Assembly (NCBI GenBank): GCA_022566895.1 | Contig: JADFIA010000001.1 | Span: 631 to 64,630 of the forward strand | Direction of reading: 5' to 3' | DNA: 64,000 nt | Origin: Pseudomonadota bacterium | Lineage (GTDB): Bacteria; Pseudomonadota; Alphaproteobacteria; Sphingomonadales; SMXR01 | Shown: positions 1 through 64,000 of the stretch, in pieces | Layout of the letters: each line of letters starts with the position of its first letter | Position numbering within the stretch: the stretch's first letter is position 1 | The notes under the pieces: model-generated | The model's input: the letters and a program-made list of their open reading frames with translations, nothing else | The model's database searches: none | Told to the model about the DNA's origin: nothing | Program-made: the position numbers and the translations under genes

Positions 1-641
1 CCATCGACCTTTTCATTAAGGATCAACTGACGGCCCGGCAGGCGATCGACGACGTTTCTTAATATTGCGCCGGTCGCACCGTTGGCCGGATCCCAGGCGA
101 CGTTCAGTGGCTTGCCTTCAAAATCTCTCAAAAGCCGTGCCACGTAGGTCTCAACGATATCAACTTCTTCGGCAGCGCCCTGGCCGGTAGAAAAATCTCC
201 CGCTGCGGCGATCTTGCCCAATTCCTGTATTTGCGAGCCGTAGAGGGCGTCCTGGCCCAGCATCATCTTGAAGCCGTTATGGTCCGGCGGGTTGTGCGAG
301 CCGGTCACCATGATGCCGCCGTCGGTCTCATACTCGAACACCGAGTAATACAGCATAGGCGTCGGCCCGAGGCCGCATCTTAAGACATCGATGCCGGCCG
401 AGGTCAGGCCCTCGACCAGGGCCGCCTCCAATTGCGGCGAGGTCAGACGACCGTCGTAGGCCACCGATACGCGGCTGCCGCCATTTCGCCGGAGCATGGT
501 GGCGTAGGCTCGCCCCAGTGCCCGCGCGTCGGCCTGCCCCAGCGTTTCGCCCACGGTGCCACGGATATCGTATTCCCTTAAAATAGAGGGGTCAAAGTCA
601 TGGTTATTTCCGGAAGGATTTCGTGATGCCCCGGCGGTCAT
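1..641 (-). CDS. Phosphomannomutase/phosphoglucomutase, 5' part (runs off the left edge)
   Basis: Manual translation gives MTAGAS...HDFDPSILREYDIRG...YDGRLTS...GIMVTGSHNPPDHNGFK (SHNP catalytic Ser motif). The ATG overlaps the manC stop (ATGA). Confidence 0.93.
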   Translation of the reverse strand, partial: MTAGASRNPSGNNHDFDPSILREYDIRGTVGETLGQADARALGRAYATMLRRNGGSRVSVAYDGRLTSPQLEAALVEGLTSAGIDVLRCGLGPTPMLYYSVFEYETDGGIMVTGSHNPPDHNGFKMMLGQDALYGSQIQELGKIAAAGDFSTGQGAAEEVDIVETYVARLLRDFEGKPLNVAWDPANGATGAILRNVVDRLPGRQLILNEKVD

Positions 642-2071
642 TCGTCGACCCGCCCAAAATCATCATCAAAACGGATGATGTCGTCCTCGCCCAAATAGGT
701 TCCGGACTGGACCTCAATAATATGAAGCGGTTCGCTGCCCGGGTTTTCAAGCCTGTGTTTGGCGCCCAAAGGAATAAAAGTAGACTCGTTTTCCCTGAGA
801 TCGAAGACCTGATCATCCCTCGTCACGCGCGCCACGCCTTTGACAACGATCCAGTGCTCAGCCCTATGGCGATGCGCCTGGAGCGACAGTTTCTTGCCGG
901 GTTTGACGATCAGGCGCTTGACCTGAAAATTGTCGCCGGCGTCGGTCCCCTCGAAACTGCCCCAGGGCCGGTGAACCACCGTATGAAAGAGGTGTTCCTG
1001 CCGGCCTTCTTGCTTGATTTTCTCGACCAGCTTTTTGATGTTTTGTGAGGCCGCCTTGGGAGCGACAAGGACCATGTCCTTGGTCGTAACGACGATCATA
1101 TCCTCAATGCCGATGGCAGCGATTCCAGGTCCATCGGATCTCAAGATATTGTTGGAGCTGTCCACGGCGATAACATCGCCCGAGATTGTATTTCCGGCTT
1201 GGTCCTTGGGCCCCATTTCCCAAAGCGCCGCCCAGGACCCGACGTCATTCCAGCCCATAGAAACCGGAACAACCACAGCTCGCTCAGTCTTTTCCATAAT
1301 CGCATAATCGATAGATTCGGATTTGGAAGACAAAAACGCCTCTTTTTGGGGGCGTTCAAAATCGAGATCCGATTGCCGCTCCTTAATCGCTCGTCTGGCC
1401 AATTTCAGTGTGTCGGGATCAAATCTATCGAACTCCTCAAAAAGGCTCACTAACGGCAACATGAAGATACCGCTGTTCCAAAGATAATCCCCGGCCTGGA
1501 GATAGCTTTCGGCGGTTTTAGCATCCGGTTTCTCGACAAAATTTGCGACTTTGAAAGCGCCTGAAACCCCAGGCAATTCGTCGCCCCGCTCGATGTATCC
1601 AAACCCCGTCTCCGGGCGCTCGGGAACGATGCCGAAAGTAACCAGAGCGCCTTGTTCGGCGGCCCGGGCGCCAAGCTCGACAGCCGCGTAAAAAGCGTCA
1701 AGATCACCGATCATATGATCCGAAGGCATTACCAGGAGAATTGCGTCCGGGTCTTCCTCTGCAATCCGAGCTGCTGCGAGCGCGATAGCTGGCGCCGTAT
1801 TTCGTCCTTCGGGTTCCAGTATGATTACGTAGTCATCGATTCCCAGCCGCTGAAAGGTTTCAGCGACCAAAAACCGGTGATCGTTGTTACCCACTACAAC
1901 CGGCCTCCCGAGGTCCGGACGTCCGATGAAGCGCCGCAGGGTCTGTTCGAACAGGGATTCTTCTGATTGAAGGGGCAGAAACTGCTTGGGGTAGGCGGCC
2001 CGTGAGGCCGGCCACAATCGGCTGCCGGCACCTCCAGAAAGAATCACTGGCCAGATGAGTTGGCTTGTCAT
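638..2071 (-). CDS. manC: Mannose-1-phosphate guanylyltransferase/mannose-6-phosphate isomerase
   Basis: PVILSGGAGSRLWPASR..PKQF, EPEGRNTAPA, WNSGIF, WNDVGSW and a C-terminal cupin (RPWG...HRAEHW). Start set at MTSQLIW. Confidence 0.95.
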   Translation of the reverse strand: MTSQLIWPVILSGGAGSRLWPASRAAYPKQFLPLQSEESLFEQTLRRFIGRPDLGRPVVVGNNDHRFLVAETFQRLGIDDYVIILEPEGRNTAPAIALAAARIAEEDPDAILLVMPSDHMIGDLDAFYAAVELGARAAEQGALVTFGIVPERPETGFGYIERGDELPGVSGAFKVANFVEKPDAKTAESYLQAGDYLWNSGIFMLPLVSLFEEFDRFDPDTLKLARRAIKERQSDLDFERPQKEAFLSSKSESIDYAIMEKTERAVVVPVSMGWNDVGSWAALWEMGPKDQAGNTISGDVIAVDSSNNILRSDGPGIAAIGIEDMIVVTTKDMVLVAPKAASQNIKKLVEKIKQEGRQEHLFHTVVHRPWGSFEGTDAGDNFQVKRLIVKPGKKLSLQAHRHRAEHWIVVKGVARVTRDDQVFDLRENESTFIPLGAKHRLENPGSEPLHIIEVQSGTYLGEDDIIRFDDDFGRVDE

Positions 2072-2260
2072 AGATCGGGCCCCTGAACTGGTCAAAGAAA
2101 TCCAATGCCAAGTGGTTATATAAGGGTTGAATAGCAACCGCAACACAACCAGAACCGCTCAAATTGGAGACCGGGTGCTTTCCCGATAATTCGAGCGCGT
2201 GCTCCATCCTTGACCCGGGATAAGAAACCTTGAAGATGAGGCTCGACGGGGGTCAGTCGC

Positions 2261-3988
2261 ATGAACGACACACAAATTACCGCACCAGCGCCTGAACGGC
2301 AAAATCGTTGGGAGTCGGCGGCTTGGTTTTTCTTGGTAGGAGTGGTTCTTTCGCAACCTCTTTTGCGATTCGTGCTGAGCGCTTTTTTGGAGCGTGGGGC
2401 GGCTTTCGTCGTGGTTCACACAATGCCGTTTGTTCTCCAGCTTGGGTTTTGCGCAGCCTTCCTGGCCGCCCGCAGACAGAGGACGATCACTGTCCCGTTG
2501 CTTTCCAGAAATCTCTGGCTGACGATTGCCTTTTGGCTGCTTGTGGCGGCGCTTTCGATTGTCTTCAGCCCGCATCCATACATCGCTCTCACGCGGCAAT
2601 TCGTGTGGATTGAGGCGGGCCTTTTCTTGGTCCTGGCCTATGCCTTTTTCAGAGCATTCCCGGCAAGAAAGGAAATGATCTTGAAGTTGATCTGGATCGG
2701 CGGATTGGCCTATGGCCTGCTTCTCCTGGCCTATATGTACCAGATCGGCATCGGGACCTTTGGCGATGATCCGCCACGCGCCCCGCCGGGTTTCGGAAAC
2801 GTCCGGCATTTTGGATACTATCTCTCGATCGTCATAGTGGCCGGCATGGCTCCGACCTTGCGAAGCGAATTCAAGTGGAACAGCGCTGCCGGTTGGGCAG
2901 TGTTTGCCGGCCTTGTCTTCATTTGGTCGTTGGCCGCCTGGGCCGGCGGACGAGGGCCCTATTTTGCCTTGGGTCTGGGATTTTTGGTTCTTGTTCTGAT
3001 GCGTAGATTGCCAAGGCCGGGACTGCTTGCGGGCTTTGCAATTGTTGCCGCCCTTGGAGGCGGTCTTTTGTCCCTCCTCTTTCCCCTGCCAACTGAGTCG
3101 TACGGTTTCTTGCGCATCTTGGGGCTGGAGGGTCCGGGATTCTTTACCGACCTGAATACCCTTTCTACGAATCGAATCCTAATGTGGCAAACGGCGTTCC
3201 ATGTCATAGATCAGCGACCTTTTTACGGCTTCGGACCTGATCTTTTCCCGTTCGAAATAGGGTCATATTTTTCTGTTTTTGCGCAACCCCATAATTTCGT
3301 CGTTCAGTTCGTTTTAGCTTGGGGATTTGTAGGATCTATCGCCATGCTGGTTATTCTCGCCGTCGCTGTGCGCGGGGCGATCGGCGCCGGAGCCGAAACT
3401 CCAGGGGCCGATACTGTCATATGGAAAACGGCCGGAGCAGGCGTAATCGTCCTCATGCTTTTCGGCCTTGTCGACGGCACCCTCTATCACCAGGTTCCGC
3501 TGTCTATGCTCATCGTCTTCCTGGCGCTCGCCGCGTCTGCAAAGGTCCGGCTTCGAGAGCAGCAGCTTCAGCGACGCGGCTGGCTGATCGGCGCCTTGGC
3601 CGCGGTCGGGTTCGTACTCTTCTTCCATGGCCTTTCTATCTATGCATTCCGAACCTCCGGTACGCCTGAGCCGAACAGCAACAGAATCCATATTATCCAG
3701 ACATTTCCGTCGTCAATGTGGGCTTTCGACGGGCCATTGGTTTTGGCGCGCTGGGCGGATCGCTGGCGCGAAGAAAACGAAGAAGATTCCCTCGACCTCT
3801 TACGATGGGCGGCCGGCTATGCGCGGAACGAAGAAATTCGACACCTTCTGCTGGCCCGGGTCGACTATATCCGAGGCGATGTGGTAGCAGCCCGGCGGCG
3901 CTTGAAGCTGGCCGAGGAGTCGCCGCGGGGCTACGTTTTGGGCCTCATTGAGGAAGTGCAGTCGCGTTACGATCCGGAATACGAATAG
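2261..3988 (+). CDS. O-antigen ligase/O-oligosaccharyltransferase family membrane protein
   Basis: Many TM segments; R..MW..A...I..RPFYGFG and QPHNFVVQ Wzy_C motifs; soluble helical C-terminal tail. Confidence 0.8.
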   Translation: MNDTQITAPAPERQNRWESAAWFFLVGVVLSQPLLRFVLSAFLERGAAFVVVHTMPFVLQLGFCAAFLAARRQRTITVPLLSRNLWLTIAFWLLVAALSIVFSPHPYIALTRQFVWIEAGLFLVLAYAFFRAFPARKEMILKLIWIGGLAYGLLLLAYMYQIGIGTFGDDPPRAPPGFGNVRHFGYYLSIVIVAGMAPTLRSEFKWNSAAGWAVFAGLVFIWSLAAWAGGRGPYFALGLGFLVLVLMRRLPRPGLLAGFAIVAALGGGLLSLLFPLPTESYGFLRILGLEGPGFFTDLNTLSTNRILMWQTAFHVIDQRPFYGFGPDLFPFEIGSYFSVFAQPHNFVVQFVLAWGFVGSIAMLVILAVAVRGAIGAGAETPGADTVIWKTAGAGVIVLMLFGLVDGTLYHQVPLSMLIVFLALAASAKVRLREQQLQRRGWLIGALAAVGFVLFFHGLSIYAFRTSGTPEPNSNRIHIIQTFPSSMWAFDGPLVLARWADRWREENEEDSLDLLRWAAGYARNEEIRHLLLARVDYIRGDVVAARRRLKLAEESPRGYVLGLIEEVQSRYDPEYE

Positions 3989-4001
3989 AGGATCGATCCG
4001 G

Positions 4002-5264
4002 CTAGGGCTTGGCCAGCGACAGCTGCATGACATCGATGCTGCCGCCGCGCAGGCCGCCCTCGCAATAGGACAGGTAATAGACCCAGATCCGCCGGAATAT
4101 CTCGTCGAACTCTTCGGGAAAGACGTTTCGCGACCAGGCGTCCTCAAACCGCTCGTGCCAAGCAGCCAATGTGCGGGCATAGTGCTGGCCATAGGTCTTA
4201 AAGCTGTCCCAGCCCAGCCCGGCAGAGGTCACGCGCTCTTTTAATTTGGAAATCGACGGCAGCATTCCACCCGGAAAAATATAGGCCTGCACAAAATCGA
4301 CGTCCTGGCGGTAGGTCTCGAACAAATTCTCGTCGATCGTAATGATTTGCAAAGCCGCTTTTCCGCCCGGCTTGAGACAGCGATAAATGGTCTCGAAAAA
4401 GGCCGGCCAGTATTCCTCACCGACGGCCTCGAACATTTCGATCGAGACAACATGATCGAACTCCGCCTCAACCTCTCGGTAATCCTTGAAAAGAATCTCG
4501 ACTTGATCCGTTAGTTGCGCTCCCTCAATGCGCTGGCGTGCAAACTCGAGTTGTTCCTTGGACAATGTAATGCCAGTGACCAGGGCACCGCGTTCTTTGG
4601 CAGCAGTCTCGGCAAATCCGCCCCAGCCACAACCGATCTCGAGAATTCGTTCGCCTGGTTTGACATCGATCAGATCCAGAAGCTTTCTGTATTTGCTGAT
4701 TTGGGCGGCCTCCAGCGAGTCGTCTCCTTCCTCAAATATGGCCGAGGAATAGGTCATCGAAGGATCTAACCAGTGTTTGTAAAACTGATTACCCAAATCG
4801 TAATGAAAGGCAATGTTCTGTTTGCTGCCGCCGCGGGTGTTCGCATGTTGCCGGTGCCGGACCCGATTGATCATCCGTATCCACGAGGCGCCCCGCAAAC
4901 CGTTTCCAATGCCTTCCCGATTTGCAGCCCCAAATTCAAAAAACGTTGGCAGGTCGGGAGTATCCCAGTCGCCGTCAATATAGGATTTAGCGAACCCGAC
5001 GCTGCCGCCAAGCATCATTCTGCGAAAAGCGCGCCAGCGATGAATGTGCATAAGGGCGCCGGGCCCTTTCGCGCCGCTTTCAATTGTACGCGTCTTGCCG
5101 TCCGGCAGCTCCAGGCGAAGCCGTCCTTTGTCGATGTGACCTTCAAATACCTGAACGAAACGGTCGAGTCCGGCCCCCGTGATCAGGCCTGCCAGCCATC
5201 CGCCGGACGCAATGCGCCCACCTCCCTTATAGAGATTTCCCGGATCGCTCGTGGGTGCATTCAT
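4002..5264 (-). CDS. cfa: Cyclopropane-fatty-acyl-phospholipid synthase family methyltransferase
   Basis: NIAFHYDLGN, MTYSSA, LEIGCGWGG, SIEMFEAVG, YIFPGGMLP, YYLSYCE motifs. Confidence 0.92.
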   Translation of the reverse strand: MNAPTSDPGNLYKGGGRIASGGWLAGLITGAGLDRFVQVFEGHIDKGRLRLELPDGKTRTIESGAKGPGALMHIHRWRAFRRMMLGGSVGFAKSYIDGDWDTPDLPTFFEFGAANREGIGNGLRGASWIRMINRVRHRQHANTRGGSKQNIAFHYDLGNQFYKHWLDPSMTYSSAIFEEGDDSLEAAQISKYRKLLDLIDVKPGERILEIGCGWGGFAETAAKERGALVTGITLSKEQLEFARQRIEGAQLTDQVEILFKDYREVEAEFDHVVSIEMFEAVGEEYWPAFFETIYRCLKPGGKAALQIITIDENLFETYRQDVDFVQAYIFPGGMLPSISKLKERVTSAGLGWDSFKTYGQHYARTLAAWHERFEDAWSRNVFPEEFDEIFRRIWVYYLSYCEGGLRGGSIDVMQLSLAKP

Positions 5265-5435
5265 AAAGCCGCCCTTGTTCCCCAAGTGCCAACCGATCAA
5301 ATCCGATGCGTCGATGGCAAATCTAACTCCTTTCGAAGCAAAGGACCAGCCACCTTTCGCCGCTTGGGCTTCGCCTTGACCCGGCCATGAAGGCATGTCT
5401 TGATGCGCTGGTTCGTATCGGGAAGGGACCTCACA

Positions 5436-6311
5436 TTGTCGCGGATCGCCTACGTTAACGGCCAATATTTACCGCATTCTGCCGCCTCGATTCACGTCGA
5501 GGACAGAGGTTATCAGTTCTCCGACGCTGTCTATGAAGTCATCATGTTCGTCGCTGGATCGCCGCTCGATATGGAGCCGCACCTTGACCGGCTCGACAAT
5601 TCGCTCGCTGAGTTGGCGATCATCCAGCCAATGGTTCGCTCAGCCCTTCGTCGGGTAATTATGGAGGTCGTGAGACGCAACCGGCTTCAAAACGGCATTG
5701 TCTATCTTCAGGTTTCCCGGGGCGTGGCCCCGCGCGACCACGCGTTTCCTTCGGTAAACGTCGACCCAGCTTTGGTGATGACAGCGAAACGTTTGGATTT
5801 CGCCAAAATCAGGGACCTTCAGAACCGCGGGGTCGGGGTCAAGACGGTTCCCGAAATTCGCTGGCGCCGCCCCGATATCAAGTCAGTGTCGCTTTTGGGC
5901 AACGTTCTAGCCAAGGAGAGCGCCAAGATCGATGGCGCCTATGAGGCCTGGTTTATTGATCAGGCGGGATTAGTCACCGAAGGAACCTCAACCAATGCAT
6001 GGATCGTAACTTCGGACGACACGCTGATTACCCGTCAGCTGGACCAGGCCATTTTGCCAGGAATTACGCGCGCAGTCCTTTTCTCGGTGGCTGCGGAGCT
6101 GGCGCTTAAGGTCAAGGAACAGGCTTTTTCGATCAAGGATGTTTTGTCTGCCAAGGAGGCCTTTCTGACCAGCTCGACCAATTTTGTGATGCCCGTAATC
6201 AGCATCGACGGGTCGCCGATCGGCCGATGCGAGCCGGGCGATGTCTCGAAGAAGCTGGTTGATGCCTATTGGCGCTATGTCGAATTGACAACTGCGGATA
6301 ACGCTCGCTAG
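5436..6311 (+). CDS. dat: D-amino-acid transaminase (PLP class IV)
   Basis: SRIAYVNG, EDRGYQFSDAVYEV, DIKSVSLL, TEGTSTN, ILPGITR. Probable TTG start after AAGGGA. Confidence 0.88.
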   Translation: MSRIAYVNGQYLPHSAASIHVEDRGYQFSDAVYEVIMFVAGSPLDMEPHLDRLDNSLAELAIIQPMVRSALRRVIMEVVRRNRLQNGIVYLQVSRGVAPRDHAFPSVNVDPALVMTAKRLDFAKIRDLQNRGVGVKTVPEIRWRRPDIKSVSLLGNVLAKESAKIDGAYEAWFIDQAGLVTEGTSTNAWIVTSDDTLITRQLDQAILPGITRAVLFSVAAELALKVKEQAFSIKDVLSAKEAFLTSSTNFVMPVISIDGSPIGRCEPGDVSKKLVDAYWRYVELTTADNAR

Positions 6312-6321
6312 TCAAGCAATC

Positions 6322-6900
6322 CTATTGGGGCTGTTCTCGGCCGTCTTCGTTATTTTCGTCGAACAGATCGTCGAAGTTCAATTCAATATCACCATCCCGA
6401 AATTCCAGGTACCATCGATTTCCGTCGATCCGATTGACCCGACGAACCGGATGTGGATGCCGTAGCCGTTGCGCCCGAAGAATGCGGCGGCGTTCCATCA
6501 CATCGACGCCCTTTAGGGCCTCGATCACTGCACCGTGAATGGGTTCCTGGATACGAACCGAAAGTTCACGCATTTGCTCGTAAACTTGCCTTAAGGCCTC
6601 CTCGTTCAACTCCACTTCACCAAGCAGCCGCACCGCGTCGCGTCTGGTCTGGCGATAATCACTGTAAACCCGACGCAATTCATGGCGACGTTCGTGCATT
6701 GCGTCCTCAATCCGCTCCAGCGCTTCACCCCGCAAGCCATCGGGGACGCTCTGAAGATTAAGTGCCACAACCGGTCTGACGAGCTGCGATTGCGGCTTCA
6801 GCACACGGGCGACGATGAAGCCACCCAGAAAAAGATTGAGGGCCAAGGAGCCCACCAAAACAACTTTTACCCAGCCAGCCTGTTTGGTAAACCAGTCCAT
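6322..6900 (-). CDS. Periplasmic heavy-metal sensor (ZraP/CpxP-like) family protein
   Basis: N-terminal TM with SLALNLFLGG motif followed by a helical charged domain; third gene of the ECF operon. Confidence 0.7.
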   Translation of the reverse strand: MDWFTKQAGWVKVVLVGSLALNLFLGGFIVARVLKPQSQLVRPVVALNLQSVPDGLRGEALERIEDAMHERRHELRRVYSDYRQTRRDAVRLLGEVELNEEALRQVYEQMRELSVRIQEPIHGAVIEALKGVDVMERRRILRAQRLRHPHPVRRVNRIDGNRWYLEFRDGDIELNFDDLFDENNEDGREQPQ

Positions 6901-7397
6901 CAGTCCACAAGCTCAATATCCGCCACAATCGACGGGTTTTCGAACAGATAGGCGCTGGCGTCAATCCGCTCAATCGATTCCGGCCCGGTCGAAAAATTGG
7001 AAAATCCAAGCATCAAACCCAAAATGCCGGCCGCGGCAAGTCCGGTCAATTGTACGGCAAAACCGGTTGGGCGAAACCAGCTTAGAACCGCTGCCTGGCC
7101 ATGGTCATCTGATCCGGCGCGCCCGCCTCTTGCGGCCCGCCGGGTTTGATGTCCGCTGATCGCCGGAATCTCAGCAAGCCGCCTTAAATAAGCATCATCG
7201 GCTGGCTGCGGGGCCGGCACCCTGTCGAGCATATGATCAAGCGCCCCGCCGGCTTCGAGCAGATTCTTGGCATCGGCGCTGGTTTCGATCAACGCCGTCG
7301 CGGCATCCCGCTCGGCCTCAGGCCAAGCATCAGAGCGCGCACCATAACTGTCCAGAATGGCCCTAAATCGCTCAATTTTCATGGTGCTGCGGGTCAT
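6900..7397 (-). CDS. Putative anti-sigma factor
   Basis: ERF..ILDSYGA....WPEAER N-terminus and a single TM; directly downstream of the ECF sigma gene. Confidence 0.7.
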   Translation of the reverse strand: MTRSTMKIERFRAILDSYGARSDAWPEAERDAATALIETSADAKNLLEAGGALDHMLDRVPAPQPADDAYLRRLAEIPAISGHQTRRAARGGRAGSDDHGQAAVLSWFRPTGFAVQLTGLAAAGILGLMLGFSNFSTGPESIERIDASAYLFENPSIVADIELVD

Positions 7398-7409
7398 AAT
7401 TCCATGCCT

Positions 7410-8021
7410 TTAGCTCTTATCCAAATAATTCCGTATTTGATTATTCATCGCTTTCTTCAGCCGCTTTCGCCCCCTGGTTAGAAGGGATTCCAAAGCTTTG
7501 ACTCCGAGGCCAAGGATTTCTGCCGCCTCCTTGTTGCTCAGGCCCTCATAATAACACAAAGTAATGGCGTATCTCTGCCTTTCCGGCAACTGATCCAACT
7601 TTCGTTTGACATAAGATGCGATTTCACCTTCCTCATAAGCGCCTAACGGGTCCTCTCGTTCATCGACACCGTCGAATCCTTCCGGCAAACTTTCCGGCCG
7701 CTTCTTTCGTTTGCGATCGAGGCACTGGTTCAACACCACGCGATAAAACCAGGTCGTAAATTTGGCTGCGGCCGGATCAAAAGAATTGGCGCGAGACCAT
7801 AATTTTAAGAACGCTTCCTGTACCGCATCTTCGGCTTCTGCCCTGTCCGCCAACACCCGCTCGGCAAAAGCAAGATGGCGGTTCGTGTGGCGGGTCACCA
7901 GGACTGCATAGGCCGCCTCGTTTCCTTCCGCCACCTGCCTGACCAAGACCCGATCCGATTCAGCAGACAAGCCGAAACTCGCACGACCGGTTTTCCCCGG
8001 CTTCTTCGGTGTGTCGCCCAC
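7410..8021 (-). CDS. ECF RNA polymerase sigma-70 factor
   Basis: AEDAVQEAFLKLW, FTTWFYRVVLNQCLD, LPERQR..ITL..YEGLSNKEAAEIL. GTG start after AAGGAG. Confidence 0.92.
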   Translation of the reverse strand: MGDTPKKPGKTGRASFGLSAESDRVLVRQVAEGNEAAYAVLVTRHTNRHLAFAERVLADRAEAEDAVQEAFLKLWSRANSFDPAAAKFTTWFYRVVLNQCLDRKRKKRPESLPEGFDGVDEREDPLGAYEEGEIASYVKRKLDQLPERQRYAITLCYYEGLSNKEAAEILGLGVKALESLLTRGRKRLKKAMNNQIRNYLDKS

Positions 8022-8175
8022 GGCGATGGCGTCTCCTTGGCCGCTCCGTACGCAAACGGCTGTCAATATTGATACGCAATACGGGCGCGCAACCCTTCGT
8101 TTCGCACAAAGTAACATTTCACGCGGAAAACCGGAGATTCCAACTCTTTCACCCGGCCTGCTGCTCAATACTGGA

Positions 8176-9201
8176 TCAGGTTACCGTCCACGTCCGTCCC
8201 TGGCGGATGACTGCATCCAAATCGCCGATCCCGTGCTTTTTAATACTGGCATCTATCTGTTTCATGGCTGCGGCCTCAAAACTCTCGCTTGGAGCGGCAT
8301 AAATCACTCCCAGAACGACAGGATAAGCAGGCGCTGTCAGAGACACCAACAGCTGAGCCAATATCGGGTTGGTCTCGTCATGGACAATAATATCCTTCTC
8401 GCCGACACCATCCTCGCCGAGGGTGACCACTTCGAGCCGCAGCTTGTCGGCGTTCAGTCTCAAACCCTTTTTATTCTCGGACCCGAAGAGCAGGGGCTCG
8501 CCGTGAACCGCATAGACCCTGGTTTCGGCTGCATTCGCCTTGTCCGCAAAGTCAGAAAAGACACCGTCGTTGTATACGATACAGTTCTGGAAGATTTCAA
8601 CGAAGCTCGCACCCTTGTTTCGATGGGCCCGCTTGAACACATCAGGCATGTGCTTTTGGTCGGTGTCGATCGTGCGCGCAACGAATTTGGCGCCAGCCCC
8701 CAGCGCGAAGGCGCAGGCAGAGACGGGGTTTTCAAACGATCCCTGAGGTGTCGACGGCGATCGCGTACCTGGCCTTGAAGTCGGCGAGTACTGGCCTTTG
8801 GTCAGGCCATAGATTTCGTTGTTAAAGAGCAGGATATTGAGATCTACATTGCGGCGCAGGACGTGAAGCAGATGGTTGCCACCTATGGAAAGGCCGTCCC
8901 CATCTCCGGTGATCACCCAGACATCCAAATCGGGATTGGCGAGTTTGACCCCTGTGGCGATGGCCGGCGCCCGACCGTGGATCGTATGAAAACCGTAGGT
9001 GGCCATATGATAAGGGAAGCGCGACGAACAGCCGATTCCCGAGACAAAAACCGTATTTTCGGGCCGCGCCCCAATCTCGGGCAAGGTCCGCTGCATGCAT
9101 TTGAGGATTGCGTAATCACCGCAACCGGGACACCAGCGAACCTCCTGATCGCTTGTAAAATCCTTAGCAGTCAATTTTCCGGCTGTTGTGATCTCGTTCA
9201 T
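8176..9201 (-). CDS. korB: 2-oxoacid:ferredoxin oxidoreductase beta subunit
   Basis: WCPGCGD, SGIGCSSR, HGRA, TPP motif GDGDG...NN, YGLTKGQ.SPT. Confidence 0.92.
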   Translation of the reverse strand: MNEITTAGKLTAKDFTSDQEVRWCPGCGDYAILKCMQRTLPEIGARPENTVFVSGIGCSSRFPYHMATYGFHTIHGRAPAIATGVKLANPDLDVWVITGDGDGLSIGGNHLLHVLRRNVDLNILLFNNEIYGLTKGQYSPTSRPGTRSPSTPQGSFENPVSACAFALGAGAKFVARTIDTDQKHMPDVFKRAHRNKGASFVEIFQNCIVYNDGVFSDFADKANAAETRVYAVHGEPLLFGSENKKGLRLNADKLRLEVVTLGEDGVGEKDIIVHDETNPILAQLLVSLTAPAYPVVLGVIYAAPSESFEAAAMKQIDASIKKHGIGDLDAVIRQGRTWTVT

Positions 9202-11099
9202 GATGCAGCCCCTTTCCCGTTCAGTACATTCGCGATTGCACCCTCAATTTCTCTGATCTTGAACGGCTGACCCTCCACTTTGTTGAGCGGCACCGCCTCG
9301 AGCAAGAAGCGATCGCGGAGCACCGTCATAAGCTGTCCGGTATTCATCTCCGGTACCAATACTTTCTTGTAGCTCTTCAATAGACCTTCAAGATTGCTCG
9401 GGAAAGGATTGAGGTGCCGCAAGTGAATGTGACTTACATCCAGACCCTTGTCCCGGGCCCGATGGACCGCCTGGTCGATCGGTCCAAATGTTGATCCCCA
9501 GCCAACCACCGCCATCTCGCCTCCCTCGGTGCCCTGAAAGACCTCCTGAGGCGGAATGTCCGCTGCTATGCCGGCAATTTTGGCCATCCGCGTATCGGTC
9601 ATCTTCTGGTGGTTATCAGCGTCATAGGAAATGTGCCCGGTCTCGTAGCTTTTCTCGAGACCACCGATCCGATGCTCCAATCCCGGTGTTCCGGGCTTGG
9701 CCCAGGGGCGGGAAAGCGTTTCCGGATCGCGTTCGTAGGGATTAAAATGCTCGCCCTCTTCGGGTGGCGTCTCAACGATCTGAGTTGGAAATTTCTCCAG
9801 CGATTCAAGGTCGGGAAGCTTCCACGGCTCAGCCGCGTTAGCCGTATAACCATCCGACAACAGGATCACCGGCGTCATATACTTTGTCGCTATGCGAACC
9901 GCTTCGATAGCGGTTTCAAAACAGTCGCCCGGGGATCGCGTACCGATCACGGGCAACGGCGAGTCCCCGTTGCGCCCGTAAATGGCCTGATAGAGATCCG
10001 ACTGCTCGGTCTTGGTCGGAAGACCCGTTGAGGGTCCGCCGCGCTGCGAATTTACGATGATAAGTGGCAGTTCCGTGGAAATGGCCAGGCCCATGGCCTC
10101 GGTCTTTAAGGCGATGCCCGGTCCGGACGACGAGGTCACTCCCAAAGAGCCGGCGAACGAGGCACCGATTGCCGCACAGATGGCTGAAATTTCATCTTCC
10201 GCCTGGAAGGTCACGATACCGAACTGCTTCATAGCCGCCAGCAAATGCAAAAGCGTCGAGGCCGGGGTAATCGGATAGGATCCGAACATCAGCTTCAGAC
10301 CGGCGCATTGGGCTCCGGCCACTAGACCCCAGGCCAGTGATTGGCTGCCGGTCACGGTCCGGTAGGTGCCCGGTTCGAGGTGAGCCGGACGAATCTCATA
10401 GCGCTTCAGATCACTCGACAGTTCTGCCGTTTCACCAAAGGCGTGGCCGGCGTTAAGAGCGGCAATATTGCTTTTGGCCACCTCCGGCATTTTTCCGAAC
10501 TTGGTCTTAAGCCATTCGGTGATTGGCTTTCGCTGGCGCCCGAACATCCAAAGCATCAGCCCCAACGTCCACATATTCTTGCAGCGAAGGGCGTCCTTGT
10601 TTGACAGTCCGAATTGCTTTACCGCCTCCAGCGTGTACGCCGTAATATCAAGGCGCATGACGCGGTAGCCCGAAAGAGAATCGTCTTCCAAAGGGTTGCT
10701 TTCGTAACCCGCTTTTTTCTGATTGCGGGCCGAAAACGAACCGGTATCCACGACTACCAGGCCGCCTTGTCGAAGATTGTCAATATTGACCTTTAAGGCG
10801 GCCGGGTTCATGGCCACCAGCACGTCGGGTTCGTCGCCGGCGGTCAATACACGGTCCGAGCCGAAATTGATCTGAAAGGCCGAAACGCCGAAGGTGGTTC
10901 CGGCCGGTGCCCTGATTTCGGCGGGAAAATCGGGGAACGTTGACAGATCATGACCTGCCAGTGCGGTCGAAGCCGTAAACTGTGCCCCGGTTAGCTGCAT
11001 GCCGTCGCCGCTATCGCCGGCAAACCTGACGACTACAGATTCAAGCTCGTCCAGCTCTGGCAACGACGGGTTCGTATTATCATCCACGCGTCTGTCCAT
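9198..11099 (-). CDS. korA: 2-oxoacid:acceptor oxidoreductase alpha subunit (gamma-alpha fusion)
   Basis: AGDSGDGMQLTG, YPITPAS, QAEDE, SSGPG, QRGGPSTGLPT. ATGA overlap with korB. Confidence 0.92.
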   Translation of the reverse strand: MDRRVDDNTNPSLPELDELESVVVRFAGDSGDGMQLTGAQFTASTALAGHDLSTFPDFPAEIRAPAGTTFGVSAFQINFGSDRVLTAGDEPDVLVAMNPAALKVNIDNLRQGGLVVVDTGSFSARNQKKAGYESNPLEDDSLSGYRVMRLDITAYTLEAVKQFGLSNKDALRCKNMWTLGLMLWMFGRQRKPITEWLKTKFGKMPEVAKSNIAALNAGHAFGETAELSSDLKRYEIRPAHLEPGTYRTVTGSQSLAWGLVAGAQCAGLKLMFGSYPITPASTLLHLLAAMKQFGIVTFQAEDEISAICAAIGASFAGSLGVTSSSGPGIALKTEAMGLAISTELPLIIVNSQRGGPSTGLPTKTEQSDLYQAIYGRNGDSPLPVIGTRSPGDCFETAIEAVRIATKYMTPVILLSDGYTANAAEPWKLPDLESLEKFPTQIVETPPEEGEHFNPYERDPETLSRPWAKPGTPGLEHRIGGLEKSYETGHISYDADNHQKMTDTRMAKIAGIAADIPPQEVFQGTEGGEMAVVGWGSTFGPIDQAVHRARDKGLDVSHIHLRHLNPFPSNLEGLLKSYKKVLVPEMNTGQLMTVLRDRFLLEAVPLNKVEGQPFKIREIEGAIANVLNGKGAAS

Positions 11100-11155
11100 A
11101 TATCACTCAATATCGGGTTGCCGTATTCTTGGGGCAAGCCCGCTCTGCTCTCTGT

Positions 11156-11503
11156 TCAAAGGATATCCAATACCGATTCCGGGGGCCGCCCAACCGCCGC
11201 CTGGGCACCATTTATGACAATTGGCCGCTCGATAAGAATGGGATTTTGTGCCATCGCGGCCACCAGCGCGTCCCGGTCAAGGCCCGGGTCGCCAAGGTTA
11301 AGCTCGCTGTATGCAGCCTCGCTTTTGCGTATGACGTCGCGAGGCTTGCGACCCAACAAATTCAGTACAGAATCGATCACTTCAGCCGAAGGGGGTGTCT
11401 CCAGATAAAGGAAAACTTCAGGATCGATTCCCCGCTCAGTGAGAAGGGCCATTGTCTGGCGTGATTTGCTGCAGCGAGGATTATGCCAGATGGTGACCTG
11501 CAT
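11156..11503 (-). CDS. arsC: Arsenate reductase (glutaredoxin type, ArsC family)
   Basis: HNPRCSKSR and LIERPIV...GRPPE motifs. Confidence 0.9.
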   Translation of the reverse strand: MQVTIWHNPRCSKSRQTMALLTERGIDPEVFLYLETPPSAEVIDSVLNLLGRKPRDVIRKSEAAYSELNLGDPGLDRDALVAAMAQNPILIERPIVINGAQAAVGRPPESVLDIL

Positions 11504-11605
11504 TCAAGGTGCCCCTTTTTTGGCATTCGGTTCCGATTGAGGACAGGTTTAGGCCGCATCCGCCGTCATGACAACGGTTTTTCACAAAGTTCGGAGTGGA
11601 GATTG

Positions 11606-12685
11606 TCAGCCGTTGTGATCGGCTCCTACCGCCTCGGCCACCGACCCAAAGCCATCGGCGCTTAGCAATGCAGCCAGATCCTCATTAATGCGGCCGACCA
11701 ATCGCGGGCCTTCAAAAATCAGTGCCGTATAGAGCTGAACCAGCGACGCGCCAGCACGAATTTTTTTGTAGGCGTCTTTGCCGCTGCTGATGCCGCCGAC
11801 TCCAATTATCGGTATGCGGCCTTCGGTCAGGCGGTAAAGATCAAATAGAACCTGCGTTGAAAGGTCAAAGAGCGGTGCCCCACTGAGCCCGCCGGATTCG
11901 TTCCGATTGGGGGATTCAAGCCCTTGCGGACGCCAAACGGTGGTATTGGCGACGATTAAACCGTCTATTCCAACCTCGCTGGCGACCCGGGCGATTTGCT
12001 CCCTTTCCTCTTCCTCAAGATCTGGCGCGACCTTGACCAGGATCGGCGGGGGCGGGTCGTCGCGGTTTGAGCGTCCGCCCGCCAAGGCGCCTTTGGCCAA
12101 TTCCACAACTTGTATTAATTGCGAGGCTGTTTGAAGGTCTCGTAGACCGGGTGTGTTCGGCGATGAAACGTTGATGACAAAATAATCCGCCAGATTTGCC
12201 AGCCGCCGGATCACGGTCGCGTAGTCCGCAATGGGGTCAGATGAGTCCCGGTTGGCGCCTACATTAACGCCGATGGGCCCCCGCCGATGTCTATTTAGCG
12301 CTTCAAGTCGAACCGCGGCCGCTTCGAGGCCGCGATTATTAAAGCCGAGCCGGTTAATGATCGCTTGGTCTTCGACGAGACGGAACAATCTGGGTGACGG
12401 ATTGCCCGGCTGTGGAAGCGGTGTGATCGTGCCAACTTCGGCAAAGCCGAAACCAAGCCGCAAAAGGGCCCTCGGCACTTCGACGTTCTTGTCGAAGCCG
12501 GCCGCTATACCGACTGGATTTGAAAATGGAAGGCCCCAAACTGAGGTCGACAGTATCTCGGGATTGCGAGACGCCGGCGCAAAGCGGGACAGCCCCATCT
12601 TGAGGGCCCTTATCGTCAGGCTGTGAGAGGCCTCGGGCGCCAGCGCGAAAAGTAACGGCCGCGCGATATTATATAATCCTGTCAT
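11606..12685 (-). CDS. pyrD: Quinone-dependent dihydroorotate dehydrogenase
   Basis: AAGFDKN, INRLGFNN, NVSSPNTPGLR, GGLSG, GASLVQLYT. Confidence 0.95.
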   Translation of the reverse strand: MTGLYNIARPLLFALAPEASHSLTIRALKMGLSRFAPASRNPEILSTSVWGLPFSNPVGIAAGFDKNVEVPRALLRLGFGFAEVGTITPLPQPGNPSPRLFRLVEDQAIINRLGFNNRGLEAAAVRLEALNRHRRGPIGVNVGANRDSSDPIADYATVIRRLANLADYFVINVSSPNTPGLRDLQTASQLIQVVELAKGALAGGRSNRDDPPPPILVKVAPDLEEEEREQIARVASEVGIDGLIVANTTVWRPQGLESPNRNESGGLSGAPLFDLSTQVLFDLYRLTEGRIPIIGVGGISSGKDAYKKIRAGASLVQLYTALIFEGPRLVGRINEDLAALLSADGFGSVAEAVGADHNG

Positions 12686-12802
12686 ACGCAGCGACCGTTC
12701 CTCCTGATTGAGCGGACCCTGGCCGGCAAATTAAGGAAGAATGGCCGTCTTGCCAACCAGCTTCATCAGTCTAGTCACCAATAGGATCAAGAAATGAGGC
12801 GG

Positions 12803-13174
12803 TCAGCCCGCTTCGGCGGTTGTCTCAATATCTATGATACGGCAAGGCTCGCCGCTTCTAGCGATCAGGATATCCCGGCCAACGCAGAGCTGACCCTTTT
12901 GGGCGCGAAAGGCGAAGTGGCCGTGAAACTTCAGCTGTGGACAGCTGTTTTCAAGATGCATGCGAAGACGCCGACCGTCGCGCATCTTTAATGCCACTAC
13001 AGTATTGGTGAGCACCGAACTATCCTCGATTTCGCTGACCACGATACACGGTCGCGGTGTCTCGGAAGGAACTGTGTCGGTCTGCGGCGTGGCCGTTTTA
13101 AAAGTCAGCACAAAACCCACCGCAAGCACCACGTGGAGGAAAGCAAGAACGGAAGTCTTTGAACAGTAATGCAT
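12803..13174 (-). CDS. Small secreted four-cysteine protein (DUF6491-like)
   Basis: Signal-like N-terminus; Cys pattern PCI...SCP...QLCVG..D...PCRI typical of small exported alphaproteobacterial proteins. Confidence 0.55.
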   Translation of the reverse strand: MHYCSKTSVLAFLHVVLAVGFVLTFKTATPQTDTVPSETPRPCIVVSEIEDSSVLTNTVVALKMRDGRRLRMHLENSCPQLKFHGHFAFRAQKGQLCVGRDILIARSGEPCRIIDIETTAEAG

Positions 13175-13267
13175 GAGGGAGCCGCCCGTTATTTTGATGG
13201 CCGTCAGACTGTCAGAAAGGGGATGAACGGCGCCTGAACGGCACATCGCCGCGGGATCCATGAGGAC

Positions 13268-13609
13268 CTATTCGCCGACCGCTGCGGCTTTGTCGGCATC
13301 AGAGGCATCAGCCAGACCGAATCGGGTCGCCGATTCTCCCAATGCTTCCCTGATGAATTTTGGGTCAGCCTCGAAGCGAATACCCAAGAGTTCCTCATCC
13401 GCCCAGGCGACGGTTCCGGAGATCTCGCCAATGCGGTCGAGGTGAAGCTTGAATTTGGTGCCCGGCGGCAGGGGAAGCCCGGCGTTGATCTTTGCACCGC
13501 CCAAGGAAATATTCCGAATCTGGCACTCAAAAGTGAACTCGCCAAACTCCAACTTGCCTTTCCAAAGGACCGAGCGACGGGGCGAGCTTCGCTTCGTTTT
13601 CGACATCAT
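13268..13609 (-). CDS. Single-domain PilZ protein
   Basis: RSSPR (RxxxR) and NISLGG ([D/N]xSxxG) c-di-GMP-binding motifs; V.W....LGIRF. Confidence 0.85.
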   Translation of the reverse strand: MMSKTKRSSPRRSVLWKGKLEFGEFTFECQIRNISLGGAKINAGLPLPPGTKFKLHLDRIGEISGTVAWADEELLGIRFEADPKFIREALGESATRFGLADASDADKAAAVGE

Positions 13610-13787
13610 ATTGACCTTATTCTACCGACTGAACCTTTTACTAGCATAAAAAATCAGCTACTGCACGGTTGAAAAGCGAACAACCGGGATCCCGAAAAAG
13701 CACTTGGTGCGCGTACCTCGGCCCCCTATCATGCCCAGCGATGGAGAACCCCAAGTTCTTATCCCTTTGAACGACCGGAGCAGAATA

Positions 13788-14264
13788 GTGATTTTTAGAA
13801 ACAGAACGCTTGTCGCCAGTCTACTGCTGTTTGGCCTATTGGCCAGCTTGAGTAACGTTGCGCCAACCAACGCACAGGCCAGCGCGGACGAGCTCTATTT
13901 GACGGAGAATGCCAAGAAGCCGGGGGTTATAATTCGACCGAGCGGGCTGCAGATTAAAGTGATCAGACGCGGCAAGGGGAGTTTTCCTAACGAATCCTCG
14001 GTGGTGCGGGTTAACTACGAGGGCAGGCTGATTGACGGAACAAAATTTGACAGCTCATATGATCGCGGCGAGCCGTCGGAATTTGAAGTCATAAGAGTGA
14101 TCGATGGCTGGCAGGAGGCACTGCTCATGATGCAGATTGGCTCGGAGTGGGAGCTCGTGATTCCATCAAAGCTTGCCTACCAAGAGATAGGCGCCGGGGA
14201 TGTTGTCCCGCCGGGCGCGACGCTGATATTTCGCGTCGAGCTATTGGCGATTGTCCGCCAGTAG
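13788..14264 (+). CDS. FKBP-type peptidyl-prolyl isomerase (Mip/FkpA-like), exported
   Basis: SGLQ.KV, VNYEGRLIDGTKFDSS, VIDGWQEAL, IPSKLAY, TLIFRVEL. GTG start after GGAG. Confidence 0.9.
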   Translation: MIFRNRTLVASLLLFGLLASLSNVAPTNAQASADELYLTENAKKPGVIIRPSGLQIKVIRRGKGSFPNESSVVRVNYEGRLIDGTKFDSSYDRGEPSEFEVIRVIDGWQEALLMMQIGSEWELVIPSKLAYQEIGAGDVVPPGATLIFRVELLAIVRQ

Positions 14265-14302
14265 GCACTGCAGGGCGTGTTTGAGTGAGCCAGGGATGAG
14301 AT

Positions 14303-15397
14303 ATGAATGTCGTAAGTGAGTGGTACCGGAGAACCTTTGCGGACCCTCAGGTCGTGCTATTGGTGCTGATTCTGATCGGTGCCCTGCTCCTTGTCAATTT
14401 CTTCGGCCAGATGCTCGCCCCGGCGATAGCAGCGGTAGTTATCGCCTTCCTGTTGGATGGCCCGGCCGGGCGGCTGCGGGAAAAGGGCCTTTCGAACTCA
14501 CTTGCGGTGAGCATAGTCTTCGTGACTTTCCTGGCTCTTGCGGTGGTGGCATTTTTTGCCATCCTGCCGCCGATCACCGGTCAATTGGGACAATTCTTTC
14601 TGCAGCTGCCAAGCATGATGGCCTCGCTGCAGGAAACTGTTGTGGAGCTCTCGAGATCCAATCCTGAATTTTTCGACGAGACACAAATCGCAGATTTGAT
14701 CGCCCGCCTGCAGAGTGAACTGATCGCCTTGGGCCCTGCCAATGTAAAGGCCTTGCTGGGCAATCTCGCTGGGGCGATCAGTCTGGTCGTTTACACGATC
14801 CTGGTTCCGGTGATGGTGTTTTTCTTTCTAAAGGACAAGAAACTGATCATGAGCTGGATTGCCGGATACTTGCCGAATCACAAACCCCTGGTTGACAAGG
14901 TCTGGGCCGAGGTGGTGGCAAAAGCCGGCGACTATGCCCGCGGCAAGGTCTACGAGATTTTCATTGTTGGGTTCGCGGCCTTTGTCGTTTTTTGGGCGAT
15001 CGATTTGCGTTTTGCCGCCTTTCTGGCGCTGTTGACCGGTTTGTCGGTCATTATTCCCTATTTTGGCGCGGCGCTGGTAACACTTCCGGTCGCACTCGTG
15101 GCCTTTTTCCAATGGGGGATCGGCAGCGAAATGTTGCTCGCGGTGCTGGTCTATTTGGGGCTGCAGGCGGTCGACGGGAATATCTTGGCGCCGTTGTTAT
15201 TCTCCGAAGTCGTCAAATTGCACCCTAACGCCATTATTCTTGCCATTCTAATCTTTGGCGGTCTCTGGGGCTTTTGGGGTGTCTTTTTTGCCATCCCGCT
15301 AGCCACCGTGGCGCACGCGGTCATCAAGGGCTGGTCGGAGCACAGATCCTTGGCCGGCGCGGTATCCCAAGCGGCCGATGATGAAAAAGGGGCTTGA
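14303..15397 (+). CDS. AI-2E family transporter (PerM-like)
   Basis: Multi-TM; IIPYFGA, Q.VDGNIL.P.LFSE.V.LHP, GGLWGFWGVFFAIPLA. Confidence 0.88.
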   Translation: MNVVSEWYRRTFADPQVVLLVLILIGALLLVNFFGQMLAPAIAAVVIAFLLDGPAGRLREKGLSNSLAVSIVFVTFLALAVVAFFAILPPITGQLGQFFLQLPSMMASLQETVVELSRSNPEFFDETQIADLIARLQSELIALGPANVKALLGNLAGAISLVVYTILVPVMVFFFLKDKKLIMSWIAGYLPNHKPLVDKVWAEVVAKAGDYARGKVYEIFIVGFAAFVVFWAIDLRFAAFLALLTGLSVIIPYFGAALVTLPVALVAFFQWGIGSEMLLAVLVYLGLQAVDGNILAPLLFSEVVKLHPNAIILAILIFGGLWGFWGVFFAIPLATVAHAVIKGWSEHRSLAGAVSQAADDEKGA

Positions 15398-15420
15398 CAA
15401 GCGCACGCTTTTATTAGACT
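15394..15420 (+). promoter_or_regulatory. Sigma70-type promoter of the lysis cassette
   Basis: Perfect TTGACA (15394-15399, overlapping the upstream TGA), spacer AGCGCACGCTTTTAT, then TAGACT (15415-15420). The 15-nt spacing is short but matches the candidate cspA promoter. Confidence 0.55.
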
Positions 15421-15423
15421 ATT

Positions 15424-15447
15424 TGGTTATAAACAGAATTATAACCA
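15424..15447. promoter_or_regulatory. Perfect inverted repeat, operator-like
   Basis: TGGTTATAA-ACAGAA-TTATAACCA directly downstream of the -10; AT-rich in a GC-rich genome. Confidence 0.6.
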
Positions 15448-15503
15448 CCAATTAGGAAACTTTTGGGCATTCGCTTCGGCTTGCTTTCTTTTGGGGAGCT
15501 ATT

Positions 15504-15977
15504 ATGCACCTCTCACCGCATTTCACACTTTCCGAAATGACCAAATCGCAAATCGCCCTACGTCGCGGCATCGGCAATTCACTCGACCCAGGAAATCCAG
15601 ACGATGCGGAAGTGATCAACAATCTGAGGCTCCTGTGCCTTGAGGTTCTGGAGCCGGTGCGTGAGGCTTTCGGTATTCCCTTTGCGCCATCGTCCGGTTA
15701 CCGCTCGCCGGCCCTTAATACGGCGTTGGGCTCCAAGCCCACCTCGCAGCATGTCCTGGGGCAGGCGGTGGACTTCGAGCTACCGGGAATCCCGAACTTG
15801 AAATTGGCACAGTGGGTCCGAGACCATCTTAAATACGACCAGCTCATTCTGGAGTTTCATGAGCCCGGCGAGCCCGCCAGCGGTTGGGTGCACGTTTCCC
15901 TTAAGGAGACGGGCAACCGTCGGCGCGAGCTGACCATCAACCGCAAAGGTGTTTTCCCGGGACTTGGCAAGGCCTGA
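15504..15977 (+). CDS. Peptidase M15 (D-Ala-D-Ala carboxypeptidase-like Zn peptidase), phage endolysin type
   Basis: LSPHFTLSE, VLEPVRE, SSGYRS..LN, SQHVLGQAVD (SxHxxGxAxD), DQLILE, WVHVS. No signal peptide; RBS GGGGAG. Confidence 0.88.
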   Translation: MHLSPHFTLSEMTKSQIALRRGIGNSLDPGNPDDAEVINNLRLLCLEVLEPVREAFGIPFAPSSGYRSPALNTALGSKPTSQHVLGQAVDFELPGIPNLKLAQWVRDHLKYDQLILEFHEPGEPASGWVHVSLKETGNRRRELTINRKGVFPGLGKA

Positions 15978-16015
15978 AGGGACGGTTTTGAGGCGCCGGC
16001 ATTTTGACGGCTCAC

Positions 16016-16041
16016 AGCCCGGAGTAGTCCGGGCTTTTTTT
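16016..16041 (+). terminator. Intrinsic terminator 1 between endolysin and holin
   Basis: AGCCCGGA-GTAG-TCCGGGCT followed by a T run (7 T from 16035). Confidence 0.8.
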
Positions 16042-16051
16042 ATGAACCAAC

Positions 16052-16078
16052 GGCCCGGGATTTCCCGGGCCTTTTTTT
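16052..16078 (+). terminator. Intrinsic terminator 2 between endolysin and holin
   Basis: GGCCCGGG-ATTT-CCCGGGCC followed by TTTTTTT. Confidence 0.8.
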
Positions 16079-16095
16079 GTGGAAAGGAAGAAGAA

Positions 16096-16296
16096 ATGTT
16101 ATCCAAACTTTTGGAAGGCGGTCTGTTAAGTGGCCGCAAAACCTACCTGGCGGCGGCTGGCGTCGCAATCTCGGCGGTGATCGCCTACCTGGTCGGCGAC
16201 GCCGGCCTGATGGACACCCTGACGACCGTTGGCGAGGCTCTCGGGATCGGGTTCCTGCGGGCCGGGGTGGCCAAATCCGCAACCCCTCAAACCTGA
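16096..16296 (+). CDS. Small membrane protein, holin-like (66 aa)
   Basis: MLSKLLEGGLLSGRKTYLAAAGVAISAVIAYLVG...ALGIGFLRAGVAK; G[RK]KTY start and two hydrophobic segments. Strong RBS GGAAAGGAAG; lies between endolysin and spanin. Confidence 0.65.
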   Translation: MLSKLLEGGLLSGRKTYLAAAGVAISAVIAYLVGDAGLMDTLTTVGEALGIGFLRAGVAKSATPQT

Positions 16297-16964
16297 TGGG
16301 GTTTTTAAAACTCGGTGGCCTCTTGGCCGCCCTGATGCTGATGGCGGCGGTTGGTTTTTTGTGGAAAGCCAACGAGCGAAAGGCGGCCGAACTTGGCACC
16401 CTGCGAGCCAGCCTGGCCGGTGCCGAGGCCACGATTGCCTTTAACGACCGCCTGGCCATTTACAGCCAGAGGCAAGCGGATGCGCTGGCCGCCCGGGATG
16501 CCGCCAACCAGAGAGCCATGGAGGCCCTTACCAATGAACGCAACAGATTGCGGGTCACCGTCGAAAGACGGGCCCTTGAAGATCCTTATGATTTTGGCGA
16601 TAGTTTTGAGTTTGAGCTTGCCCGGCTGTTCTGTCTTTTCGAAGCCGGAAGTGATCGCGGTGCCCGCAAAGCCTGTAATCTTCATTCCCGCGAAGCCTAC
16701 AAGCCCGAAATCGCCCTTACCCTTACCGTCACGCCCCAACTGGCCGAGCGGTGGGCCGAAGCCTGCGCCGCCGGAGAAGAACGATCAGAGGACTTCTGCC
16801 GTTGGTCGATAACCGGCTTTACAGCGCAAGGCGGGATCACGATCCTCAATCATCTGGAGCGGCTGGCAGCCTTTGCGCTGGCGCTTGAGGATCGGGCCGG
16901 TGTCCTGGAAGCCATGCTTCGCGAGCTGGCGGATCGGCCGCAGGCGGACCAAAAATCCCCTTAA
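16296..16964 (+). CDS. i-spanin (Rz-like) protein; as sequenced it runs on into an o-spanin-like C-terminal domain
   Basis: TGATG coupling to the holin; N-terminal TM ([18 protein letters not shown]), Ala-rich coiled coil and 4 Cys in the distal half. Confidence 0.65.
16576..16812 (+). CDS. o-spanin (Rz1-like) outer-membrane lipoprotein in the +1 frame of the i-spanin
   Basis: (M)[32 protein letters not shown]; lipobox Cys at 16627, Ser at +2, 15 Pro in 61 mature residues. TTG 16576 or ATG 16588 start. Confidence 0.65.
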   Translation: MKILMILAIVLSLSLPGCSVFSKPEVIAVPAKPVIFIPAKPTSPKSPLPLPSRPNWPSGGPKPAPPEKNDQRTSAVGR

Positions 16965-17884
16965 GCCTCGGTCGGCAAGAAGCCTTCGATCGACAGGTAG
17001 CGCTCGCCGGAATCATAATTGAAGCCGAGGATGCGCGATCCCTCTGGAAGCTCGGGAATCTTTTTGGCGATCGCGGCCAGACAGGCGCCCGAGGAAATTC
17101 CGATCAGACAGCCCTCCTCGCGAGCCGCGCGGCGGGCGTACTCCATGGCGTCCTGCTGGTGCACCAGGATAACCCCGTCCAAGAGGTCCATAAAAAGGTT
17201 GTCCGGAATAAATCCGGCGCCGATCCCCTGGATCATATGCGGGCCGGGCTTGCCGCCGCTGATCACCGGGGAATGCTCCGGCTCGACCGCAAAAACTTTC
17301 AGATCCGGCCATTCTTTTTTCAAAAGCTGGGCGCAGCCGGTGATATGGCCGCCGGTGCCGACGCCGGTGATGATACAATCGAGACCCTCGGGAAAATCGG
17401 CCAGGATCTCCTGGGCCGTAAAATTCCTGTGCACATCCAGATTGGCCGGATTGTCGAACTGGGAGGGCATCCAGGCATTGTCCATGGTTTCAAGGATCTC
17501 CTCGGCCTTGGCCACGGCGCCGGGCATGCCCTTTTCCTTGGGGGTGAGGACAAATTCGGCACCATAAGCCAGCATCAGCCGCCGGCGCTCGATCGACATC
17601 GATTCAGGCATGACCAGCAGCAGCCGATACCCTTTCACTGCCGCCACCATGGCCAGGGCAACCCCGGTGTTGCCGGAAGTGGGCTCGACAATCACGGTGT
17701 CTTTGTTAAGGGATCCGTCCGCTTCCGCCGCTTCGATCATCGACAGCCCAATACGGTCCTTGATGCTGCTGGCGGGATTGACCCGCTCCTGCTTGATCCA
17801 GACCTCGTGGGTTGAGGGGAACAGTTTATTCACCCGGATGTGCGGCGTATTGCCGATTGTTTCAAGAATATTGTCGGCCCTCAT
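16961..17884 (-). CDS. cysK: Cysteine synthase A
   Basis: [52 protein letters not shown]. Confidence 0.95.
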
Positions 17885-17919
17885 AAGCTTTCTCCAATGA
17901 TCGTTCGTCCAGTTTCGAG

Positions 17920-18762
17920 CTAGATGTTCCAGTTCAGCCCGCTTTCGGATTTGTCCGACGATTTGTACATGACCCGTGAGTAGGGCAGGATCGAGTGGGT
18001 CAGAAATACATTCCCTCCGATGACCGAATCATGCCCGACCACCGTCGCACCGCCGAGGATGGTTGCATTTGCATAAATGACAACGCCGTCTTCGATCGTC
18101 GGATGCCGTTTGCTGTTCTTGTCCTCGCGGTCAACTTTGAGCGCACCGAGTGTGACGCCCTGATAAAGTTTGACGTGATCACCGATGATCGCGGTCTCGC
18201 CGACCACAACGCCGGTGCCGTGATCGACAAAGAACGACGCACCGATTTCGGCGCCCGGATTGATGTCGATGCCGGTTTCCATATGAGCGTATTCCCCGAT
18301 CAGACGTGGCAAGAGCGGAATGTCCCGGACATAAAAGCGATGTGCAATCCGATAGGCGGCGACTGCAAAAGTCCCGGGATAAGTAACGATAATCTCGCTT
18401 AATGAGTTGGCGGCCGGGTCGCCGGCCATTGCCGCTTCGGCGTCCAGACGGATGGCCTCGGCGATTTCCGGCAATTCCTGCATAAACGAATCCCCAACCC
18501 GCCGGCGCTCATCTTCGTCCCGATCCCAGAGGCGAGCCAGTAGGTCGAGCAGCTTGGCGCGCACCTCGCCCAACTTGCTCTCGATCCCCTTGGCGTCGCG
18601 CTCATCCTCGCCGGCAAACTGCGGCAGAAGCACGGCCAGCACGTTACGCAAAAACCGGCCGGCTTCCGACATCGTAACGCTCGGCGGGTCATCATAGGCG
18701 GCGTGCCGCGCCAAAAGCACGGCAGCGATTTTCTGAAGACTGGTCTTGTTCTTAGAGGTCAT
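17920..18762 (-). CDS. cysE: Serine O-acetyltransferase (EpsC-type)
   Basis: [41 protein letters not shown]; ends in Ile (LNWNI), as expected for CysK binding. Confidence 0.9.
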
Positions 18763-18920
18763 CGCTTGTTGCCCCGATCCTCGCAGTCCTGGGACCGCCT
18801 GCCCACCGGGCTCTATCTTTTGACAAAGCCATCAAAGGCGCAACCCATTTTCGGTCCGGCCAGCATTTACCAGTCCACAGATATCACGCATTGGCCCCGG
18901 TTGCAGCTTAACACCCCTTA

Positions 18921-19697
18921 TCAAGACCCGGAAATCGGCCCATCGTCAGTTGACGTGGCAGGCTTTTCCCTAAGTTCCTCGCCAGCGGCGGCCATCGCCT
19001 CTTTGGTCAACTCGAAGCTGCGGCCAACGACTCGGCGCCCCAACTCGGCCTGGAACGCGTCTTTGTCGAGCCCCTGGGGCATCGGCGGGTGGTATTCGAG
19101 AATGATCTTGCCTGGCCGCATCCAAAACTCACGAGCCGACCAGAAATAGCCGGCATTGGTAGCCGAAGTGATGACCCTAAAGTCGGTTCCGTCCTGAATA
19201 TGGAAAGCGCCGCTTCTGAGCTTGATCTGCTGCAGTGACTTCACCCGTGTGCCTTCCGGGTAGACCAGAAGTGGACGCTTGGACTGCCTCAGGAGTTCTC
19301 CTATATCCGGCAGATTCTCATGTGCAGTACCCTTGCCACGGTCAATTTTCAGGATCTCCATTTTGCGGAGCAGCGTCCCGAAAGCCGGAATATAGAACAG
19401 CTCGCGCTTACCAAGCCCAGTCGGATAGGGAATAATGCTGGCCGCAAGAAAAGCATCGATCGTACTTTCGTGCCGTGGGCAAACAATATAGGGACCCTCA
19501 GCCGGCAGGTTTTCGAGACCGCGGACTTCGATATCTATCCGCACGATTTTCTTTAGCAGCCAGCGAACAAAATCGGTCCAATGGCGTATGCCGTGATAGA
19601 TAGGGCGGTACGTCTTCGCCGGAACCGCCGCTAGCATGCTGATCACCCAAAGCGGTAGGAGCGTGTAGAAGGTCAATTTGAAGATAATCGTCCGCAT
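18921..19697 (-). CDS. 1-acyl-sn-glycerol-3-phosphate acyltransferase (PlsC family)
   Basis: HESTID (HxxxxD), K.EL..IP.FG, YPEGTR. Confidence 0.85.
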   Translation of the reverse strand: MRTIIFKLTFYTLLPLWVISMLAAVPAKTYRPIYHGIRHWTDFVRWLLKKIVRIDIEVRGLENLPAEGPYIVCPRHESTIDAFLAASIIPYPTGLGKRELFYIPAFGTLLRKMEILKIDRGKGTAHENLPDIGELLRQSKRPLLVYPEGTRVKSLQQIKLRSGAFHIQDGTDFRVITSATNAGYFWSAREFWMRPGKIILEYHPPMPQGLDKDAFQAELGRRVVGRSFELTKEAMAAAGEELREKPATSTDDGPISGS

Positions 19698-19947
19698 CCG
19701 TCCCCCTGGTCTTGCTACATGTGTTGTAGGACTTCCGGCGGGAGGTGATCAAGGGTTTGGCGTTCGGCTCTTGTTCGAAGAGGCAAAGACGAGTAAACAG
19801 ACAGCCGCTTCTGAAGCGCCTAATTCGACCAGAGCGAAGCACGCTTATGGTGTCTGACGGTCAGGGCATGGACAAATCTTTCGAGCAATTCCAAGTCATG
19901 CTGGGGCTGCGTGACCAAGGGCCGGTGGCCGCGCACTTTGAGGAACG

Positions 19948-20706
19948 ATGAAGTTCAAGGATCATTTTTCCGATATCGCCCAAGCTTACGCGCGGGCCCG
20001 ACCCGCTTATCCCCCAGAGCTGTTCAAATTTCTGGCTGAGGTCGCGCCGGCTCGGAAGCGAGCCTGGGATTGCGCTACGGGAAGTGGCCAGGCGGCGATT
20101 GGTCTGAGCGAATGGTTCGAAGAGGTCCAGGCAACCGACGCCAGCCCGGATCAGATCGCGCAGTCGATTGGCAGGGAAAACATAACTTACAGCGTGCAAC
20201 TTGCGGAAAAGACCGAGTTTGCGGACAAATCCTTCGATCTCGTCAATGTTGCGACGGCGCTCCACTGGTTTGACCTCGATCGATTTTACGGCGAGGTGTA
20301 CCGTCTCCTAAAGCCGCAAGGAATTTTGGCCATATACAGCCACAAGCAGTTTCACATCAGGGGGCCGGTTGGGGAGATAATTCGCCAGCTGATCTTCGAG
20401 CCAGTGGAGCCCTTTTGGCCGGCTGAAACGAGGCTGATAAGGGCCGAATACAGATCCATTCCTTTCCCGTTCGACGAAGTACCGGCGCCACAGCTGCGGA
20501 TGAATCTCGACTGGGATTTCGACGATCTGAAAACTTATTTGGGAACTTGGTCGGCGGTGCGGAATTTCATTCGCGAATTCGGACCGCAGCCGATGCAAAG
20601 CGCCTTGGAAGAGGTTGCAAAGGCTTGGGGAACTCGGGAAACGAAAAGGCCGGTGACGATGGATATGGTGGCGCGTATCGGCCGGCTCCGCGGGAACGCG
20701 GTCTAA
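19948..20706 (+). CDS. Class I SAM-dependent methyltransferase
   Basis: FKDHFS..A..Y...RP.YP, WDCATGSGQA, ALHWFD, TWSA. Confidence 0.88.
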   Translation: MKFKDHFSDIAQAYARARPAYPPELFKFLAEVAPARKRAWDCATGSGQAAIGLSEWFEEVQATDASPDQIAQSIGRENITYSVQLAEKTEFADKSFDLVNVATALHWFDLDRFYGEVYRLLKPQGILAIYSHKQFHIRGPVGEIIRQLIFEPVEPFWPAETRLIRAEYRSIPFPFDEVPAPQLRMNLDWDFDDLKTYLGTWSAVRNFIREFGPQPMQSALEEVAKAWGTRETKRPVTMDMVARIGRLRGNAV

Positions 20707-20742
20707 GGGCGCAGCTTGGGGCGAAGAAGTTCGGGGAAGAAG

Positions 20743-20768
20743 AAAAAGGGGGGCGATGGATGCCCCCC
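20743..20768 (-). terminator. Intrinsic terminator of the cold-shock gene
   Basis: GGGGGGC/GCCCCCC stem followed on the minus strand by TTTTT. Confidence 0.75.
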
Positions 20769-20775
20769 AAATCCT

Positions 20776-20985
20776 TTAGTCAGCCAAAACCAGGCTGTCA
20801 GCCGAGACGCGTCCCTGGCGATCTTCCGCCAGTTCATACGTAATCTTTTGACCATCCTGAAGGGTGTTCAGGCCGGCCCGTTCGACGGCCGAAATATGCA
20901 CGAATACATCGTTTTCGCTATCGTCCGGCTTGATAAAGCCATAGCCCTTGCTTGGATTGAACCACTTAACAGTTCCTGTAGTCAT
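20776..20985 (-). CDS. cspA: Cold-shock protein
   Basis: MTTGTVKWFN..KGYGFI (RNP1), DVFVHISA (RNP2); 69 aa. Confidence 0.95.
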   Translation of the reverse strand: MTTGTVKWFNPSKGYGFIKPDDSENDVFVHISAVERAGLNTLQDGQKITYELAEDRQGRVSADSLVLAD

Positions 20986-21204
20986 TCTATTTCCTTTCGC
21001 GCGAAGCCAGAAGTGGAGACGGGGTAGCACCGCGCGAAACCAAGTCCAGATCTTCGTAAGCTATTGGCATTCAAGAAACGATCACAACCAGCCGCCACAT
21101 TGATGTACCCGGACGGCCGTGGAGAAACTCATCTGTTTAGGGAAGTCACTCAATATCGATTCGAAAATTGCCAGTTCGTCCAATTACCTTTCGGTGAAAT
21201 TGCC

Positions 21205-21231
21205 TCTATAGCAATGGCGGCGGAGTGTCAA
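21205..21231 (-). promoter_or_regulatory. Candidate promoter of cspA, implying a 5' leader of about 210 nt
   Basis: Minus strand TTGACA-CTCCGCCGCCATT-GCTATAGA. Long leaders are typical of csp genes. Confidence 0.45.
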
Positions 21232-21275
21232 CCGGCCACGGCGGCGCTTGGGCCGTGGCGTTGAGCCGCGTGGAT

Positions 21276-21352
21276 TGGTGCACCCGGCGAGATTCGAACT
21301 CACGACCTCTGCCTTCGGAGGGCAGCGCTCTATCCAACTGAGCTACGGGTGC
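21276..21352 (-). tRNA. tRNA-Arg (anticodon CCG)
   Basis: GCACCCGTAGCTCAGTTGGATAGAGCG-CTGCC-CTCCGAA-GGCAG-AGGTCGTGAGTTCGAATCTCGC-CGGGTGC-ACCA; 77 nt with encoded CCA. Confidence 0.97.
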
Positions 21353-21436
21353 ATCGGCGGCGGCCGGCGCATCGAGGCGCCCAAGCCGGGCGCACATTAG
21401 TCAATAATCCGCAAATTGGCAAACGCGTTTTGGCGC

Positions 21437-23044
21437 TTATTTCCTTGGCTCTGGTTTGAGAACCGTATTTTCGGCCTTGGGCAGCAGATCGGGGCAATCG
21501 AGCGTGTAATGAAGGCCGCGCGATTCCCGCCGCCGGATCGCCGAGCGGACGATTAGGTCGGCTGCAGTCAACAGATTCCGCAACTCCAGAAGGTCCTTGG
21601 AGACCCGGAAATTTCCATAGTAGTCATGAACTTCGTGCATCAGCATCTCGAGCCGCCGCTTGGCCCGCTCGAGCCGCTTGTCGGTTCGTACAATCCCCAC
21701 GTAGTCCCACATAAAGCGCCGCAGCTCAGCCCAGTTATGAGTCACCACAACTTCCTCGTCGGAATCGGTGACCCGGCTTTCGTCCCACGGTCGGGCTTGG
21801 CCGAGCAGTTGGCGCGCCGGGGCCGACTCAAGAATGTCCTTGGCCGCCGCCTCGGCAAAGACCAGACATTCAAGCAGCGAATTGGAAGCCATACGATTGG
21901 CGCCGTGCAGGCCCGTATGGGCCGCCTCGCCAATCGTATAGAGGCGGGAAAGGTCGGACCGTCCCCTGAGGTCGGTCATTACGCCGCCGCAGGTGTAATG
22001 GGCCGCTGGCACCACCGGAATCGGCTCCCTGGCCAGGTCAAATCCGAAATCGAGGCAACGGGCATAAATATTTGGGAAATGCTCTTTGATGAACGCCTCG
22101 CCTTTTTTGCTTATGTCGAGATAAACGCACATCAGGCCCCGGCGCTTCATCTGGTTATCGATCGCCCGGGCAACGATGTCCCGGGGTGCCAGCTCGGCTC
22201 GTGGGTCAAATTGGTCCAGAAACCGCTCGCCGTTTCCCAACAGCAGCTCCGCCCCCTCGCCGCGCAGAGCCTCGGAGATGAGGTAGGACTTCGCTTGGCG
22301 ATGATACAGGCAGGTCGGGTGGAACTGGTTGAACTCCATATTGGCGACCCGGCAACCGGCCCGCCAGGCCATCGCGATGCCGTCTCCGGTCGATCCGTCC
22401 GGGTTCGAGCTGTAGAGGTAGACCCGGCTGGCACCGCCGGTTGCCAACACCGTGGCACCGGCCAACATCGTTGAAATGGCATTTGCCTTAATATCGAGAA
22501 TATAGGCGCCGTAACAGGCGCCGCTGTCTCGCGTACCCCGCTCCATGTGCCGACCGGTAATCAGATCGATGGCCATATGATTCTCAAGGACTGTAATATT
22601 AGGATTTTTCCGGGCCTCCGTTTCAAGGGTGTTCTGGATGGCGCTGCCGGTCGCGTCATCAACATGGATGACCCGGCGATGGCTATGCCCACCTTCGCGG
22701 GTCAGGTGGAAAGGAAAATCTTCGTCGATCGGCGCGTGCGGCGTAAAAGGGACACCAAGCCCAATCAGATCCCGGATCGCCCGCGGACCCGCCTCAACGA
22801 CAAATTGAACGGTCGCCGGATCGCAAAGCCCGGCCCCTGCGTCGAGCGTATCGTTGACGTGGGATTCAATAGAATCCCCAGCCTTAAGCACAGCCGCGAT
22901 CCCCCCTTGCGCCCAAGCCGTCGAACCAGCAGAGAGCTTGGCCTTTGAAATCACCGCGACCTGCATCGAGCCGGCCAGCTTCAGGGCCAGCGACAGACCG
23001 GCAGCGCCGGAGCCGATCACCAGGCAGTCGAATTCTCTAGTCAT
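21437..23044 (-). CDS. nadB: L-aspartate oxidase
   Basis: IGSGAAGL, AQGGIAA, REGGHS.RR..H, QFHPT, SEALRGEG, ELAPRD, HYTCGG, GLHGANRMASNSLLE. Confidence 0.95.
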   Translation of the reverse strand: MTREFDCLVIGSGAAGLSLALKLAGSMQVAVISKAKLSAGSTAWAQGGIAAVLKAGDSIESHVNDTLDAGAGLCDPATVQFVVEAGPRAIRDLIGLGVPFTPHAPIDEDFPFHLTREGGHSHRRVIHVDDATGSAIQNTLETEARKNPNITVLENHMAIDLITGRHMERGTRDSGACYGAYILDIKANAISTMLAGATVLATGGASRVYLYSSNPDGSTGDGIAMAWRAGCRVANMEFNQFHPTCLYHRQAKSYLISEALRGEGAELLLGNGERFLDQFDPRAELAPRDIVARAIDNQMKRRGLMCVYLDISKKGEAFIKEHFPNIYARCLDFGFDLAREPIPVVPAAHYTCGGVMTDLRGRSDLSRLYTIGEAAHTGLHGANRMASNSLLECLVFAEAAAKDILESAPARQLLGQARPWDESRVTDSDEEVVVTHNWAELRRFMWDYVGIVRTDKRLERAKRRLEMLMHEVHDYYGNFRVSKDLLELRNLLTAADLIVRSAIRRRESRGLHYTLDCPDLLPKAENTVLKPEPRK

Positions 23045-24014
23045 CGACCTGGTCGTCAGAAGGGACCTGATCTTCACCCGAACTCGGCCGCGTGAGCTGA
23101 AGAAAAACGTCCTCCAGATCGGTCTCGCTGGTCGACAGGTCACGGATTGTTAGCCCAGCCTGGTGGACGCTTTCGAGAATCTCGCCAACCGTTGTGGTTG
23201 ACCGGTTGACTTGGATGACCATCCGATCAGGCCGCTCAAGATGCAGATTGTAGCCTTTAAGACCAGCCGGCACTTCATCTAGCGGCTCCGCCAGGTCAAA
23301 AATCATCTCCTTTTCATCGATGCGCGCCAGCAGGACCTCGGTCGGCTCACAGGCCACCAGCTGGCCATGATTGATAATCGCGATCGTCTCACAAAGATTT
23401 TCAGCCTCCTCCAAATAGTGTGTCGTCAGGACGATTGTGGTGCCCGCGGCATGCAGCTTTCTGATGTTTTCCCAAAGCTGCTGGCGCAGTTCGACATCCA
23501 CCCCGGCGGTTGGCTCGTCGAGAATCAGAATCGGCGGCGAGTGAACCATCGCCTTGGCCACAAGCAGGCGCCGCTTCATGCCGCCGGAAAGGGTCCGCGA
23601 ATAGGCGTCCGCTTTGTCTTCCAATTGCACCATGCGAAGAATCTCACGGCTTCGCCTTGCACGTTTGGGCACCCCGTAAAGACCGGCCTGCATTTCGAGG
23701 GTCTCGAATGGTGTGAAAAAGGGGTCGATAAACAGTTCCTGGGGCACTACGCCGATGGAATTGCGAGCATTCCGCGGGTACTTATCGAGGTCAAATCCCC
23801 AGATCTCGGCGCTGCCCGCCGTCTTTCTGACCAGCCCGGCGAGAATATTGATAAAAGTCGATTTGCCGGCGCCATTGGGACCCAGAAGTCCGAAAATGGA
23901 ACCACGTGGGATGGTCAAATCGATACTGTCAAGAGCAAGAACCGGTGCCGTCTTGCCACTACCCCGGTAAAGCTTTTTAAGCCCTGTGACTTCGATTGCG
24001 GCCTCTTGGGTCAC
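23037..24014 (-). CDS. ABC transporter ATP-binding protein (YadG-like)
   Basis: GPNGAGKST, LSGGMKRR, ILDEPTAGVD, TTHYLEEAE. No adjacent permease. Confidence 0.9.
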   Translation of the reverse strand: MTQEAAIEVTGLKKLYRGSGKTAPVLALDSIDLTIPRGSIFGLLGPNGAGKSTFINILAGLVRKTAGSAEIWGFDLDKYPRNARNSIGVVPQELFIDPFFTPFETLEMQAGLYGVPKRARRSREILRMVQLEDKADAYSRTLSGGMKRRLLVAKAMVHSPPILILDEPTAGVDVELRQQLWENIRKLHAAGTTIVLTTHYLEEAENLCETIAIINHGQLVACEPTEVLLARIDEKEMIFDLAEPLDEVPAGLKGYNLHLERPDRMVIQVNRSTTTVGEILESVHQAGLTIRDLSTSETDLEDVFLQLTRPSSGEDQVPSDDQVDD

Positions 24015-24169
24015 GATTGCATCCCTTTTAGATTCTACTCAGCTATCGCTATCATTCCGCTGGTGTGAAGGTCAATGTATCGCTCGCCTGATAGAGGGAA
24101 CTGCAAGTCATTGTCTCCTTGTGTGCGCCTCGCTATAACTTGCAGACTGCTAACCGACTGGGCGAGCGC

Positions 24170-24358
24170 ATGAATATTGAACCTCCTGAGACCATCATGA
24201 TCGACACAAAAAAAGTGGCCTGTGACGGCGGTGGCGGGACACTTGGTCACCCGCGCGTTTACTTGAGCCTCGAGGGGCACGGCCAGGTGGAATGCCCCTA
24301 TTGCGACCGACTGTACATCTTTGAAGATCCGGCCGGGAATCAGGATCGAACCCCCTGA
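24170..24358 (+). CDS. Zinc-finger (zf-CHCC, NDUFS6-like) small protein
   Basis: VACDGGGG.LGHPRVYL......VECPYC. Confidence 0.85.
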   Translation: MNIEPPETIMIDTKKVACDGGGGTLGHPRVYLSLEGHGQVECPYCDRLYIFEDPAGNQDRTP

Positions 24359-24409
24359 AATGAGCTTGGCGCAAGAGCTCGATTACGGATTCTAGGGCAT
24401 TTCATACTA

Positions 24410-27193
24410 ATGGCGACAAAAAAGAACCAAGCCCTTGAGCACCTCTATCTGATCGATGGATCCGGCTATATTTTCCGCGCCTATCATGCGCTGCCGCCTA
24501 TGCAGAGATCGGACGGTACGCCGATAAATGCGGTGCTGGGGTTTTCCAACATGCTGCTTAAGCTTCTCGAGGACTTGCTCGAAGGGGAGAAACCCACCCA
24601 TCTGGCGGTCATTTTCGACCGCAGCCGAAAAACTTTTCGCAATGAAATTTACAAGGATTATAAGGCCAATCGCCCGCCGCCGCCCGACGATCTGATCCCG
24701 CAGTTTCCATTGATCCGGGAGGCCACCGAGGCGTTTGGCCTGCCGTCGATCGATATGGAGGGTTATGAGGCGGACGATTTGATTGCGACTTACGCACGCC
24801 TGGCTCGCGAGCGCGGCTGGACCACGACGATCGTGTCCTCGGACAAGGATCTGATGCAGTTGGTCGGTGATCAGGTGGATATGTTCGACAGCATGAAGAA
24901 CAAACGCATCGGGACAGCCGAAGTGATTGAAAAATTCGGCGTCGGACCGGAAAAGGTAATCGAGGTCCAGGCCCTGGCTGGCGACAGTTCCGATAATGTC
25001 CCCGGCGTGCCCGGGATTGGTGTCAAGACGGCCGCCCAGTTGATCAATGAATATGGGGATCTCGAGACACTGCTTGAAAGAGCGCGGGAGATCAAACAGC
25101 CTAAGCGGCGCGAAAATCTGATCGCGCATGCCGACTTGGCACGGATCAGCCTTGATCTGGTGCGGTTGCGTGATGACGTGCCGGTTGAACATTCCCTCGA
25201 CACTTTTGTGCTCAAGCCGGTGCCAACCCAGCAGGCGTTGCGTTTCGCCGATGATATGGAGTTCCGATCCCTGAAGTCCAAGCTTGCGACAAGGCTGGGT
25301 GCGGGCATTGGTGACCGCGAAGCATCACCCGAGGCCAAACCCGAAAAGCGCCTGTACGAAACGGTTACCGACCTCGAACGGCTGAAATTCTGGGTTGAGG
25401 CGGCGACCAGAGAAGGCGTCGTCGCCGTCGACACAGAGACCACCTGCTTAGACGCCATGCAGGCGGAGTTGGTCGGCGTTTCCCTTTCCATTACCCCGGG
25501 CGCTGCCTGCTACATTCCCTTGCGCCATCGCGCGCCCGGCGGCGAAGGCCTTGATCTGGAGGGCGCCGCTCCGGATCAAATTCCAGTAGATCAGGCGCTG
25601 GCACTCCTGAAGCCGCTACTGGAGAATCCGAGTGTCCTCAAGGTCGGGCAGAACATCAAATATGATTTATTGATCTTCAAAGGGGAGGGCATCGAGGTCA
25701 GCCCGATCGACGACACGATGGCGATCTCCTATGTGCTCGAGTGCGGCCTGCACGGGCACGGTATGGACGAGCTGTCGATGCTGCATTTCGGGATCAAACC
25801 GATTTCCTTCAAAGAGGTGGCGGGTACTGGCAGGGCGCAGGTGACCTTCGACCGGGTGCCCCTGGCAGCGGCCAGCGAATATGCGGCCGAGGATGCGGAC
25901 ATAACCCTGCGTATCTACCGGGCCCTAAAGCCACGCTTGGCCACGGAAGGACTTCGCACGGTTTATGAAACCCTGGAGCGGCCTCTGATTCCGGTCCTCG
26001 CGAACATGGAGGCAACGGGGGTGAAAGTGGACCGCGCCACCCTAGCCCGCCTTTCATTGGAATTTGCCGAAGGAATGGAAGGCTTTGCGTCCGAAATTCA
26101 CAAGCTAGCCGGCAAGGGGTTTAATATAGCCTCTCCAAAGCAGCTCGGCGAGATTCTGTTCGACGAGATGGGGCTCGAGGGTGGCAAGAAGGGTAAGACC
26201 GGCGCTTATTCCACTGATGCTTCGGTCCTCGAAAGACTGGCCGCCGAAGGTCATCAATTGCCGGCCAGGGTCCTCGATTGGCGCCTGTTGGCGAAGCTCA
26301 AAAACACCTACACAGATACCCTGCAAAAAGAGATTAACCCGGAGACCGGCCGGGTTCACACGTCCTTCTCGATCGCCGCAACATCAACCGGGCGGCTCGC
26401 ATCGAGCAATCCCAACCTCCAGAATATTCCGATCCGGACCGAGGAGGGTCGCAAGATCCGCGAAGCCTTTGTGGCCGAAAAGGGCAACAAGCTATTGGCT
26501 GCAGACTACAGTCAGATCGAGTTGCGCCTTTTGGCCGAGATTGCCGAGATTGATGCACTTCGTGAGGCCTTCGATCAAGGTCTCGATATTCACGCCATGA
26601 CCGCATCCGAGGTTTTCGGAGTGCCGATCGAAGGCATGGACCGACAAACAAGACGTCAAGCCAAGGCCATAAATTTCGGGATTATTTACGGCATTTCGGC
26701 CTTCGGGCTGGCCAATCAGCTCGGCATCACTCGGACCGAGGCGCAAGCTTATATGGATCGTTACTTTGAGCGCTTCCCGGGTATTCGCGACTATATGGAA
26801 AAGACCAGGGAAGAAGCGCGAGCGCAGGGCTATGTGACGACACTCTTTGGTCGGCGCTGCCACGTCCGCGGCATCAAGGATCGTAATCCATCGATGCGCA
26901 AATTTGCCGAACGGGCCGCCATTAACGCACCCTTGCAGGGATCGGCCGCGGATATCATCAGGCGAGCCATGATCCGCATGCCCGGCGCATTAGAGGAAGC
27001 TGGTTTGGATGATGTCAGGATGCTCCTGCAGGTCCACGACGAGTTGATCTTTGAACTGCCGAAAGGGCAGGTCGAAGCGGCCTCGCAAGTGATCAAGAAA
27101 ACCATGGAGACGGCGGCCCATCCGGCGGTCGAGATGTCGGTGCCGATCGTTGTCGATTGCGATTTCGGGGATAATTGGAATCAGGCGCACTGA
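24410..27193 (+). CDS. polA: DNA polymerase I
   Basis: LIDGSGYIFRAYHA 5' nuclease, DTETT 3' exonuclease, ADYSQIELR, KAINFGIIYG, LLQVHDEL. Confidence 0.98.
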   Translation: MATKKNQALEHLYLIDGSGYIFRAYHALPPMQRSDGTPINAVLGFSNMLLKLLEDLLEGEKPTHLAVIFDRSRKTFRNEIYKDYKANRPPPPDDLIPQFPLIREATEAFGLPSIDMEGYEADDLIATYARLARERGWTTTIVSSDKDLMQLVGDQVDMFDSMKNKRIGTAEVIEKFGVGPEKVIEVQALAGDSSDNVPGVPGIGVKTAAQLINEYGDLETLLERAREIKQPKRRENLIAHADLARISLDLVRLRDDVPVEHSLDTFVLKPVPTQQALRFADDMEFRSLKSKLATRLGAGIGDREASPEAKPEKRLYETVTDLERLKFWVEAATREGVVAVDTETTCLDAMQAELVGVSLSITPGAACYIPLRHRAPGGEGLDLEGAAPDQIPVDQALALLKPLLENPSVLKVGQNIKYDLLIFKGEGIEVSPIDDTMAISYVLECGLHGHGMDELSMLHFGIKPISFKEVAGTGRAQVTFDRVPLAAASEYAAEDADITLRIYRALKPRLATEGLRTVYETLERPLIPVLANMEATGVKVDRATLARLSLEFAEGMEGFASEIHKLAGKGFNIASPKQLGEILFDEMGLEGGKKGKTGAYSTDASVLERLAAEGHQLPARVLDWRLLAKLKNTYTDTLQKEINPETGRVHTSFSIAATSTGRLASSNPNLQNIPIRTEEGRKIREAFVAEKGNKLLAADYSQIELRLLAEIAEIDALREAFDQGLDIHAMTASEVFGVPIEGMDRQTRRQAKAINFGIIYGISAFGLANQLGITRTEAQAYMDRYFERFPGIRDYMEKTREEARAQGYVTTLFGRRCHVRGIKDRNPSMRKFAERAAINAPLQGSAADIIRRAMIRMPGALEEAGLDDVRMLLQVHDELIFELPKGQVEAASQVIKKTMETAAHPAVEMSVPIVVDCDFGDNWNQAH

Positions 27194-27217
27194 ATAATTC
27201 GCGTTATCATTCCCATT

Positions 27218-27245
27218 GAAAAGGGCGGCCCGGAGGCCGCCCTTC
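27218..27245 (-). terminator. Terminator hairpin between convergent polA and the TonB-dependent receptor
   Basis: AAGGGCGGCC-CGGA-GGCCGCCCTT; T run on the minus strand. Confidence 0.75.
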
Positions 27246-27268
27246 GCTGATTTTGATCCAACCAACCG

Positions 27269-29947
27269 CTAGAAACCGGTCGTGAGCCTGAAGTACAAGA
27301 GACGACCGCGCGGATCGTGAGTGCGCGACTCGAACCCGCCGTTCGTCGGCACAAAGGGCGGCTTCTTGTCAAAGGCGTTGATCAGGCCAACCGAAAAGGT
27401 TGTGCGCTCACCGCCGTCGAACAGGCCTTCCATATTGAAGTTATATTGAACGTCGACGGTGGTCATGGACTTGATCTTGCCGTCTACCTGATCGTTCCGC
27501 ATGCTGTCGATATAGCGCAGGAAGGCATTGATGCTGTGGCCACCCATTCCCCATGCAAATCCGAGGTTGATGCGCCATTCGGGGGTCGGCGAACCGAAGT
27601 TCGTAAAGTTCCGCCCCCCGGCCCCTTCGACTTCGCCCACCTGGGGATCGATGATGTCATAATTGATCACATATGATGCCTCGACACTCGGACGGAACTG
27701 GCCCCAATCCGTCTCCGCGGTGTAGGAAATCGCAAAATCGAAGCCGTCGGTCTTCACAGACGAGGCGTTGACGAAATTCACAAAGACCAACAGGATCGAG
27801 CCGCCCGGAGAGCGAACGACCCGGGTCGGATCAGCGCCAAACGCGTCGACCACGGCTTGCGAATTTTCGGCAATAATGACGTTCTTAAAAGAATAGCGCC
27901 AATAATCGATACTGATATCCCACTCGGGTGCCGGCTGCCACGACAGGCCGAAGTTCCAGGTGTTCGACGTCTCCGGCAGCAGATCGCGCTCGCCGTCTGC
28001 GTCAAGCAGGCTTCGCACGGCCGCGAAGAAGGTGCTGCCGCCTTCGGTTACCTGTTCAAGCACCGTGCTGGTCCCGAACTGCTGGAAGATGCTCGGGGCC
28101 CTGAAAGAGGTCGAGAATGCACCCCGGAAGGCGATTTCCGGGCTTGGCCGCACCAGCACCGAGACCTTGGGATCCCAACTGCTGCCAATCGCGCCGCCAT
28201 AGTCCTCATAACGTAACGATAGCGACAGATCGATAATATCGCTAACCGGCACCGCGGCCTCCGCGAACAGCGCCCACGGGCTGCGTGAGGCCGAGAAATC
28301 GTTATTACCGATCAGGAAGGCAAACCCGTCGGCGTTGGAGATGGCATCATAGGACCGGCCCCATTTTTCATCACGGAACTGGAAGCCGAAAGCGAACCCC
28401 AGGGGGCCGGCCGGCATATCATACAAATCACCCGTGACGACACCGTCGAAGACCGTTGTTTCGGACTTGGTATCGATCACCTGGGTGCCGATAATATAGT
28501 CCAGGACCTCCTGCGAGTTCGGAGCCGTGGTGAACGACGTTGCAAAGGGATTGAAGAACGCTGGTGTAGCCACCGAGCCCGGCACGGTCACCGACTGGCC
28601 GGCACAATCGGCCTGTCCCACCAATCCGAAGAGGGCGGCCTGGAACCGGCAGGCGACCGTATCCTCGGTGGCGATCTGGAAATCATTCTGACCGTGGGTT
28701 ACGGCCAGCTCCCAGTAAATCCCCGAATCGGTCGAACCGGTAAGCTCGGCCGAAATGCGGTAAGTCTCCGAAGTCGTAGTGTTCGGCGAGACCTCGCCAC
28801 CGTTTCCGATGGCGCGGCCGAAAAAGACCACGGCTGGTTCGCCGATCGCCGTGAAAAATGCCGGAAACTCGGGATGGCTGGCTAGCACGACCGTTTGAGC
28901 GAGCTGCAAGTTCGGAAAGGTCGGCGAGTTGCCGCGAATGGTTTCGTTATCCGCATAGCTGGCTTCGATGCGAAACTGCACGTTGGGCGAAAAGTCATAG
29001 CTCGCGGTTGCATATCCCAAATAGCGCTCTTCGTCCGGCACCAGATTAAAGAAATCGCCAAAATCGAAACCGCAAAAACCAATTCCTGAAGACGGTGGCG
29101 GTGCTGTCGGAGAAGCTTGCAGCGGAAAGCCGCCAAAATCCGCGCAGCCGTTGGGGTCGATTAAGGGAGTGAAGGCCGGAAATAATGCGCCGCTGGTGGT
29201 GAAAAATGCACCCGGATTGCCCAGCGCACTGGTGTCGTTCGCCGGTTCGCTCAGCCGGCGTTCGGCGGTGGTCAAAGGCGTTCTATTGTAATAGCTAAAA
29301 GCTCCCATAAAGTGGAACTGGTCGTTGCCCCAACCGACTTTGGCCTGGAGCAGCGTGTCCGAAGCCTTGCCCTGGTCGGTGACAAACCGGTAATCACCGG
29401 AAATCTGTACACCCTCGAAATTATCGTCGGTGATGAAGTTGACAACCCCCGCCACAGCATCCGATCCGTAGGTCGGCGAGGCGGCGCTTTTTAATATCTC
29501 GATATAAGAGACAGCGATCTCCGGCACCAGCGACGATATGTCGATAAAATTCAGGCCGCCGTTGGTAAGGGCGCCGGACACGACCGCCCGCCGGCTGTTT
29601 AAAAGCACGAGAGTCGACGCCACGCCGAGGCCGCGCAGGTTAAAGTTGGATGTGCCCGTTGTGCCGTTTTGCGTAAAGGCATCCGGATTATTCTGGGCGC
29701 CGTTGTTGATGGTCAGGGTCTGCACGATGTCGGCGAAATTAGCGGCGCCTATGGCCTCCATCATTTCCTTACCGATAACGGCAATGGGATTGGGGCTGTC
29801 GGCCTGCGATTTGCGGCGGATATAGGTGCCCGTGACCACTATTTCCTCGATCTCCTGGCCTTGGGCCAAAGCCGGGCTTGGTTCGACGGCAAGCGCGCCA
29901 TAAAAAACGGCGGCAGCACTAGCAAAAAGAATGAATTTGTGTGACAT
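27269..29947 (-). CDS. TonB-dependent outer-membrane receptor
   Basis: Signal peptide ending ALA-Q, TonB box EEIVVTG, NLRGLG...TLVLLN.RR plug, YGSDAVAGVVN, C-terminal GR..YFRLTTGF; RBS GGAGGA. Confidence 0.95.
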   Translation of the reverse strand: MSHKFILFASAAAVFYGALAVEPSPALAQGQEIEEIVVTGTYIRRKSQADSPNPIAVIGKEMMEAIGAANFADIVQTLTINNGAQNNPDAFTQNGTTGTSNFNLRGLGVASTLVLLNSRRAVVSGALTNGGLNFIDISSLVPEIAVSYIEILKSAASPTYGSDAVAGVVNFITDDNFEGVQISGDYRFVTDQGKASDTLLQAKVGWGNDQFHFMGAFSYYNRTPLTTAERRLSEPANDTSALGNPGAFFTTSGALFPAFTPLIDPNGCADFGGFPLQASPTAPPPSSGIGFCGFDFGDFFNLVPDEERYLGYATASYDFSPNVQFRIEASYADNETIRGNSPTFPNLQLAQTVVLASHPEFPAFFTAIGEPAVVFFGRAIGNGGEVSPNTTTSETYRISAELTGSTDSGIYWELAVTHGQNDFQIATEDTVACRFQAALFGLVGQADCAGQSVTVPGSVATPAFFNPFATSFTTAPNSQEVLDYIIGTQVIDTKSETTVFDGVVTGDLYDMPAGPLGFAFGFQFRDEKWGRSYDAISNADGFAFLIGNNDFSASRSPWALFAEAAVPVSDIIDLSLSLRYEDYGGAIGSSWDPKVSVLVRPSPEIAFRGAFSTSFRAPSIFQQFGTSTVLEQVTEGGSTFFAAVRSLLDADGERDLLPETSNTWNFGLSWQPAPEWDISIDYWRYSFKNVIIAENSQAVVDAFGADPTRVVRSPGGSILLVFVNFVNASSVKTDGFDFAISYTAETDWGQFRPSVEASYVINYDIIDPQVGEVEGAGGRNFTNFGSPTPEWRINLGFAWGMGGHSINAFLRYIDSMRNDQVDGKIKSMTTVDVQYNFNMEGLFDGGERTTFSVGLINAFDKKPPFVPTNGGFESRTHDPRGRLLYFRLTTGF

Positions 29948-30042
29948 ATTTCCTCCCCTATCAGCAGAACCGACGCCCGACCACGCCCGCCGACACCCCC
30001 TCACGGTGAACGACAATCGAACAAGACAATTAAATTCAACTC

Positions 30043-30071
30043 ATTTTTTGCCGAAAGAATGCTGGCGTCAA
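30043..30071 (-). promoter_or_regulatory. Candidate sigma70 promoter of the TonB-dependent receptor
   Basis: Minus strand TTGACG-N17-AAAAAT; short palindrome TGCAA-N5-TTGCA (30080-30094) just upstream. Confidence 0.45.
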
Positions 30072-30260
30072 GTAAAGCTTGCAATTTTGTTGCATATTCG
30101 GATGAACGGGAAATCACCAAATGGACCGGAAATCTCCAAAAACGGTTTTGTTTTGCATTTAGGTGTGCCACTGACGCTAGGTCCCCAAGAGCCCGAATTC
30201 GGCTTGAGCAGGGGTCATTCTGCGGGTAATTCTGGCAGCGATGCGCGAGGACAAAAGAGA

Positions 30261-30551
30261 ATGATTGCGTTTTTTAATCTGATTGACCGCGTTCTTGAGA
30301 TCTATCAGTTGCTGATCTTCATCTGGGTAATCCTGAGCTGGTTGCGCTCCTTCGGTCACCTGCCTTTGCACAATTATTTTCTGGCCCTGATCTGGGACTT
30401 TCTTTACCGCATTACAGAGCCGTTTTTATACCGTATCCGGCGGTTTCTGCCGCCGATCGGCGGCCTCGATCTCTCGCCGATTGTACTTCTATTGCTGGTC
30501 ATGTTCCTCCGCGAGTTCCTGAACTACTCCATCCGTCCGATGTTTGTCTGA
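30261..30551 (+). CDS. yggT: YggT family membrane protein
   Basis: ILSWL, RITEPFL..IRRFLPPIGGLDLSPIV. Confidence 0.9.
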   Translation: MIAFFNLIDRVLEIYQLLIFIWVILSWLRSFGHLPLHNYFLALIWDFLYRITEPFLYRIRRFLPPIGGLDLSPIVLLLLVMFLREFLNYSIRPMFV

Positions 30552-30899
30552 GGTGGACCCATTTTTTATCGTCAAACTCCAAAAGGCCTTTATGTCTATG
30601 CGGTCCTGAGGCCGAAGGCATCAGCCGACGAGGTGGTGGGCATTGTGGCCGGGGATCTGAGCATTGAGAACCGGCTGGTGGTGCGGGTGAGGGCCCTGCC
30701 ATATAAGGGACAAGCAAATAGCGCGCTTTGTAAGCTGATCGCCAAGACCTTCGGCGTGCCAAAGGGTAAGGTTGCAATTGCAAGCGGCCATAAATCGCGC
30801 CATAAGACGGTGCTGCTGGCCGGGGATTCAAAGGAATTGGCGGCCCACATGGAGAACAAGCTGCGGGAACTGCAGATCGGAGCGGCAAAGGGTGAGTGA
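30552..30899 (+). CDS. DUF167 (YggU) family protein; 5' end lacks an in-frame start (see findings)
   Basis: Frame reads [30 protein letters not shown]...[34 protein letters not shown]. Confidence 0.8.
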
Positions 30900-31788
30900 A
30901 GCAAGAATAATCGATGGCCGGGCTCTTGCTGCGAAGCTACGCGAGGGCGTCGCGGCGCGGGTCGAGACCCTAAAGTCCAAGCACGGCCTGACGCCTGGCC
31001 TCGCCGTCGTGATTGTCGGCGAGAACCCGGCCAGTCAGATCTACATCCGCAACAAGGCGCGCATGACGACCGAGAGCGGGATGAACTCGTTCGAACACCG
31101 ACTGCTTGCGACCACCACTCAAGACGAACTTCTTGGTCTGGTCGAAAAGCTGAACGACGATTCAGCGGTGCACGGGATTCTCGTCCAACTGCCATTGCCG
31201 GATCAGATCGACGAGGCGGCGGTCATGGAGGCAATCAATCCTGAAAAGGATGTCGACGGGTTTCACCTCGTCAACGTCGGGCTCTTGGCGACCGGGGGCG
31301 ATGGGCTGGTGCCCTGTACGCCGCTCGGCTGTCTTTTGATGCTGCGAGCGGAGGTGGACGAGCTCAAAGGCAAACGCGCGCTGATCGTCGGGCGCTCGAA
31401 CATTGTCGGCAAGCCGATGGCTCAGCTCTTGCTGCGCGAACACTGCACCGTCACGATTGCTCATTCGCGGACCCGGGATCTGGCCGCAGAATGCCGCAAC
31501 GCGGATATTCTGGTCGCTGCGGTTGGGGTTGCTCACCTGATCAAGGGCGACTGGATCAAGCCCGGTGCCGTGGTGATCGACGTTGGCCAGAATGTCGTCC
31601 CGGCCCCGGGAAAGGGCGATGGCAAAACGCAGCTGATCGGAGATGTGGAATTCGAAGCCGCAATCAAGACAGCTGGGGCCATAACCCCGGTGCCGGGTGG
31701 CGTCGGCCCGATGACCATTGCTTGCCTATTGAAAAATACCGTCTCCGCCGCCTGCCGTCAGGCCGGAATCAACGAACACAGCCTATAG
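30892..31788 (+). CDS. folD: Bifunctional methylenetetrahydrofolate dehydrogenase/cyclohydrolase
   Basis: [58 protein letters not shown]. Confidence 0.96.
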
Positions 31789-31792
31789 GCAC

Positions 31793-33004
31793 TTATTTTC
31801 TGGTGCTCAACAGCTTCAGTCTCAGCGCCATGAGTTCGATAAAGCCGCTCGCATCGCTTTGATCGTAAACCTCGTCGTCCTCGAATGTAGCTAAGGCGGA
31901 TGAATAGAGCGAATTATCAGAGCGCCGCCCGTCGACGATAACATTTCCCTTGTAAAGCTTCAGACGAACGGTACCCGAAACATTTTTTTGACTTTCATCG
32001 ATCAGCGACTGGAGCATTTCGCGCTCCGGCGAAAACCAAAGACCATTGTAAATAAGCTCCGCGTAGCGCGGCATCAGCTCGTCTTTTAAATGCGCCGCTT
32101 GGCGATCAAGGGTAATGCTTTCGATGGCCCGGTGGGCATGGTGCAAGACCGTGCCACCGGGGGTCTCGTAAACGCTTCGGGATTTCATGCCGACCAAACG
32201 GTTCTCGACCATATCAGCCCGCCCGATCCCATTCTGGCCAGCCAGTTCGTTCAGCTGTTCAAGCAGATCTGCGGGTTCCATGCGAATACGGTCGATGGCG
32301 ACCGGGTCGCCCTTTTCGAAAGCTATTTCCAGTAACAGCGGCGCATCCGGAGCCGCTTCCGGGGCCACGGTTCTCGAATAGACATATTCGGGTGGGGCGG
32401 CGTCGGGGTCTTCGAGCACCTTCCCCTCGGCGCTGGTGTGAAACAGATTGGCGTCGGTGGAAAACGGCGCCTGGCCTTTTTTGTCCTTAGGGACCGGAAT
32501 CTTGTGCGCCTCGGCAAACGCCAGCAATTTGGTGCGCGAAGTCAAATCCCACTCGCGCCATGGAGCGATCACCCGGATGTCGGGATCGAGGGCCGCATAG
32601 GCGAGCTCGAAGCGCACCTGATCGTTGCCCTTGCCGGTTGCTCCATGGGCCACCGCGTCGGCGCCGGTTTCTCTGGCGATCTCAATCTGACGTTTGGCGA
32701 TCAGGGGCCTGGCAATCGCCGTGCCCAGCATGTAAGTCCCTTCGTAAAGGGCATTGGCGCGCAGCATCGGGAAAACATAGTGGCGCACAAACTGGTCCCG
32801 AAGATCTTCGATGAGAATCTCTCTAATGCCCAGTTGCTCAGCCCTGCGCCGTGCCTCATCGAGCTCGGCACCCTGTCCGAGATCGGCCGCAAAGGCGACA
32901 ACCTCGCAGCCGTAGGTCACTTCGAGCCATTTCAGAATGACGCTTGTATCGAGCCCGCCGGAATAGGCCAACACGACTTTCTTTGGGTTCGTCGAGATGG
33001 CCAT
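31793..33004 (-). CDS. argG: Argininosuccinate synthase
   Basis: [38 protein letters not shown]. Confidence 0.96.
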
Positions 33005-33012
33005 GCTTTTTC

Positions 33013-34176
33013 CTAGGCCCCCGGGCTCTGCCGTCTTTGTCGTTTGCTGGCCGATCTCAGCTGGCCGCAAGCCGCCATGATGTCCTGTCCCCGCGGCGTA
33101 CGCACGGGGGCAGAGATGCCCGCCTCGAAAATGATCGAACTGAAGCGCTTGATCCGCTCCGGTTCCGAACATTCGTACGCCGCGCCGTCCCAAGGATTGA
33201 AGGGAATCAGATTGACCTTGACCGGTAGGTCGTACTCCCTAATCAGACGGACCAATTCTCTGGCATCATCGTCGCTGTCGTTCACGCCCTTGAGCATGAC
33301 ATATTCGAAGGTAATCCGCCGGGCATTGTGGGCGCCCGGGTAGTCCTGACAGGCCTTCAGCAATTCCTTAAGCGGGTATTTGCGGTTTAGGGGTACGATC
33401 TCGCTTCGCACGGCATCGTTTGTAGCGTGGAGAGATACGGCCAGATTGACGCCAATCTCCTGGCCGGCTCTTTGCATCATCGGCACGACGCCGGCGGTCG
33501 AAAGCGTAATCCGGCGGCGCGACATCTGGATACCCTCCTTATCCATGACGATAAGCAGCGCCTTTTTGACATTCTCGAAATTATAAAGCGGCTCGCCCAT
33601 GCCCATCATGACAATGTTCGTGACCCTGCGCCCGGCGGTCGACGACGGCACCCATTCACCCAAATCGTCACGGGCGACCAGGATTTGGGCGACGATCTCG
33701 CCGGCTTCAAGATTCCTGACCAGCCGCTGGGTTCCGGTGTAGCAGAAGCGGCAATTGAGTGTGCAGCCAACCTGAGACGAAACGCAAAGCGTGCCGCGGT
33801 CCTGATCGGGGATGTAGACCATTTCCGCCTCCTTGCCGTCGGCGAACCTCAAAAGATATTTCCTCGTACCGTCCTTTGAGATTTGAAGGTTCACCACCTC
33901 GGGGCGGGATATACGGAAGCGACGGGCCAGATCTTGGCGTAGATTCTTCGCTACATTGGTCATCGAATCGAAGGATTGGTGACCGTGATGATAAATCCAG
34001 CGCCAAAGCTGCGCCGTCCGCATTTTGGCTTGTCGGTCCGGAACGCCGGCGGCGATAAGGGCCTCGCACATCTCATCCCGGGACAGTCCCAGGAGATCGA
34101 TCGGTGCACTGGTATCGGTGGCCCCGGTATCCGGGTCGGTGCCGACGGGGTCGGCCGTCTTAATATCCATGGTCAC
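33013..34176 (-). CDS. rlmN: 23S rRNA (A2503)/tRNA C2-methyltransferase
   Basis: [15 protein letters not shown] radical SAM motif, [26 protein letters not shown]. Confidence 0.96.
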
Positions 34177-34194
34177 GGGATTAGCCTCAGCTCT

Positions 34195-34776
34195 CTATTC
34201 GCAGGCTTTAGTCATGGCACTATAGGCGGCTGTAAAGCCCATGAGCGAGAACCTGTACCGAGTGTTTGTGCCTCGCGCCGAGGTACTGCGAACAACCATC
34301 CTATTACCACGTTTCATACTTGCCACGACCTGACGGTCCTCTCGAGGTGTGGGCATCCAGGCACATCCCCCCACTCTTTTTTCGTCTAATTTGCATTCCT
34401 CGGTAAAAAATCTGTGTTGGGTTGATCCGATAGTTACTGTTGTGGTTGATCCGGGCCGAAACCGGTATCCAACTACGATGTTGACCTCGTCTTGTATTTT
34501 CAAGCGCGGCTTGTGGGTTACAGTGACGTAAATGCTGCCGTGGTTAACGTTTTTCGGAGTCATTTCCTTGGGAATCGAAATGACATAACAAATTGTATTG
34601 CCGTCCTCATTGGCGAGGGTGAAGGCATCCCAATCGCGATAGCTGCCGATCAGATCGTGTTTCTCCTGGGCCAGCGAAGGTTCGGGGGCCGCGAGAAGCA
34701 CAATCGCTAGCGCTGCCGAAATGAATGGTACTCGGGAGGTCGCTGAGACGATCCGAATAATTCCACCAATACGCAT
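34195..34776 (-). CDS. Invasion-associated locus B (IalB) family exported protein
   Basis: Signal peptide; IGSYRDW, ICYVIS.P, MKRG..M.V...S.RGT.T...FSLMGFTAA. Usual neighbour of rlmN. Confidence 0.8.
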   Translation of the reverse strand: MRIGGIIRIVSATSRVPFISAALAIVLLAAPEPSLAQEKHDLIGSYRDWDAFTLANEDGNTICYVISIPKEMTPKNVNHGSIYVTVTHKPRLKIQDEVNIVVGYRFRPGSTTTVTIGSTQHRFFTEECKLDEKRVGGCAWMPTPREDRQVVASMKRGNRMVVRSTSARGTNTRYRFSLMGFTAAYSAMTKACE

Positions 34777-35017
34777 TTCAATGTGCTCCAATTCTCTCAA
34801 GAAACTGCCGGCAAGCCAGTGAACTCCGACACATAGAGCATTAGGTCCCGACCAATGCAAGTTACATCACATCAGCCCTTCGAGTTTCAACCCCAAGGCC
34901 CGACTTTGGCGGGATTTTGATCCATAAAATGGCTAGAAATATGGCGGCCCGTCTCTTGACCCGCCGATCCGCAGGTCCTACACCCGAAATGAGATTTCGG
35001 TTCTTCGGGCGGGGCTA

Positions 35018-35716
35018 ATGAAGAAGGTTTACAAGAACGCCGGTGCGGCTCTCGACGGGCTTTTGTTCGACGGCATGACGATCATGGCCGGCGGTTTCGG
35101 GCTTTGCGGGATTCCCGAAAACTTAATCACCGCGATCAGAGATGCGGGGGTTGGTAATCTGACCGTCATCAGCAACAATGCGGGCGTCGACGACTTCGGT
35201 CTCGGGCTGCTTCTCGAGACACATCAAATCAAGAAAATGGTCTCGTCCTACGTCGGCGAAAACAAGCTTTTCGAACAGCAGTTCTTGAGCGGCGAGCTTG
35301 AACTGGAGTTCAATCCACAGGGCACGCTGGCCGAGCGAATCCGGGCTGGCGGAGCCGGGATACCGGGATTTTACACCAAGACCGGTGTCGGGACGGTGAT
35401 CGCCGAGGGCAAACCCCACAAGCAGTTTGACGGCGAAACCCATATCCTCGAGCGCGGGCTTACGGCTGATCTTTCGATCATCAAGGCCTGGAAAGGCGAC
35501 ACAGCGGGAAATCTTATTTACCGCAAGACGGCGCGGAATTTTAATCCGATCATGGCGACCGCCGGCAGGGCCACCGTGGCCGAAGTCGAGGAGATCGTCG
35601 AAGTTGGCGCGCTGGAGGCCGATTTTATTCATACGCCAGGTATTTTTGTACAGCGGATATTCAAAGGTGAGTTCGAAAAGCGGATCGAACAGCGCACAAC
35701 TAGAGAGAGGGAATAG
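35018..35716 (+). CDS. scoA: 3-oxoacid CoA-transferase subunit A
   Basis: [43 protein letters not shown]. Confidence 0.93.
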
Positions 35717-35719
35717 ATC

Positions 35720-36361
35720 ATGCCTTGGACCCGGCTCCAGATGGCCGAGCGGGCGGCGGCGGAACTGAAAGACGGTTACTACGTCAACCTTGGCATCGGC
35801 ATCCCGACGCTGGTCGCCAACTTCATTCCGAGCAATATCGATCTCACCCTGCAAAGCGAAAACGGCATGCTCGGTATGGGCCCCTTTCCCTATGAGGACG
35901 AGGTGGACCCGGATCTTATTAACGCCGGCAAGCAGACGATCACCGAGCTCAAGCGCACCAGCTATTTCTCGAGCGCTGACAGTTTTGGCATGATCCGCGG
36001 CGGCCATATCGATCTCTCGATTCTGGGCGCCATGGAAGTGGCGGAAAACGGCGATTTGGCCAACTGGATGATCCCCGGAAAAATGGTCAAGGGCATGGGC
36101 GGCGCCATGGATCTGGTGGCCGGTGTCAAGAAGGTTGTCGTGATCATGGACCACAACGCCAAGGACAGCCGCCCCAAGCTCTTGCACGAGTGCAGTCTGC
36201 CGCTGACCGGCGCCGGCGTGGTCGATTTGGTGATTACCGATCTTGGGGTTTTCGTCATCAATGACCGGGGGCTAAGTCTCGTTGAACTGGCCCCGGACGT
36301 TCGCATCGACGAAATAAAGGATCGGACCGAAGCCGATTTCACGGTCGACCTGGCCAGGTGA
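35720..36361 (+). CDS. scoB: 3-oxoacid CoA-transferase subunit B
   Basis: YVNLGIGIPT, QSENG (catalytic Glu), NAGK, GDLANW, KGMGGAMDL. Confidence 0.93.
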   Translation: MPWTRLQMAERAAAELKDGYYVNLGIGIPTLVANFIPSNIDLTLQSENGMLGMGPFPYEDEVDPDLINAGKQTITELKRTSYFSSADSFGMIRGGHIDLSILGAMEVAENGDLANWMIPGKMVKGMGGAMDLVAGVKKVVVIMDHNAKDSRPKLLHECSLPLTGAGVVDLVITDLGVFVINDRGLSLVELAPDVRIDEIKDRTEADFTVDLAR

Positions 36362-36407
36362 CGATCTTGTCGCTATCCCGAGCAGACCGCCGTGGACAGG
36401 CCCAGCG

Positions 36408-37295
36408 ATGATCGGCCACTTGCCGCCCAGCACGCGGGCCATGATCCATATGGTCTGGTCGGGAATTCTTTTCGGCACGCTTTGGGCCCTGATTCGCCAC
36501 ACTTCGGAAACGGTTCATCCCTTCATGATCGTTTTTTACCGGACGCTGTTTGCGCTTTTCGCCTTTGCCCCGGTGTTTTGGCGGGTCGGAATCAGTTTTT
36601 TCAAAACCGAACGGATTGGCTTGCATTTCTTGCGTTCATTGTTCGCAATTAGTGGCACGCTCGGCACCTTTTACGCGATCGCAAACGCCCCGATGGCGGA
36701 TGTCGTGGCGATCAGCTACGCGGCGCCGATCTTCGCCGTTATCGGGGCGGCACTTTGGCTCGGTGAACGGATCAAGATGCGGCGAATGCTGGCCATCCTG
36801 ATCGCCTTTGCGGGTGCATTTTTGGTTGTCAGACCCGGTTTTGAGGCAGTCACAATGGGCATCTGGGCGGCCATAATCGGTGCCGTATCGATCGGGGCAT
36901 CGATGTTGGTAATCAAGTCGCTGACTTCGACCGACGACCCGCAAGCCATCGCCGCCTATTCATTTCTGCTGATCCTGCCGGTCGTCTTTCTCGTCGCGTT
37001 GAGCGTTTGGCAATGGCTGACACTTGAAGAATTAGGGCTGCTCCTGGTGATCGGGATCATGGTGAGATTCGCCCATACCGCATTGGGCCGCGCCTTTGCG
37101 CTCGGCGAAGCCTCGGCGGTCTTGCCGCTCGATTTTGTGCGCCTGATGTTGGCGACGTTATTTGGCGTCTACCTATTTGGCGAGCCGGTGGACATTCTGA
37201 CCTTGGCCGGAGCGCTGCTTATTCTCGGCTCCACGGTCTATACAGCGCACCGCGAAGCCCAGCTTGGGAAACAAACCACGAAGCGGGTACCCTAG
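36408..37295 (+). CDS. DMT/EamA family transporter
   Basis: About 10 TM segments in two EamA repeats; LGE.I..RR, VVRPG, LFGE motifs. Confidence 0.88.
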
Positions 37296-37585
37296 GCGCC
37301 GGCGAATCGTTCCATGGCCTTGGCAAGCCGTATATCGCGCTCGGTCAAACCGTCCGCATCATGGGTTGAAAGTGTCACCTCGACCCGGTTGTAGACATTG
37401 AACCATTCGGGATGGTGATCCATCTTTTCGGCCACCATAGCGACCCGCGACATAAAGCCGAATGCAGCATTGAAATCACCAAACGTGAAGGTCCGCTTAA
37501 TGGCATCGCGGCCATCCACAAGACCCCAGCCGGGCAGGGCCTCGAGGGCCGCTGCTCTTTCCTCCTCGGTCAAACGCTCGACCAT
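37292..37585 (-). CDS. phhB: Pterin-4-alpha-carbinolamine dehydratase
   Basis: [28 protein letters not shown]. Confidence 0.92.
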
Positions 37586-37604
37586 GATTTCTTCCTTCCT
37601 TTCT

Positions 37605-38318
37605 TTAGGCCTCTCCGGCCAACAGCCGCTCCACAAACTCCGGCACGAGTTTGCTTGCCGGTCCCTGGCGGGCCTCATTGAAAAGGCTGACGCCTTCGGA
37701 CGGCTCAAGGTTCAGCTCGATACTGCGGGCTCTCCCCATGGCGCTTACCTGAGCCACGAAGCCGGCCGCCGGATAGACATTACCAGATGTGCCGATCGAG
37801 ACAAAAAGATCGCACGATCTTAAAGCCTCGTCGATTTCATACATGCAGAATGGCATCTCGCCGAACCAGACGATATGCGGGCGCAGCGAAGGTATCACGC
37901 CGCAGTCCGGGCATTCCACCGTCTCGTCGATATCCCCGGACCAATCGAAGACCTCGGCGCACGAGCGGCAGTGCACCTTTAGCAGCTCGCCGTGCATATG
38001 GAGAATATTCCTGCTACCGCCGCGCTCGTGCAGATCATCGATATTTTGGGTGATCACCAGCACTTCGCCATCGTGCTCCTGTTCGAGGCGCGCCAAGGCC
38101 TTATGGGCAGGATTGGGCCGCACTGTGCCGAGATTGGCCCGGCGCATGTTGTAAAAGCGATGCACAAGCTCGGGATCGCGGCGAAACGCCTCGGGTGTGG
38201 CGACATCTTCGAGCCGGTGATTTTCCCACAGACCATCGTCGCCGCGGAAGGTCGAGAGCCCCGACTCGGCCGAAATTCCGGCCCCTGTCAGCACGACGAT
38301 ATTTTGGTAATTGGTCAT
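37605..38318 (-). CDS. cobB: NAD-dependent protein deacylase (sirtuin)
   Basis: [25 protein letters not shown], CxxC...Cxx[21 protein letters not shown]. Confidence 0.94.
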
Positions 38319-38420
38319 ATTTAATTCTTGCTCTCTGCCTCAAAATACTGGCGGCTTTCCCTTATCTTTGCAATTCCCTAAAGTGCCAGTCCCGAAATCA
38401 GCGCAGGGAGTGAGCTTTAA

Positions 38421-38912
38421 ATGGTCGGAGTCCTGTTTGTTTGCATGGGCAATATTTGCCGCTCGCCACTCGCCGAAGGGGCTTTTCGTGATCTCGCTCA
38501 GGCCGAGGGTCTGTTCGAGCGGGGCCTGTTTTGTGATTCCGCCGGTACCAGCGCCTATCACATCGGTCAGGCTCCTGATCCCCGGTCGATCGAAGTTGCA
38601 GCAAGGCACGGGATTGACATTAGCGACCAAAGGGCTCGCAGCGTAGACAGCGAGGATTTCGACCGCTTTCAATATATCCTGGCGATGGATCAGTATAATC
38701 TCGACAGCCTTTTGGATCGAGCACCGCCCGGCCTCGGGAACAGGGCCCGGCTCTATCTCTCTTACGCCCCGCATCTCGGCATCGACGAAGTGCCGGATCC
38801 CTATTACGGGGGCAACCGGGGGTTCGAATTGTGCCTCGATTTGGTACGCGAAACGTCGAAAGGTCTGTTGGAACAGATCGTCCGCGAACATTTTTCCGAT
38901 CAACGGAAATGA
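38421..38912 (+). CDS. Low-molecular-weight protein-tyrosine phosphatase
   Basis: FVCMGNICRSP P-loop, DSAGT, DPYYG. Confidence 0.93.
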   Translation: MVGVLFVCMGNICRSPLAEGAFRDLAQAEGLFERGLFCDSAGTSAYHIGQAPDPRSIEVAARHGIDISDQRARSVDSEDFDRFQYILAMDQYNLDSLLDRAPPGLGNRARLYLSYAPHLGIDEVPDPYYGGNRGFELCLDLVRETSKGLLEQIVREHFSDQRK

Positions 38913-39766
38913 AAAATCTTGATGCCGTTATCGAGGAGTTGATGGGCACGCCGCCTAGCCGCATAAGGCCCGAATTTACGAGCGACTGGGCCCATGTGGT
39001 GCGGGTCGAAATGCCCGACGGATCGGTCCTTGCGGCCAAATATCCAAAGGCCGGGGCCCCTTCGACGACCAAACTGGAAGCACGAATGCTTGAGTATCTC
39101 GGCTCCAAGACCGAGTTGCCAGTACCCGAACTGATGGCCGCGACGCCGGAAATTCTCTTGATGAGTTTTATCGAAGGGCGGGGCGGCCTCGATGAGGCGG
39201 CACAAAAAGACGCCGCGGTGCATATCGCCAAGCTGCACGAACTTTCATCTGAGTCCTTCGGTTTTCCGTTCGATACCCTTTATGGTCCGGCCGATCAGCC
39301 CAATCCCCGGACGACTTCCTGGGTCGAATTTTTCAGGGATCAGAGGCTCTTGCAGATGGCCCGGGTGACGGCTGCGGCTGGCCGGATCAGCGGCCGGATG
39401 CTGGGGCGGATCGAGGCATTTGCCGGCAAACTGGACGATCTTATCAGCGAACCAGTGGCGCCGTCGCTTTTGCACGGAGATCTGTGGCAGGGCAATGTCA
39501 TTGTGAATGAGGGCCGGGTCGCAGCCTTTCTCGACCCGGCGATCTATTTTGGTCATGCCGAAATGGACCTCGCCTTTTCAACCTTGTTCGGGACCATGAC
39601 AGAGCCCTTTTTCGAGGTCTACAACTCGTACCGGACCATCGAGCCGGATTTTTTCGAAGTCCGAAAGGAGATCTATAATCTTTGGCCGCTTCTGGGGCAC
39701 GTTCTGTTTTTTGGTGAATCGTATCTTGGACAGGTAGAGGCAGTGCTACGCAGGCACGGCGTTTGA
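38909..39766 (+). CDS. Fructosamine kinase family protein
   Basis: W..FF..QRL, PSLLHGDLW.GN, DPA.YFGH.E.DLA...LFG, YNLWPLL.H. ATGA overlap with the phosphatase. Confidence 0.9.
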   Translation: MKNLDAVIEELMGTPPSRIRPEFTSDWAHVVRVEMPDGSVLAAKYPKAGAPSTTKLEARMLEYLGSKTELPVPELMAATPEILLMSFIEGRGGLDEAAQKDAAVHIAKLHELSSESFGFPFDTLYGPADQPNPRTTSWVEFFRDQRLLQMARVTAAAGRISGRMLGRIEAFAGKLDDLISEPVAPSLLHGDLWQGNVIVNEGRVAAFLDPAIYFGHAEMDLAFSTLFGTMTEPFFEVYNSYRTIEPDFFEVRKEIYNLWPLLGHVLFFGESYLGQVEAVLRRHGV

Positions 39767-40303
39767 CCTGCCGGGATAGCTTGAAACAACAACGTAATGA
39801 GATCCCTGATGACCGAGGTGGCTGCGGTACAACGTCATGGCGTTTGCTTCGAAGGCCGGGCTTTTGTAACCCGAATGATACTCAAGATACAATCCGACCC
39901 GCCTGGCCTTCCCCTTGAAGCGACCAAGCGTGACATGGGGCACGTATTTTCTTGGGTCGGCTTCTAGACCGCAGCCCTGCAAGACGCGACCAATCTTGGC
40001 GTGGAGATGTTGAAGTTGCTCGATGTTCTCTTGACGTACGCCGGTCCACAGCATCCGTGGGCGCCGGCGGTGACCGAAGATGTCGACGCCCTCAAGTCTG
40101 AGCGCGAAAGGCGCGAAGGGCACAGCGGAAAGCGCCAAGCCAACCTCTGCCGCTTGAGGCTCTGGAACCTCACCAATAAAATTGAGGGTTAAATGCAACT
40201 GATCTTCGCGCTGCCATTTCACCCCTTCAAGACCGGCCATGAGTCCCAAAAGCTCCTGTTTCACCGAGTGCGGCAGGGTCAGGCCGACGAACAGACGCAC
40301 CAT
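39746..40303 (-). CDS. thpR: RNA 2',3'-cyclic phosphodiesterase (2H family)
   Basis: RLFVG; two HxT motifs (HLTL, PHVTL). Confidence 0.9.
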   Translation of the reverse strand: MVRLFVGLTLPHSVKQELLGLMAGLEGVKWQREDQLHLTLNFIGEVPEPQAAEVGLALSAVPFAPFALRLEGVDIFGHRRRPRMLWTGVRQENIEQLQHLHAKIGRVLQGCGLEADPRKYVPHVTLGRFKGKARRVGLYLEYHSGYKSPAFEANAMTLYRSHLGHQGSHYVVVSSYPGRSNAVPA

Positions 40304-40320
40304 GATTGTTGCCCCTCCGA

Positions 40321-40959
40321 CTATTCGCCGCCCAAAGCTTCGAGAACCAAGGGTCCGATATTCTCAATAATCACCCCAATACCCTTCTCGTTCGGATGAA
40401 TACCGTCGCTAAGATTTAACGCGGGTATCGCCGCCACTCCCTCAAGAAAAAAGGGATAGAAATAAACCCCATACTCCTTCGCGAGTTCAGGATACAAACC
40501 GTTAAATTCGGCCTCGTATTCGCGACCCATGTTGGGCGGTGCCCGCATACCCGCCAACAGCACCGGGATTTGCCGCTCTTTGAGAATTTCGATAATTCGG
40601 GCAAGGTTGGATCGTGTCAGCGAGGGCTCAAAGCCTCTCAAGGCGTCGTTACCGCCGAACTCAACGATCACCAGATCAGGACTACCGCCGGGGTGTTCGC
40701 TGATCGACCATTCTACGCGCGCCAGACCGCCAGAAGACGTATCACCGGAGACGGCCGCATTAACCACCTCAACAGAGGTTCCCTTGGCCGCTAACCAAAT
40801 TTCAAGCCGGGCCGGGAAGGCGGCGCCAGGCGGCAGATTATAACCGGCCGAGAGGCTGTCCCCCATGACCACAATGGTTCGGCTCGCAGGCTCCGTCCCG
40901 CCAGCCAAGGCTAAGCCGGTGGCCAGCCACAAAACGGCGATCCACAAATACTTCATCAT
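40321..40959 (-). CDS. tesA: Arylesterase/acyl-CoA thioesterase I (GDSL)
   Basis: GDSLSAGY, NAAVSGDTS, GGND.LRG, DGIHPN; divergent from ybbA. Confidence 0.9.
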   Translation of the reverse strand: MMKYLWIAVLWLATGLALAGGTEPASRTIVVMGDSLSAGYNLPPGAAFPARLEIWLAAKGTSVEVVNAAVSGDTSSGGLARVEWSISEHPGGSPDLVIVEFGGNDALRGFEPSLTRSNLARIIEILKERQIPVLLAGMRAPPNMGREYEAEFNGLYPELAKEYGVYFYPFFLEGVAAIPALNLSDGIHPNEKGIGVIIENIGPLVLEALGGE

Positions 40960-41151
40960 CCTGATCACGTCCAAGTCTTGCCTTCCGAATCCTCAAGAAT
41001 CAATTGCTATCTCGGTAATTGACCGCAAATCTGCCTCGGTTGGTCGTGTACGGTCTTCCTCTGATGGCAGCATCCTTGAATCCCCACCGGTTGGTGACAT
41101 ATTGTTCTGAGTGAACAAACAATCAATATTGCGGCAGCTGGATAAGTTATT

Positions 41152-41880
41152 ATGACCTCAAACTCCCCAATTATCGAACTGGAGGATCTCCATCTAACGC
41201 TCGAAAGCGCGGCCGGCCCGGTTCATATTTTGCGTGGCGTCAACCTGCGCATAGAACCTGGCGAAGCGGTCGGAATTGTTGGCCCCTCCGGATCAGGAAA
41301 ATCGACACTGATGGCGATTATGACCGGACTTGAGCAGGCCAGTTCTGGATCGGTGCGGATCGACGGGCTCGACTATTCTCAGGAGGACGAGGATGGGCTG
41401 GCCCGCCACCGGCGCCGACGGATCGGCATTCTTCTCCAGGCCTTTCACCTCATCCCGACCATGACGGCGCTTGAGAATGTAGCGGTGCCGCTTGAGTTTG
41501 CTGGCGATGCGGCGCCGTTTGACAGGGCGCAGGAAGAACTGGAGTCAGTGGGGCTCGATCATCGGGTCGAACATTATCCAGCCCAACTTTCAGGCGGTGA
41601 ACAACAGCGGGTGGCCCTGGCTCGTGCCCTGGCACCAAATCCAAAACTGCTGTTTGCCGACGAGCCGACCGGCAATTTGGATCAATCCACAGGCGCGCAG
41701 ATCATTGATCTCATGTTCGATTTGCACGCCCGCCGGCACACGACGCTGGTTCTGATCACCCACGATCCGGATCTAGCCTCGCGATGCGATCGGGTCCTGC
41801 ACATGGCTGACGGGCGCATATATAAAGCCAGCGGCGCTCTGGAACCGGCGGCCGCCGATCGGACGGAGGCGGCCTTGTGA
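41152..41880 (+). CDS. ybbA: ABC transporter ATP-binding protein (YbbA)
   Basis: [32 protein letters not shown]; tesA-ybbA-ybbP context. Confidence 0.88.
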
Positions 41881-44420
41881 GTGCTAGCCGGGCCTTTTCC
41901 AACTTGCCGGTTAGTCTGCGCATTGCGCTGCGAGAGCTTCGGGGCGGCCTCAGTGGATTTCGGATTTTTCTGGCCTGCTTGATCTTGGGGGTTGCGGCGA
42001 TCGCCGGCGTTGGCTCGCTGACCAAGGCCATCAATACGGGGCTCGAGGAAGAGGGTCGAATTCTCCTCGGTGGTGACGTTGGGGTGCGGATTCTGCGGCG
42101 CGCCGCGACCGCTGAAGAGCTGGCGTTTTTCGAGCAATCAGGCGAGGTCTCGCAGAGCGTGCGCCTTCGCGCCATGGGGCGGGCTGAGAAATCCGGCGAG
42201 CGGACGCTGGTCGAGGTCAAGGCCGTGGACGGACTTTACCCCCTTTACGGCGGCCTCGAATTGGTCCCGGCCATCGGGCGCAGTGAGGCCTTCGCAAACA
42301 AGAACAGCAGATGGGGAGCAGCGATCCCGGCAAATCTGGCCGACCGGCTTGAAGCCAACATTGGAGACCAGCTGCGGGTTGGCGATGTGTCGTTTGAAGT
42401 GAGAAGCATTCTCGAACGTGAGCCCGACCGCTCGAACGAAGGCATACAATGGGGTCCGACGGTGATGATCGATCTCGCGGCCCTGCCCCAAACCCATCTG
42501 ATCCAGCCCGGAAGCATGGTCTTTTATCATTACAAGATACGTCTGGCGGGAGGGGCGGATATCGACAATTGGCTCAACGATCTAAATGAGGCCTTTCCGG
42601 AAGCCAACTGGCGGGTTCGTACCCGCAGGAACAGTGCGCCAGGTGTTCGCAACTTTGTTGACAGAATGGGTATGTTTCTGGCGCTGGTCGGTCTTTCGGC
42701 GCTGGTTGTTGGCGGGGTTGGGGTTGGCAATGCGGTGCGCGCCTATATGGACCAAAAGGTCGAGACCATCGCCACGTTTAAAATCCTCGGTGGGACTGGC
42801 GACATGATCTTCCGGATCTATTTATTGCAGGTCATGATCCTGGCCGTGGTTGGGGTGGTGGCGGGGCTCGGCGTTGGCGTGTTGGTGCCGCCTCTATTGG
42901 CCGGCTTCCTGTCCGAGCAAATCCCGGTGGCACCAAGATTTGAAGTGTTCCCGGAGCCCATCATCACAGCTGCCGTCTACGGATTTTTAATTACCCTCGC
43001 CTTTACCATCTGGCCGCTGGCCAAGGCGCGCGATCTGCCCGCTGCGCAATTGTTTCGGAGCCTCGTGGCGCCCGTAAGGAGGCTGCCCAGATGGCGCTAC
43101 ATTTTCATGGTCGCACTTTCTGGGCTGATCGTAGCCGGCCTTGCGGTGGGGCTATCCGATCTCAAACAATTGGCCATTGGGTTCGTGATCGGTGCAGCGT
43201 TAAGTTTCCTGATTCTGCGTCTTGCAGGATGGCTAATCCAGGCCGTCGCGCGCCGTCTGCCACGGCCAAAAAAAGCGATCTTGAGAATGGCGCTGGCCAA
43301 TCTTCACCGACCCGGGGCGGCGACCGGACCGGTGGTGCTGTCGATCGGCTTGGGCCTGACCCTGTTCGCATCCATCGCGCTTGTTGAAGGGAATCTTTCG
43401 CAGCGTATCCAGGACCAGATTCCAGATCAAGCCCCAGCCTTTTTTATGATCGATATTCAAAAAAACCAGGTCGACAGCTTCAGGGCTATTTCGGCTGGAC
43501 TTGAAGGACTGAATGAACTCCGGATCGTGCCATCGCTACGGGGCACAATCACCGAGATCGACGGTGTGCCGTCGGCGGAAGTAAAGGCGGCCCCCGAAGC
43601 GCGCTGGGTGATCAGCGGTGATCGCAATCTGACCTATAGCGAAACGATCCCACAAGGCAACAGCATCGTGGCCGGCGAATGGTGGCCCGCGGACTATTCG
43701 GGACCGCCCCTCGTATCCTTCTCGGCCGAGGAGGCGCGCGGGCTTGGAATCGAGGTCGGAGACTCGTTAAAGGTCAACATACTGGGCCGTGAGATCGAAG
43801 CCACGGTCGCCAATCTGCGAGAGTTGGAATGGGGTACGCTCAGTTTCAATTTTGTCGTCGTCTTTGCCCCGGGCACACTTGAAACCGCGCCCCACACCTA
43901 TATGGCTTCCATCAAGATCGCGCCGGAAGAAGAACAAGCCGCGCACCGCGCGTTGACCGACGCCTTTCCCAATGTGACGGCGATCCGCATGAAGGAAATT
44001 CTGGATACAGTCAACGACATCCTGTCGCAAATTGCCGTAGCGGTGCGGGCCACAGCGGCGGTCGCCATTCTGGCCGGAATTTTCGTCCTTGCAGGCGCCT
44101 TGGCGGCTGGCCACCGGCACCGCATCTATGACGCCGTGGTGATGAAGGTTTTGGGGGCCGAAAGACGTGATATTTTGAAGGCCTTTGTGTATGAATATGT
44201 CGGTCTGGGACTGATCACCGGTGTCGTTGCCCTAGGCCTTGGCTCATTTATCGGTCGTTTTGTGGTCACCAATGTGTTGGAGCTCAAGTTCGTCTTCTTG
44301 CCCTTGCCGATGATCTTAACGATTCTCTTGAGTATCGCGGTAACCGTCCTTTTCGGTCTATTGGGCACTTGGCAGGCGCTTGGCGCCAAGCCGAACCGCA
44401 TATTAAGGCTCCATGACTGA
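41877..44420 (+). CDS. ybbP: ABC transporter permease (YbbP, duplicated FtsX-like)
   Basis: RELRGG, LLGGD, VEVKAVD..YPLYG, P.FF.IDIQ, NF.VVF.PG. Confidence 0.88.
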   Translation: MSASRAFSNLPVSLRIALRELRGGLSGFRIFLACLILGVAAIAGVGSLTKAINTGLEEEGRILLGGDVGVRILRRAATAEELAFFEQSGEVSQSVRLRAMGRAEKSGERTLVEVKAVDGLYPLYGGLELVPAIGRSEAFANKNSRWGAAIPANLADRLEANIGDQLRVGDVSFEVRSILEREPDRSNEGIQWGPTVMIDLAALPQTHLIQPGSMVFYHYKIRLAGGADIDNWLNDLNEAFPEANWRVRTRRNSAPGVRNFVDRMGMFLALVGLSALVVGGVGVGNAVRAYMDQKVETIATFKILGGTGDMIFRIYLLQVMILAVVGVVAGLGVGVLVPPLLAGFLSEQIPVAPRFEVFPEPIITAAVYGFLITLAFTIWPLAKARDLPAAQLFRSLVAPVRRLPRWRYIFMVALSGLIVAGLAVGLSDLKQLAIGFVIGAALSFLILRLAGWLIQAVARRLPRPKKAILRMALANLHRPGAATGPVVLSIGLGLTLFASIALVEGNLSQRIQDQIPDQAPAFFMIDIQKNQVDSFRAISAGLEGLNELRIVPSLRGTITEIDGVPSAEVKAAPEARWVISGDRNLTYSETIPQGNSIVAGEWWPADYSGPPLVSFSAEEARGLGIEVGDSLKVNILGREIEATVANLRELEWGTLSFNFVVVFAPGTLETAPHTYMASIKIAPEEEQAAHRALTDAFPNVTAIRMKEILDTVNDILSQIAVAVRATAAVAILAGIFVLAGALAAGHRHRIYDAVVMKVLGAERRDILKAFVYEYVGLGLITGVVALGLGSFIGRFVVTNVLELKFVFLPLPMILTILLSIAVTVLFGLLGTWQALGAKPNRILRLHD

Positions 44421-44439
44421 TCAAATTCACCAGATTTAG

Positions 44440-44470
44440 GTTGAACCCAACCGAAATCTCGCCAATATCT
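44440..44470 (+). promoter_or_regulatory. Candidate RpoH (sigma32) promoter of yccA
   Basis: GTTGAA-N16-CCAATATCT, close to the alphaproteobacterial CTTGAA-N15/16-CCTATAT consensus. Confidence 0.55.
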
Positions 44471-44510
44471 GGTGCAGATATTTACGCAAATATTAAGGGA
44501 TTGCTTGAAA

Positions 44511-45266
44511 ATGGTTGAGAAACTGGAACCGCACGCCGCTAGACCTCTTGGAGAGACAGGAGTCGTTGCGCCCGTTGATGAGGGTCTTCGGACCTATATG
44601 CTGCGTGTCTATAACTATATGGCATCCGGTGTTTTATTGACCGGCATTATGGCCATGTTGACCTTTGAATCGCCGGCCGTCGCATCGCTGCTTTTTCAAA
44701 TCACCCCCGACGGCCAATACATTACCGGCTATACTGGGCTCGGTTGGGTGGTTGCCTTTTCACCGCTTATTTTTGTTTTCGCGATGTCGTTTGGTGCTCA
44801 TCGGATGCGGGCCAGCACATTGCAAGGTATGTTTTGGGCCTTTGCAGCGGTTATGGGCCTGTCACTGTCCTCAGTCCTGTTCATATACACCGGCGTCAGC
44901 GTCACGCGGATTTTCTTTATCACCGCCGCAGCCTTTGGCACACTGAGCCTTTGGGGTTATACGACCAAGAAGGATCTGTCGGGATGGGGATCCTTCCTGA
45001 TCATGGGCGTCTTCGGCATTTTGATTGCCATGGTCGTGAACTGGTTCCTGGCTTCGCCGGCCATCGATTACGGCATCTCGATCCTCGGCGTTCTGATCTT
45101 CGCAGGATTGACGGCCTACGACACCCAGAAGATCAAACGTATGTATTACGAGGGTGACAGCCACGAAATGGCTTCTAAAAAGGCGATCATGGGTGCTCTG
45201 AGGCTGTATCTTGATTTCATCAATATGTTCCTCTTTATGCTGCGCTTGTTCGGTGGCCGCCGCTAG
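44511..45266 (+). CDS. Bax inhibitor-1/YccA family membrane protein
   Basis: DEGLR.YML.VYNYM, GYTTKKDLS, TAYDTQKIK, GAL.LYLDFIN.F. Confidence 0.92.
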   Translation: MVEKLEPHAARPLGETGVVAPVDEGLRTYMLRVYNYMASGVLLTGIMAMLTFESPAVASLLFQITPDGQYITGYTGLGWVVAFSPLIFVFAMSFGAHRMRASTLQGMFWAFAAVMGLSLSSVLFIYTGVSVTRIFFITAAAFGTLSLWGYTTKKDLSGWGSFLIMGVFGILIAMVVNWFLASPAIDYGISILGVLIFAGLTAYDTQKIKRMYYEGDSHEMASKKAIMGALRLYLDFINMFLFMLRLFGGRR

Positions 45267-45286
45267 TACAGAAAAATATTCAGGCA

Positions 45287-45318
45287 TAAGGGCCCGGTCG
45301 GTAACGACCGGGCCTTTA
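45287..45318. terminator. Bidirectional terminator between convergent genes
   Basis: TAAG-GGCCCGGTCG-GTAA-CGACCGGGCC-TTTA. Confidence 0.75.
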
Positions 45319-45329
45319 ATTTCGGGTTT

Positions 45330-45686
45330 CTAGTTTACGACTTTAAGAAGCTTGGCCCTGAATGGCCGCAGGACCTGCGGCAGGCTATGCCCTCGCTTCA
45401 TGATCTGGCCGTCGCGGCCAAGGACCAAGAACGCCCCTTGCTGTCTGGCCCGGGTAGGCTCCTTGACGATACGGTAGACCGGCACTTCCGAGGCGCGGCG
45501 AAAAACCGCAAAGACGGCCCGGTCGGGCCGCATGGCGATCGCATAATCGCGCCACAGACCGGCCGCCACCATGAGGCCATAGATATTCAGAATTTCGGAC
45601 AGCTCAAAACGGTTGAAACAGACCTGCTCAGGCCAGCTTTTCCGGCGCTTTTGAGGAAATTCAACGATCGATCCTAACTTCGTCAT
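45330..45686 (-). CDS. DUF2794 family protein
   Basis: V.FNR.EL..IL..YG.MVAAG.WRDYAI, VFRRASE.P.YRI.K.P, KRGH.L..VL. Confidence 0.85.
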   Translation of the reverse strand: MTKLGSIVEFPQKRRKSWPEQVCFNRFELSEILNIYGLMVAAGLWRDYAIAMRPDRAVFAVFRRASEVPVYRIVKEPTRARQQGAFLVLGRDGQIMKRGHSLPQVLRPFRAKLLKVVN

Positions 45687-45849
45687 GGCGCTTCATACTG
45701 ACGTAACGAAAAAATCATGGCAAGTGCGAAGGTTTTTCGCCTTGGTTGGCGTATAGTGATTCAAAGGCCGGCGAGACAACAATTGAAGGCAAGAGTCCGT
45801 CGGGGTAATGGGATTGGATGGTGAGAGTTACTCTGGGGAGGTGGAAGAT

Positions 45850-46500
45850 ATGACTGTAATGATAAAACACAGAGCTGTTACGGCCTTGGCACTTCTGGCT
45901 ACGGTTAGCCTGGGTGGCCAGTCGGCCGTGGCCGCAGAAGCCACCGAGGCACGGGATCTGGATACCTTCACGCGCATCGTTATCAAAGGTGCGCTCGATA
46001 TTTCGATCGTTGCCGGCGAAAAGCAACAGTTGGTCGAGATAACAACTGAGAGCCGTTATCTGGCGCGGGTCGAGACCGAAGTTGATGGTGACACTCTGAT
46101 CATCTCCCAAAAGGGGAGAAGGTGGCGCGACCTCGATGTCGAGATCGAGATTTCAATGGTCGCATTGAACGGATTCGTGATCGACGGTGCCGCGGACGTC
46201 GAAATTAGCGGCGTTGATTCCGAAGAATTCGAGCTGATCGTCAACGGAGCCGGAGATATCGATATCGAGGGCGTTTGCGGCAGCGCGCACTTCGAAATCA
46301 ATGGCGCCGCGGATTTAGATGCCAGTGAGTTGAAGTGCAAGGCGGTTGAGGTCGAGATTAACGGTGCCGGTGACGCTGATGTATACGCTTCGGAATCGAT
46401 AGTCGCTTTCATAAATGGCGTCGGCGATATCGAGGTTTACGGCAACCCGAGTAGCGTCAGACCGCGCATTCGGGGCTTCGGCAGCTTCGAAATCAAGTAG
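45850..46500 (+). CDS. GIN-domain (DUF2807) beta-solenoid exported protein, paralog 1
   Basis: Signal peptide; repeated I.I.GA[GA]D units; Y.GNP C-terminus. Confidence 0.85.
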   Translation: MTVMIKHRAVTALALLATVSLGGQSAVAAEATEARDLDTFTRIVIKGALDISIVAGEKQQLVEITTESRYLARVETEVDGDTLIISQKGRRWRDLDVEIEISMVALNGFVIDGAADVEISGVDSEEFELIVNGAGDIDIEGVCGSAHFEINGAADLDASELKCKAVEVEINGAGDADVYASESIVAFINGVGDIEVYGNPSSVRPRIRGFGSFEIK

Positions 46501-46630
46501 CAGCACACTAAGAAGTTAGGGTCGGGGCCTTAGGCGGAGATCACATTCACCAAGGCCTCAATCTTTTTTGGCCAGACTTCCGGGGAAGTTTTGGTCAAGA
46601 CCTGCAGCCAAGAAAAGAGAGGAAATCGAC

Positions 46631-47284
46631 ATGAGATTATGGCGAGGAATTACACGAACCACGGTGGCCGTTGGATTTTTGATTGCCGGTGCGGCGATGG
46701 CTGCGGAGAGTACGCAGACGTTTGACGTCAAAGGCTTTACAGGGATTGAGGTGGACGGCCATGTGGGGCTCGATGTGAGCGTCGGCGAAAAATTTGCCGT
46801 CAAGGTCTCGGGACGCGAGGCCGACATGGAAAGGCTGCGGGTCGAAGTGCGCGATGGCGTTTTGCACATTTATAAGGAACGCCGCAAGCGCGGTTCACGG
46901 CGCCAAGGTTCGAGGGAACTTCATGCGACCATCGCTCTGCCGAAACTCAACAGCGTCGATATCGACGGGATGTCGGACGCCAAGATCAAAAATATCGATA
47001 GCGATAACTTTTCATTGTCCGTCGATGGTCACGGCGAACTGATCTTGTCCGGGAAATGCGGAACCTCGGTGATCGATATCGATGGTCACGCTGAAATCGA
47101 AGGTCGCGAATTTAGATGCAAGAACGTGAGTCTGAAAGTAAACGGTCATGGCGAAATCGAACTCTACGCCAGCGAGACCCTAGCGGTTGACATTAGCGGA
47201 CATGGCGACGTCGAAATTTACGGCAACCCCCGCATTTCAAAATTCCGCCAAAGCGGCATGGGGCAATTCGAAATCAAGGATTAA
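46631..47284 (+). CDS. GIN-domain (DUF2807) beta-solenoid exported protein, paralog 2
   Basis: Signal peptide; repeated V.[DN]GH[GA]E units; YGNP C-terminus; RBS GAGG. Confidence 0.85.
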   Translation: MRLWRGITRTTVAVGFLIAGAAMAAESTQTFDVKGFTGIEVDGHVGLDVSVGEKFAVKVSGREADMERLRVEVRDGVLHIYKERRKRGSRRQGSRELHATIALPKLNSVDIDGMSDAKIKNIDSDNFSLSVDGHGELILSGKCGTSVIDIDGHAEIEGREFRCKNVSLKVNGHGEIELYASETLAVDISGHGDVEIYGNPRISKFRQSGMGQFEIKD

Positions 47285-47328
47285 ACCCGATCAACTGAAT
47301 CGAAGTCGGGACCAGCACCTCGGGCGGA

Positions 47329-47991
47329 TCAAATCTTGACTGCGAGCGTCAGACCATCGCCGACCGGGATTATGGACACGAAGGCCCGCTCCTCAGCTGC
47401 CATTTGTATGTTGAACCGTCGGATGGCCTCGGTATCGTCGTTTTTGACCTCCGGATCGATAACGCTCCCGCCCCACAAGACATTATCGATCAGGACAAGG
47501 CCGCCGGGCCTGAGAAGACCCATCGCCGCATCAAAGTAGGCGGGCATGCCTGTCTTGTCGGCGTCGATAAACATCATATCCAATTGGCCCGCCAAATCGG
47601 TTTCGGCCAGCGCGCCGAGTGTTTCCTTGGCATCGCCAATCATGAGATCGACCTTATGGTCGACTCCCGCCTGTTGCCAGTATTTCTCGGCAATCGAGGT
47701 CCATTCCTCGCTGATGTCGAGGGCGAAGACCTTGCCGTCATCGGGCAGCGAGAGGGCCGCGGCCAGGGCGCTATATCCAGTGAAGGTGCCGACCTCCAGA
47801 TAGGTTCTGGCGCCGGTCGCCCGGATCAGGGTCTGCATGAAGCGGCCCTGAACCCAGCCGATCTGCATTACGCTGATCCCGCCAAGTGCTACGGTCTCCC
47901 GGCGCAATGCTTGGAGCAGCTCAGGTTCTTGAGGCTGATGGTCTTCCAGATAGTCGGCCAAAGCCCTGGTCAGATGAATATCGCGACCCAT
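47329..47991 (-). CDS. O-methyltransferase (caffeoyl-CoA/Methyltransf_3 type)
   Basis: LEVGTFTGYSAL, FIDADK, DNVLWGG, PVGDGLTL. Confidence 0.9.
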   Translation of the reverse strand: MGRDIHLTRALADYLEDHQPQEPELLQALRRETVALGGISVMQIGWVQGRFMQTLIRATGARTYLEVGTFTGYSALAAALSLPDDGKVFALDISEEWTSIAEKYWQQAGVDHKVDLMIGDAKETLGALAETDLAGQLDMMFIDADKTGMPAYFDAAMGLLRPGGLVLIDNVLWGGSVIDPEVKNDDTEAIRRFNIQMAAEERAFVSIIPVGDGLTLAVKI

Positions 47992-48096
47992 TACGCACCT
48001 CCATCCGGCAAATCTAGCCGCCCACGGTGAAAAGTCTATCCTTGTCACAGAATCGCCCAGATTCGGGCTCACTTGCGCCCTAAAGTTGACTGAAGG

Positions 48097-48186
48097 TTTG
48101 ATGGTTGGCCTCGTCAAGCCCAAGCGCCGGGGTGGGAAACTTACCCCCCTTTGATTGCCCCCCTCGATTCCCACCCCGGCGCTGGG
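48097..48186. ncRNA. Candidate small RNA: short hairpin plus a 16-bp perfect stem with a C-rich loop
   Basis: AGCGCCGGGGTGGGAA (48123-48138) pairs with TTCCCACCCCGGCGCT (48168-48183); the 29-nt loop holds two CCCCCCT motifs. Confidence 0.5.
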
Positions 48187-48297
48187 TGCTTCCTGAAAAG
48201 ACAAACTCTTGAATTCGCATTCGTCGGCCCAGAATCATCTGGCAAGGGCGCGACATTTGCGTCACTTTCTTTTTGAGCAAACAGGGTGATCTTCCAG

Positions 48298-49002
48298 ATG
48301 CGATTGTTCGAACTTGCAGCCGAAGACCGGGAAATCAGGTTCAGTCCCTTTGTCTGGCGCACCAAGCTGGCGCTGGCCCATAAAGAGTTGGACTACGAGG
48401 CTGTGCCTGTCGGGTTTCTGGAAAAGGAGGCCTTTGCGTCCTCTGGATCGCGAACCGTGCCGGTGCTTGAGGATAATGGCCGGTGGATCGCCCAGTCCTG
48501 GGACATTGCCTGCTATCTTGAGGATCGATACAACGATCGCCCGAGCTTGTTTGGTTCGGCTGAGGGTCGGGCCCTGTGCCGCCATTTGGTCAATACGATT
48601 GATATCACCCTTCTGCCGCGGGTCTTTTTGCTGATTGTGGCCGATATCCCTAAGATTCTGAGCGACGCTGACGCTGCTTATTTTCGCAAAACCCGCGAGG
48701 CGCGAATCGGTTCGCCGCTCGACTCAACCATCGAAAGACGGCCGCGCAATATCGAAAGACTGGCCAAGCTTTTGGTGCCCTTCGAGCGTACATTTTCAGA
48801 GCAACCATTTATCTGCGGAGAAAGGCCGGCCTACGGCGACTATGCTCTTTTCGGTCTGTTTCAGTGGGCCCGCCTGGTAAGCCCGGTCAAGGTCCTGCCC
48901 GAACAAACGATGTTGAGAGAATGGTATCAGCGCATGATAGGTCTATACGATGGCCTGGCGGAGCAGGCCAAAGGGTTCAGGGACATCAAGCCAGGGAAAT
49001 GA
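48298..49002 (+). CDS. Glutathione S-transferase, LigE/beta-etherase-like clade
   Basis: FSPFVWRTKLALAHK, VPVLED, SWDIA.YLE..Y, P.YGDY..FG.FQWAR. Confidence 0.85.
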   Translation: MRLFELAAEDREIRFSPFVWRTKLALAHKELDYEAVPVGFLEKEAFASSGSRTVPVLEDNGRWIAQSWDIACYLEDRYNDRPSLFGSAEGRALCRHLVNTIDITLLPRVFLLIVADIPKILSDADAAYFRKTREARIGSPLDSTIERRPRNIERLAKLLVPFERTFSEQPFICGERPAYGDYALFGLFQWARLVSPVKVLPEQTMLREWYQRMIGLYDGLAEQAKGFRDIKPGK

Positions 49003-49079
49003 ATCCTTGAACCGCGGCCAGTGATTTTTTATTTACTTTGACGGCGCGTTGTTATTGCCCTCGGGAAGGAGTCCGCCAA

Positions 49080-50051
49080 ATGCCGGCCACCCTCGAAGCC
49101 AAATCTCTGGTCAAACATTTTGGTGATTTTGTTGCGGTTGAAAATATCTCCTTCAAATTGAAACAAGGGGAGGTTCTCGGCTTTCTTGGACCCAATGGCG
49201 CCGGCAAGACGACGACGATGAAAATGCTGACCGGCTTTCTCGCCCCGACATCGGGCACCGCCTGGGTCAACGGGTTCGACATTGGGGAGGCGCCGATCGA
49301 GGCCAAACAAAGGATTGGCTATCTTCCCGAAGGGGCACCCATATACGGTGACATGACGCCTTTGGGGTTCTTGCGCTTTGTCGCCGAGGTCCGCAGGTTC
49401 GAAGGGCCGGAAAGGGACGCCGCGGTGGCCAAGGCCGTCGCCACCTTGCATTTGGAGGGCGTTCTCGAGCAGACGATTGAGACTCTATCGAAAGGCTTTC
49501 AGCGCCGGGTCGGATTGGCACAAGCGATTCTTCACGATCCCGAAATTCTGATCCTCGACGAGCCAACCGACGGTCTCGATCCAAACCAAAAGCACGAAGT
49601 TCGTGATTTGATCCGGAAGATCTCGGCCAACAAAGTCATCGTCATCTCGACCCACATTCTCGAAGAGGTGGAAGCTGTTTGCACGCGCGCCATGATTATC
49701 GATCGGGGCAAGGTGGTGGCAGACGAAACACCGCAGCAGCTCAAGCGGCGCTCGGCTTACCACAATGCGGTCAAGCTGAGCCTTGAATCGGTCGATCCGC
49801 AATCGGTCATACGGGCCTTGGAAGCGGCAAGCGGGGTCCAGCGGGTTGAGGCTCACGACACGGCTGGGCGCCTGGAGATAACTGCCTTCCCGATGCAGGG
49901 TCGGTCAATACTGGATGAGGTGAGAGGGGTCGTCCAGGCGGCGGGTTTGCAAATCCTCGAACTCTCTGTGGAATCGGGGCGTCTTAAAGACGTATTCCGC
50001 GAGCTGACACATTCGGATACCGGAGCGGGCTCGGAAGGTTCGGATCGATGA
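49080..50051 (+). CDS. ABC transporter ATP-binding protein (GldA-like)
   Basis: GFLGPNGAGKTTTM, LSKGFQRRVGLAQA, LDEPTDGLDPNQ, STHILEEV. Confidence 0.9.
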   Translation: MPATLEAKSLVKHFGDFVAVENISFKLKQGEVLGFLGPNGAGKTTTMKMLTGFLAPTSGTAWVNGFDIGEAPIEAKQRIGYLPEGAPIYGDMTPLGFLRFVAEVRRFEGPERDAAVAKAVATLHLEGVLEQTIETLSKGFQRRVGLAQAILHDPEILILDEPTDGLDPNQKHEVRDLIRKISANKVIVISTHILEEVEAVCTRAMIIDRGKVVADETPQQLKRRSAYHNAVKLSLESVDPQSVIRALEAASGVQRVEAHDTAGRLEITAFPMQGRSILDEVRGVVQAAGLQILELSVESGRLKDVFRELTHSDTGAGSEGSDR

Positions 50052-50785
50052 GTGGGGTCCTAAGTATTTTCCGGCGCGAGTTCGGGAGTTATTTCGTGAC
50101 CCCCGTGGCGGTCGTATTTATTGTCATCTTTCTTATGCTGGCCGGCATTTTCACCTTCTATATTGGCCAGTTCTACGAACGCGAACAGGCTGATTTGCAA
50201 AGCTTTTTCGTCTATCACCCCTGGCTCTATTTGTTTCTTGTGCCGGCGATATCGATGCGCCTGTGGGCCGAGGAACGCAAGACCGGGACGCTCGAGTTAA
50301 TCCTTACGCTACCCCTGCCGCTGTGGGCCATTGTCGTAGGCAAGTTTCTGGCCGCTTGGGCTTTTACCGGGGTTGCTTTGGCACTGACCTTTCCGATCTG
50401 GATCACCGTTAATTATCTGGGCCAGCCCGATAATGGCGTGATCGTCGCGAGTTATATGGGTAGCTTTTTGATGGCCGGAGGCTATCTCGCGGTTGGGGCT
50501 GCGATCTCGGCGACGACAAAAAACCAGATCATCGCCTTCGTGGTTACGGCTTCGGTCTGTTTTTTGTTTTTGGTCGCGGGACTGCCGATCGTGCTTGACT
50601 TCTTCGAGGAATGGGCCGGGACGACGATTTTGGAGACGATCGCCGGGTTTAGCTTCCTGTCCCATTTCGATTCCGTCCGTGAGGGCCTTATCGATTTTCG
50701 CGATCTGGTATTTTTCGCCAGCTTCATCGGTTTCTGGCTGTTCGTGAATCTGATCATCGTCGAATCCAATCGGGAGGCGGGCTGA
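50048..50785 (+). CDS. ABC transporter permease (GldF-like)
   Basis: RREF.SYF.TP, P.ISMRLWAEERK.GT.EL, GKFLA, TKNQIIAF. Confidence 0.88.
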   Translation: MSGVLSIFRREFGSYFVTPVAVVFIVIFLMLAGIFTFYIGQFYEREQADLQSFFVYHPWLYLFLVPAISMRLWAEERKTGTLELILTLPLPLWAIVVGKFLAAWAFTGVALALTFPIWITVNYLGQPDNGVIVASYMGSFLMAGGYLAVGAAISATTKNQIIAFVVTASVCFLFLVAGLPIVLDFFEEWAGTTILETIAGFSFLSHFDSVREGLIDFRDLVFFASFIGFWLFVNLIIVESNREAG

Positions 50786-50788
50786 GCC

Positions 50789-52669
50789 ATGGGTCCGATG
50801 ACGCGCAAGGCAGAGCATGGCGTACTGGCCGTTTTGGCCATCGTCCTTTTGTTTGCGATCAACATTATTGCCGCCGCCCTGTTCTCGAATTTTCGAATTG
50901 ATCTAACCGAAGAGGGGTTGTTTACGATTTCGGAGGGCACGCGGAATATACTCGAGGATCTTCAGGACCCGATTGAGATCAAGCTTTATTTCTCGCGAAA
51001 GCACGGCACACCTTATGCGTCGTTCCTGCGCTACGGGAAACGCATTCGGGAATTGCTGGAGGAATACGAATCCCTAAGCGGGGGCCATCTCAAGCTTACG
51101 ACCATCGATCCTCAGCCCTTTACGGAGACCGAAGACGAGGCGATGAGGTACGGTCTTAAAGGGCCGGACATCGGGGGCGGCACCAGGCTGTTCCTGGGCC
51201 TTGTGGCCAGCGACGCGACCGACCGCGAGAGTGTCATTGCCGATTTTCCAGAAGCGAGAGAGCGTTTTCTCGAATACGACCTCACGAAAACAATCTATAG
51301 CCTGAACGTTGCACAGCGACCCAAACTGTCCTTGCTGAGCAGCCTGCCCCTGCAATTCGGTCCCGGCGGCCCCCTGGCCATGATCCAGGGACGGGGCCAG
51401 CCCTATTTTCTCTACCAACAGCTCGACCAGTTCTTTGACCTTCATGATTTGGGCGCTGATTTTACGAAAATACCCGAGGACACGGATGTCCTCTTGGTGG
51501 CCCACCCACCGGCTCTTTCCGATGGCCAACTTTATCTGATCGATCAGTTCGTGATGGCCGGCGGCCGGGCCATTTTGCTGGTAGATCCGTTTTCAGAGGC
51601 CGCTGTGGTGGCCGTGGCCACGGCGGCGAATATAGGGGCACCGTCGCCGATTCCAGAAGCGTCCGATCTATCGAGACTGACCGAGGCCTGGGGCCTTAAG
51701 CTTCACCCAGGCAAGGTGGTGGTCGATTTCCGGCTGGCCCAAGAGGTCGACATGGGCGGCGCCGGGCCGCGCGGCGTGCGTGACTATCTTCCTTGGCTCG
51801 CGGTTTCCCGTGAGTTCATCAACCGTGATGATATTGCCACCGGCAGCCTCAACCAGATAAATCTTGCAAGCAGCGGCGCCTTTGAATTGGTCGCGGGGAC
51901 CGGCACCGAGGTCACTCCGTTACTGACCTCTAGCACGGACTCGTCTTTGATCAGTTCGTCCGAAGTCCGGGGAGATCCGGATCCCGATATATTGATGCGT
52001 TTGGCCACGATTGACGACCAAGCCTACATATTGTTTGCAAGAATTTCGGGCCCAGCCCGCTCGGCCTTCGGCGAGACGCCACCGGAGGGCTCTGATGTCG
52101 AACGGCATTTGAGCAGTGCCAAGGGCAGCATCAATGTGATTGTGGGCGCCGACGTTGATCTTTTCGATGACCGATTTTGGGTAGAGTTCGGAGAGGCCCA
52201 CGGGCAGAGATACGCCGCGCCCTTTGCAGATAATGGTGCCTTCTTGATAGGCGCAATTGATCATTTTGCCGGCTCGACCGACCTCATTCAACTGCGCAGC
52301 CGCGGCATCTCCCATCGACCCTTTGATCGGGTCGAGGCCTTGAAACGAAAGGCCGAAGCGCGGTTTCTGGCCGAAGCGCAGGCGCTTCAGAACAAGGTAC
52401 GAGCGACCGAGGCGCGCCTTGAGCAATTGCAGGGCGCCGGTGCGACGGGCTCCGATATTCTAAACCCTGCCCAAGAGACCGAGATTCGGGCCTTTCAGGC
52501 TGAACTTCTGGAAACCCGCCGAGCTTTGCGGGGGGTCCAGCGGAACCTGCGGTCCGATATCGAACGGCTGGGAGCCCGGCTGGCGTTCTTGAATATTGCC
52601 GGTGTCCCGATCCTCCTCGGGCTGGGGACGCTAGCAAATGCCTGGTGGCGCCGGAGGCGGCGCGGATGA
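50789..52669 (+). CDS. GldG-like ABC auxiliary component
   Basis: RIDLTEE.LFT.SEGT, FLEYDLT, IDQFVM.GG, coiled coil and C-terminal TM. Confidence 0.85.
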   Translation: MGPMTRKAEHGVLAVLAIVLLFAINIIAAALFSNFRIDLTEEGLFTISEGTRNILEDLQDPIEIKLYFSRKHGTPYASFLRYGKRIRELLEEYESLSGGHLKLTTIDPQPFTETEDEAMRYGLKGPDIGGGTRLFLGLVASDATDRESVIADFPEARERFLEYDLTKTIYSLNVAQRPKLSLLSSLPLQFGPGGPLAMIQGRGQPYFLYQQLDQFFDLHDLGADFTKIPEDTDVLLVAHPPALSDGQLYLIDQFVMAGGRAILLVDPFSEAAVVAVATAANIGAPSPIPEASDLSRLTEAWGLKLHPGKVVVDFRLAQEVDMGGAGPRGVRDYLPWLAVSREFINRDDIATGSLNQINLASSGAFELVAGTGTEVTPLLTSSTDSSLISSSEVRGDPDPDILMRLATIDDQAYILFARISGPARSAFGETPPEGSDVERHLSSAKGSINVIVGADVDLFDDRFWVEFGEAHGQRYAAPFADNGAFLIGAIDHFAGSTDLIQLRSRGISHRPFDRVEALKRKAEARFLAEAQALQNKVRATEARLEQLQGAGATGSDILNPAQETEIRAFQAELLETRRALRGVQRNLRSDIERLGARLAFLNIAGVPILLGLGTLANAWWRRRRRG

Positions 52670-53748
52670 TGAAGCCGGACCAGCTTCGCAACCTGGCTAT
52701 TGTGACCGCTGTGCTGTTGGTTGGCGCGGTCTGGGTCAGTCTGCGGCCAAACGACGGATCGCCCGATCAACTGCGGGAATCTTCGCTCTTGCCTGGACTG
52801 AGCGGCCGAATCTCCGACTTGGGCCGGGTGGAATTGAAACGAAAGGACGATCGTGTCACGCTCGTCTTGGAGGAAGCAGTCTGGGTCGTCAAAAGCTTGG
52901 GCAATTATCCGGCGGATTCCTCCAAGATCAGAAACCTGGTGCAAGGACTTGTATTGGCCCGGCGGTTGGCTCCCAAATCGTCGAACAGGAATCTGTTCGA
53001 CCGCATGGGGCTGGGTGAGGACGCGACAACGGTTGATCTGTTCAGCACCGACGGGGACCCCATCCTGGCACTGGATCTTGGCAAGCGCCGCCTGCGGTCG
53101 CAGGAAGGGGAGAGCGAAACCTTCGTCTTTATCGAAACCGACGGTCGGGCCTGGACGGCCAAAGGACTGGCCGAAGCAAGCACCGATCCGCTGGACTGGG
53201 TGGAACGAGTTGTGGCCGCGATCAGCGGGGTAAGGATAAGAGAGGTTTCATTGGCGCCTGCGGACGGTGCAAGCTTTCTCCTCTTGCGGCCCCAACCAAA
53301 CGCCGAGACATTGAGCGTAATTACTGCGGATGGTGAGATCAATGACGCCGACGAATTTCGGGCCGAGCGCCTGATGTCCTGGCTCAGCGAGCTGCAACTT
53401 GAGAATCTATTGGCAGCTTCCGAGATTCCCGAACAGGCACTCGAGATCGCTGCCGCGAGTTACACGACCTTTGACGGGCTGGTGATCAAATTGCGCGTGC
53501 TCGAGGTTGCGGGCACAAGCTATGTAAGGCTTGCTGCACATTACGATGAGGCTTTGGTGGCGGCAAAGGCGGGCGAAGCGGTGCCGGCGGGCTCAAGGCC
53601 TGCGGATCAGGAGGCTGATGCTCTTAATCATTTGTGGCAGGGATGGGCCTACAAAATCTCTTCGTCACGCCTTTCGGACCTGCTGGTGAAGTTGCAGATG
53701 CTGGCCCCGCAGTCAATATCGGTACCTGATACCGAGGACGGGGAATGA
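52666..53748 (+). CDS. DUF4340 domain protein
   Basis: N-terminal TM; W.V.....YPAD..KI motif; fourth gene of the Gld-like operon. Confidence 0.75.
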   Translation: MMKPDQLRNLAIVTAVLLVGAVWVSLRPNDGSPDQLRESSLLPGLSGRISDLGRVELKRKDDRVTLVLEEAVWVVKSLGNYPADSSKIRNLVQGLVLARRLAPKSSNRNLFDRMGLGEDATTVDLFSTDGDPILALDLGKRRLRSQEGESETFVFIETDGRAWTAKGLAEASTDPLDWVERVVAAISGVRIREVSLAPADGASFLLLRPQPNAETLSVITADGEINDADEFRAERLMSWLSELQLENLLAASEIPEQALEIAAASYTTFDGLVIKLRVLEVAGTSYVRLAAHYDEALVAAKAGEAVPAGSRPADQEADALNHLWQGWAYKISSSRLSDLLVKLQMLAPQSISVPDTEDGE

Positions 53749-53760
53749 TATCCCAAAATT

Positions 53761-54483
53761 TTAGATAACTGGATCCAGCGCCAGTTTAGCGGCGCCCAGG
53801 ATCGGGCCGTATTCGCCGTCCTGCACAATGATGGCGACGCAATCGGCACCACTTGCAATAATCGGACCGAGGTCGATCGGTAGGATCACTTTGTTGCCGT
53901 CCCACTGGCCCATAATGTCGGACCCGCGAACGACATTGGAATAACGAAGTGATTTGCCACGGTTGTCGCCATTTCGAATGTAGACGATCTCTTCACTTTT
54001 GTACCAGATCACTCGGACTACGGCTTTCCCCCTGGGGGCCTCGCCCTCGATCAAAACCTCGAGGTGCGTTCGATCGCCGCTCAAGGATACTCTCGCCAGA
54101 TCCTGTTCGGCTCGCGCCCTTTCCACCAGCGCCAGAACATCTTTTTTGCGCGAACCGATGACCTGGTGCCGACCGTTGATGATCATTTGCGGAGTGTAAA
54201 CGCCTTTTTGGCCGAATTCTCTATTGTAGTATTCTTGGCGAACAGTGTTTTGGGCGGAGCCGAAGGTATCCTTCCATCCAAGATAGTCCCAGTAATCAAC
54301 CGCCCAACTGAGCGCCAGGATGCTATCGTCCTCGGCCAGTTCATTGAGCACCACATCGGCCGGCGGGCAGGCGATGCAGCCCTGGCTAGTGAATAATTCA
54401 ACGACCACGGGCGGTTCGTCGGCGTGGGCCGGCAAGGCGACCATGCATGCCGCAAATACAGATAATGCAATTTTCCGTATCAT
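53761..54483 (-). CDS. DUF1223 exported thioredoxin-like protein
   Basis: VVELFTSQGC..CPPAD, VDYWDYLGWKDTF, VYTPQ. Confidence 0.88.
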   Translation of the reverse strand: MIRKIALSVFAACMVALPAHADEPPVVVELFTSQGCIACPPADVVLNELAEDDSILALSWAVDYWDYLGWKDTFGSAQNTVRQEYYNREFGQKGVYTPQMIINGRHQVIGSRKKDVLALVERARAEQDLARVSLSGDRTHLEVLIEGEAPRGKAVVRVIWYKSEEIVYIRNGDNRGKSLRYSNVVRGSDIMGQWDGNKVILPIDLGPIIASGADCVAIIVQDGEYGPILGAAKLALDPVI

Positions 54484-54596
54484 GATGCCTATAATTTTAG
54501 GACCATGTGCCCGCCATAACCAATCAACTCGTCTCAAATCCCGATCAACTCCGGTTGAACGCCTCGTCATTGGGGGCCGTGGCCAACACTGCCGGA

Positions 54597-57287
54597 CTAA
54601 CCGTCAGCGGCAAGCCTTCGCAAGACATACTGCAGAATGCCGCCATGGCGGAAATATTCAACTTCGTTTGACGTATCGATCCGGCACAATAAATCGATCC
54701 TCTGTTGTCGGCCGTCCGAAGTATGAATCGTGCAGGTCACGTCCTGGCCGGGCTCAATATTGCCCGCGATGCCAGCGAGGTCGATTACCTCGCTGCCGTC
54801 GAGCCCCAATCCCTGCCAGTCGGCACCATCCTTGAACTGCAAAGGCAGCACACCCATGCCAATGAGGTTCGAGCGGTGAATGCGCTCGAACGACCCGGCG
54901 ATCACAGCTTTGACGCCGAGCAGCAAGGTACCCTTGGCTGCCCAGTCGCGCGACGATCCGGTGCCATATTCCTTGCCGGCCAAAACAACCAGGTCCACCC
55001 CTTCGTCCCTATACTTCATGGCGGCGTCATAGATCGTCATCTGCTCGCCGTCCGGCATATGCCGGGTCCAGCCTCCTTCGGTGCCGGGGGCCATGAAATT
55101 GCGTAAGCGCAGGTTGGCGAAGGTCCCGCGCATCATCACTTGATGATTGCCGCGCCTCGAGCCGTAGGAATTAAAATCCCGACGCTCGACTCCCTGGGAG
55201 ATCAAATATTGACCCGCTGCGGTGTCCGCCTTTATCGCACCGGCCGGCGAGATGTGGTCGGTCGTGATCGAATCCCCGAGCAAGGCCAATATGCGGCAGC
55301 CCTTGATATCGCACAGATCGCCGACTTCCATGGTCATCGATTCAAAGTAGGGTGGATGCCGAATATAGGTGCTGGTCTCGCTCCAGCTGTAAGTTAGACC
55401 CTGCCCGGCGCCGATAGCCTTCCAAACCTCGTCGCCGCTAAAGACATCAGCGTAGCGCTCCGTGAACATCTGCGAGGACACTGAGTTGTGGATGGCCTGT
55501 GAGACCTCGGCGTTCGACGGCCAAATATCCTTCAGGAACACCGGATTGTCTTGGCTGTCATGGCCCAGAGGATCGCGGACCAAATCGATATTCATACTGC
55601 CGGCAAGCGCGTAGGCGACTACGAGGGGCGGCGATGCGAGATAATTAGCCTTGACGTCGAGGCTGATTCTCCCCTCGAAATTGCGGTTGCCGGAGAGAAC
55701 GCTGCAACAAACCAGATCGTTGTCATTGACGGTCTTGGAGATCGCTGGTGCCAGAGGCCCCGAATTCCCGATGCAGGTAGTGCAGCCGTAGCCAACAAGA
55801 TTAAAACCCAGCGCATCGAGATCATCCTGCAGGCCGGCCCGCTCGAGATAGTCGGTGACCACCTTGGATCCCGGGGCAAGCGAGGTCTTGACCCAGGGCT
55901 GAACTTCAAGGCCCTTGGCAAGTGCATTGCGGGCCAATAGCCCGGCGGCCAGCATGACGCTCGGGTTTGAAGTGTTTGTGCAGCTTGTGATCGCCGCAAT
56001 GACGACATGACCGTGGGCAAGCTCGTAGGCCTCGCCATCCACTTCAAAAGCACCCGAATCACCCGGATTCTTACCAAAATCCGTTTCAAGCGAGTCGGCA
56101 AAACTTTGAGCGGCCGACGAGAGCAGGACGGTATCCTGGGGCCGCTTAGGGCCGGCGAGACTCGGCTCGACGGTTGAAATATCAAGCTCCAATTGATCGC
56201 TGAATAGGGGCTCGGACGAATCCGCATGGCGCCACAGGCCCTGTTTCTTGGCGTAGGCCTCGACAAGCTCCACCGTCGCCTCGTCGCGGCCGGTGAACCG
56301 TAAATAGTCGATTGTCGCGCGGTCGATCGGGAAAAATCCGCAGGTGGCTCCATATTCAGGCGCCATATTGGCGATCGTTGCTTGATCGGCCAGCGACAAT
56401 TCGTCGACGCCGGATCCAAAAAACTCGACAAACTTTCCGACGACGCCCCGCTTGCGCAACAAATGTGTAACCGTCAAGACCAGATCGGTGGCCGTGGTGC
56501 CTTCGCGCAAAGCTCCAGTCAGCTTGAAGCCAACGACATCGGGAATCAGCATTGAGATCGGCTGTCCTAGCATTGCCGCCTCCGCTTCGATGCCGCCGAC
56601 GCCCCATCCCAGAACACCGAGACCGTTGATCATTGTTGTGTGGCTGTCGGTGCCGACAAGTGTGTCCGGATAAGCGTAGGTCTTGCCATTCGATTCCGAA
56701 GTCCAGACGGCCTTGGCCAGATACTCGAGATTGACCTGGTGGCAAATGCCGGTGCCGGGGGGCACGACACGAAAGTCGTCGAAGGCCTGTTGGCCCCAGC
56801 GCAAAAATTCGTAACGCTCGCGGTTGCGCTCCATTTCGAACTGGACATTTTGCCGGAACGAATCAGCAGTGCCGAACTTGTCGACCATAACCGAATGATC
56901 GATCACCAGATCGACCGGGCTTAGCGGGTTGATCCTTGCCGGATCGCCGCCAAGGCTGGCCATGGCGTCGCGCATCGCGGCCAGGTCAACAACCGCCGGC
57001 ACGCCTGTGAAATCCTGCATCAAGACCCGAGCCGGCCGGTATCCAATCTCATGGTCCGAGTGTTGCGTGTCTTGCCAATCGACGATCGCTTGGGCATCGG
57101 CGATGGTGACGCTGTCTCCATCTTCATGCCGCAACATATTCTCAAGCAAAACCTTAAGCGAACTGGGAAGTCGTGAGATGTCACCCAACTGCTCCGCGGC
57201 CGCTTTCAGGCTGAAATAACTATAGACCTTGCCGCCGACTTCCATCGTCCGTTCGGTGTTCAGGGAATCTTGGCTGATGCTGGCCAC
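54597..57287 (-). CDS. acnA: Aconitate hydratase A
   Basis: [58 protein letters not shown] start after AAGGAG. Confidence 0.97.
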
Positions 57288-57452
57288 GGACGCTCCTTCC
57301 GGGTTCGACCTCTTATGGCCCTTTTCGACCTCCCATCTCAAGCGAAAAGACCGCTGCCGGAAATCACAATATCGCCGCAATGGTGGCCAAATTCCCCCCC
57401 ATTTTACTGTTTGAGTGAGTCTTAAGGAAGGGCGATCGGTAGGAGATGTCAA

Positions 57453-59702
57453 ATGTCGTTCTTCCGCAACCTTGAACCCCGCAGCCGTCGGATCGTTTTC
57501 CTTGCCACGCTCGCATATCTAGCCAGCGTCGTTTTGCTTCTGGTTCTCGCCCGCACCGCGCAGGCTACCCCCTCAACGTCTCAGACCGCTGGCGCCGTGC
57601 GCTCGGAGATTATCATGATCGGTGGCAAAGAGGGTCAGCTGTTCCGAGCGCCTCTGCAATCGACCGAGGTCGAAATTTTTGTTAGTGGCATGTTGGCCAG
57701 AATCCGGGTCCGGCAGACCTATTACAATCCGCTTGATGAGTGGATGGAGGGCGTCTACGTCTATCCGTTGCCTGAAAAGGCGGCGGTCGACCGGCTGACC
57801 ATGATCATTGGTGAGCGCAAGGTCCAGGGGGTGATCAAGGAAAAGGAAGCGGCCAGAAGAGCCTACGAAAGAGCCAAACAGAGCGGCCGGCGCGCCAGCC
57901 TGGTATCCCAGGAACGGCCGAATATTTTCACGACCGAAGTGGCAAACATCGGCCCCAAAGACAAGATCGTTATCGAGATCGAATATCATGAGGTCTTGAA
58001 GTTTGATGGTGCATCCTTCGCGTTGCGCTTTCCAATGGTCGTGCGCCCAAGGTTCAACCCCGGTGCGCCGATCATAAACCGGTCCCCGTCAGGCACCGGT
58101 TGGTCGCCCGATACCACTCAGGTTCCCGACGCCAGCCGTATCACGCCGCCGATCCTCGATCCCGAGCTGGGACTGATTAATCCGGTTCGCATCAGCGTTT
58201 TCCTCGACGCCGGGTTTCCGCTCTCGGAGGTGATCTCGAGCTATCATCCGATTGTTGTGATCAGAGAAGGCAACGGCAGAGCCGAAATACGACTTAAAGA
58301 GGGCGAAGTTCCGGCCGACCGGGATTTTGTGCTGCGTTGGGCCCCGAAGCCCGGCAAGGCGCCCTTCGCCGGCGCTTTTAGCCAGATAATTGATGACCAA
58401 GCCTACCATTTGATCATGATCGTGCCACCAACCAGCATCTCGACGCAGGAAGTCAAAGCCCATATTCCACGCGAGCTTGTCTATATTATCGACGTCTCGG
58501 GCTCGATGGCTGGCGATGCGATTCGCGAAGCCAGAGCAGCACTTGAATATTCCCTCGATCGGCTGCGGCCCGGTGATCGCTTTAATATTATCGCCTTTTC
58601 AAGCAATGCGCGGGCGCTTTGGGCTGATGCGCGGGCATTCGATGGCAACAGCCTCGCCGAAGCCAAGGGGTTCATCCAGGCGCTCGAAGCTAACGGCGGC
58701 ACCAATATGGCCTCGGCGCTTGAGATTGCGCTCAATGGCCGGACCGGTCTAGAGCACCTCAGACAGATCATTTTCATCACTGACGGCGCGGTTGGAAACG
58801 AAGAGGCATTGTTTCAGATGATCCACCGGGGTCTTGGAGACAGCCGCCTGTTTACGGTTGGCATCAGCGCTGCCCCGAACAGCTTCTTCATGTCCGAGGC
58901 GGCCGAGATCGGCCGTGGCACCTATACATTCATCGGCGCCATGGACGAGGTCGAAGAGCATATGGATGCCCTGTTCCAGCAGATCGCCTCACCGCTTTTG
59001 ACCGATATTGAAGTGATCTGGCCGCAGGGCATTGAAGCGGTCGCCTATCCGGACCCGATCCCCGATCTTTATGCCGGTGATCCGGTCATTTTTGCAGCCC
59101 GCACTCCGGTTGGCGCCATAGGTAAGATCGAATTGAAGGGCCGGACAGCCGGCGCCCCTTGGTCGGCAACGGTGACGATTGAGGCTGCCGACCGGGCCGG
59201 AGTTGCGAGCCTTTGGGGACGCGCCAAAATCCTCGAGCTGACCCGGGCTGCACGCCGCAATTACACTTATGGCGGCTCAGAATTCAAAGCCGCGGTGGTC
59301 ACGGTTGCCTTGAAGCACCAGCTGGTCAGCCAGTATACGAGCCTGGTGGCAATCGATACCGAAGTGGTGCGGCCGCCGTCCGAAAAGCTGATTAAGGGCC
59401 CGGTACCGACGAATCTGCCATCCGATATGGACCCGGCTTTCCTCAAGGGCCAAATGCCGGATGCCAGCAGTCTCTTCGACCGGACCCTGATGTCAGCGCC
59501 GGTGCTGCAAAAGGAAGCGGCCCTGAGCAGGGCAGCGCGCCTCCGGGCGGCGGTCGGTCGGGCGATTCCACAGTTGGCCCTGCCCAGCACGGCGACGGCG
59601 TCTGAACTGAAAGTGCGAATCGGTCTGTTGATCATTCTCTTCTCGATGGCGCTGATCATCTGGCTGACCTGGCGCGGCCAGCGCCGGCGCCGGCGCATAT
59701 GA
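57453..59702 (+). CDS. Marine proteobacterial sortase target protein (VIT + vWA, LPxTA sorting signal)
   Basis: Signal peptide; VIT (YVYPLP..AAV, QERPNIF); vWA MIDAS DVSGS/GGT/TDG; C-terminal LPSTAT, TM and RRRRR tail. Confidence 0.9.
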
Positions 59703-60322
59703 AGCAACAGCCAAATACGAGCCGGGGGCGCAAATTGCGTCCCCGGTATCTCCTAATCTTGCCGGCCTTGGTTGGTTTCTGGCTTCTCGGCGACGGTCTC
59801 TATATCCAGACCAAAGCGGTTGCCGCGCAGGTCCTGTTGGAGAGGGCGTGGGAGCGTAGTATGCGGACTGGCGAGCCCGCGAAGGCCTGGTCGTGGGCCG
59901 ATACCTGGCCGGTCGCCCGCCTTAGGGTCGAGCATTTGGGCATCGATTTTGTGGTTCTTGAGGGGGTCAGTGGCGAGGCGCTGGCCTTTGGTCCGGGGCG
60001 GATGGCGGGTCTGGGTCCCGAATATGGCTCGAGCACGACCTTGATCGCTGGCCACAAAGACACCCATTTCCGATTTCTGCCCAAACTGCGGATCGGCGAC
60101 GAGATCACCCTCGAGACCCTTCGCGGGCGGAACGAACGCTATCGGGTAATCGGGCAGGAAATCATCGACTATAGGGCTGCGAATCTGGAAGATGACCCCC
60201 TCCACCCGAAGCTCATTCTGGTCACCTGTTATCCCTTCGAAGCCTTAACGGTAAACGGTCCTTTGCGTTACGTGGTCATCGCCGAAAAACTCTTCGATCC
60301 CGGGTCAGACGCCGAAAGTTAA
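59699..60322 (+). CDS. Class GN (proteobacterial) sortase
   Basis: KA..AQ.LL.RAW, W.WADTWPVARL, LAFGPG, AGHKDTHF, LVTCYPF, R catalytic motifs. Confidence 0.9.
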   Translation: MKQQPNTSRGRKLRPRYLLILPALVGFWLLGDGLYIQTKAVAAQVLLERAWERSMRTGEPAKAWSWADTWPVARLRVEHLGIDFVVLEGVSGEALAFGPGRMAGLGPEYGSSTTLIAGHKDTHFRFLPKLRIGDEITLETLRGRNERYRVIGQEIIDYRAANLEDDPLHPKLILVTCYPFEALTVNGPLRYVVIAEKLFDPGSDAES

Positions 60323-60360
60323 TTCTACCGCTTCAAGTGCGAATTGGTTAGGGTGCCGCG

Positions 60361-61002
60361 ATGCCTGGGGACGACGAGCATAAGACGGCGCTTGAAGCCA
60401 GAAAACTGACCTGTGTGCGCGGCGGCCGCAGCCTTTTTTCATCGCTTTCCTTTAAGGTCGAGCGCGGTCATGCCCTGATCCTGCGCGGCCCAAACGGCAG
60501 CGGCAAAACGAGCCTTTTGAGAATCATCGCGGGTTTCCTGACTCCCGACGAGGGCCATTTTTGCTGGGGCGGTGTCGAAGGAAAGGCAGCAGTCAGCGCA
60601 TTGCAGGAGAATATCCATCTGATCGGGCATCTCACGGCTTTGAAGCCGATCCTGAGCGTTGCAGAAAATGTCGCCCTTTGGGCCGCACTGCACGGCGGCA
60701 ACGGCCAGACCACCGAAGCACTCCATGCCATGGGCCTTGTCGAGTTGGCAGAGCTGCCGGTGCAGTTTCTCTCAGAAGGCCAAAAGCGCCGCACTGCCCT
60801 GGCCCGGTTAATGGCTTTTCAAAAACCGATCTGGTTGCTGGACGAACCCTTGGCGGGACTGGACGCGGCGTCGGCAGACCGGCTCATGGAGGCGATCACC
60901 GGCCACCTTTCAAATGGTGGAATTGCGGTCATCGCAACCCATCAGCTGTTGCAAATGGACGCCGCGCTGCAGAGCGAGCTTCGGATTGGAGGCCGGCCAT
61001 GA
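60361..61002 (+). CDS. ccmA: Heme exporter ATP-binding protein CcmA
   Basis: GPNGSGKTSLLR, LS.GQKRR..LARL, WLLDEP. Confidence 0.92.
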   Translation: MPGDDEHKTALEARKLTCVRGGRSLFSSLSFKVERGHALILRGPNGSGKTSLLRIIAGFLTPDEGHFCWGGVEGKAAVSALQENIHLIGHLTALKPILSVAENVALWAALHGGNGQTTEALHAMGLVELAELPVQFLSEGQKRRTALARLMAFQKPIWLLDEPLAGLDAASADRLMEAITGHLSNGGIAVIATHQLLQMDAALQSELRIGGRP

Positions 61003-61667
61003 GACGGACCGTCGGGATACTGCTTCGACACGAGCTCCATTTGGCCTGGCGTCAGGGCAGCTCGTCCGGCATGGCGGTGGCCTTTTTCGTGATTGCTGTG
61101 GTGCTATTCCCGCTCGGCGTCGGGCCGGAGTTAAACATCTTGTCGCGGGTCAGTGCCGGAGTGATATGGGTGGCAGTTCTTTTATCGGCGCTGTTGTCAC
61201 TCGACCGCTTGTTCCAAGCCGATTTTGAGGACGGCAGCCTGGACCAGTTGGGGCTCATACCCCTGCCTCTCGAACTTATTGTCGCGGTCAAAGCAGCAGC
61301 GCACTGGATCGCGACCTGCCTGCCGATTATTGTCGCGTCTCCAGTCCTGGCGATCCTGATGAACATGGGCGGTGAGGGCTTCGGCGTCATGCTGTTTTCG
61401 CTGTTGATCGGCACGCCTGCTCTGAGTTTTATCGGAGCGATAGGCGCGGCGCTTACCGTAGCCATGCGGCGCGGTGGTGTTCTGGTGTCGATCCTGGTCC
61501 TGCCCTTGTTTATCCCGACCTTGATCTTCGGCGTCTCGGCAATCGATGCTGTGCTTACCCAGACGGTGGCCGGGCCCAATCTGCTGTTGTTGGGGGCGGT
61601 GACGGCATTGGCGATGGCATTGGCGCCTTTTGCTGCCGCCAGCGCCTTGCGTCTGGCGATGGGGTAA
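60999..61667 (+). CDS. ccmB: Heme exporter protein CcmB
   Basis: LFPLGVGP, DRLF..DFEDGSL, K..AHW, LPL.IP.LIFG. Confidence 0.93.
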   Translation: MRRTVGILLRHELHLAWRQGSSSGMAVAFFVIAVVLFPLGVGPELNILSRVSAGVIWVAVLLSALLSLDRLFQADFEDGSLDQLGLIPLPLELIVAVKAAAHWIATCLPIIVASPVLAILMNMGGEGFGVMLFSLLIGTPALSFIGAIGAALTVAMRRGGVLVSILVLPLFIPTLIFGVSAIDAVLTQTVAGPNLLLLGAVTALAMALAPFAAASALRLAMG

Positions 61668-61726
61668 CGGGAAATTCATTGTAATTTCATGAACGGAAGC
61701 TTGCGGCGGGCAAAAGCCGGGATTAG

Positions 61727-62458
61727 ATGATTGCTATGCACAGGTTCGCGAATCCGAGACGATTTCGAAAGCTGGCCGACGCCATCTTGCCTTGGAGCAT
61801 GGGGATTATGGCCGCCGCTTTTGCGGTCGGCATATATATGGCGCTGATCACCTCCCCGGCTGACTTCAAGCAGGGCGAATCGGTCCGCATCATGTATATC
61901 CATGTGCCCAGTGCTTGGATGGCGCTGCTGACCTACACGATCATTGCCGTTGCGAGCGGCGTATCGATCATTTGGCGGCATCCATTAGCCGACCTTGCGG
62001 CCAAGTCTGCGGCACCTGTTGGCCTGGCGTTTACCGGGCTGGCGCTGATTACCGGATCCCTCTGGGGCAAACCGATGTGGGGCGACTGGTGGGTTTGGGA
62101 CGCCCGGTTGACCTCGGTCTTGGTGCTGTTCTTTCTTTATCTCGGTTATATAGCAATCTGGCAGGCCATCGAGGACCAGAACCAGGCCTCAAGGGCCGCG
62201 GCGATTCTGGCTTTAGTCGGGTTCGTCAACGTTCCTATCATTAAGTTTTCGGTCGAATGGTGGAGCACGCTACATCAGCCGGCGAGTGTGATTCGCTTGG
62301 ATGGGCCAACCATCGACGGATCGATGTTGGTGCCGCTTCTGGTGATGGTGCTGGCCTTTAAGGCCTATTTCATTACCGTTCTGTTATGGCGCATGAAAGC
62401 CGAACTGGTGGCGCGTAAGCTGCAGGTTTTGCGACTAAAGAAGGCGCAGGGGGCCTGA
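61727..62458 (+). CDS. ccmC: Heme exporter protein CcmC
   Basis: HVPSAW, WGKPMWGDWWVWDARLT (WWD motif), WW.TLHQ. Confidence 0.95.
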   Translation: MIAMHRFANPRRFRKLADAILPWSMGIMAAAFAVGIYMALITSPADFKQGESVRIMYIHVPSAWMALLTYTIIAVASGVSIIWRHPLADLAAKSAAPVGLAFTGLALITGSLWGKPMWGDWWVWDARLTSVLVLFFLYLGYIAIWQAIEDQNQASRAAAILALVGFVNVPIIKFSVEWWSTLHQPASVIRLDGPTIDGSMLVPLLVMVLAFKAYFITVLLWRMKAELVARKLQVLRLKKAQGA

Positions 62459-62468
62459 GGAAGAGATT

Positions 62469-62657
62469 GTGGTCGAATTTTTTAACATGGACGGATATGG
62501 GGTCTTCATCTGGCCCAGCTATGTTATTGTGTTTGTGGTCTTGATTGGGCTCGGCATTCAAAGCCGGAAATGGTTGGCAAATCTGGAAAAGGCGGTGCAG
62601 GACTTGCAGCCTGAGGGCGATGCAGAGTCCGAAGGGCCTCAGATTGGCGAACCATGA
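62469..62657 (+). CDS. ccmD: Heme exporter protein CcmD
   Basis: MDGYGVFIWPSY, single TM and a charged tail; lies between ccmC and ccmE. Confidence 0.85.
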   Translation: MVEFFNMDGYGVFIWPSYVIVFVVLIGLGIQSRKWLANLEKAVQDLQPEGDAESEGPQIGEP

Positions 62658-63145
62658 GCAAAGGTTCCTTGAATCCAATGCGGCGACGCAAGCGCCAACG
62701 CATCATTGTGGTCCTTACGGCGATGGGCCTTTTGGGGATCGCCGTCGGGCTGATCCTGGTGGCGCTTCAGGAGAATATTGTCTTCTTTATCGCACCCTCT
62801 GAAATCGCCGAGCGCCAGATCGAATCTGGTCAGAGATTTCGCCTGGGGGGTCTGGTGGAGGCCGGTAGCTTGGAGCAACAACCCAACGATCCCACGATTC
62901 ACTTCCGGATTACCGACCTCGAAGCCTCCGTACCGGTCCAATATCGAGGATTGTTGCCGGATCTGTTCCGGGAAGGGGAAGGCGTTGTCGCAGAGGGCCG
63001 ACTGACTGCCGAGGGAATTTTTGAGGCGGATTCTATTTTGGCCAAACACGACGAGAATTACATGCCCAAGGAAGTTATCGAAAGCCTCAAAAAATCGGGC
63101 CGCTGGCAGCCGCAGGAGGAGCGGCCCAAGGACGAAGACTCTTGA
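62654..63145 (+). CDS. ccmE: Heme chaperone CcmE
   Basis: [30 protein letters not shown] (HxxxY). Confidence 0.95.
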
Positions 63146-64000
63146 TCGCCGAAGTTGGACATTTTGCGCTGTTTTTGGCCCTTGCCATGGCCTTCATTGG
63201 GGCCGTATTTCCATCGATTGGGTTGGCCAGACGAGATGGATTTTTAAGCCATTTGGCCGGCCCGGCGGTGCTGGCGCAGTTTGTCTTCGTGCTCATCGCC
63301 TTCTTGGCCCTTCTCTATGGCTATGTTGTCTCCGATTTCTCGATCCTGGCGGTCGCCAACAATTCTCACACCATGAAACCGATGATTTACAAGGTCTCGG
63401 GCGTCTGGGGAAATCACGAGGGATCGCTGCTCCTGTGGGCGCTCGTGCTGACTGGATTTTCGAGCGCCGTGGCACTGTTTGCGCACAATCTGCCGCACAG
63501 CTTTAAGGCCCGCGTCTTGTCCGTCCAATCCGGCATCGCTTTCGGGTTTCTCGCTTTTACGCTTTTTACATCCAATCCGTTTGCCCGGCTCGACCCGGCG
63601 CCGCTCGAGGGAAGCGGACTGAATCCACTGTTACAGGATCCCGGCCTGGCCTTTCACCCACCGGTTCTCTATGTGGGCTACGTCGGCTTTTCGATTGCCT
63701 TTTCATTCGCCATTGCGGCTTTGATTGAGGGGCGGATTACCGCGGCCTGGGCCCGCTGGGTCCGGCCCTGGACACTGGTCGCCTGGATCTTCCTGACCAG
63801 CGGCATCGCCCTCGGCTCCTGGTGGGCATATTACGAACTGGGCTGGGGCGGCTGGTGGTTCTGGGATCCGGTGGAGAACGCGTCCTTCATGCCGTGGCTG
63901 GCCGGGACCGCCCTTGTGCATTCGGTGATCGTGGTTGAAAAGCGTGAAGCTCTGAAAGCCTGGACCGTGCTGTTGGCTATCCTGACCTTTTCGCTGAGCC
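63142..64000 (+). CDS. ccmF: Cytochrome c heme lyase CcmF, 5' part (runs off the right edge)
   Basis: TTG start, [51 protein letters not shown]. Confidence 0.95.

Follow-up and report, generated by a model that had tools for sequence, protein, structure and literature searches.

Four genes on the + strand between a PerM-like transporter gene and cysK of an uncultured marine-sediment bacterium make up a phage-style lysis module, and we conclude with moderate confidence that the locus is probably a complete and intact lysis cassette of the Gram-negative kind, derived from phage and by now fixed in the chromosome as a domesticated module for lysis or release, not linked to an RcGTA-type agent. 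The window, as the whole 64,000-nucleotide stretch is called here, belongs to an assembly (G000) of 2.15 Mb that is 86% complete. Upstream, the cassette is flanked by a gene for an AI-2E family (PerM-like) transporter (14303..15397, + strand; Pfam E 1.2e-63), a conserved landmark by which the locus can be followed through the family, with synteny in G001-G005, G007 and G008. Downstream lies the convergent cysK gene (16961..17884, - strand; Pfam PALP E 1.1e-68, and synteny), whose stop codon overlaps that of the i-spanin gene, with cysE beyond it at 17920-18762. The original prediction had placed four co-oriented lysis genes here, and all of them were found on the + strand at matching coordinates. 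Its further claim, that the composition was not a recognised one, did not hold: the arrangement is ordinary, and other genomes, as well as phage-like contigs, have cassettes with an M15 endolysin in the same gene order. Indeed, an endolysin, a holin, an i-spanin and an o-spanin together form the standard Gram-negative phage cassette. The joins within the cassette are no assembly artefact, because they are bridged by contigs from other metagenome runs and by the locus L026, which between them cover perM through the endolysin to the terminators, the holin with the i-spanin, and the i-spanin with cysK. In L026, a near-identical metagenome contig, unrelated sequence replaces everything upstream of i-spanin residue 58, so that the contig is a chimera or else represents a variant in which the cassette is disrupted. 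The G+C content of the cassette resembles that of its flanks, and no compositional anomaly is seen.

The first gene of the module (15504..15977, + strand) encodes a 157-aa zinc peptidase of the M15A type, which matches Pfam Peptidase_M15_3 (PF08291) with an E value of 3.4e-16 and 59.8 bits (cut-off 23.2) and PHROG 894, 'endolysin', with an E value of 2.4e-38. The zinc ligands H83, D90 and H130 are invariant in an alignment of nine endolysin orthologues, and the H-x6-D block aligns to 1LBU, a zinc D-Ala-D-Ala carboxypeptidase that is the closest solved structure (E 0.0016). Homologues are present in 318 phage records, the top ones being Pelagibacter phages at about 52% identity. Read directly from the sequence, the N-terminus has no hydrophobic run. 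An M15 zinc peptidase without a signal peptide had been anticipated at this position, and the family match, the retained ligands and the N-terminus all agree with it; the protein is a predicted cytoplasmic peptidoglycan hydrolase.

Between the endolysin stop codon and the holin ribosome-binding site sit two tandem intrinsic-terminator-like hairpins (16016..16078, + strand), located at 16016-16035 and 16052-16071 and each with a G+C-rich stem of 8 bp, a loop of 4 nt and a run of 6-7 T after it. They were the top two sites in the terminator scan, the MFE structure and the centroid structure each contain the two hairpins (z -2.5), and no sigma-70-like promoter was called between them and the holin start. 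Tandem terminators with no visible promoter after them suggest gating of lysis at the holin step; if efficient, they could also simply silence the holin and the spanins. The putative holin gene itself (16096..16296, + strand) starts 118 nt 3' of the endolysin gene and encodes 66 aa with one firm transmembrane helix, which spans roughly residues 16-34 and has a Kyte-Doolittle value of 2.2. The earlier description of a two-segment membrane protein was half right, because the second segment is only weakly hydrophobic (maximum 1.27). Eleven close homologues were found in metagenomes, with 24 invariant columns and a family motif of L-x-G-K-K-T-Y ... G-D ... L-G-L-G-x-L-R-A-G-V-A-K, and the wider family of approximately 60-aa proteins comprises 473 representative clusters at E<=0.001, of which the top cluster is an artefact. 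The protein has no match in Pfam, PHROGs or NCBIfam, 51 relatives show no consistent family there, and none of 50,697 phage records contains a match. Relatives are encoded in 84 IMG/VR stretches, where genes for amidase, endolysin, transglycosylase and Rz-like spanin are over-represented next to them. Among 77 neighbouring ORFs from 45 such loci the commonest PHROG names were terminase, amidase, endolysin, peptidase, transglycosylase and Rz-like spanin, and the Pfam matches were Amidase_2 (5), M23 (2), Phage_lysozyme (1), GH108 (1) and CHAP (1). We treat the protein as a putative holin of an unnamed family that is found beside endolysins in viral contigs.

The last two genes overlap one another. 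The i-spanin gene (16296..16964, + strand), whose ATG overlaps the holin stop codon (ATGA), encodes 222 aa with an N-terminal transmembrane anchor and a long periplasmic helix; the AlphaFold model has a single helix over residues 3-95 with a mean pLDDT of 72, and the C-terminal region is conserved, with four invariant Cys (alignment A1). Its similarity to the PHROG Rz-like spanin is weak (E 0.025 and 0.036), its nearest ESM-Atlas clusters ('Rz-like LysB', DUF2570 and Phage_lysis; score 0.90) serve as a lead only, and neither a Pfam match nor a BFVD structural match was obtained. Wholly embedded in this gene, in the +1 frame, is an ORF on the + strand for a small proline-rich lipoprotein, the candidate o-spanin, starting at TTG 16576 or ATG 16588 and ending at 16812. 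Its lipobox-like signal peptide ends in L-S-L-P-G-C, where a Pro at -2 departs from the usual lipobox; in three homologues this Cys and the Gly before it do not vary, and L028 has the canonical L-A-G-C. An embedded ORF with the aligned Cys also occurs in L027 (63% identity) and L028 (43%; both alignment A4), phage-like contigs in which the spanin pair follows an endolysin and a small transmembrane gene and adjoins tail-fibre genes. The predicted N-anchored coiled-coil protein and hidden lipoprotein were both recovered, with helix 3-95 in the one and a Cys kept in two distant loci in the other, and judged from sequence 16296-16964 and 16576-16812 are a predicted embedded two-component spanin pair of the Rz/Rz1 type, belonging to an unnamed family.

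The perM-cysK locus is assembled in seven relatives of the window's genome within the family (G001-G005, G007 and G008), and six of these carry lysis genes there in varying combinations. An endolysin adjoins perM in four of the seven (G001, G003, G005 and G007), and at the locus the gene is found in four genera. G005 and G007 have the endolysin alone, G002 and G004 have a 3-TM holin alone and lack Peptidase_M15_3 genome-wide, and in G008 perM directly abuts cysK. GTA_holin_3TM (PF11351) was matched at the locus in G001 and G003, two of the five genomes searched, and had no match in G000; the locus holins of G002 and G004 are of the same kind by alignment, not by PF11351. The original prediction had looked to related genomes for the same cassette at the same locus and to dN/dS; the endolysin answers to this; the holin and spanins of the cassette are confined to its own genus-level lineage. 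In the endolysin tree the window's sequence is sister to those of G005 and G007 (SH-aLRT 92), and a topology that unites the five locus endolysins in one clade was not rejected (p-AU 0.90). Endolysin dN/dS between G005 and G007 is 0.30, which is four to six times that of its neighbours (perM 0.08, cysK 0.05), and between the window and G005, where pS is saturated, dN is 0.25 (endolysin), 0.32 (perM) and 0.21 (cysK). Because it is kept at perM-cysK in four genera, with a dN/dS of 0.30 and a dN near that of perM, the endolysin, if no other part of the cassette, behaves like a gene that has long been under selection and passed on vertically at this locus. Within the population only five endolysin changes are listed, three synonymous and two nonsynonymous, which are too few for judging selection.

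In metagenomes, full-length relatives of endolysin, holin and i-spanin occur on contigs of the same size, at 87/89/91% identity (121,563 nt), 83/80/80% (963,488 nt) and 72/77/67% (3,924 nt), equal contig size being the sole indication of their co-location, and so read the three genes appear to travel together in at least three further diverged lineages. None of the 8-10 metagenome relatives has a shortened holin or i-spanin, even where identity falls to 63-77%.

The main rival to a domesticated module is a slowly eroding, non-functional prophage remnant, in which an ancestral phage deposited its lysis genes in the perM-cysK interval, these are silenced, here by the tandem terminators, and are disappearing piecemeal, and the holin-spanin block is a later recombination scar with another phage. 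The mosaic of holin only, endolysin only, both or none across the seven relatives speaks for a dispensable, often eroded module, and the endolysin of G001, whose second codon is TAA and whose branch is long, is in keeping with decay, as are the terminators with no promoter after them, the L026 variant, the lack of an adjoining cargo or regulator gene and an endolysin dN/dS above that of the neighbours. However, the ORFs are intact and the catalytic residues invariant at family-level divergence, where synonymous sites are saturated, and dN/dS is 0.30 rather than about 1. In addition, the lone 3-TM holins are conserved as much as PerM (57-60% identity across genera versus 57-64%), and the full-length metagenome holins and i-spanins and the unremarkable base composition also tell against a remnant. 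We regard a remnant as unlikely, though serious enough to be kept in view; were it true, the locus would be a clean example of slow lysis-gene erosion. Apparent purifying selection on the genes, with dN/dS computed for the endolysin, leads us instead to read the locus as a host-controlled module for lysis or release.

The absence of a surrounding prophage, which had been claimed for the window, was upheld as far as tested. None of 20 flanking ORFs (0.6 to 33 kb of the window) matched a phage family, no att-like direct repeats bracket the cassette, and the closest tyrosine recombinase on the contig lies about 82 kb away, outside the window. Likewise, HK97 capsid, Phage_portal, Terminase_6N, Phage_sheath_1 and GTA_TIM had no match in the 86%-complete G000. 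These searches bear on the earlier proposal that the cassette releases a GTA or a tailocin, here widened to any particle encoded elsewhere in the genome, as rcc00555-rcc00556 does for RcGTA. That orphan endolysin-holin pair of Rhodobacterales is described as syntenic among cellular genes and away from the structural cluster (PMC5026251, PMC3423380), with rcc00555 as a putative lysozyme (PMC3423380), and an analogous locus serving RcGTA (PMC5026251) speaks for the proposal. The two loci share orphan synteny that has lasted for as long as an order or a family, the GTA_holin_3TM holin occupies the same position in sister genera, and an assembly that is just 86% complete leaves room for a particle cluster. 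On the other hand, the RcGTA locus has a putative lysozyme where this one has an M15 peptidase, no RcGTA-type cluster was found here, and this genome appears to have swapped out the 3-TM holin and gained spanins. A GTA or tailocin link is unsupported: besides the negative searches of G000, GTA_TIM was found in none of the order's 41 genomes (90% complete or better in 33 cases), with a positive Caulobacter control; HK97 capsid was present in two of five family genomes searched, in a distribution that does not track the lysis genes. Particle release is accordingly a very improbable function for the cassette.

Neighbouring genes encode FKBP, the AI-2E transporter, cysK, cysE and an acyltransferase, and no chitinase, toxin or regulator gene lies within about 15 kb on either side. 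This setting weighs on another function that had been put forward, type-10-like secretion of a specific cargo, whether lytic in a subpopulation or non-lytic, as in Serratia ChiWXYZ and Yersinia entomophaga. The four part types are those of ChiWXYZ, of which ChiX is an M15-clan peptidase. Type 10 systems, for which roles of ChiW and ChiX in Serratia secretion have been described (PMC4259817), likewise have the cell itself use spanins, a holin and a peptidase for peptidoglycan that belong to no prophage (PMC4259817, PMC10847048). Such systems, however, are tied to regulators of their own and to genes for a cargo such as chitinases or Tc toxins, none of which adjoins this cassette with its housekeeping neighbours, and the examples considered here come from Enterobacterales. 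We consider dedicated cargo export improbable. Least probable of all is a suicide effector for abortive infection, a host-kept cassette that would respond to an attacking phage by bursting the cell before time; terminators in front of the holin would suit a trigger under tight control, and immunity-type proteins are described as controlling lysis in the Caulobacter GTA (PMC13236601), yet PADLOC defence models matched none of eight proteins (the cassette and its upstream neighbours) and no sensor gene lies nearby.

If the locus is a domesticated lysis module, its parts suggest how it might work. The signal-less M15A peptidase would accumulate harmlessly in the cytoplasm until the 66-aa holin opened the inner membrane and let it reach the peptidoglycan, after which the i-spanin in the inner membrane and the o-spanin lipoprotein in the outer membrane would disrupt the outer membrane. 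Expression of the holin and spanins may be gated by read-through of the terminators or by antitermination. The ancestral state would have been an endolysin paired with a 3-TM 'GTA-type' holin, an old vertical resident of the family's perM-cysK interval, and in this lineage a phage-derived small holin with an embedded spanin pair would have replaced the 3-TM holin. A phage source for the newer parts is suggested by the spanin pairs of L027 and L028 and by the position of the holin family beside lysis genes in viral contigs. More speculatively, and with doubts of our own, perM-cysK could be a long-lived, host-owned 'autolysis switch' of a family of free-living marine-sediment alphaproteobacteria, with the endolysin pre-made, the two terminators as the sole lock on holin and spanins, and the function preserved as modules are traded with phages, which would release eDNA, vesicles or unlinked cargo without a GTA, tailocin or toxin.

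The closest textbook parallel is S-R-Rz/Rz1 of lambda, with its four functional parts, its signal-less endolysin and an o-spanin that is read in the +1 frame wholly inside the i-spanin gene; the lambda late lysis genes also have a terminator upstream (tR'/Q). Unlike lambda, this locus has the endolysin before the holin, an M15A peptidase in place of a transglycosylase, a holin and two spanins without a significant match to a named family, and no surrounding phage. Cassettes of the phage DSL-LC04 type combine an M15A endolysin with a 'holin of 3TMs', the families of the proposed ancestral state, and L027 and L028 carry the spanin family of the cassette in the same position. In contrast to the window's cassette, which lies between housekeeping genes, these are found beside tail-fibre, head and recombination genes.

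Phage lysis cassettes kept by their hosts are known mostly from enterobacterial toxin and chitinase secretion, pyocin clusters and the Rhodobacter GTA. A domesticated module at perM-cysK would extend them to an uncultured marine-sediment alphaproteobacterial family, with particle and toxin genes not in sight. It would show a single syntenic locus keeping, losing and exchanging lysis parts over family-level time, and would point to terminator read-through as a possible lysis trigger. For annotation, the gain is an unnamed family of approximately 60-aa proteins, about 470 representative clusters that current libraries miss, and an unnamed family of embedded i-/o-spanins.

The spacer between perM and the endolysin gene contains a perfect 9-bp inverted repeat, TGGTTATAA-N6-TTATAACCA (15424..15447, + strand), just 3' of a TTGACA with which the perM stop codon overlaps. 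The repeat is unique in the 2.15-Mb assembly and may be considered a candidate operator. In G005, G007 and G001, related GGTTAT/ATAACC half-sites are seen by eye 5' of the endolysin orthologue.

Four co-oriented lysis ORFs, as the original prediction held, lie on the forward strand between a gene for an AI-2E/PerM-type transporter (14303-15397) and the convergent cysK gene (16961-17884, reverse strand). The first encodes a 157-residue endolysin (15504-15977), the second a putative holin of 66 residues (16096-16296) recognized from its sequence and transmembrane (TM) prediction, and the third an i-spanin of 222 residues (16296-16964) assigned from sequence, an AlphaFold model and homologues. 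An o-spanin ORF is embedded in the +1 frame of the i-spanin gene (16576 or 16588 to 16812). This four-part composition had been regarded as undescribed; it is that of a canonical lambda-type cassette and is not new in itself. The endolysin belongs to Peptidase_M15_3 (Pfam E 3.4e-16; PHROG 894 'endolysin', E 2.4e-38), its zinc ligands H83, D90 and H130 are invariant across nine orthologues, and its closest solved structure by sequence is 1LBU, a Streptomyces zinc D-Ala-D-Ala carboxypeptidase. Homologues were found in 318 phage records, the best being those of Pelagibacter phages at approximately 52% identity. Because the endolysin N-terminus lacks a hydrophobic stretch, a holin would be required for access to the wall. 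Solitary close homologues (58-60% identity), with no holin-like ORF downstream, were also observed in BAL199, Thalassobaculum and Rhodospirillaceae records (L034, L031 and L036, respectively), the BAL199 copy being flanked by genes for a LacI-type regulator and a transporter-like protein; solitary chromosomal M15A 'endolysins' may be common.

The i-spanin start codon is positioned on the holin stop codon (ATGA), and the protein consists of an N-terminal anchor, a long helix (residues 3-95 of the AlphaFold model, mean pLDDT 72) and a conserved C-terminal region that holds four invariant cysteines. The product of the embedded ORF is proline-rich, with a signal peptide that ends in L-S-L-P-G-C. 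Proline is an unusual residue at -2. Both the embedded ORF and its cysteine recur at the aligned position in two distant homologues, one of them with a canonical L-A-G-C. Neither spanin matched a significant named family in Pfam, PHROGs or NCBIfam, the PHROG 'Rz-like spanin' matches of the i-spanin being weak (E 0.025 and 0.036). Similarly, the i-spanin profile gave nothing meaningful against PDB sequences (best E 0.27) and no match among viral contigs, the single sequence matched no genome contig, and a BFVD fold search with the model returned no match at E<=0.001. The closest ESM-Atlas clusters were 'Rz-like lysis system protein LysB', DUF2570 and Phage_lysis, at a borderline score of 0.90. 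The profile did find two phage-like contigs from metagenomes, L027 at 63% identity and L028 at 29%; in each, an endolysin gene (lysozyme in L027, M15 peptidase in L028) is followed by a small membrane-protein gene and then by an i-spanin homologue with an embedded lipoprotein ORF. Their lysis genes adjoin tail-fibre genes, and the same contigs carry RecT and an exonuclease (L027) or a head-decoration gene (L028). This positional conservation lends independent support to the predicted spanin identity.

The 66-residue protein contains one firm TM helix and a second, glycine-rich segment that is weakly hydrophobic, and it too lacks a significant named family in Pfam, PHROGs and NCBIfam. A profile built from ten of its close relatives revealed 473 representative clusters at E<=0.001, nearly all of 55-75 residues, with the common motif L-x-G-K-K-T-Y, G-D, L-G-L-G-x-L-R-A-G-V-A-K; the top match, a protein of 3,652 residues, was discarded as a repeat artefact. 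No consistent Pfam or PHROG family emerged among 51 members. Members are encoded by 84 IMG/VR stretches, and we scanned 77 same-strand neighbouring ORFs, pooled across 45 of those loci rather than counted per locus. Their commonest PHROG names were terminase large subunit, amidase, endolysin, peptidase, transglycosylase and Rz-like spanin, and their Pfam matches included Amidase_2 (five ORFs), Peptidase_M23 (two), and Phage_lysozyme, GH108 and CHAP (one each). Judged from sequence, this neighbourhood of a family of approximately 60 residues is as might be expected for holins, and holin activity is accordingly termed putative. The close holin alignment matched no viral contig, and tblastn searches of 50,697 phage records with the holin and the i-spanin returned no match for either. 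Profile comparisons with the 66-residue ORF downstream of the L028 spanins and with a 102-residue ORF of L027 each gave a probability of at most 7%, a lead at best. The comparison with the three-TM holins of Pfam GTA_holin_3TM (PF11351) reached 5.5%, with the alignment (A5, A8) confined to a shared C-terminal L-G-L-G-x-L-R; a distant relation between the two families is possible, albeit unproven.

The flanking ORFs, searches of the genome for phage hallmarks and a repeat search were all without phage signal, in agreement with the claim that no prophage surrounds the cassette. Eighteen of 20 flanking ORFs (0.6-33 kb) matched cellular families above the curated cut-off, including GDP-mannose pyrophosphorylase, ECF sigma factor, 2-oxoacid:ferredoxin oxidoreductase, dihydroorotate dehydrogenase, PilZ, acyltransferase, PolA, TonB receptor, FolD and ArgG; one had no match, one had a sub-threshold DUF match only, and none of the 20 matched a phage family. 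The 33-64 kb portion of the window was covered by the genome-wide hallmark searches only. The G+C content of the cassette resembles that of its flanks, no direct repeat was found to bracket it, no tRNA adjoins it, and no Rfam family reached gathering score within 15300-17100. Four tyrosine recombinases are encoded in the assembly, the nearest approximately 82 kb away. Every junction between the cassette and its neighbours is bridged by contigs from other metagenome runs and by the near-identical metagenome contig L026, and therefore the cassette is not an assembly chimera. The stretch was found in marine-sediment and marine metagenome runs from 8 studies (15 rows in which half or more of the sampled words were present). 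The sole tRNA of the window, tRNA-Arg(CCG), is located at 21276-21352 on the reverse strand, approximately 4.3 kb downstream of the cassette, with no integrase or phage genes between. Approximately 7 kb upstream of the cassette there is an envelope-stress-type module on the reverse strand (6322-8168), which consists of an ECF sigma factor gene (7410-8168), a 165-residue ORF without family match that is a possible anti-sigma factor (6900-7397), and a gene for a Metal_resist/CpxP-like periplasmic protein (6322-6900).

The same searches bear on whether the cassette might release a GTA or a tailocin, as had been proposed together with a particle cluster elsewhere in the genome. No match to Phage_capsid (HK97), Phage_portal, Terminase_6N, Phage_sheath_1 or GTA_TIM was found in the 86%-complete assembly (2.15 Mb, 81 contigs), and GTA_TIM was detected in none of 41 genomes of the order, with a positive Caulobacter control. 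Within the limits of an incomplete assembly, this link is not supported, and we regard such a role as very doubtful. A defence or suicide effector is the least probable of the functions considered, given that PADLOC defence models matched none of eight proteins.

Of 41 genomes sampled across the order, 24 contain the endolysin itself. The family comprises nine species genomes including that of the window, and the perM|cysK region is assembled in seven of the eight relatives. Two genomes of one genus (G005 and G007) have the order perM-endolysin-cysK with no holin; G003 has perM-endolysin-3TM holin-cysK; G001 has perM-endolysin-3TM holin; G002 and G004 have perM-3TM holin-cysK, with no Peptidase_M15_3 anywhere in either genome (95% and 94% complete, respectively); and in G008 perM abuts cysK. 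The 3-TM holin at the locus is that of Pfam GTA_holin_3TM. It also lies directly downstream in about a third of approximately 100 endolysin loci from the order and beyond, and the endolysin-3-TM holin pair is present at a conserved queD locus in another family and in a phage. Among 94 endolysins placed in a tree, those of G005 and G007 are sister to the window's protein (SH-aLRT 92), and a single clade of all five locus endolysins is not rejected (p-AU 0.90). The simplest history is therefore an ancestral endolysin and 3-TM holin pair between perM and cysK followed by differential loss, with the 3-TM holin replaced in the window's lineage by a small holin and spanins of phage origin. The expectation that relatives would keep the cassette at this locus under selection held for the endolysin, with its perM|cysK synteny and a dN/dS of 0.30; among the nine genomes the i-spanin profile matched only that of the window.

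Amino-acid identity of the endolysin to four orthologues is 52-64%, as compared to 57-64% for PerM, and CysK identity (74-78%, in the three relatives keeping cysK beside the endolysin) is above that of the endolysin. By the Nei-Gojobori method, the G005-G007 comparison gave dN/dS values of 0.30 (endolysin), 0.08 (perM) and 0.05 (cysK); for the window against G005, with synonymous sites saturated, dN is 0.25, 0.32 and 0.21, respectively. Identity among the four 3-TM holins of the locus is 57-60%. From these values the retained genes are under purifying selection, which is more relaxed than that on their neighbours. Codon-level figures cover the endolysin, perM and cysK, and holin and i-spanin comparisons are of proteins only. 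At that level we found 10 holin clusters (49-92% identity) and 11 i-spanin clusters (37-99%) in metagenomes, full length bar three partial or mis-started entries and with many invariant columns. Homologues of the endolysin, holin and i-spanin, counted as co-located from the equal size of the recorded contigs alone, occur on contigs of 121,563 nt (87, 89 and 91% identity), 963,488 nt (83, 80 and 80%) and 3,924 nt (72, 77 and 67%). The within-population changes tallied, beyond which 48 further differences exist, include three synonymous and two non-synonymous in the endolysin and 14 and two in perM, too few for a selection test.

Other observations favour a silent, eroding remnant. The losses across relatives form a mosaic, and the G001 endolysin (L011), on a long branch of 0.94, begins with ATG followed by TAA at codon 2, with an in-frame TTG eight codons downstream that could restart it; it is possibly a decaying copy beside an intact 3-TM holin. 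In the window, the interval from the endolysin stop codon to the ribosome-binding site of the holin contains the region's two best terminator-like sites (8-bp G+C-rich stems, 4-nt loops, 6-7 T each), and no sigma-70-like promoter was called downstream of them. Finally, L026 matches cysK-cysE and the 3′ portion of the i-spanin gene at approximately 99% identity, and its first 304 nt, which match nothing in the window's genome, replace everything upstream of i-spanin residue 58, that is, the endolysin, the holin and the first 57 i-spanin codons (junction near window position 16474). Either a close strain carries a cassette that has been disrupted or rearranged, or the assembly is chimeric at this contig end. 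The selection data nonetheless disfavour a remnant, which we consider unlikely overall.

The endolysin may be transcribed alone or with perM, and the holin-spanin genes may be expressed solely via read-through or antitermination. Upstream of the endolysin, after a TTGACA that overlaps the perM stop, is a perfect inverted repeat of 9 bp that occurs once in the genome; related half-sites were seen by eye upstream of three orthologues. In two sequencing runs (X19 and X20), guessed to be RNA and possibly containing DNA, short near-identical contigs cover the terminator-holin junction (16034-16175) and portions of perM, the endolysin and the spanins. These contigs do not reveal transcripts, and none of the listed runs that contain the stretch is recorded as RNA. 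The 14-nt sequence TTTTTTGTGGAAAG is exactly repeated in direct orientation. One copy (16073-16086) runs from the T-tail of terminator 2 into the ribosome-binding site of the holin, and the other (16355-16368) falls in the codons for the i-spanin membrane anchor; the repeat could have arisen by chance or been left by the recombination that introduced the module.

What is directly observed is the set of parts, the order in which they lie, how they are conserved and the non-phage setting. Since the cassette is chromosomal, selected and unlinked to any particle genes, we think it somewhat probable that it is a host-controlled lysis or release module. Gram-negative phage lysis follows a three-step holin-endolysin-spanin model. 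By analogy, the M15A peptidase would accumulate in the cytoplasm, holin triggering would give it access to murein, and the complex of i-spanin and o-spanin would then break the outer membrane; candidate released goods are DNA, vesicles, cytoplasmic goods and unlinked cargo. Of the original proposal of a domesticated module, what stands is its plausibility and the long-term selected residence of the endolysin. Type 10 secretion systems have their part list in common with the cassette and, in the accessible text of PMC4259817 and PMC10847048, are cargo-linked; here there is no adjacent cargo, and a system of that kind is improbable. Lysis cassettes that have been domesticated for roles in biofilm, vesicles or morphogenesis are reviewed in PMC8987985.

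The perM|cysK locus has its nearest evolutionary analogue in the endolysin-holin locus of RcGTA, whose local synteny in Rhodobacterales, according to the available portion of PMC5026251, has persisted from their common ancestor onward and whose holin is the namesake of Pfam GTA_holin_3TM. It differs in having an endolysin that is a putative lysozyme (in the portion seen of PMC3423380) and a GTA cluster, whereas here the endolysin is of the M15A type and no cluster was found. The Caulobacter GTA, as the text seen of PMC13236601 has it, works without a holin-endolysin pair. We found no published description of the perM|cysK lysis locus or of the small-protein family in a text search, which is blind to unnamed families. 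New here are a family-wide syntenic lysis locus with module turnover, a terminator-separated layout of lysis genes, and two unnamed families, one holin-like and one of embedded spanins.

The cassette abuts cysK-cysE (16961-18762), and the Rhodobacterales RcGTA head-tail cluster is reported, in the same portion of PMC5026251, to be flanked by pabC and cysE. The proximity of cysE to both may be coincidence; an ancestral insertion site common to the two is a long shot. In other alphaproteobacterial genomes (L037, L039 and L045) an M15 endolysin, a small TM protein, an N-anchored protein and a lipoprotein are encoded in the same layout, as four-part cassettes with unrelated holin and spanin families.

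Follow-up and report, generated by a model that had tools for sequence, protein, structure and literature searches.

On the forward strand of the window, by which we mean the whole 64,000-nucleotide stretch of DNA that was analysed, four intact ORFs form a putative lysis cassette. The cassette is located between an AI-2E transporter gene and cysK. It begins with an M15-family peptidase of the endolysin type (positions 15504 to 15977, 157 aa) that matches phrog_894 (E 2.4e-38) and PF08291 (E 3.4e-16) and displays no visible signal or transmembrane domain (TMD). Two tandem hairpins resembling intrinsic terminators (16016 to 16081) separate this gene from the next one; they occupy 16016-16035 and 16052-16071, and each consists of eight pairs followed by a T run. 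A small, holin-like membrane protein of 66 aa is encoded at 16096 to 16296, and its TGA overlaps the ATG of an i-spanin-like gene (TGATG) that runs from 16296 to 16964 and encodes 222 aa. Wholly inside the latter, out of frame at an offset of +1, lies the putative embedded o-spanin gene (16534 to 16812) that is the main subject of this report.

The holin-like ORF is read as such from its position and hydrophobicity only, since it had no Pfam or PHROG match. An earlier note on this DNA, made from the sequence, held the hidden ORF to be the strongest evidence for a lysis locus; we would instead give that place to the endolysin match, which is the strongest single sign. In every locus with a readable holin-like ORF, the spanin gene comes directly after the holin. 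The endolysin gene paired with this spanin family is of the M15 type in the window and in loci L004 (2673-3116, scanned), L006 and L012 (the last two by eye), and T4-lysozyme-like in L003 (4223-4690, scanned) and L005 (2413-2829, by eye). The lysis cassettes of this spanin family are mosaic.

The i-spanin gene and its relatives

The earlier note took the host ORF for an i-spanin, and our results bear this out in three respects: the protein has an N-terminal TMD, a long helix is modelled at residues 3-95, and members of its family match PHROGs annotated as Rz-like spanins. The hydrophobic stretch falls within residues 5-22. In the AF2 model (mean pLDDT 90.9, pTM 0.71), the helix at 3-95 has pLDDT above 90 and is followed by helices at 97-117, 121-127, 147-159, 164-168 and 177-212. 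Beyond a first Cys pair (C113/C127) is a C-terminal domain of residues 140-222 (16713 to 16961; TVTP..AERW), which holds a second Cys pair (C157/C168) and the terminal helix (177-212). A Foldseek search of the model against the PDB returned nothing usable (best E 1.1).

Eleven relatives of the i-spanin, at 91-37% identity and conserved over the full length, were found in a large protein database, and a profile search of 1.84 billion representatives gathered 83 family members at E<=1e-3. Among 48 sequences, C157 and C168 never vary, and C113 and C127 are conserved in at least 90%. Since each protein of the split form described below has one Cys pair, the predicted pairs are C113-C127 and C157-C168, and these probably form within one chain or between like chains. 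The window protein itself matches the Rz-like spanin families phrog_2466 and phrog_89 weakly (E 0.025 and 0.036). Of the 48 family members, eight match phrog_739 and five match phrog_214 (best E 2.8e-8), both of which are Rz-like spanin families, and other Rz-like PHROGs are matched by fewer. Neither window product matches any Pfam family at E<=1, lambda Rz (PF03245) and Rz1 (PF06085) included.

None of the 60 genomes searched within the organism's family and order carries the i-spanin gene; two scans of species-representative genomes, tblastn against GenBank phages and two of five viral-contig scans also gave no match. A class-wide search of 400 genomes produced three matches. Two of these (L010 and L011) were rejected as spurious, since they match an acidic-repeat protein, and the third (L009) is a true distant spanin pair.

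Anatomy of the putative embedded gene

The +1-frame ORF is present as the earlier note described it: a TTG at 16576, an ATG at 16588, the same signal peptide, a lipobox Cys codon at 16627, Ser at +2, 15 Pro among 61 mature residues and an end at 16812. The start that the note gave (16576 or 16588) fares less well. The +1 frame is open further upstream, where an ATG at 16534 lies 9 nt downstream of a GGAGG Shine-Dalgarno (SD)-like motif (16520 to 16524), and no SD-like 4-mer occurs within 20 nt upstream of either TTG 16576 or ATG 16588. The window, L003, L004, L005, L012 and L013 (6/6) all have an ATG that is preceded at -9 to -15 by an SD-like motif and that puts the Cys at residue 24-37. Because GGAGG precedes ATG 16534 and because the same arrangement recurs in five other embedded loci, we set the gene start at 16534, which is the likely start on these sequence features. 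The ORF is then 92 codons long, with its TAA stop at 16810-16812, as compared to 78 codons from TTG 16576 and 74 from ATG 16588.

The precursor predicted from ATG 16534 has a 31-residue signal peptide (16534 to 16626), consisting of an n-region with K11 and K16, a 13-residue h-region, and the lipobox residues L-P-G (16618-16626). The lipobox Cys is residue 32 (TGT, 16627-16629) and opens a Pro-rich core that makes up the first 27 residues of the mature lipoprotein (16627 to 16707). The remainder is a Pro/Lys-rich tail that is poorly constrained (16708 to 16809). No Cys able to serve as a periplasmic Cys is present in the mature protein. The uncharged h-region and the Cys are kept in all six embedded loci. 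At L004 (3705-3788), the mature o-spanin would be only 27 residues long, in that the tail is absent and the protein ends where the host-frame domain begins.

Conservation and selection in two frames

Embedded loci for which DNA was available are L002, L003, L004, L005, L012 and L013; of the loci considered in this report, L005, L006 and L007 are viral contigs. L002 is not independent, as its DNA is 99.5% identical to window positions 16474-19394. The i-spanins of L003 and L004 are 63% and 29% identical to that of the window, and both genes come directly after tail-fibre or tail genes, with a RecT-like gene also present in L003; these neighbors therefore indicate phage contexts. The earlier note had made its reading depend upon a +1-frame lipobox being conserved in homologues, and one was found in all six of these embedded loci. 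A +1-frame signal peptide and lipobox Cys occur in 5/5 independent embedded loci, even where host-frame identity is as low as 29%. Measured along the i-spanin gene, the Cys codon is found at 0.46-0.52 of the length, beside a conserved Cys of the host frame. The lipoboxes of L003, L004, L005, L012 and L013 are LPGC, LAGC, AASC, LTAC and LTAC, respectively. In L004, the signal peptide is quite unlike that of the window, and it is followed by the canonical LAGC.

Could such an ORF be a mere by-product, itself non-coding, of the conserved and G+C-rich host gene? Its length is unremarkable: permutation of synonymous codons gave P=0.014 for the window, 0.09 for L003 and 0.72 for L004, which we do not regard as significant. 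Moreover, the +1 Cys codon arises in part from conserved host residues (Leu-Phe beside C113), and 65 of 3000 permutations of the window gene, given the host protein, still yield a +1 ORF with signal and lipobox. The corresponding yields are 1/3000 for L003, 3/3000 for L004 and 28/3000 for L005, and all four loci possess the ORF despite these rare yields. Under a loose rule of our own, 5 of 1548 long proxy genes of the genome contain an embedded, same-strand signal-plus-lipobox ORF, the candidate included. The other four passing ORFs (genome G000, contigs C14, C33, C55 and C59) look poor, like chance matches.

Codon usage in the host gene speaks to the same question. We aligned the host genes of the window and L003, a single sequence pair, by codon and counted, among identical residues, those with differing codons. 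Differences amounted to 23 of 41 before the overlap, 16 of 66 in the whole overlap and 18 of 27 after it (Fisher p=2.7e-5 for the overlap against the flanks, which together have 41/68). Broken down by region, the counts are 3/24 over the signal peptide (p=4.5e-5), 4/18 over the Pro-rich core (p=0.007) and 9/25 over the tail (p=0.059). A low rate of synonymous change in the host frame is the expected mark of a second coding frame, because each third position of a host codon serves as a second position in the +1 frame. The suppression is strongest where a lipoprotein should be constrained, and both frames are under selection.

The peptide also has relatives outside of embedded genes. Its Pro-rich core aligns with those of the non-embedded lipoproteins of L006 (LAGC), L007 (LTSC) and L009 (IGSC) and with the collected protein P0085 (VASC), and residues C1, P21, P24 and P27 of the core are invariant in eight aligned o-spanins, non-embedded ones included. 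By BLASTP, the window o-spanin matches P0085 at E 8e-4. Synonymous suppression that is found only over the overlap, a lipobox ORF that persists at 29% host-frame identity with a different signal peptide, an SD-like motif before the start in 6/6 loci and homology to non-embedded lipoproteins are all difficult to reconcile with a by-product, which is accordingly disfavoured and, in our estimation, very improbable.

The earlier note also expected that standard gene callers would miss the gene. Such is the case: a search of 5.8 billion protein clusters, in which 11 relatives of the host protein are present, gave nothing at E<=0.1 for the 92-aa product, and automatic annotation overlooked the embedded o-spanin in every relative. 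The note's reading of the ORF as an Rz1-like embedded lipoprotein gains support from the +1 lipobox kept in homologues, the synonymous suppression and the lysis-gene context. Judged from these sequence comparisons, positions 16534-16812 very probably constitute a genuine embedded o-spanin gene, read in the +1 frame of the i-spanin gene and specifying a Pro-rich, Rz1-like lipoprotein of the outer membrane.

Lipobox, and proposed export and function

The window lipobox, LPGC, has an atypical Pro at -2. This position falls outside of the consensus [LVI][ASTVI][GAS]C as given in PMC6139136, which also reports functional deviant lipoboxes, such as AWAC. Of nine distinct loci with DNA, the window among them, five satisfy the consensus (L004, L006, L007, L012 and L013). 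A literature search for LPGC as a lipobox found no paper. Pro at -2 occurs in one of 38 candidate lipoproteins of the host organism, a 332-aa protein with LPAC (contig C33 of G000). The organism is diderm, as judged by LolA (E 8.8e-24) and Omp85 (E 1.7e-66), and a search of the 86%-complete assembly for signal peptidase II (PF01252) gave no match. Across the six embedded loci, the residue at +2 is S, S, G, A, G and G, with no Asp. The sorting rule for this position (Asp at +2) is established for E. coli. The window o-spanin had no Pfam match (E<=1) and no PHROG match. An ESM Atlas feature search brought up one cluster of Rz1 (PF06085) and one of RzoQ, at 0.89 and 0.87, respectively; recognition was below threshold, and we treat this as a weak lead.

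The mechanism that we propose draws upon established spanin biology and the anatomy described here. The precursor would be exported by Sec, lipidated at Cys32 (codon 16627) and cleaved by signal peptidase II, and the lipoprotein would be sorted to the outer membrane because its +2 residue is Ser and not Asp. There, its 27-residue Pro-rich core may bind the periplasmic, C-terminal part of the inner-membrane i-spanin to give a complex that spans the periplasm. Once the holin and endolysin have acted, this complex would disrupt the outer membrane. A complex prediction with i-spanin residues 88-222 and the mature o-spanin scored 0.00, which is no answer and counts neither way.

Chromosomal site

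The flanking genes are housekeeping genes (named by eye: the AI-2E transporter gene, cysK, cysE, plsC-like, korAB-like, pyrD-like and polA). A prophage was rejected as the setting in view of these flanks, the lack of flanking att-like repeats and the distance to the nearest tRNA, at 21276. A gene transfer agent (GTA) locus was likewise rejected, as no structural genes were found: HK97 capsid, portal and GTA_TIM were not found in the 86%-complete assembly, in which PF11351, PF13547, PF05065 and PF04860 had no match (the control of the PF11351 scan matched in no genome), and GTA_TIM was also not found in five relatives.

The same site holds lysis genes in sister genera. In genome G003 there is an M15 peptidase (55% identity) together with a GTA-type holin (PF11351), in G005 an M15 peptidase alone, 64% identical to the window endolysin, and in G002 and G004 a PF11351 holin alone. 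The PF11351 matches in these genera have E values of 1.4e-16, 2.8e-13 and 5.1e-16, and the lysis genes are situated at L014 605-1476, L015 1043-1498, L016 2459-2917 and L017 2421-2828. In the window's lineage, the site is occupied by an unrelated small holin and the spanin pair. The lysis locus between the AI-2E transporter gene and cysK seems to have been kept vertically on the chromosome while its content was exchanged.

In a sister strain (L002), unrelated DNA bearing the N-terminus of an integrase (L002 1-304) replaces everything to the left of 16474, including the endolysin, the holin and codons 1-59 of the i-spanin. Its o-spanin ORF is intact, with one Leu-to-Ser change in the h-region. 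As the i-spanin gene is interrupted at 16474 in this strain, the module may be silent or dispensable.

This raises the prospect that the holin-spanin unit is a silent or decaying relic here that makes no functional o-spanin, even though the gene family is real. Consistent with a relic are the housekeeping flanks with neither prophage genes nor the capsid, portal and GTA_TIM genes mentioned above, the replacement in a sister strain that is otherwise 99.5% identical, and the sister genera that keep only parts of the lysis set at the site. In addition, two terminator-like hairpins precede the holin, and a consensus scan for sigma-70-type sites found no promoter-like site upstream of it. That scan was limited to sites of this one type, however, and decay sits poorly with four window ORFs that are all intact and with intact relatives of 222-227 aa at 91%, 80% and 67% identity, one of them on a 963-kb contig. 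We therefore consider a relic possible but rather unlikely, and proceed with the reading of 16534-16812 as a genuine o-spanin gene.

A domain found on either spanin subunit

Some relatives of the pair are organized differently. At L006, the i-spanin is only 136 aa and ends soon after the first Cys pair, and it is overlapped in the +1 frame by a lipoprotein gene (LAGC) whose Pro-rich core runs straight into a domain equivalent to the C-terminus of the window i-spanin. Residues 140-218 of the window i-spanin match residues 65-156 of the L006 o-spanin (BLASTP, 41% identity, E 3e-21), and residues 80-131 match the L006 i-spanin (E 9e-6). The 222-aa window protein thus corresponds to an L006-type i-spanin joined to the C-terminal domain of an L006-type o-spanin, and the hidden gene corresponds to the N-terminal half of such an o-spanin. 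The genes of L007 abut, and here too the two-Cys helical domain is on the lipoprotein (LTSC). P0085, a lipoprotein of 171 aa (VASC), likewise combines a Pro-rich core with the domain, and the C-terminal domain of the window i-spanin matches it at E 4e-11. At L009, the pair is overlapped, and the o-spanin matches phrog_812 (Rz-like spanin, E 3.1e-10).

The family profile was split into two halves, and 91 collected proteins were classified with it. Both halves were found in 65 of the 91, and by eye in P0077 and P0090 as well; eight were i-spanin-only (127-152 aa). Thirteen were called domain-only, seven of which begin in a Pro-rich or lipobox segment (P0067, P0068, P0069, P0075, P0078, P0085 and P0086), with one truncated fused form and five ambiguous proteins making up the rest. 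The remaining three were two short fragments and one unrelated protein of 1640 aa.

The covalent union of core and domain bears on what the lipoprotein does. Its mature form has no periplasmic Cys, which would suit a real lipoprotein with some role other than that of a spanin subunit, such as superinfection exclusion. Nevertheless, in L006, L007 and P0085 a single polypeptide contains both this Pro-rich core and the domain carried by the window i-spanin, which ties the two products into one machine, and the gene directly follows the holin wherever a holin-like ORF is readable. We regard such a separate role as improbable and retain that of an o-spanin.

Coordinate arithmetic places the o-spanin frame at +1 relative to the N-terminal part of the i-spanin in both the fused and the split forms. 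What separates the two forms is thus a net change of frame somewhere between the Pro-rich core and the domain, presumably caused by a single indel. A programmed -1 frameshift from the +1 frame back to the host frame could re-attach the C-terminal domain to the o-spanin, in keeping with the fusion of domain and lipoprotein in relatives and with a junction just after the Pro-rich core. A heptamer of the form X_XXY_YYZ, however, occurs in the o-spanin frame in just one of six embedded loci, near the end of L005, and none of the six has a homopolymer of six or more. With no conserved slippery site, programmed frameshifting was rejected and is hardly credible here.

On a weakly resolved tree of the domain (80 rows, 89 columns), the lipoprotein-borne state needs four changes, and well-supported branches force at least two of them. 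One forced change is that of P0068, which is nested with P0045 and P0033. P0045 and P0068 have a near-identical domain and different upstream frames: P0045 continues the i-spanin, and P0068 begins with a TLSGC lipobox. This difference, known from the proteins alone, would represent a frame switch of very recent date or else an indel introduced by sequencing.

As the domain is on the lipoprotein in L006, L007 and P0085, one family spans embedded, overlapped and separated layouts. PMC6139136, a 2018 survey of 528 systems, states that none of its spanin families mixed embedded with overlapped or separated members, and a literature search for later work on spanin families mixing layouts found none. 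By a modest margin we favor the view that this family occurs in all three layouts because a frame change at the joint of core and domain moves the two-Cys domain between subunits, and that in the window's lineage the pair was installed at a vertically kept chromosomal lysis locus. If this view is correct, an embedded Rz1-like gene can arise from an overlapped pair through a single indel and not only by de novo overprinting, the frame switch has occurred more than once, and the junction domain works from either membrane anchor. The frame swap implies that the junction has three parts (i-spanin segment, domain and Pro-rich core) and that either of the links between them can be covalent.

Comparison with known systems

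The hidden gene adds another embedded o-spanin to those known, and its family is not named in any profile library. The interest of this family lies in its linking of layouts, in the concrete route that it offers by which a domain passes between overlapping genes via a frame change, and in the natural experiment that it provides on how spanin subunits join, with the same domain tethered to either membrane; it may also serve as a worked example of the origin of a nested gene.

The pair resembles lambda Rz/Rz1 in that the o-spanin gene lies wholly inside of the i-spanin gene in the +1 frame, in that its i-spanin combines an N-terminal TMD with a long helix, and in that the genes follow a holin and an endolysin. 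The o-spanin is, like Rz1, a Pro-rich predicted outer-membrane lipoprotein, with 15 Pro in 61 mature residues as compared to the 10 in 40 given for lambda Rz1 in PMC6139136. It differs from Rz/Rz1 in lacking membership of the sequence family (no Pfam match at E<=1 for either product), in the extra two-Cys helical domain of its 222-aa i-spanin, and in the distribution of periplasmic Cys, of which the i-spanin has four and the mature o-spanin none. Four Cys in the i-spanin were recorded for 4 of 526 systems (PMC6139136, Table 8). Unlike Rz1, the window o-spanin has the lipobox LPGC and ends at 0.77 L; approximately 70% of embedded spanins end at 0.9-1 L according to PMC6139136.

Compared by description, the overlapped relatives L006 and L009 and the abutting (separated) relative L007 are arranged like P2 LysB/LysC and T4 PseT.3/PseT.2, from which the window pair differs in being embedded. 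The o-spanins of these relatives have two Cys 11 apart and a C-terminal helix, and are in this description like T4 PseT.2, for which PMC6139136 gives Cys 87 and 98 and a C-terminal helix.

A stand-alone chromosomal lysis locus with differing lysis genes in sister genera raises the question of a function for the host. Gene transfer agents, such as RcGTA, have stand-alone endolysin-holin lysis loci. The window cassette is like these in that its lysis genes are chromosomal and lie apart from any cluster of virion genes, and holins of the PF11351 (GTA_holin_3TM) family are found at the same site in sister genera. It departs from the GTA loci in having no PF11351 match of its own (in a scan whose control matched nowhere) and in carrying a spanin pair.
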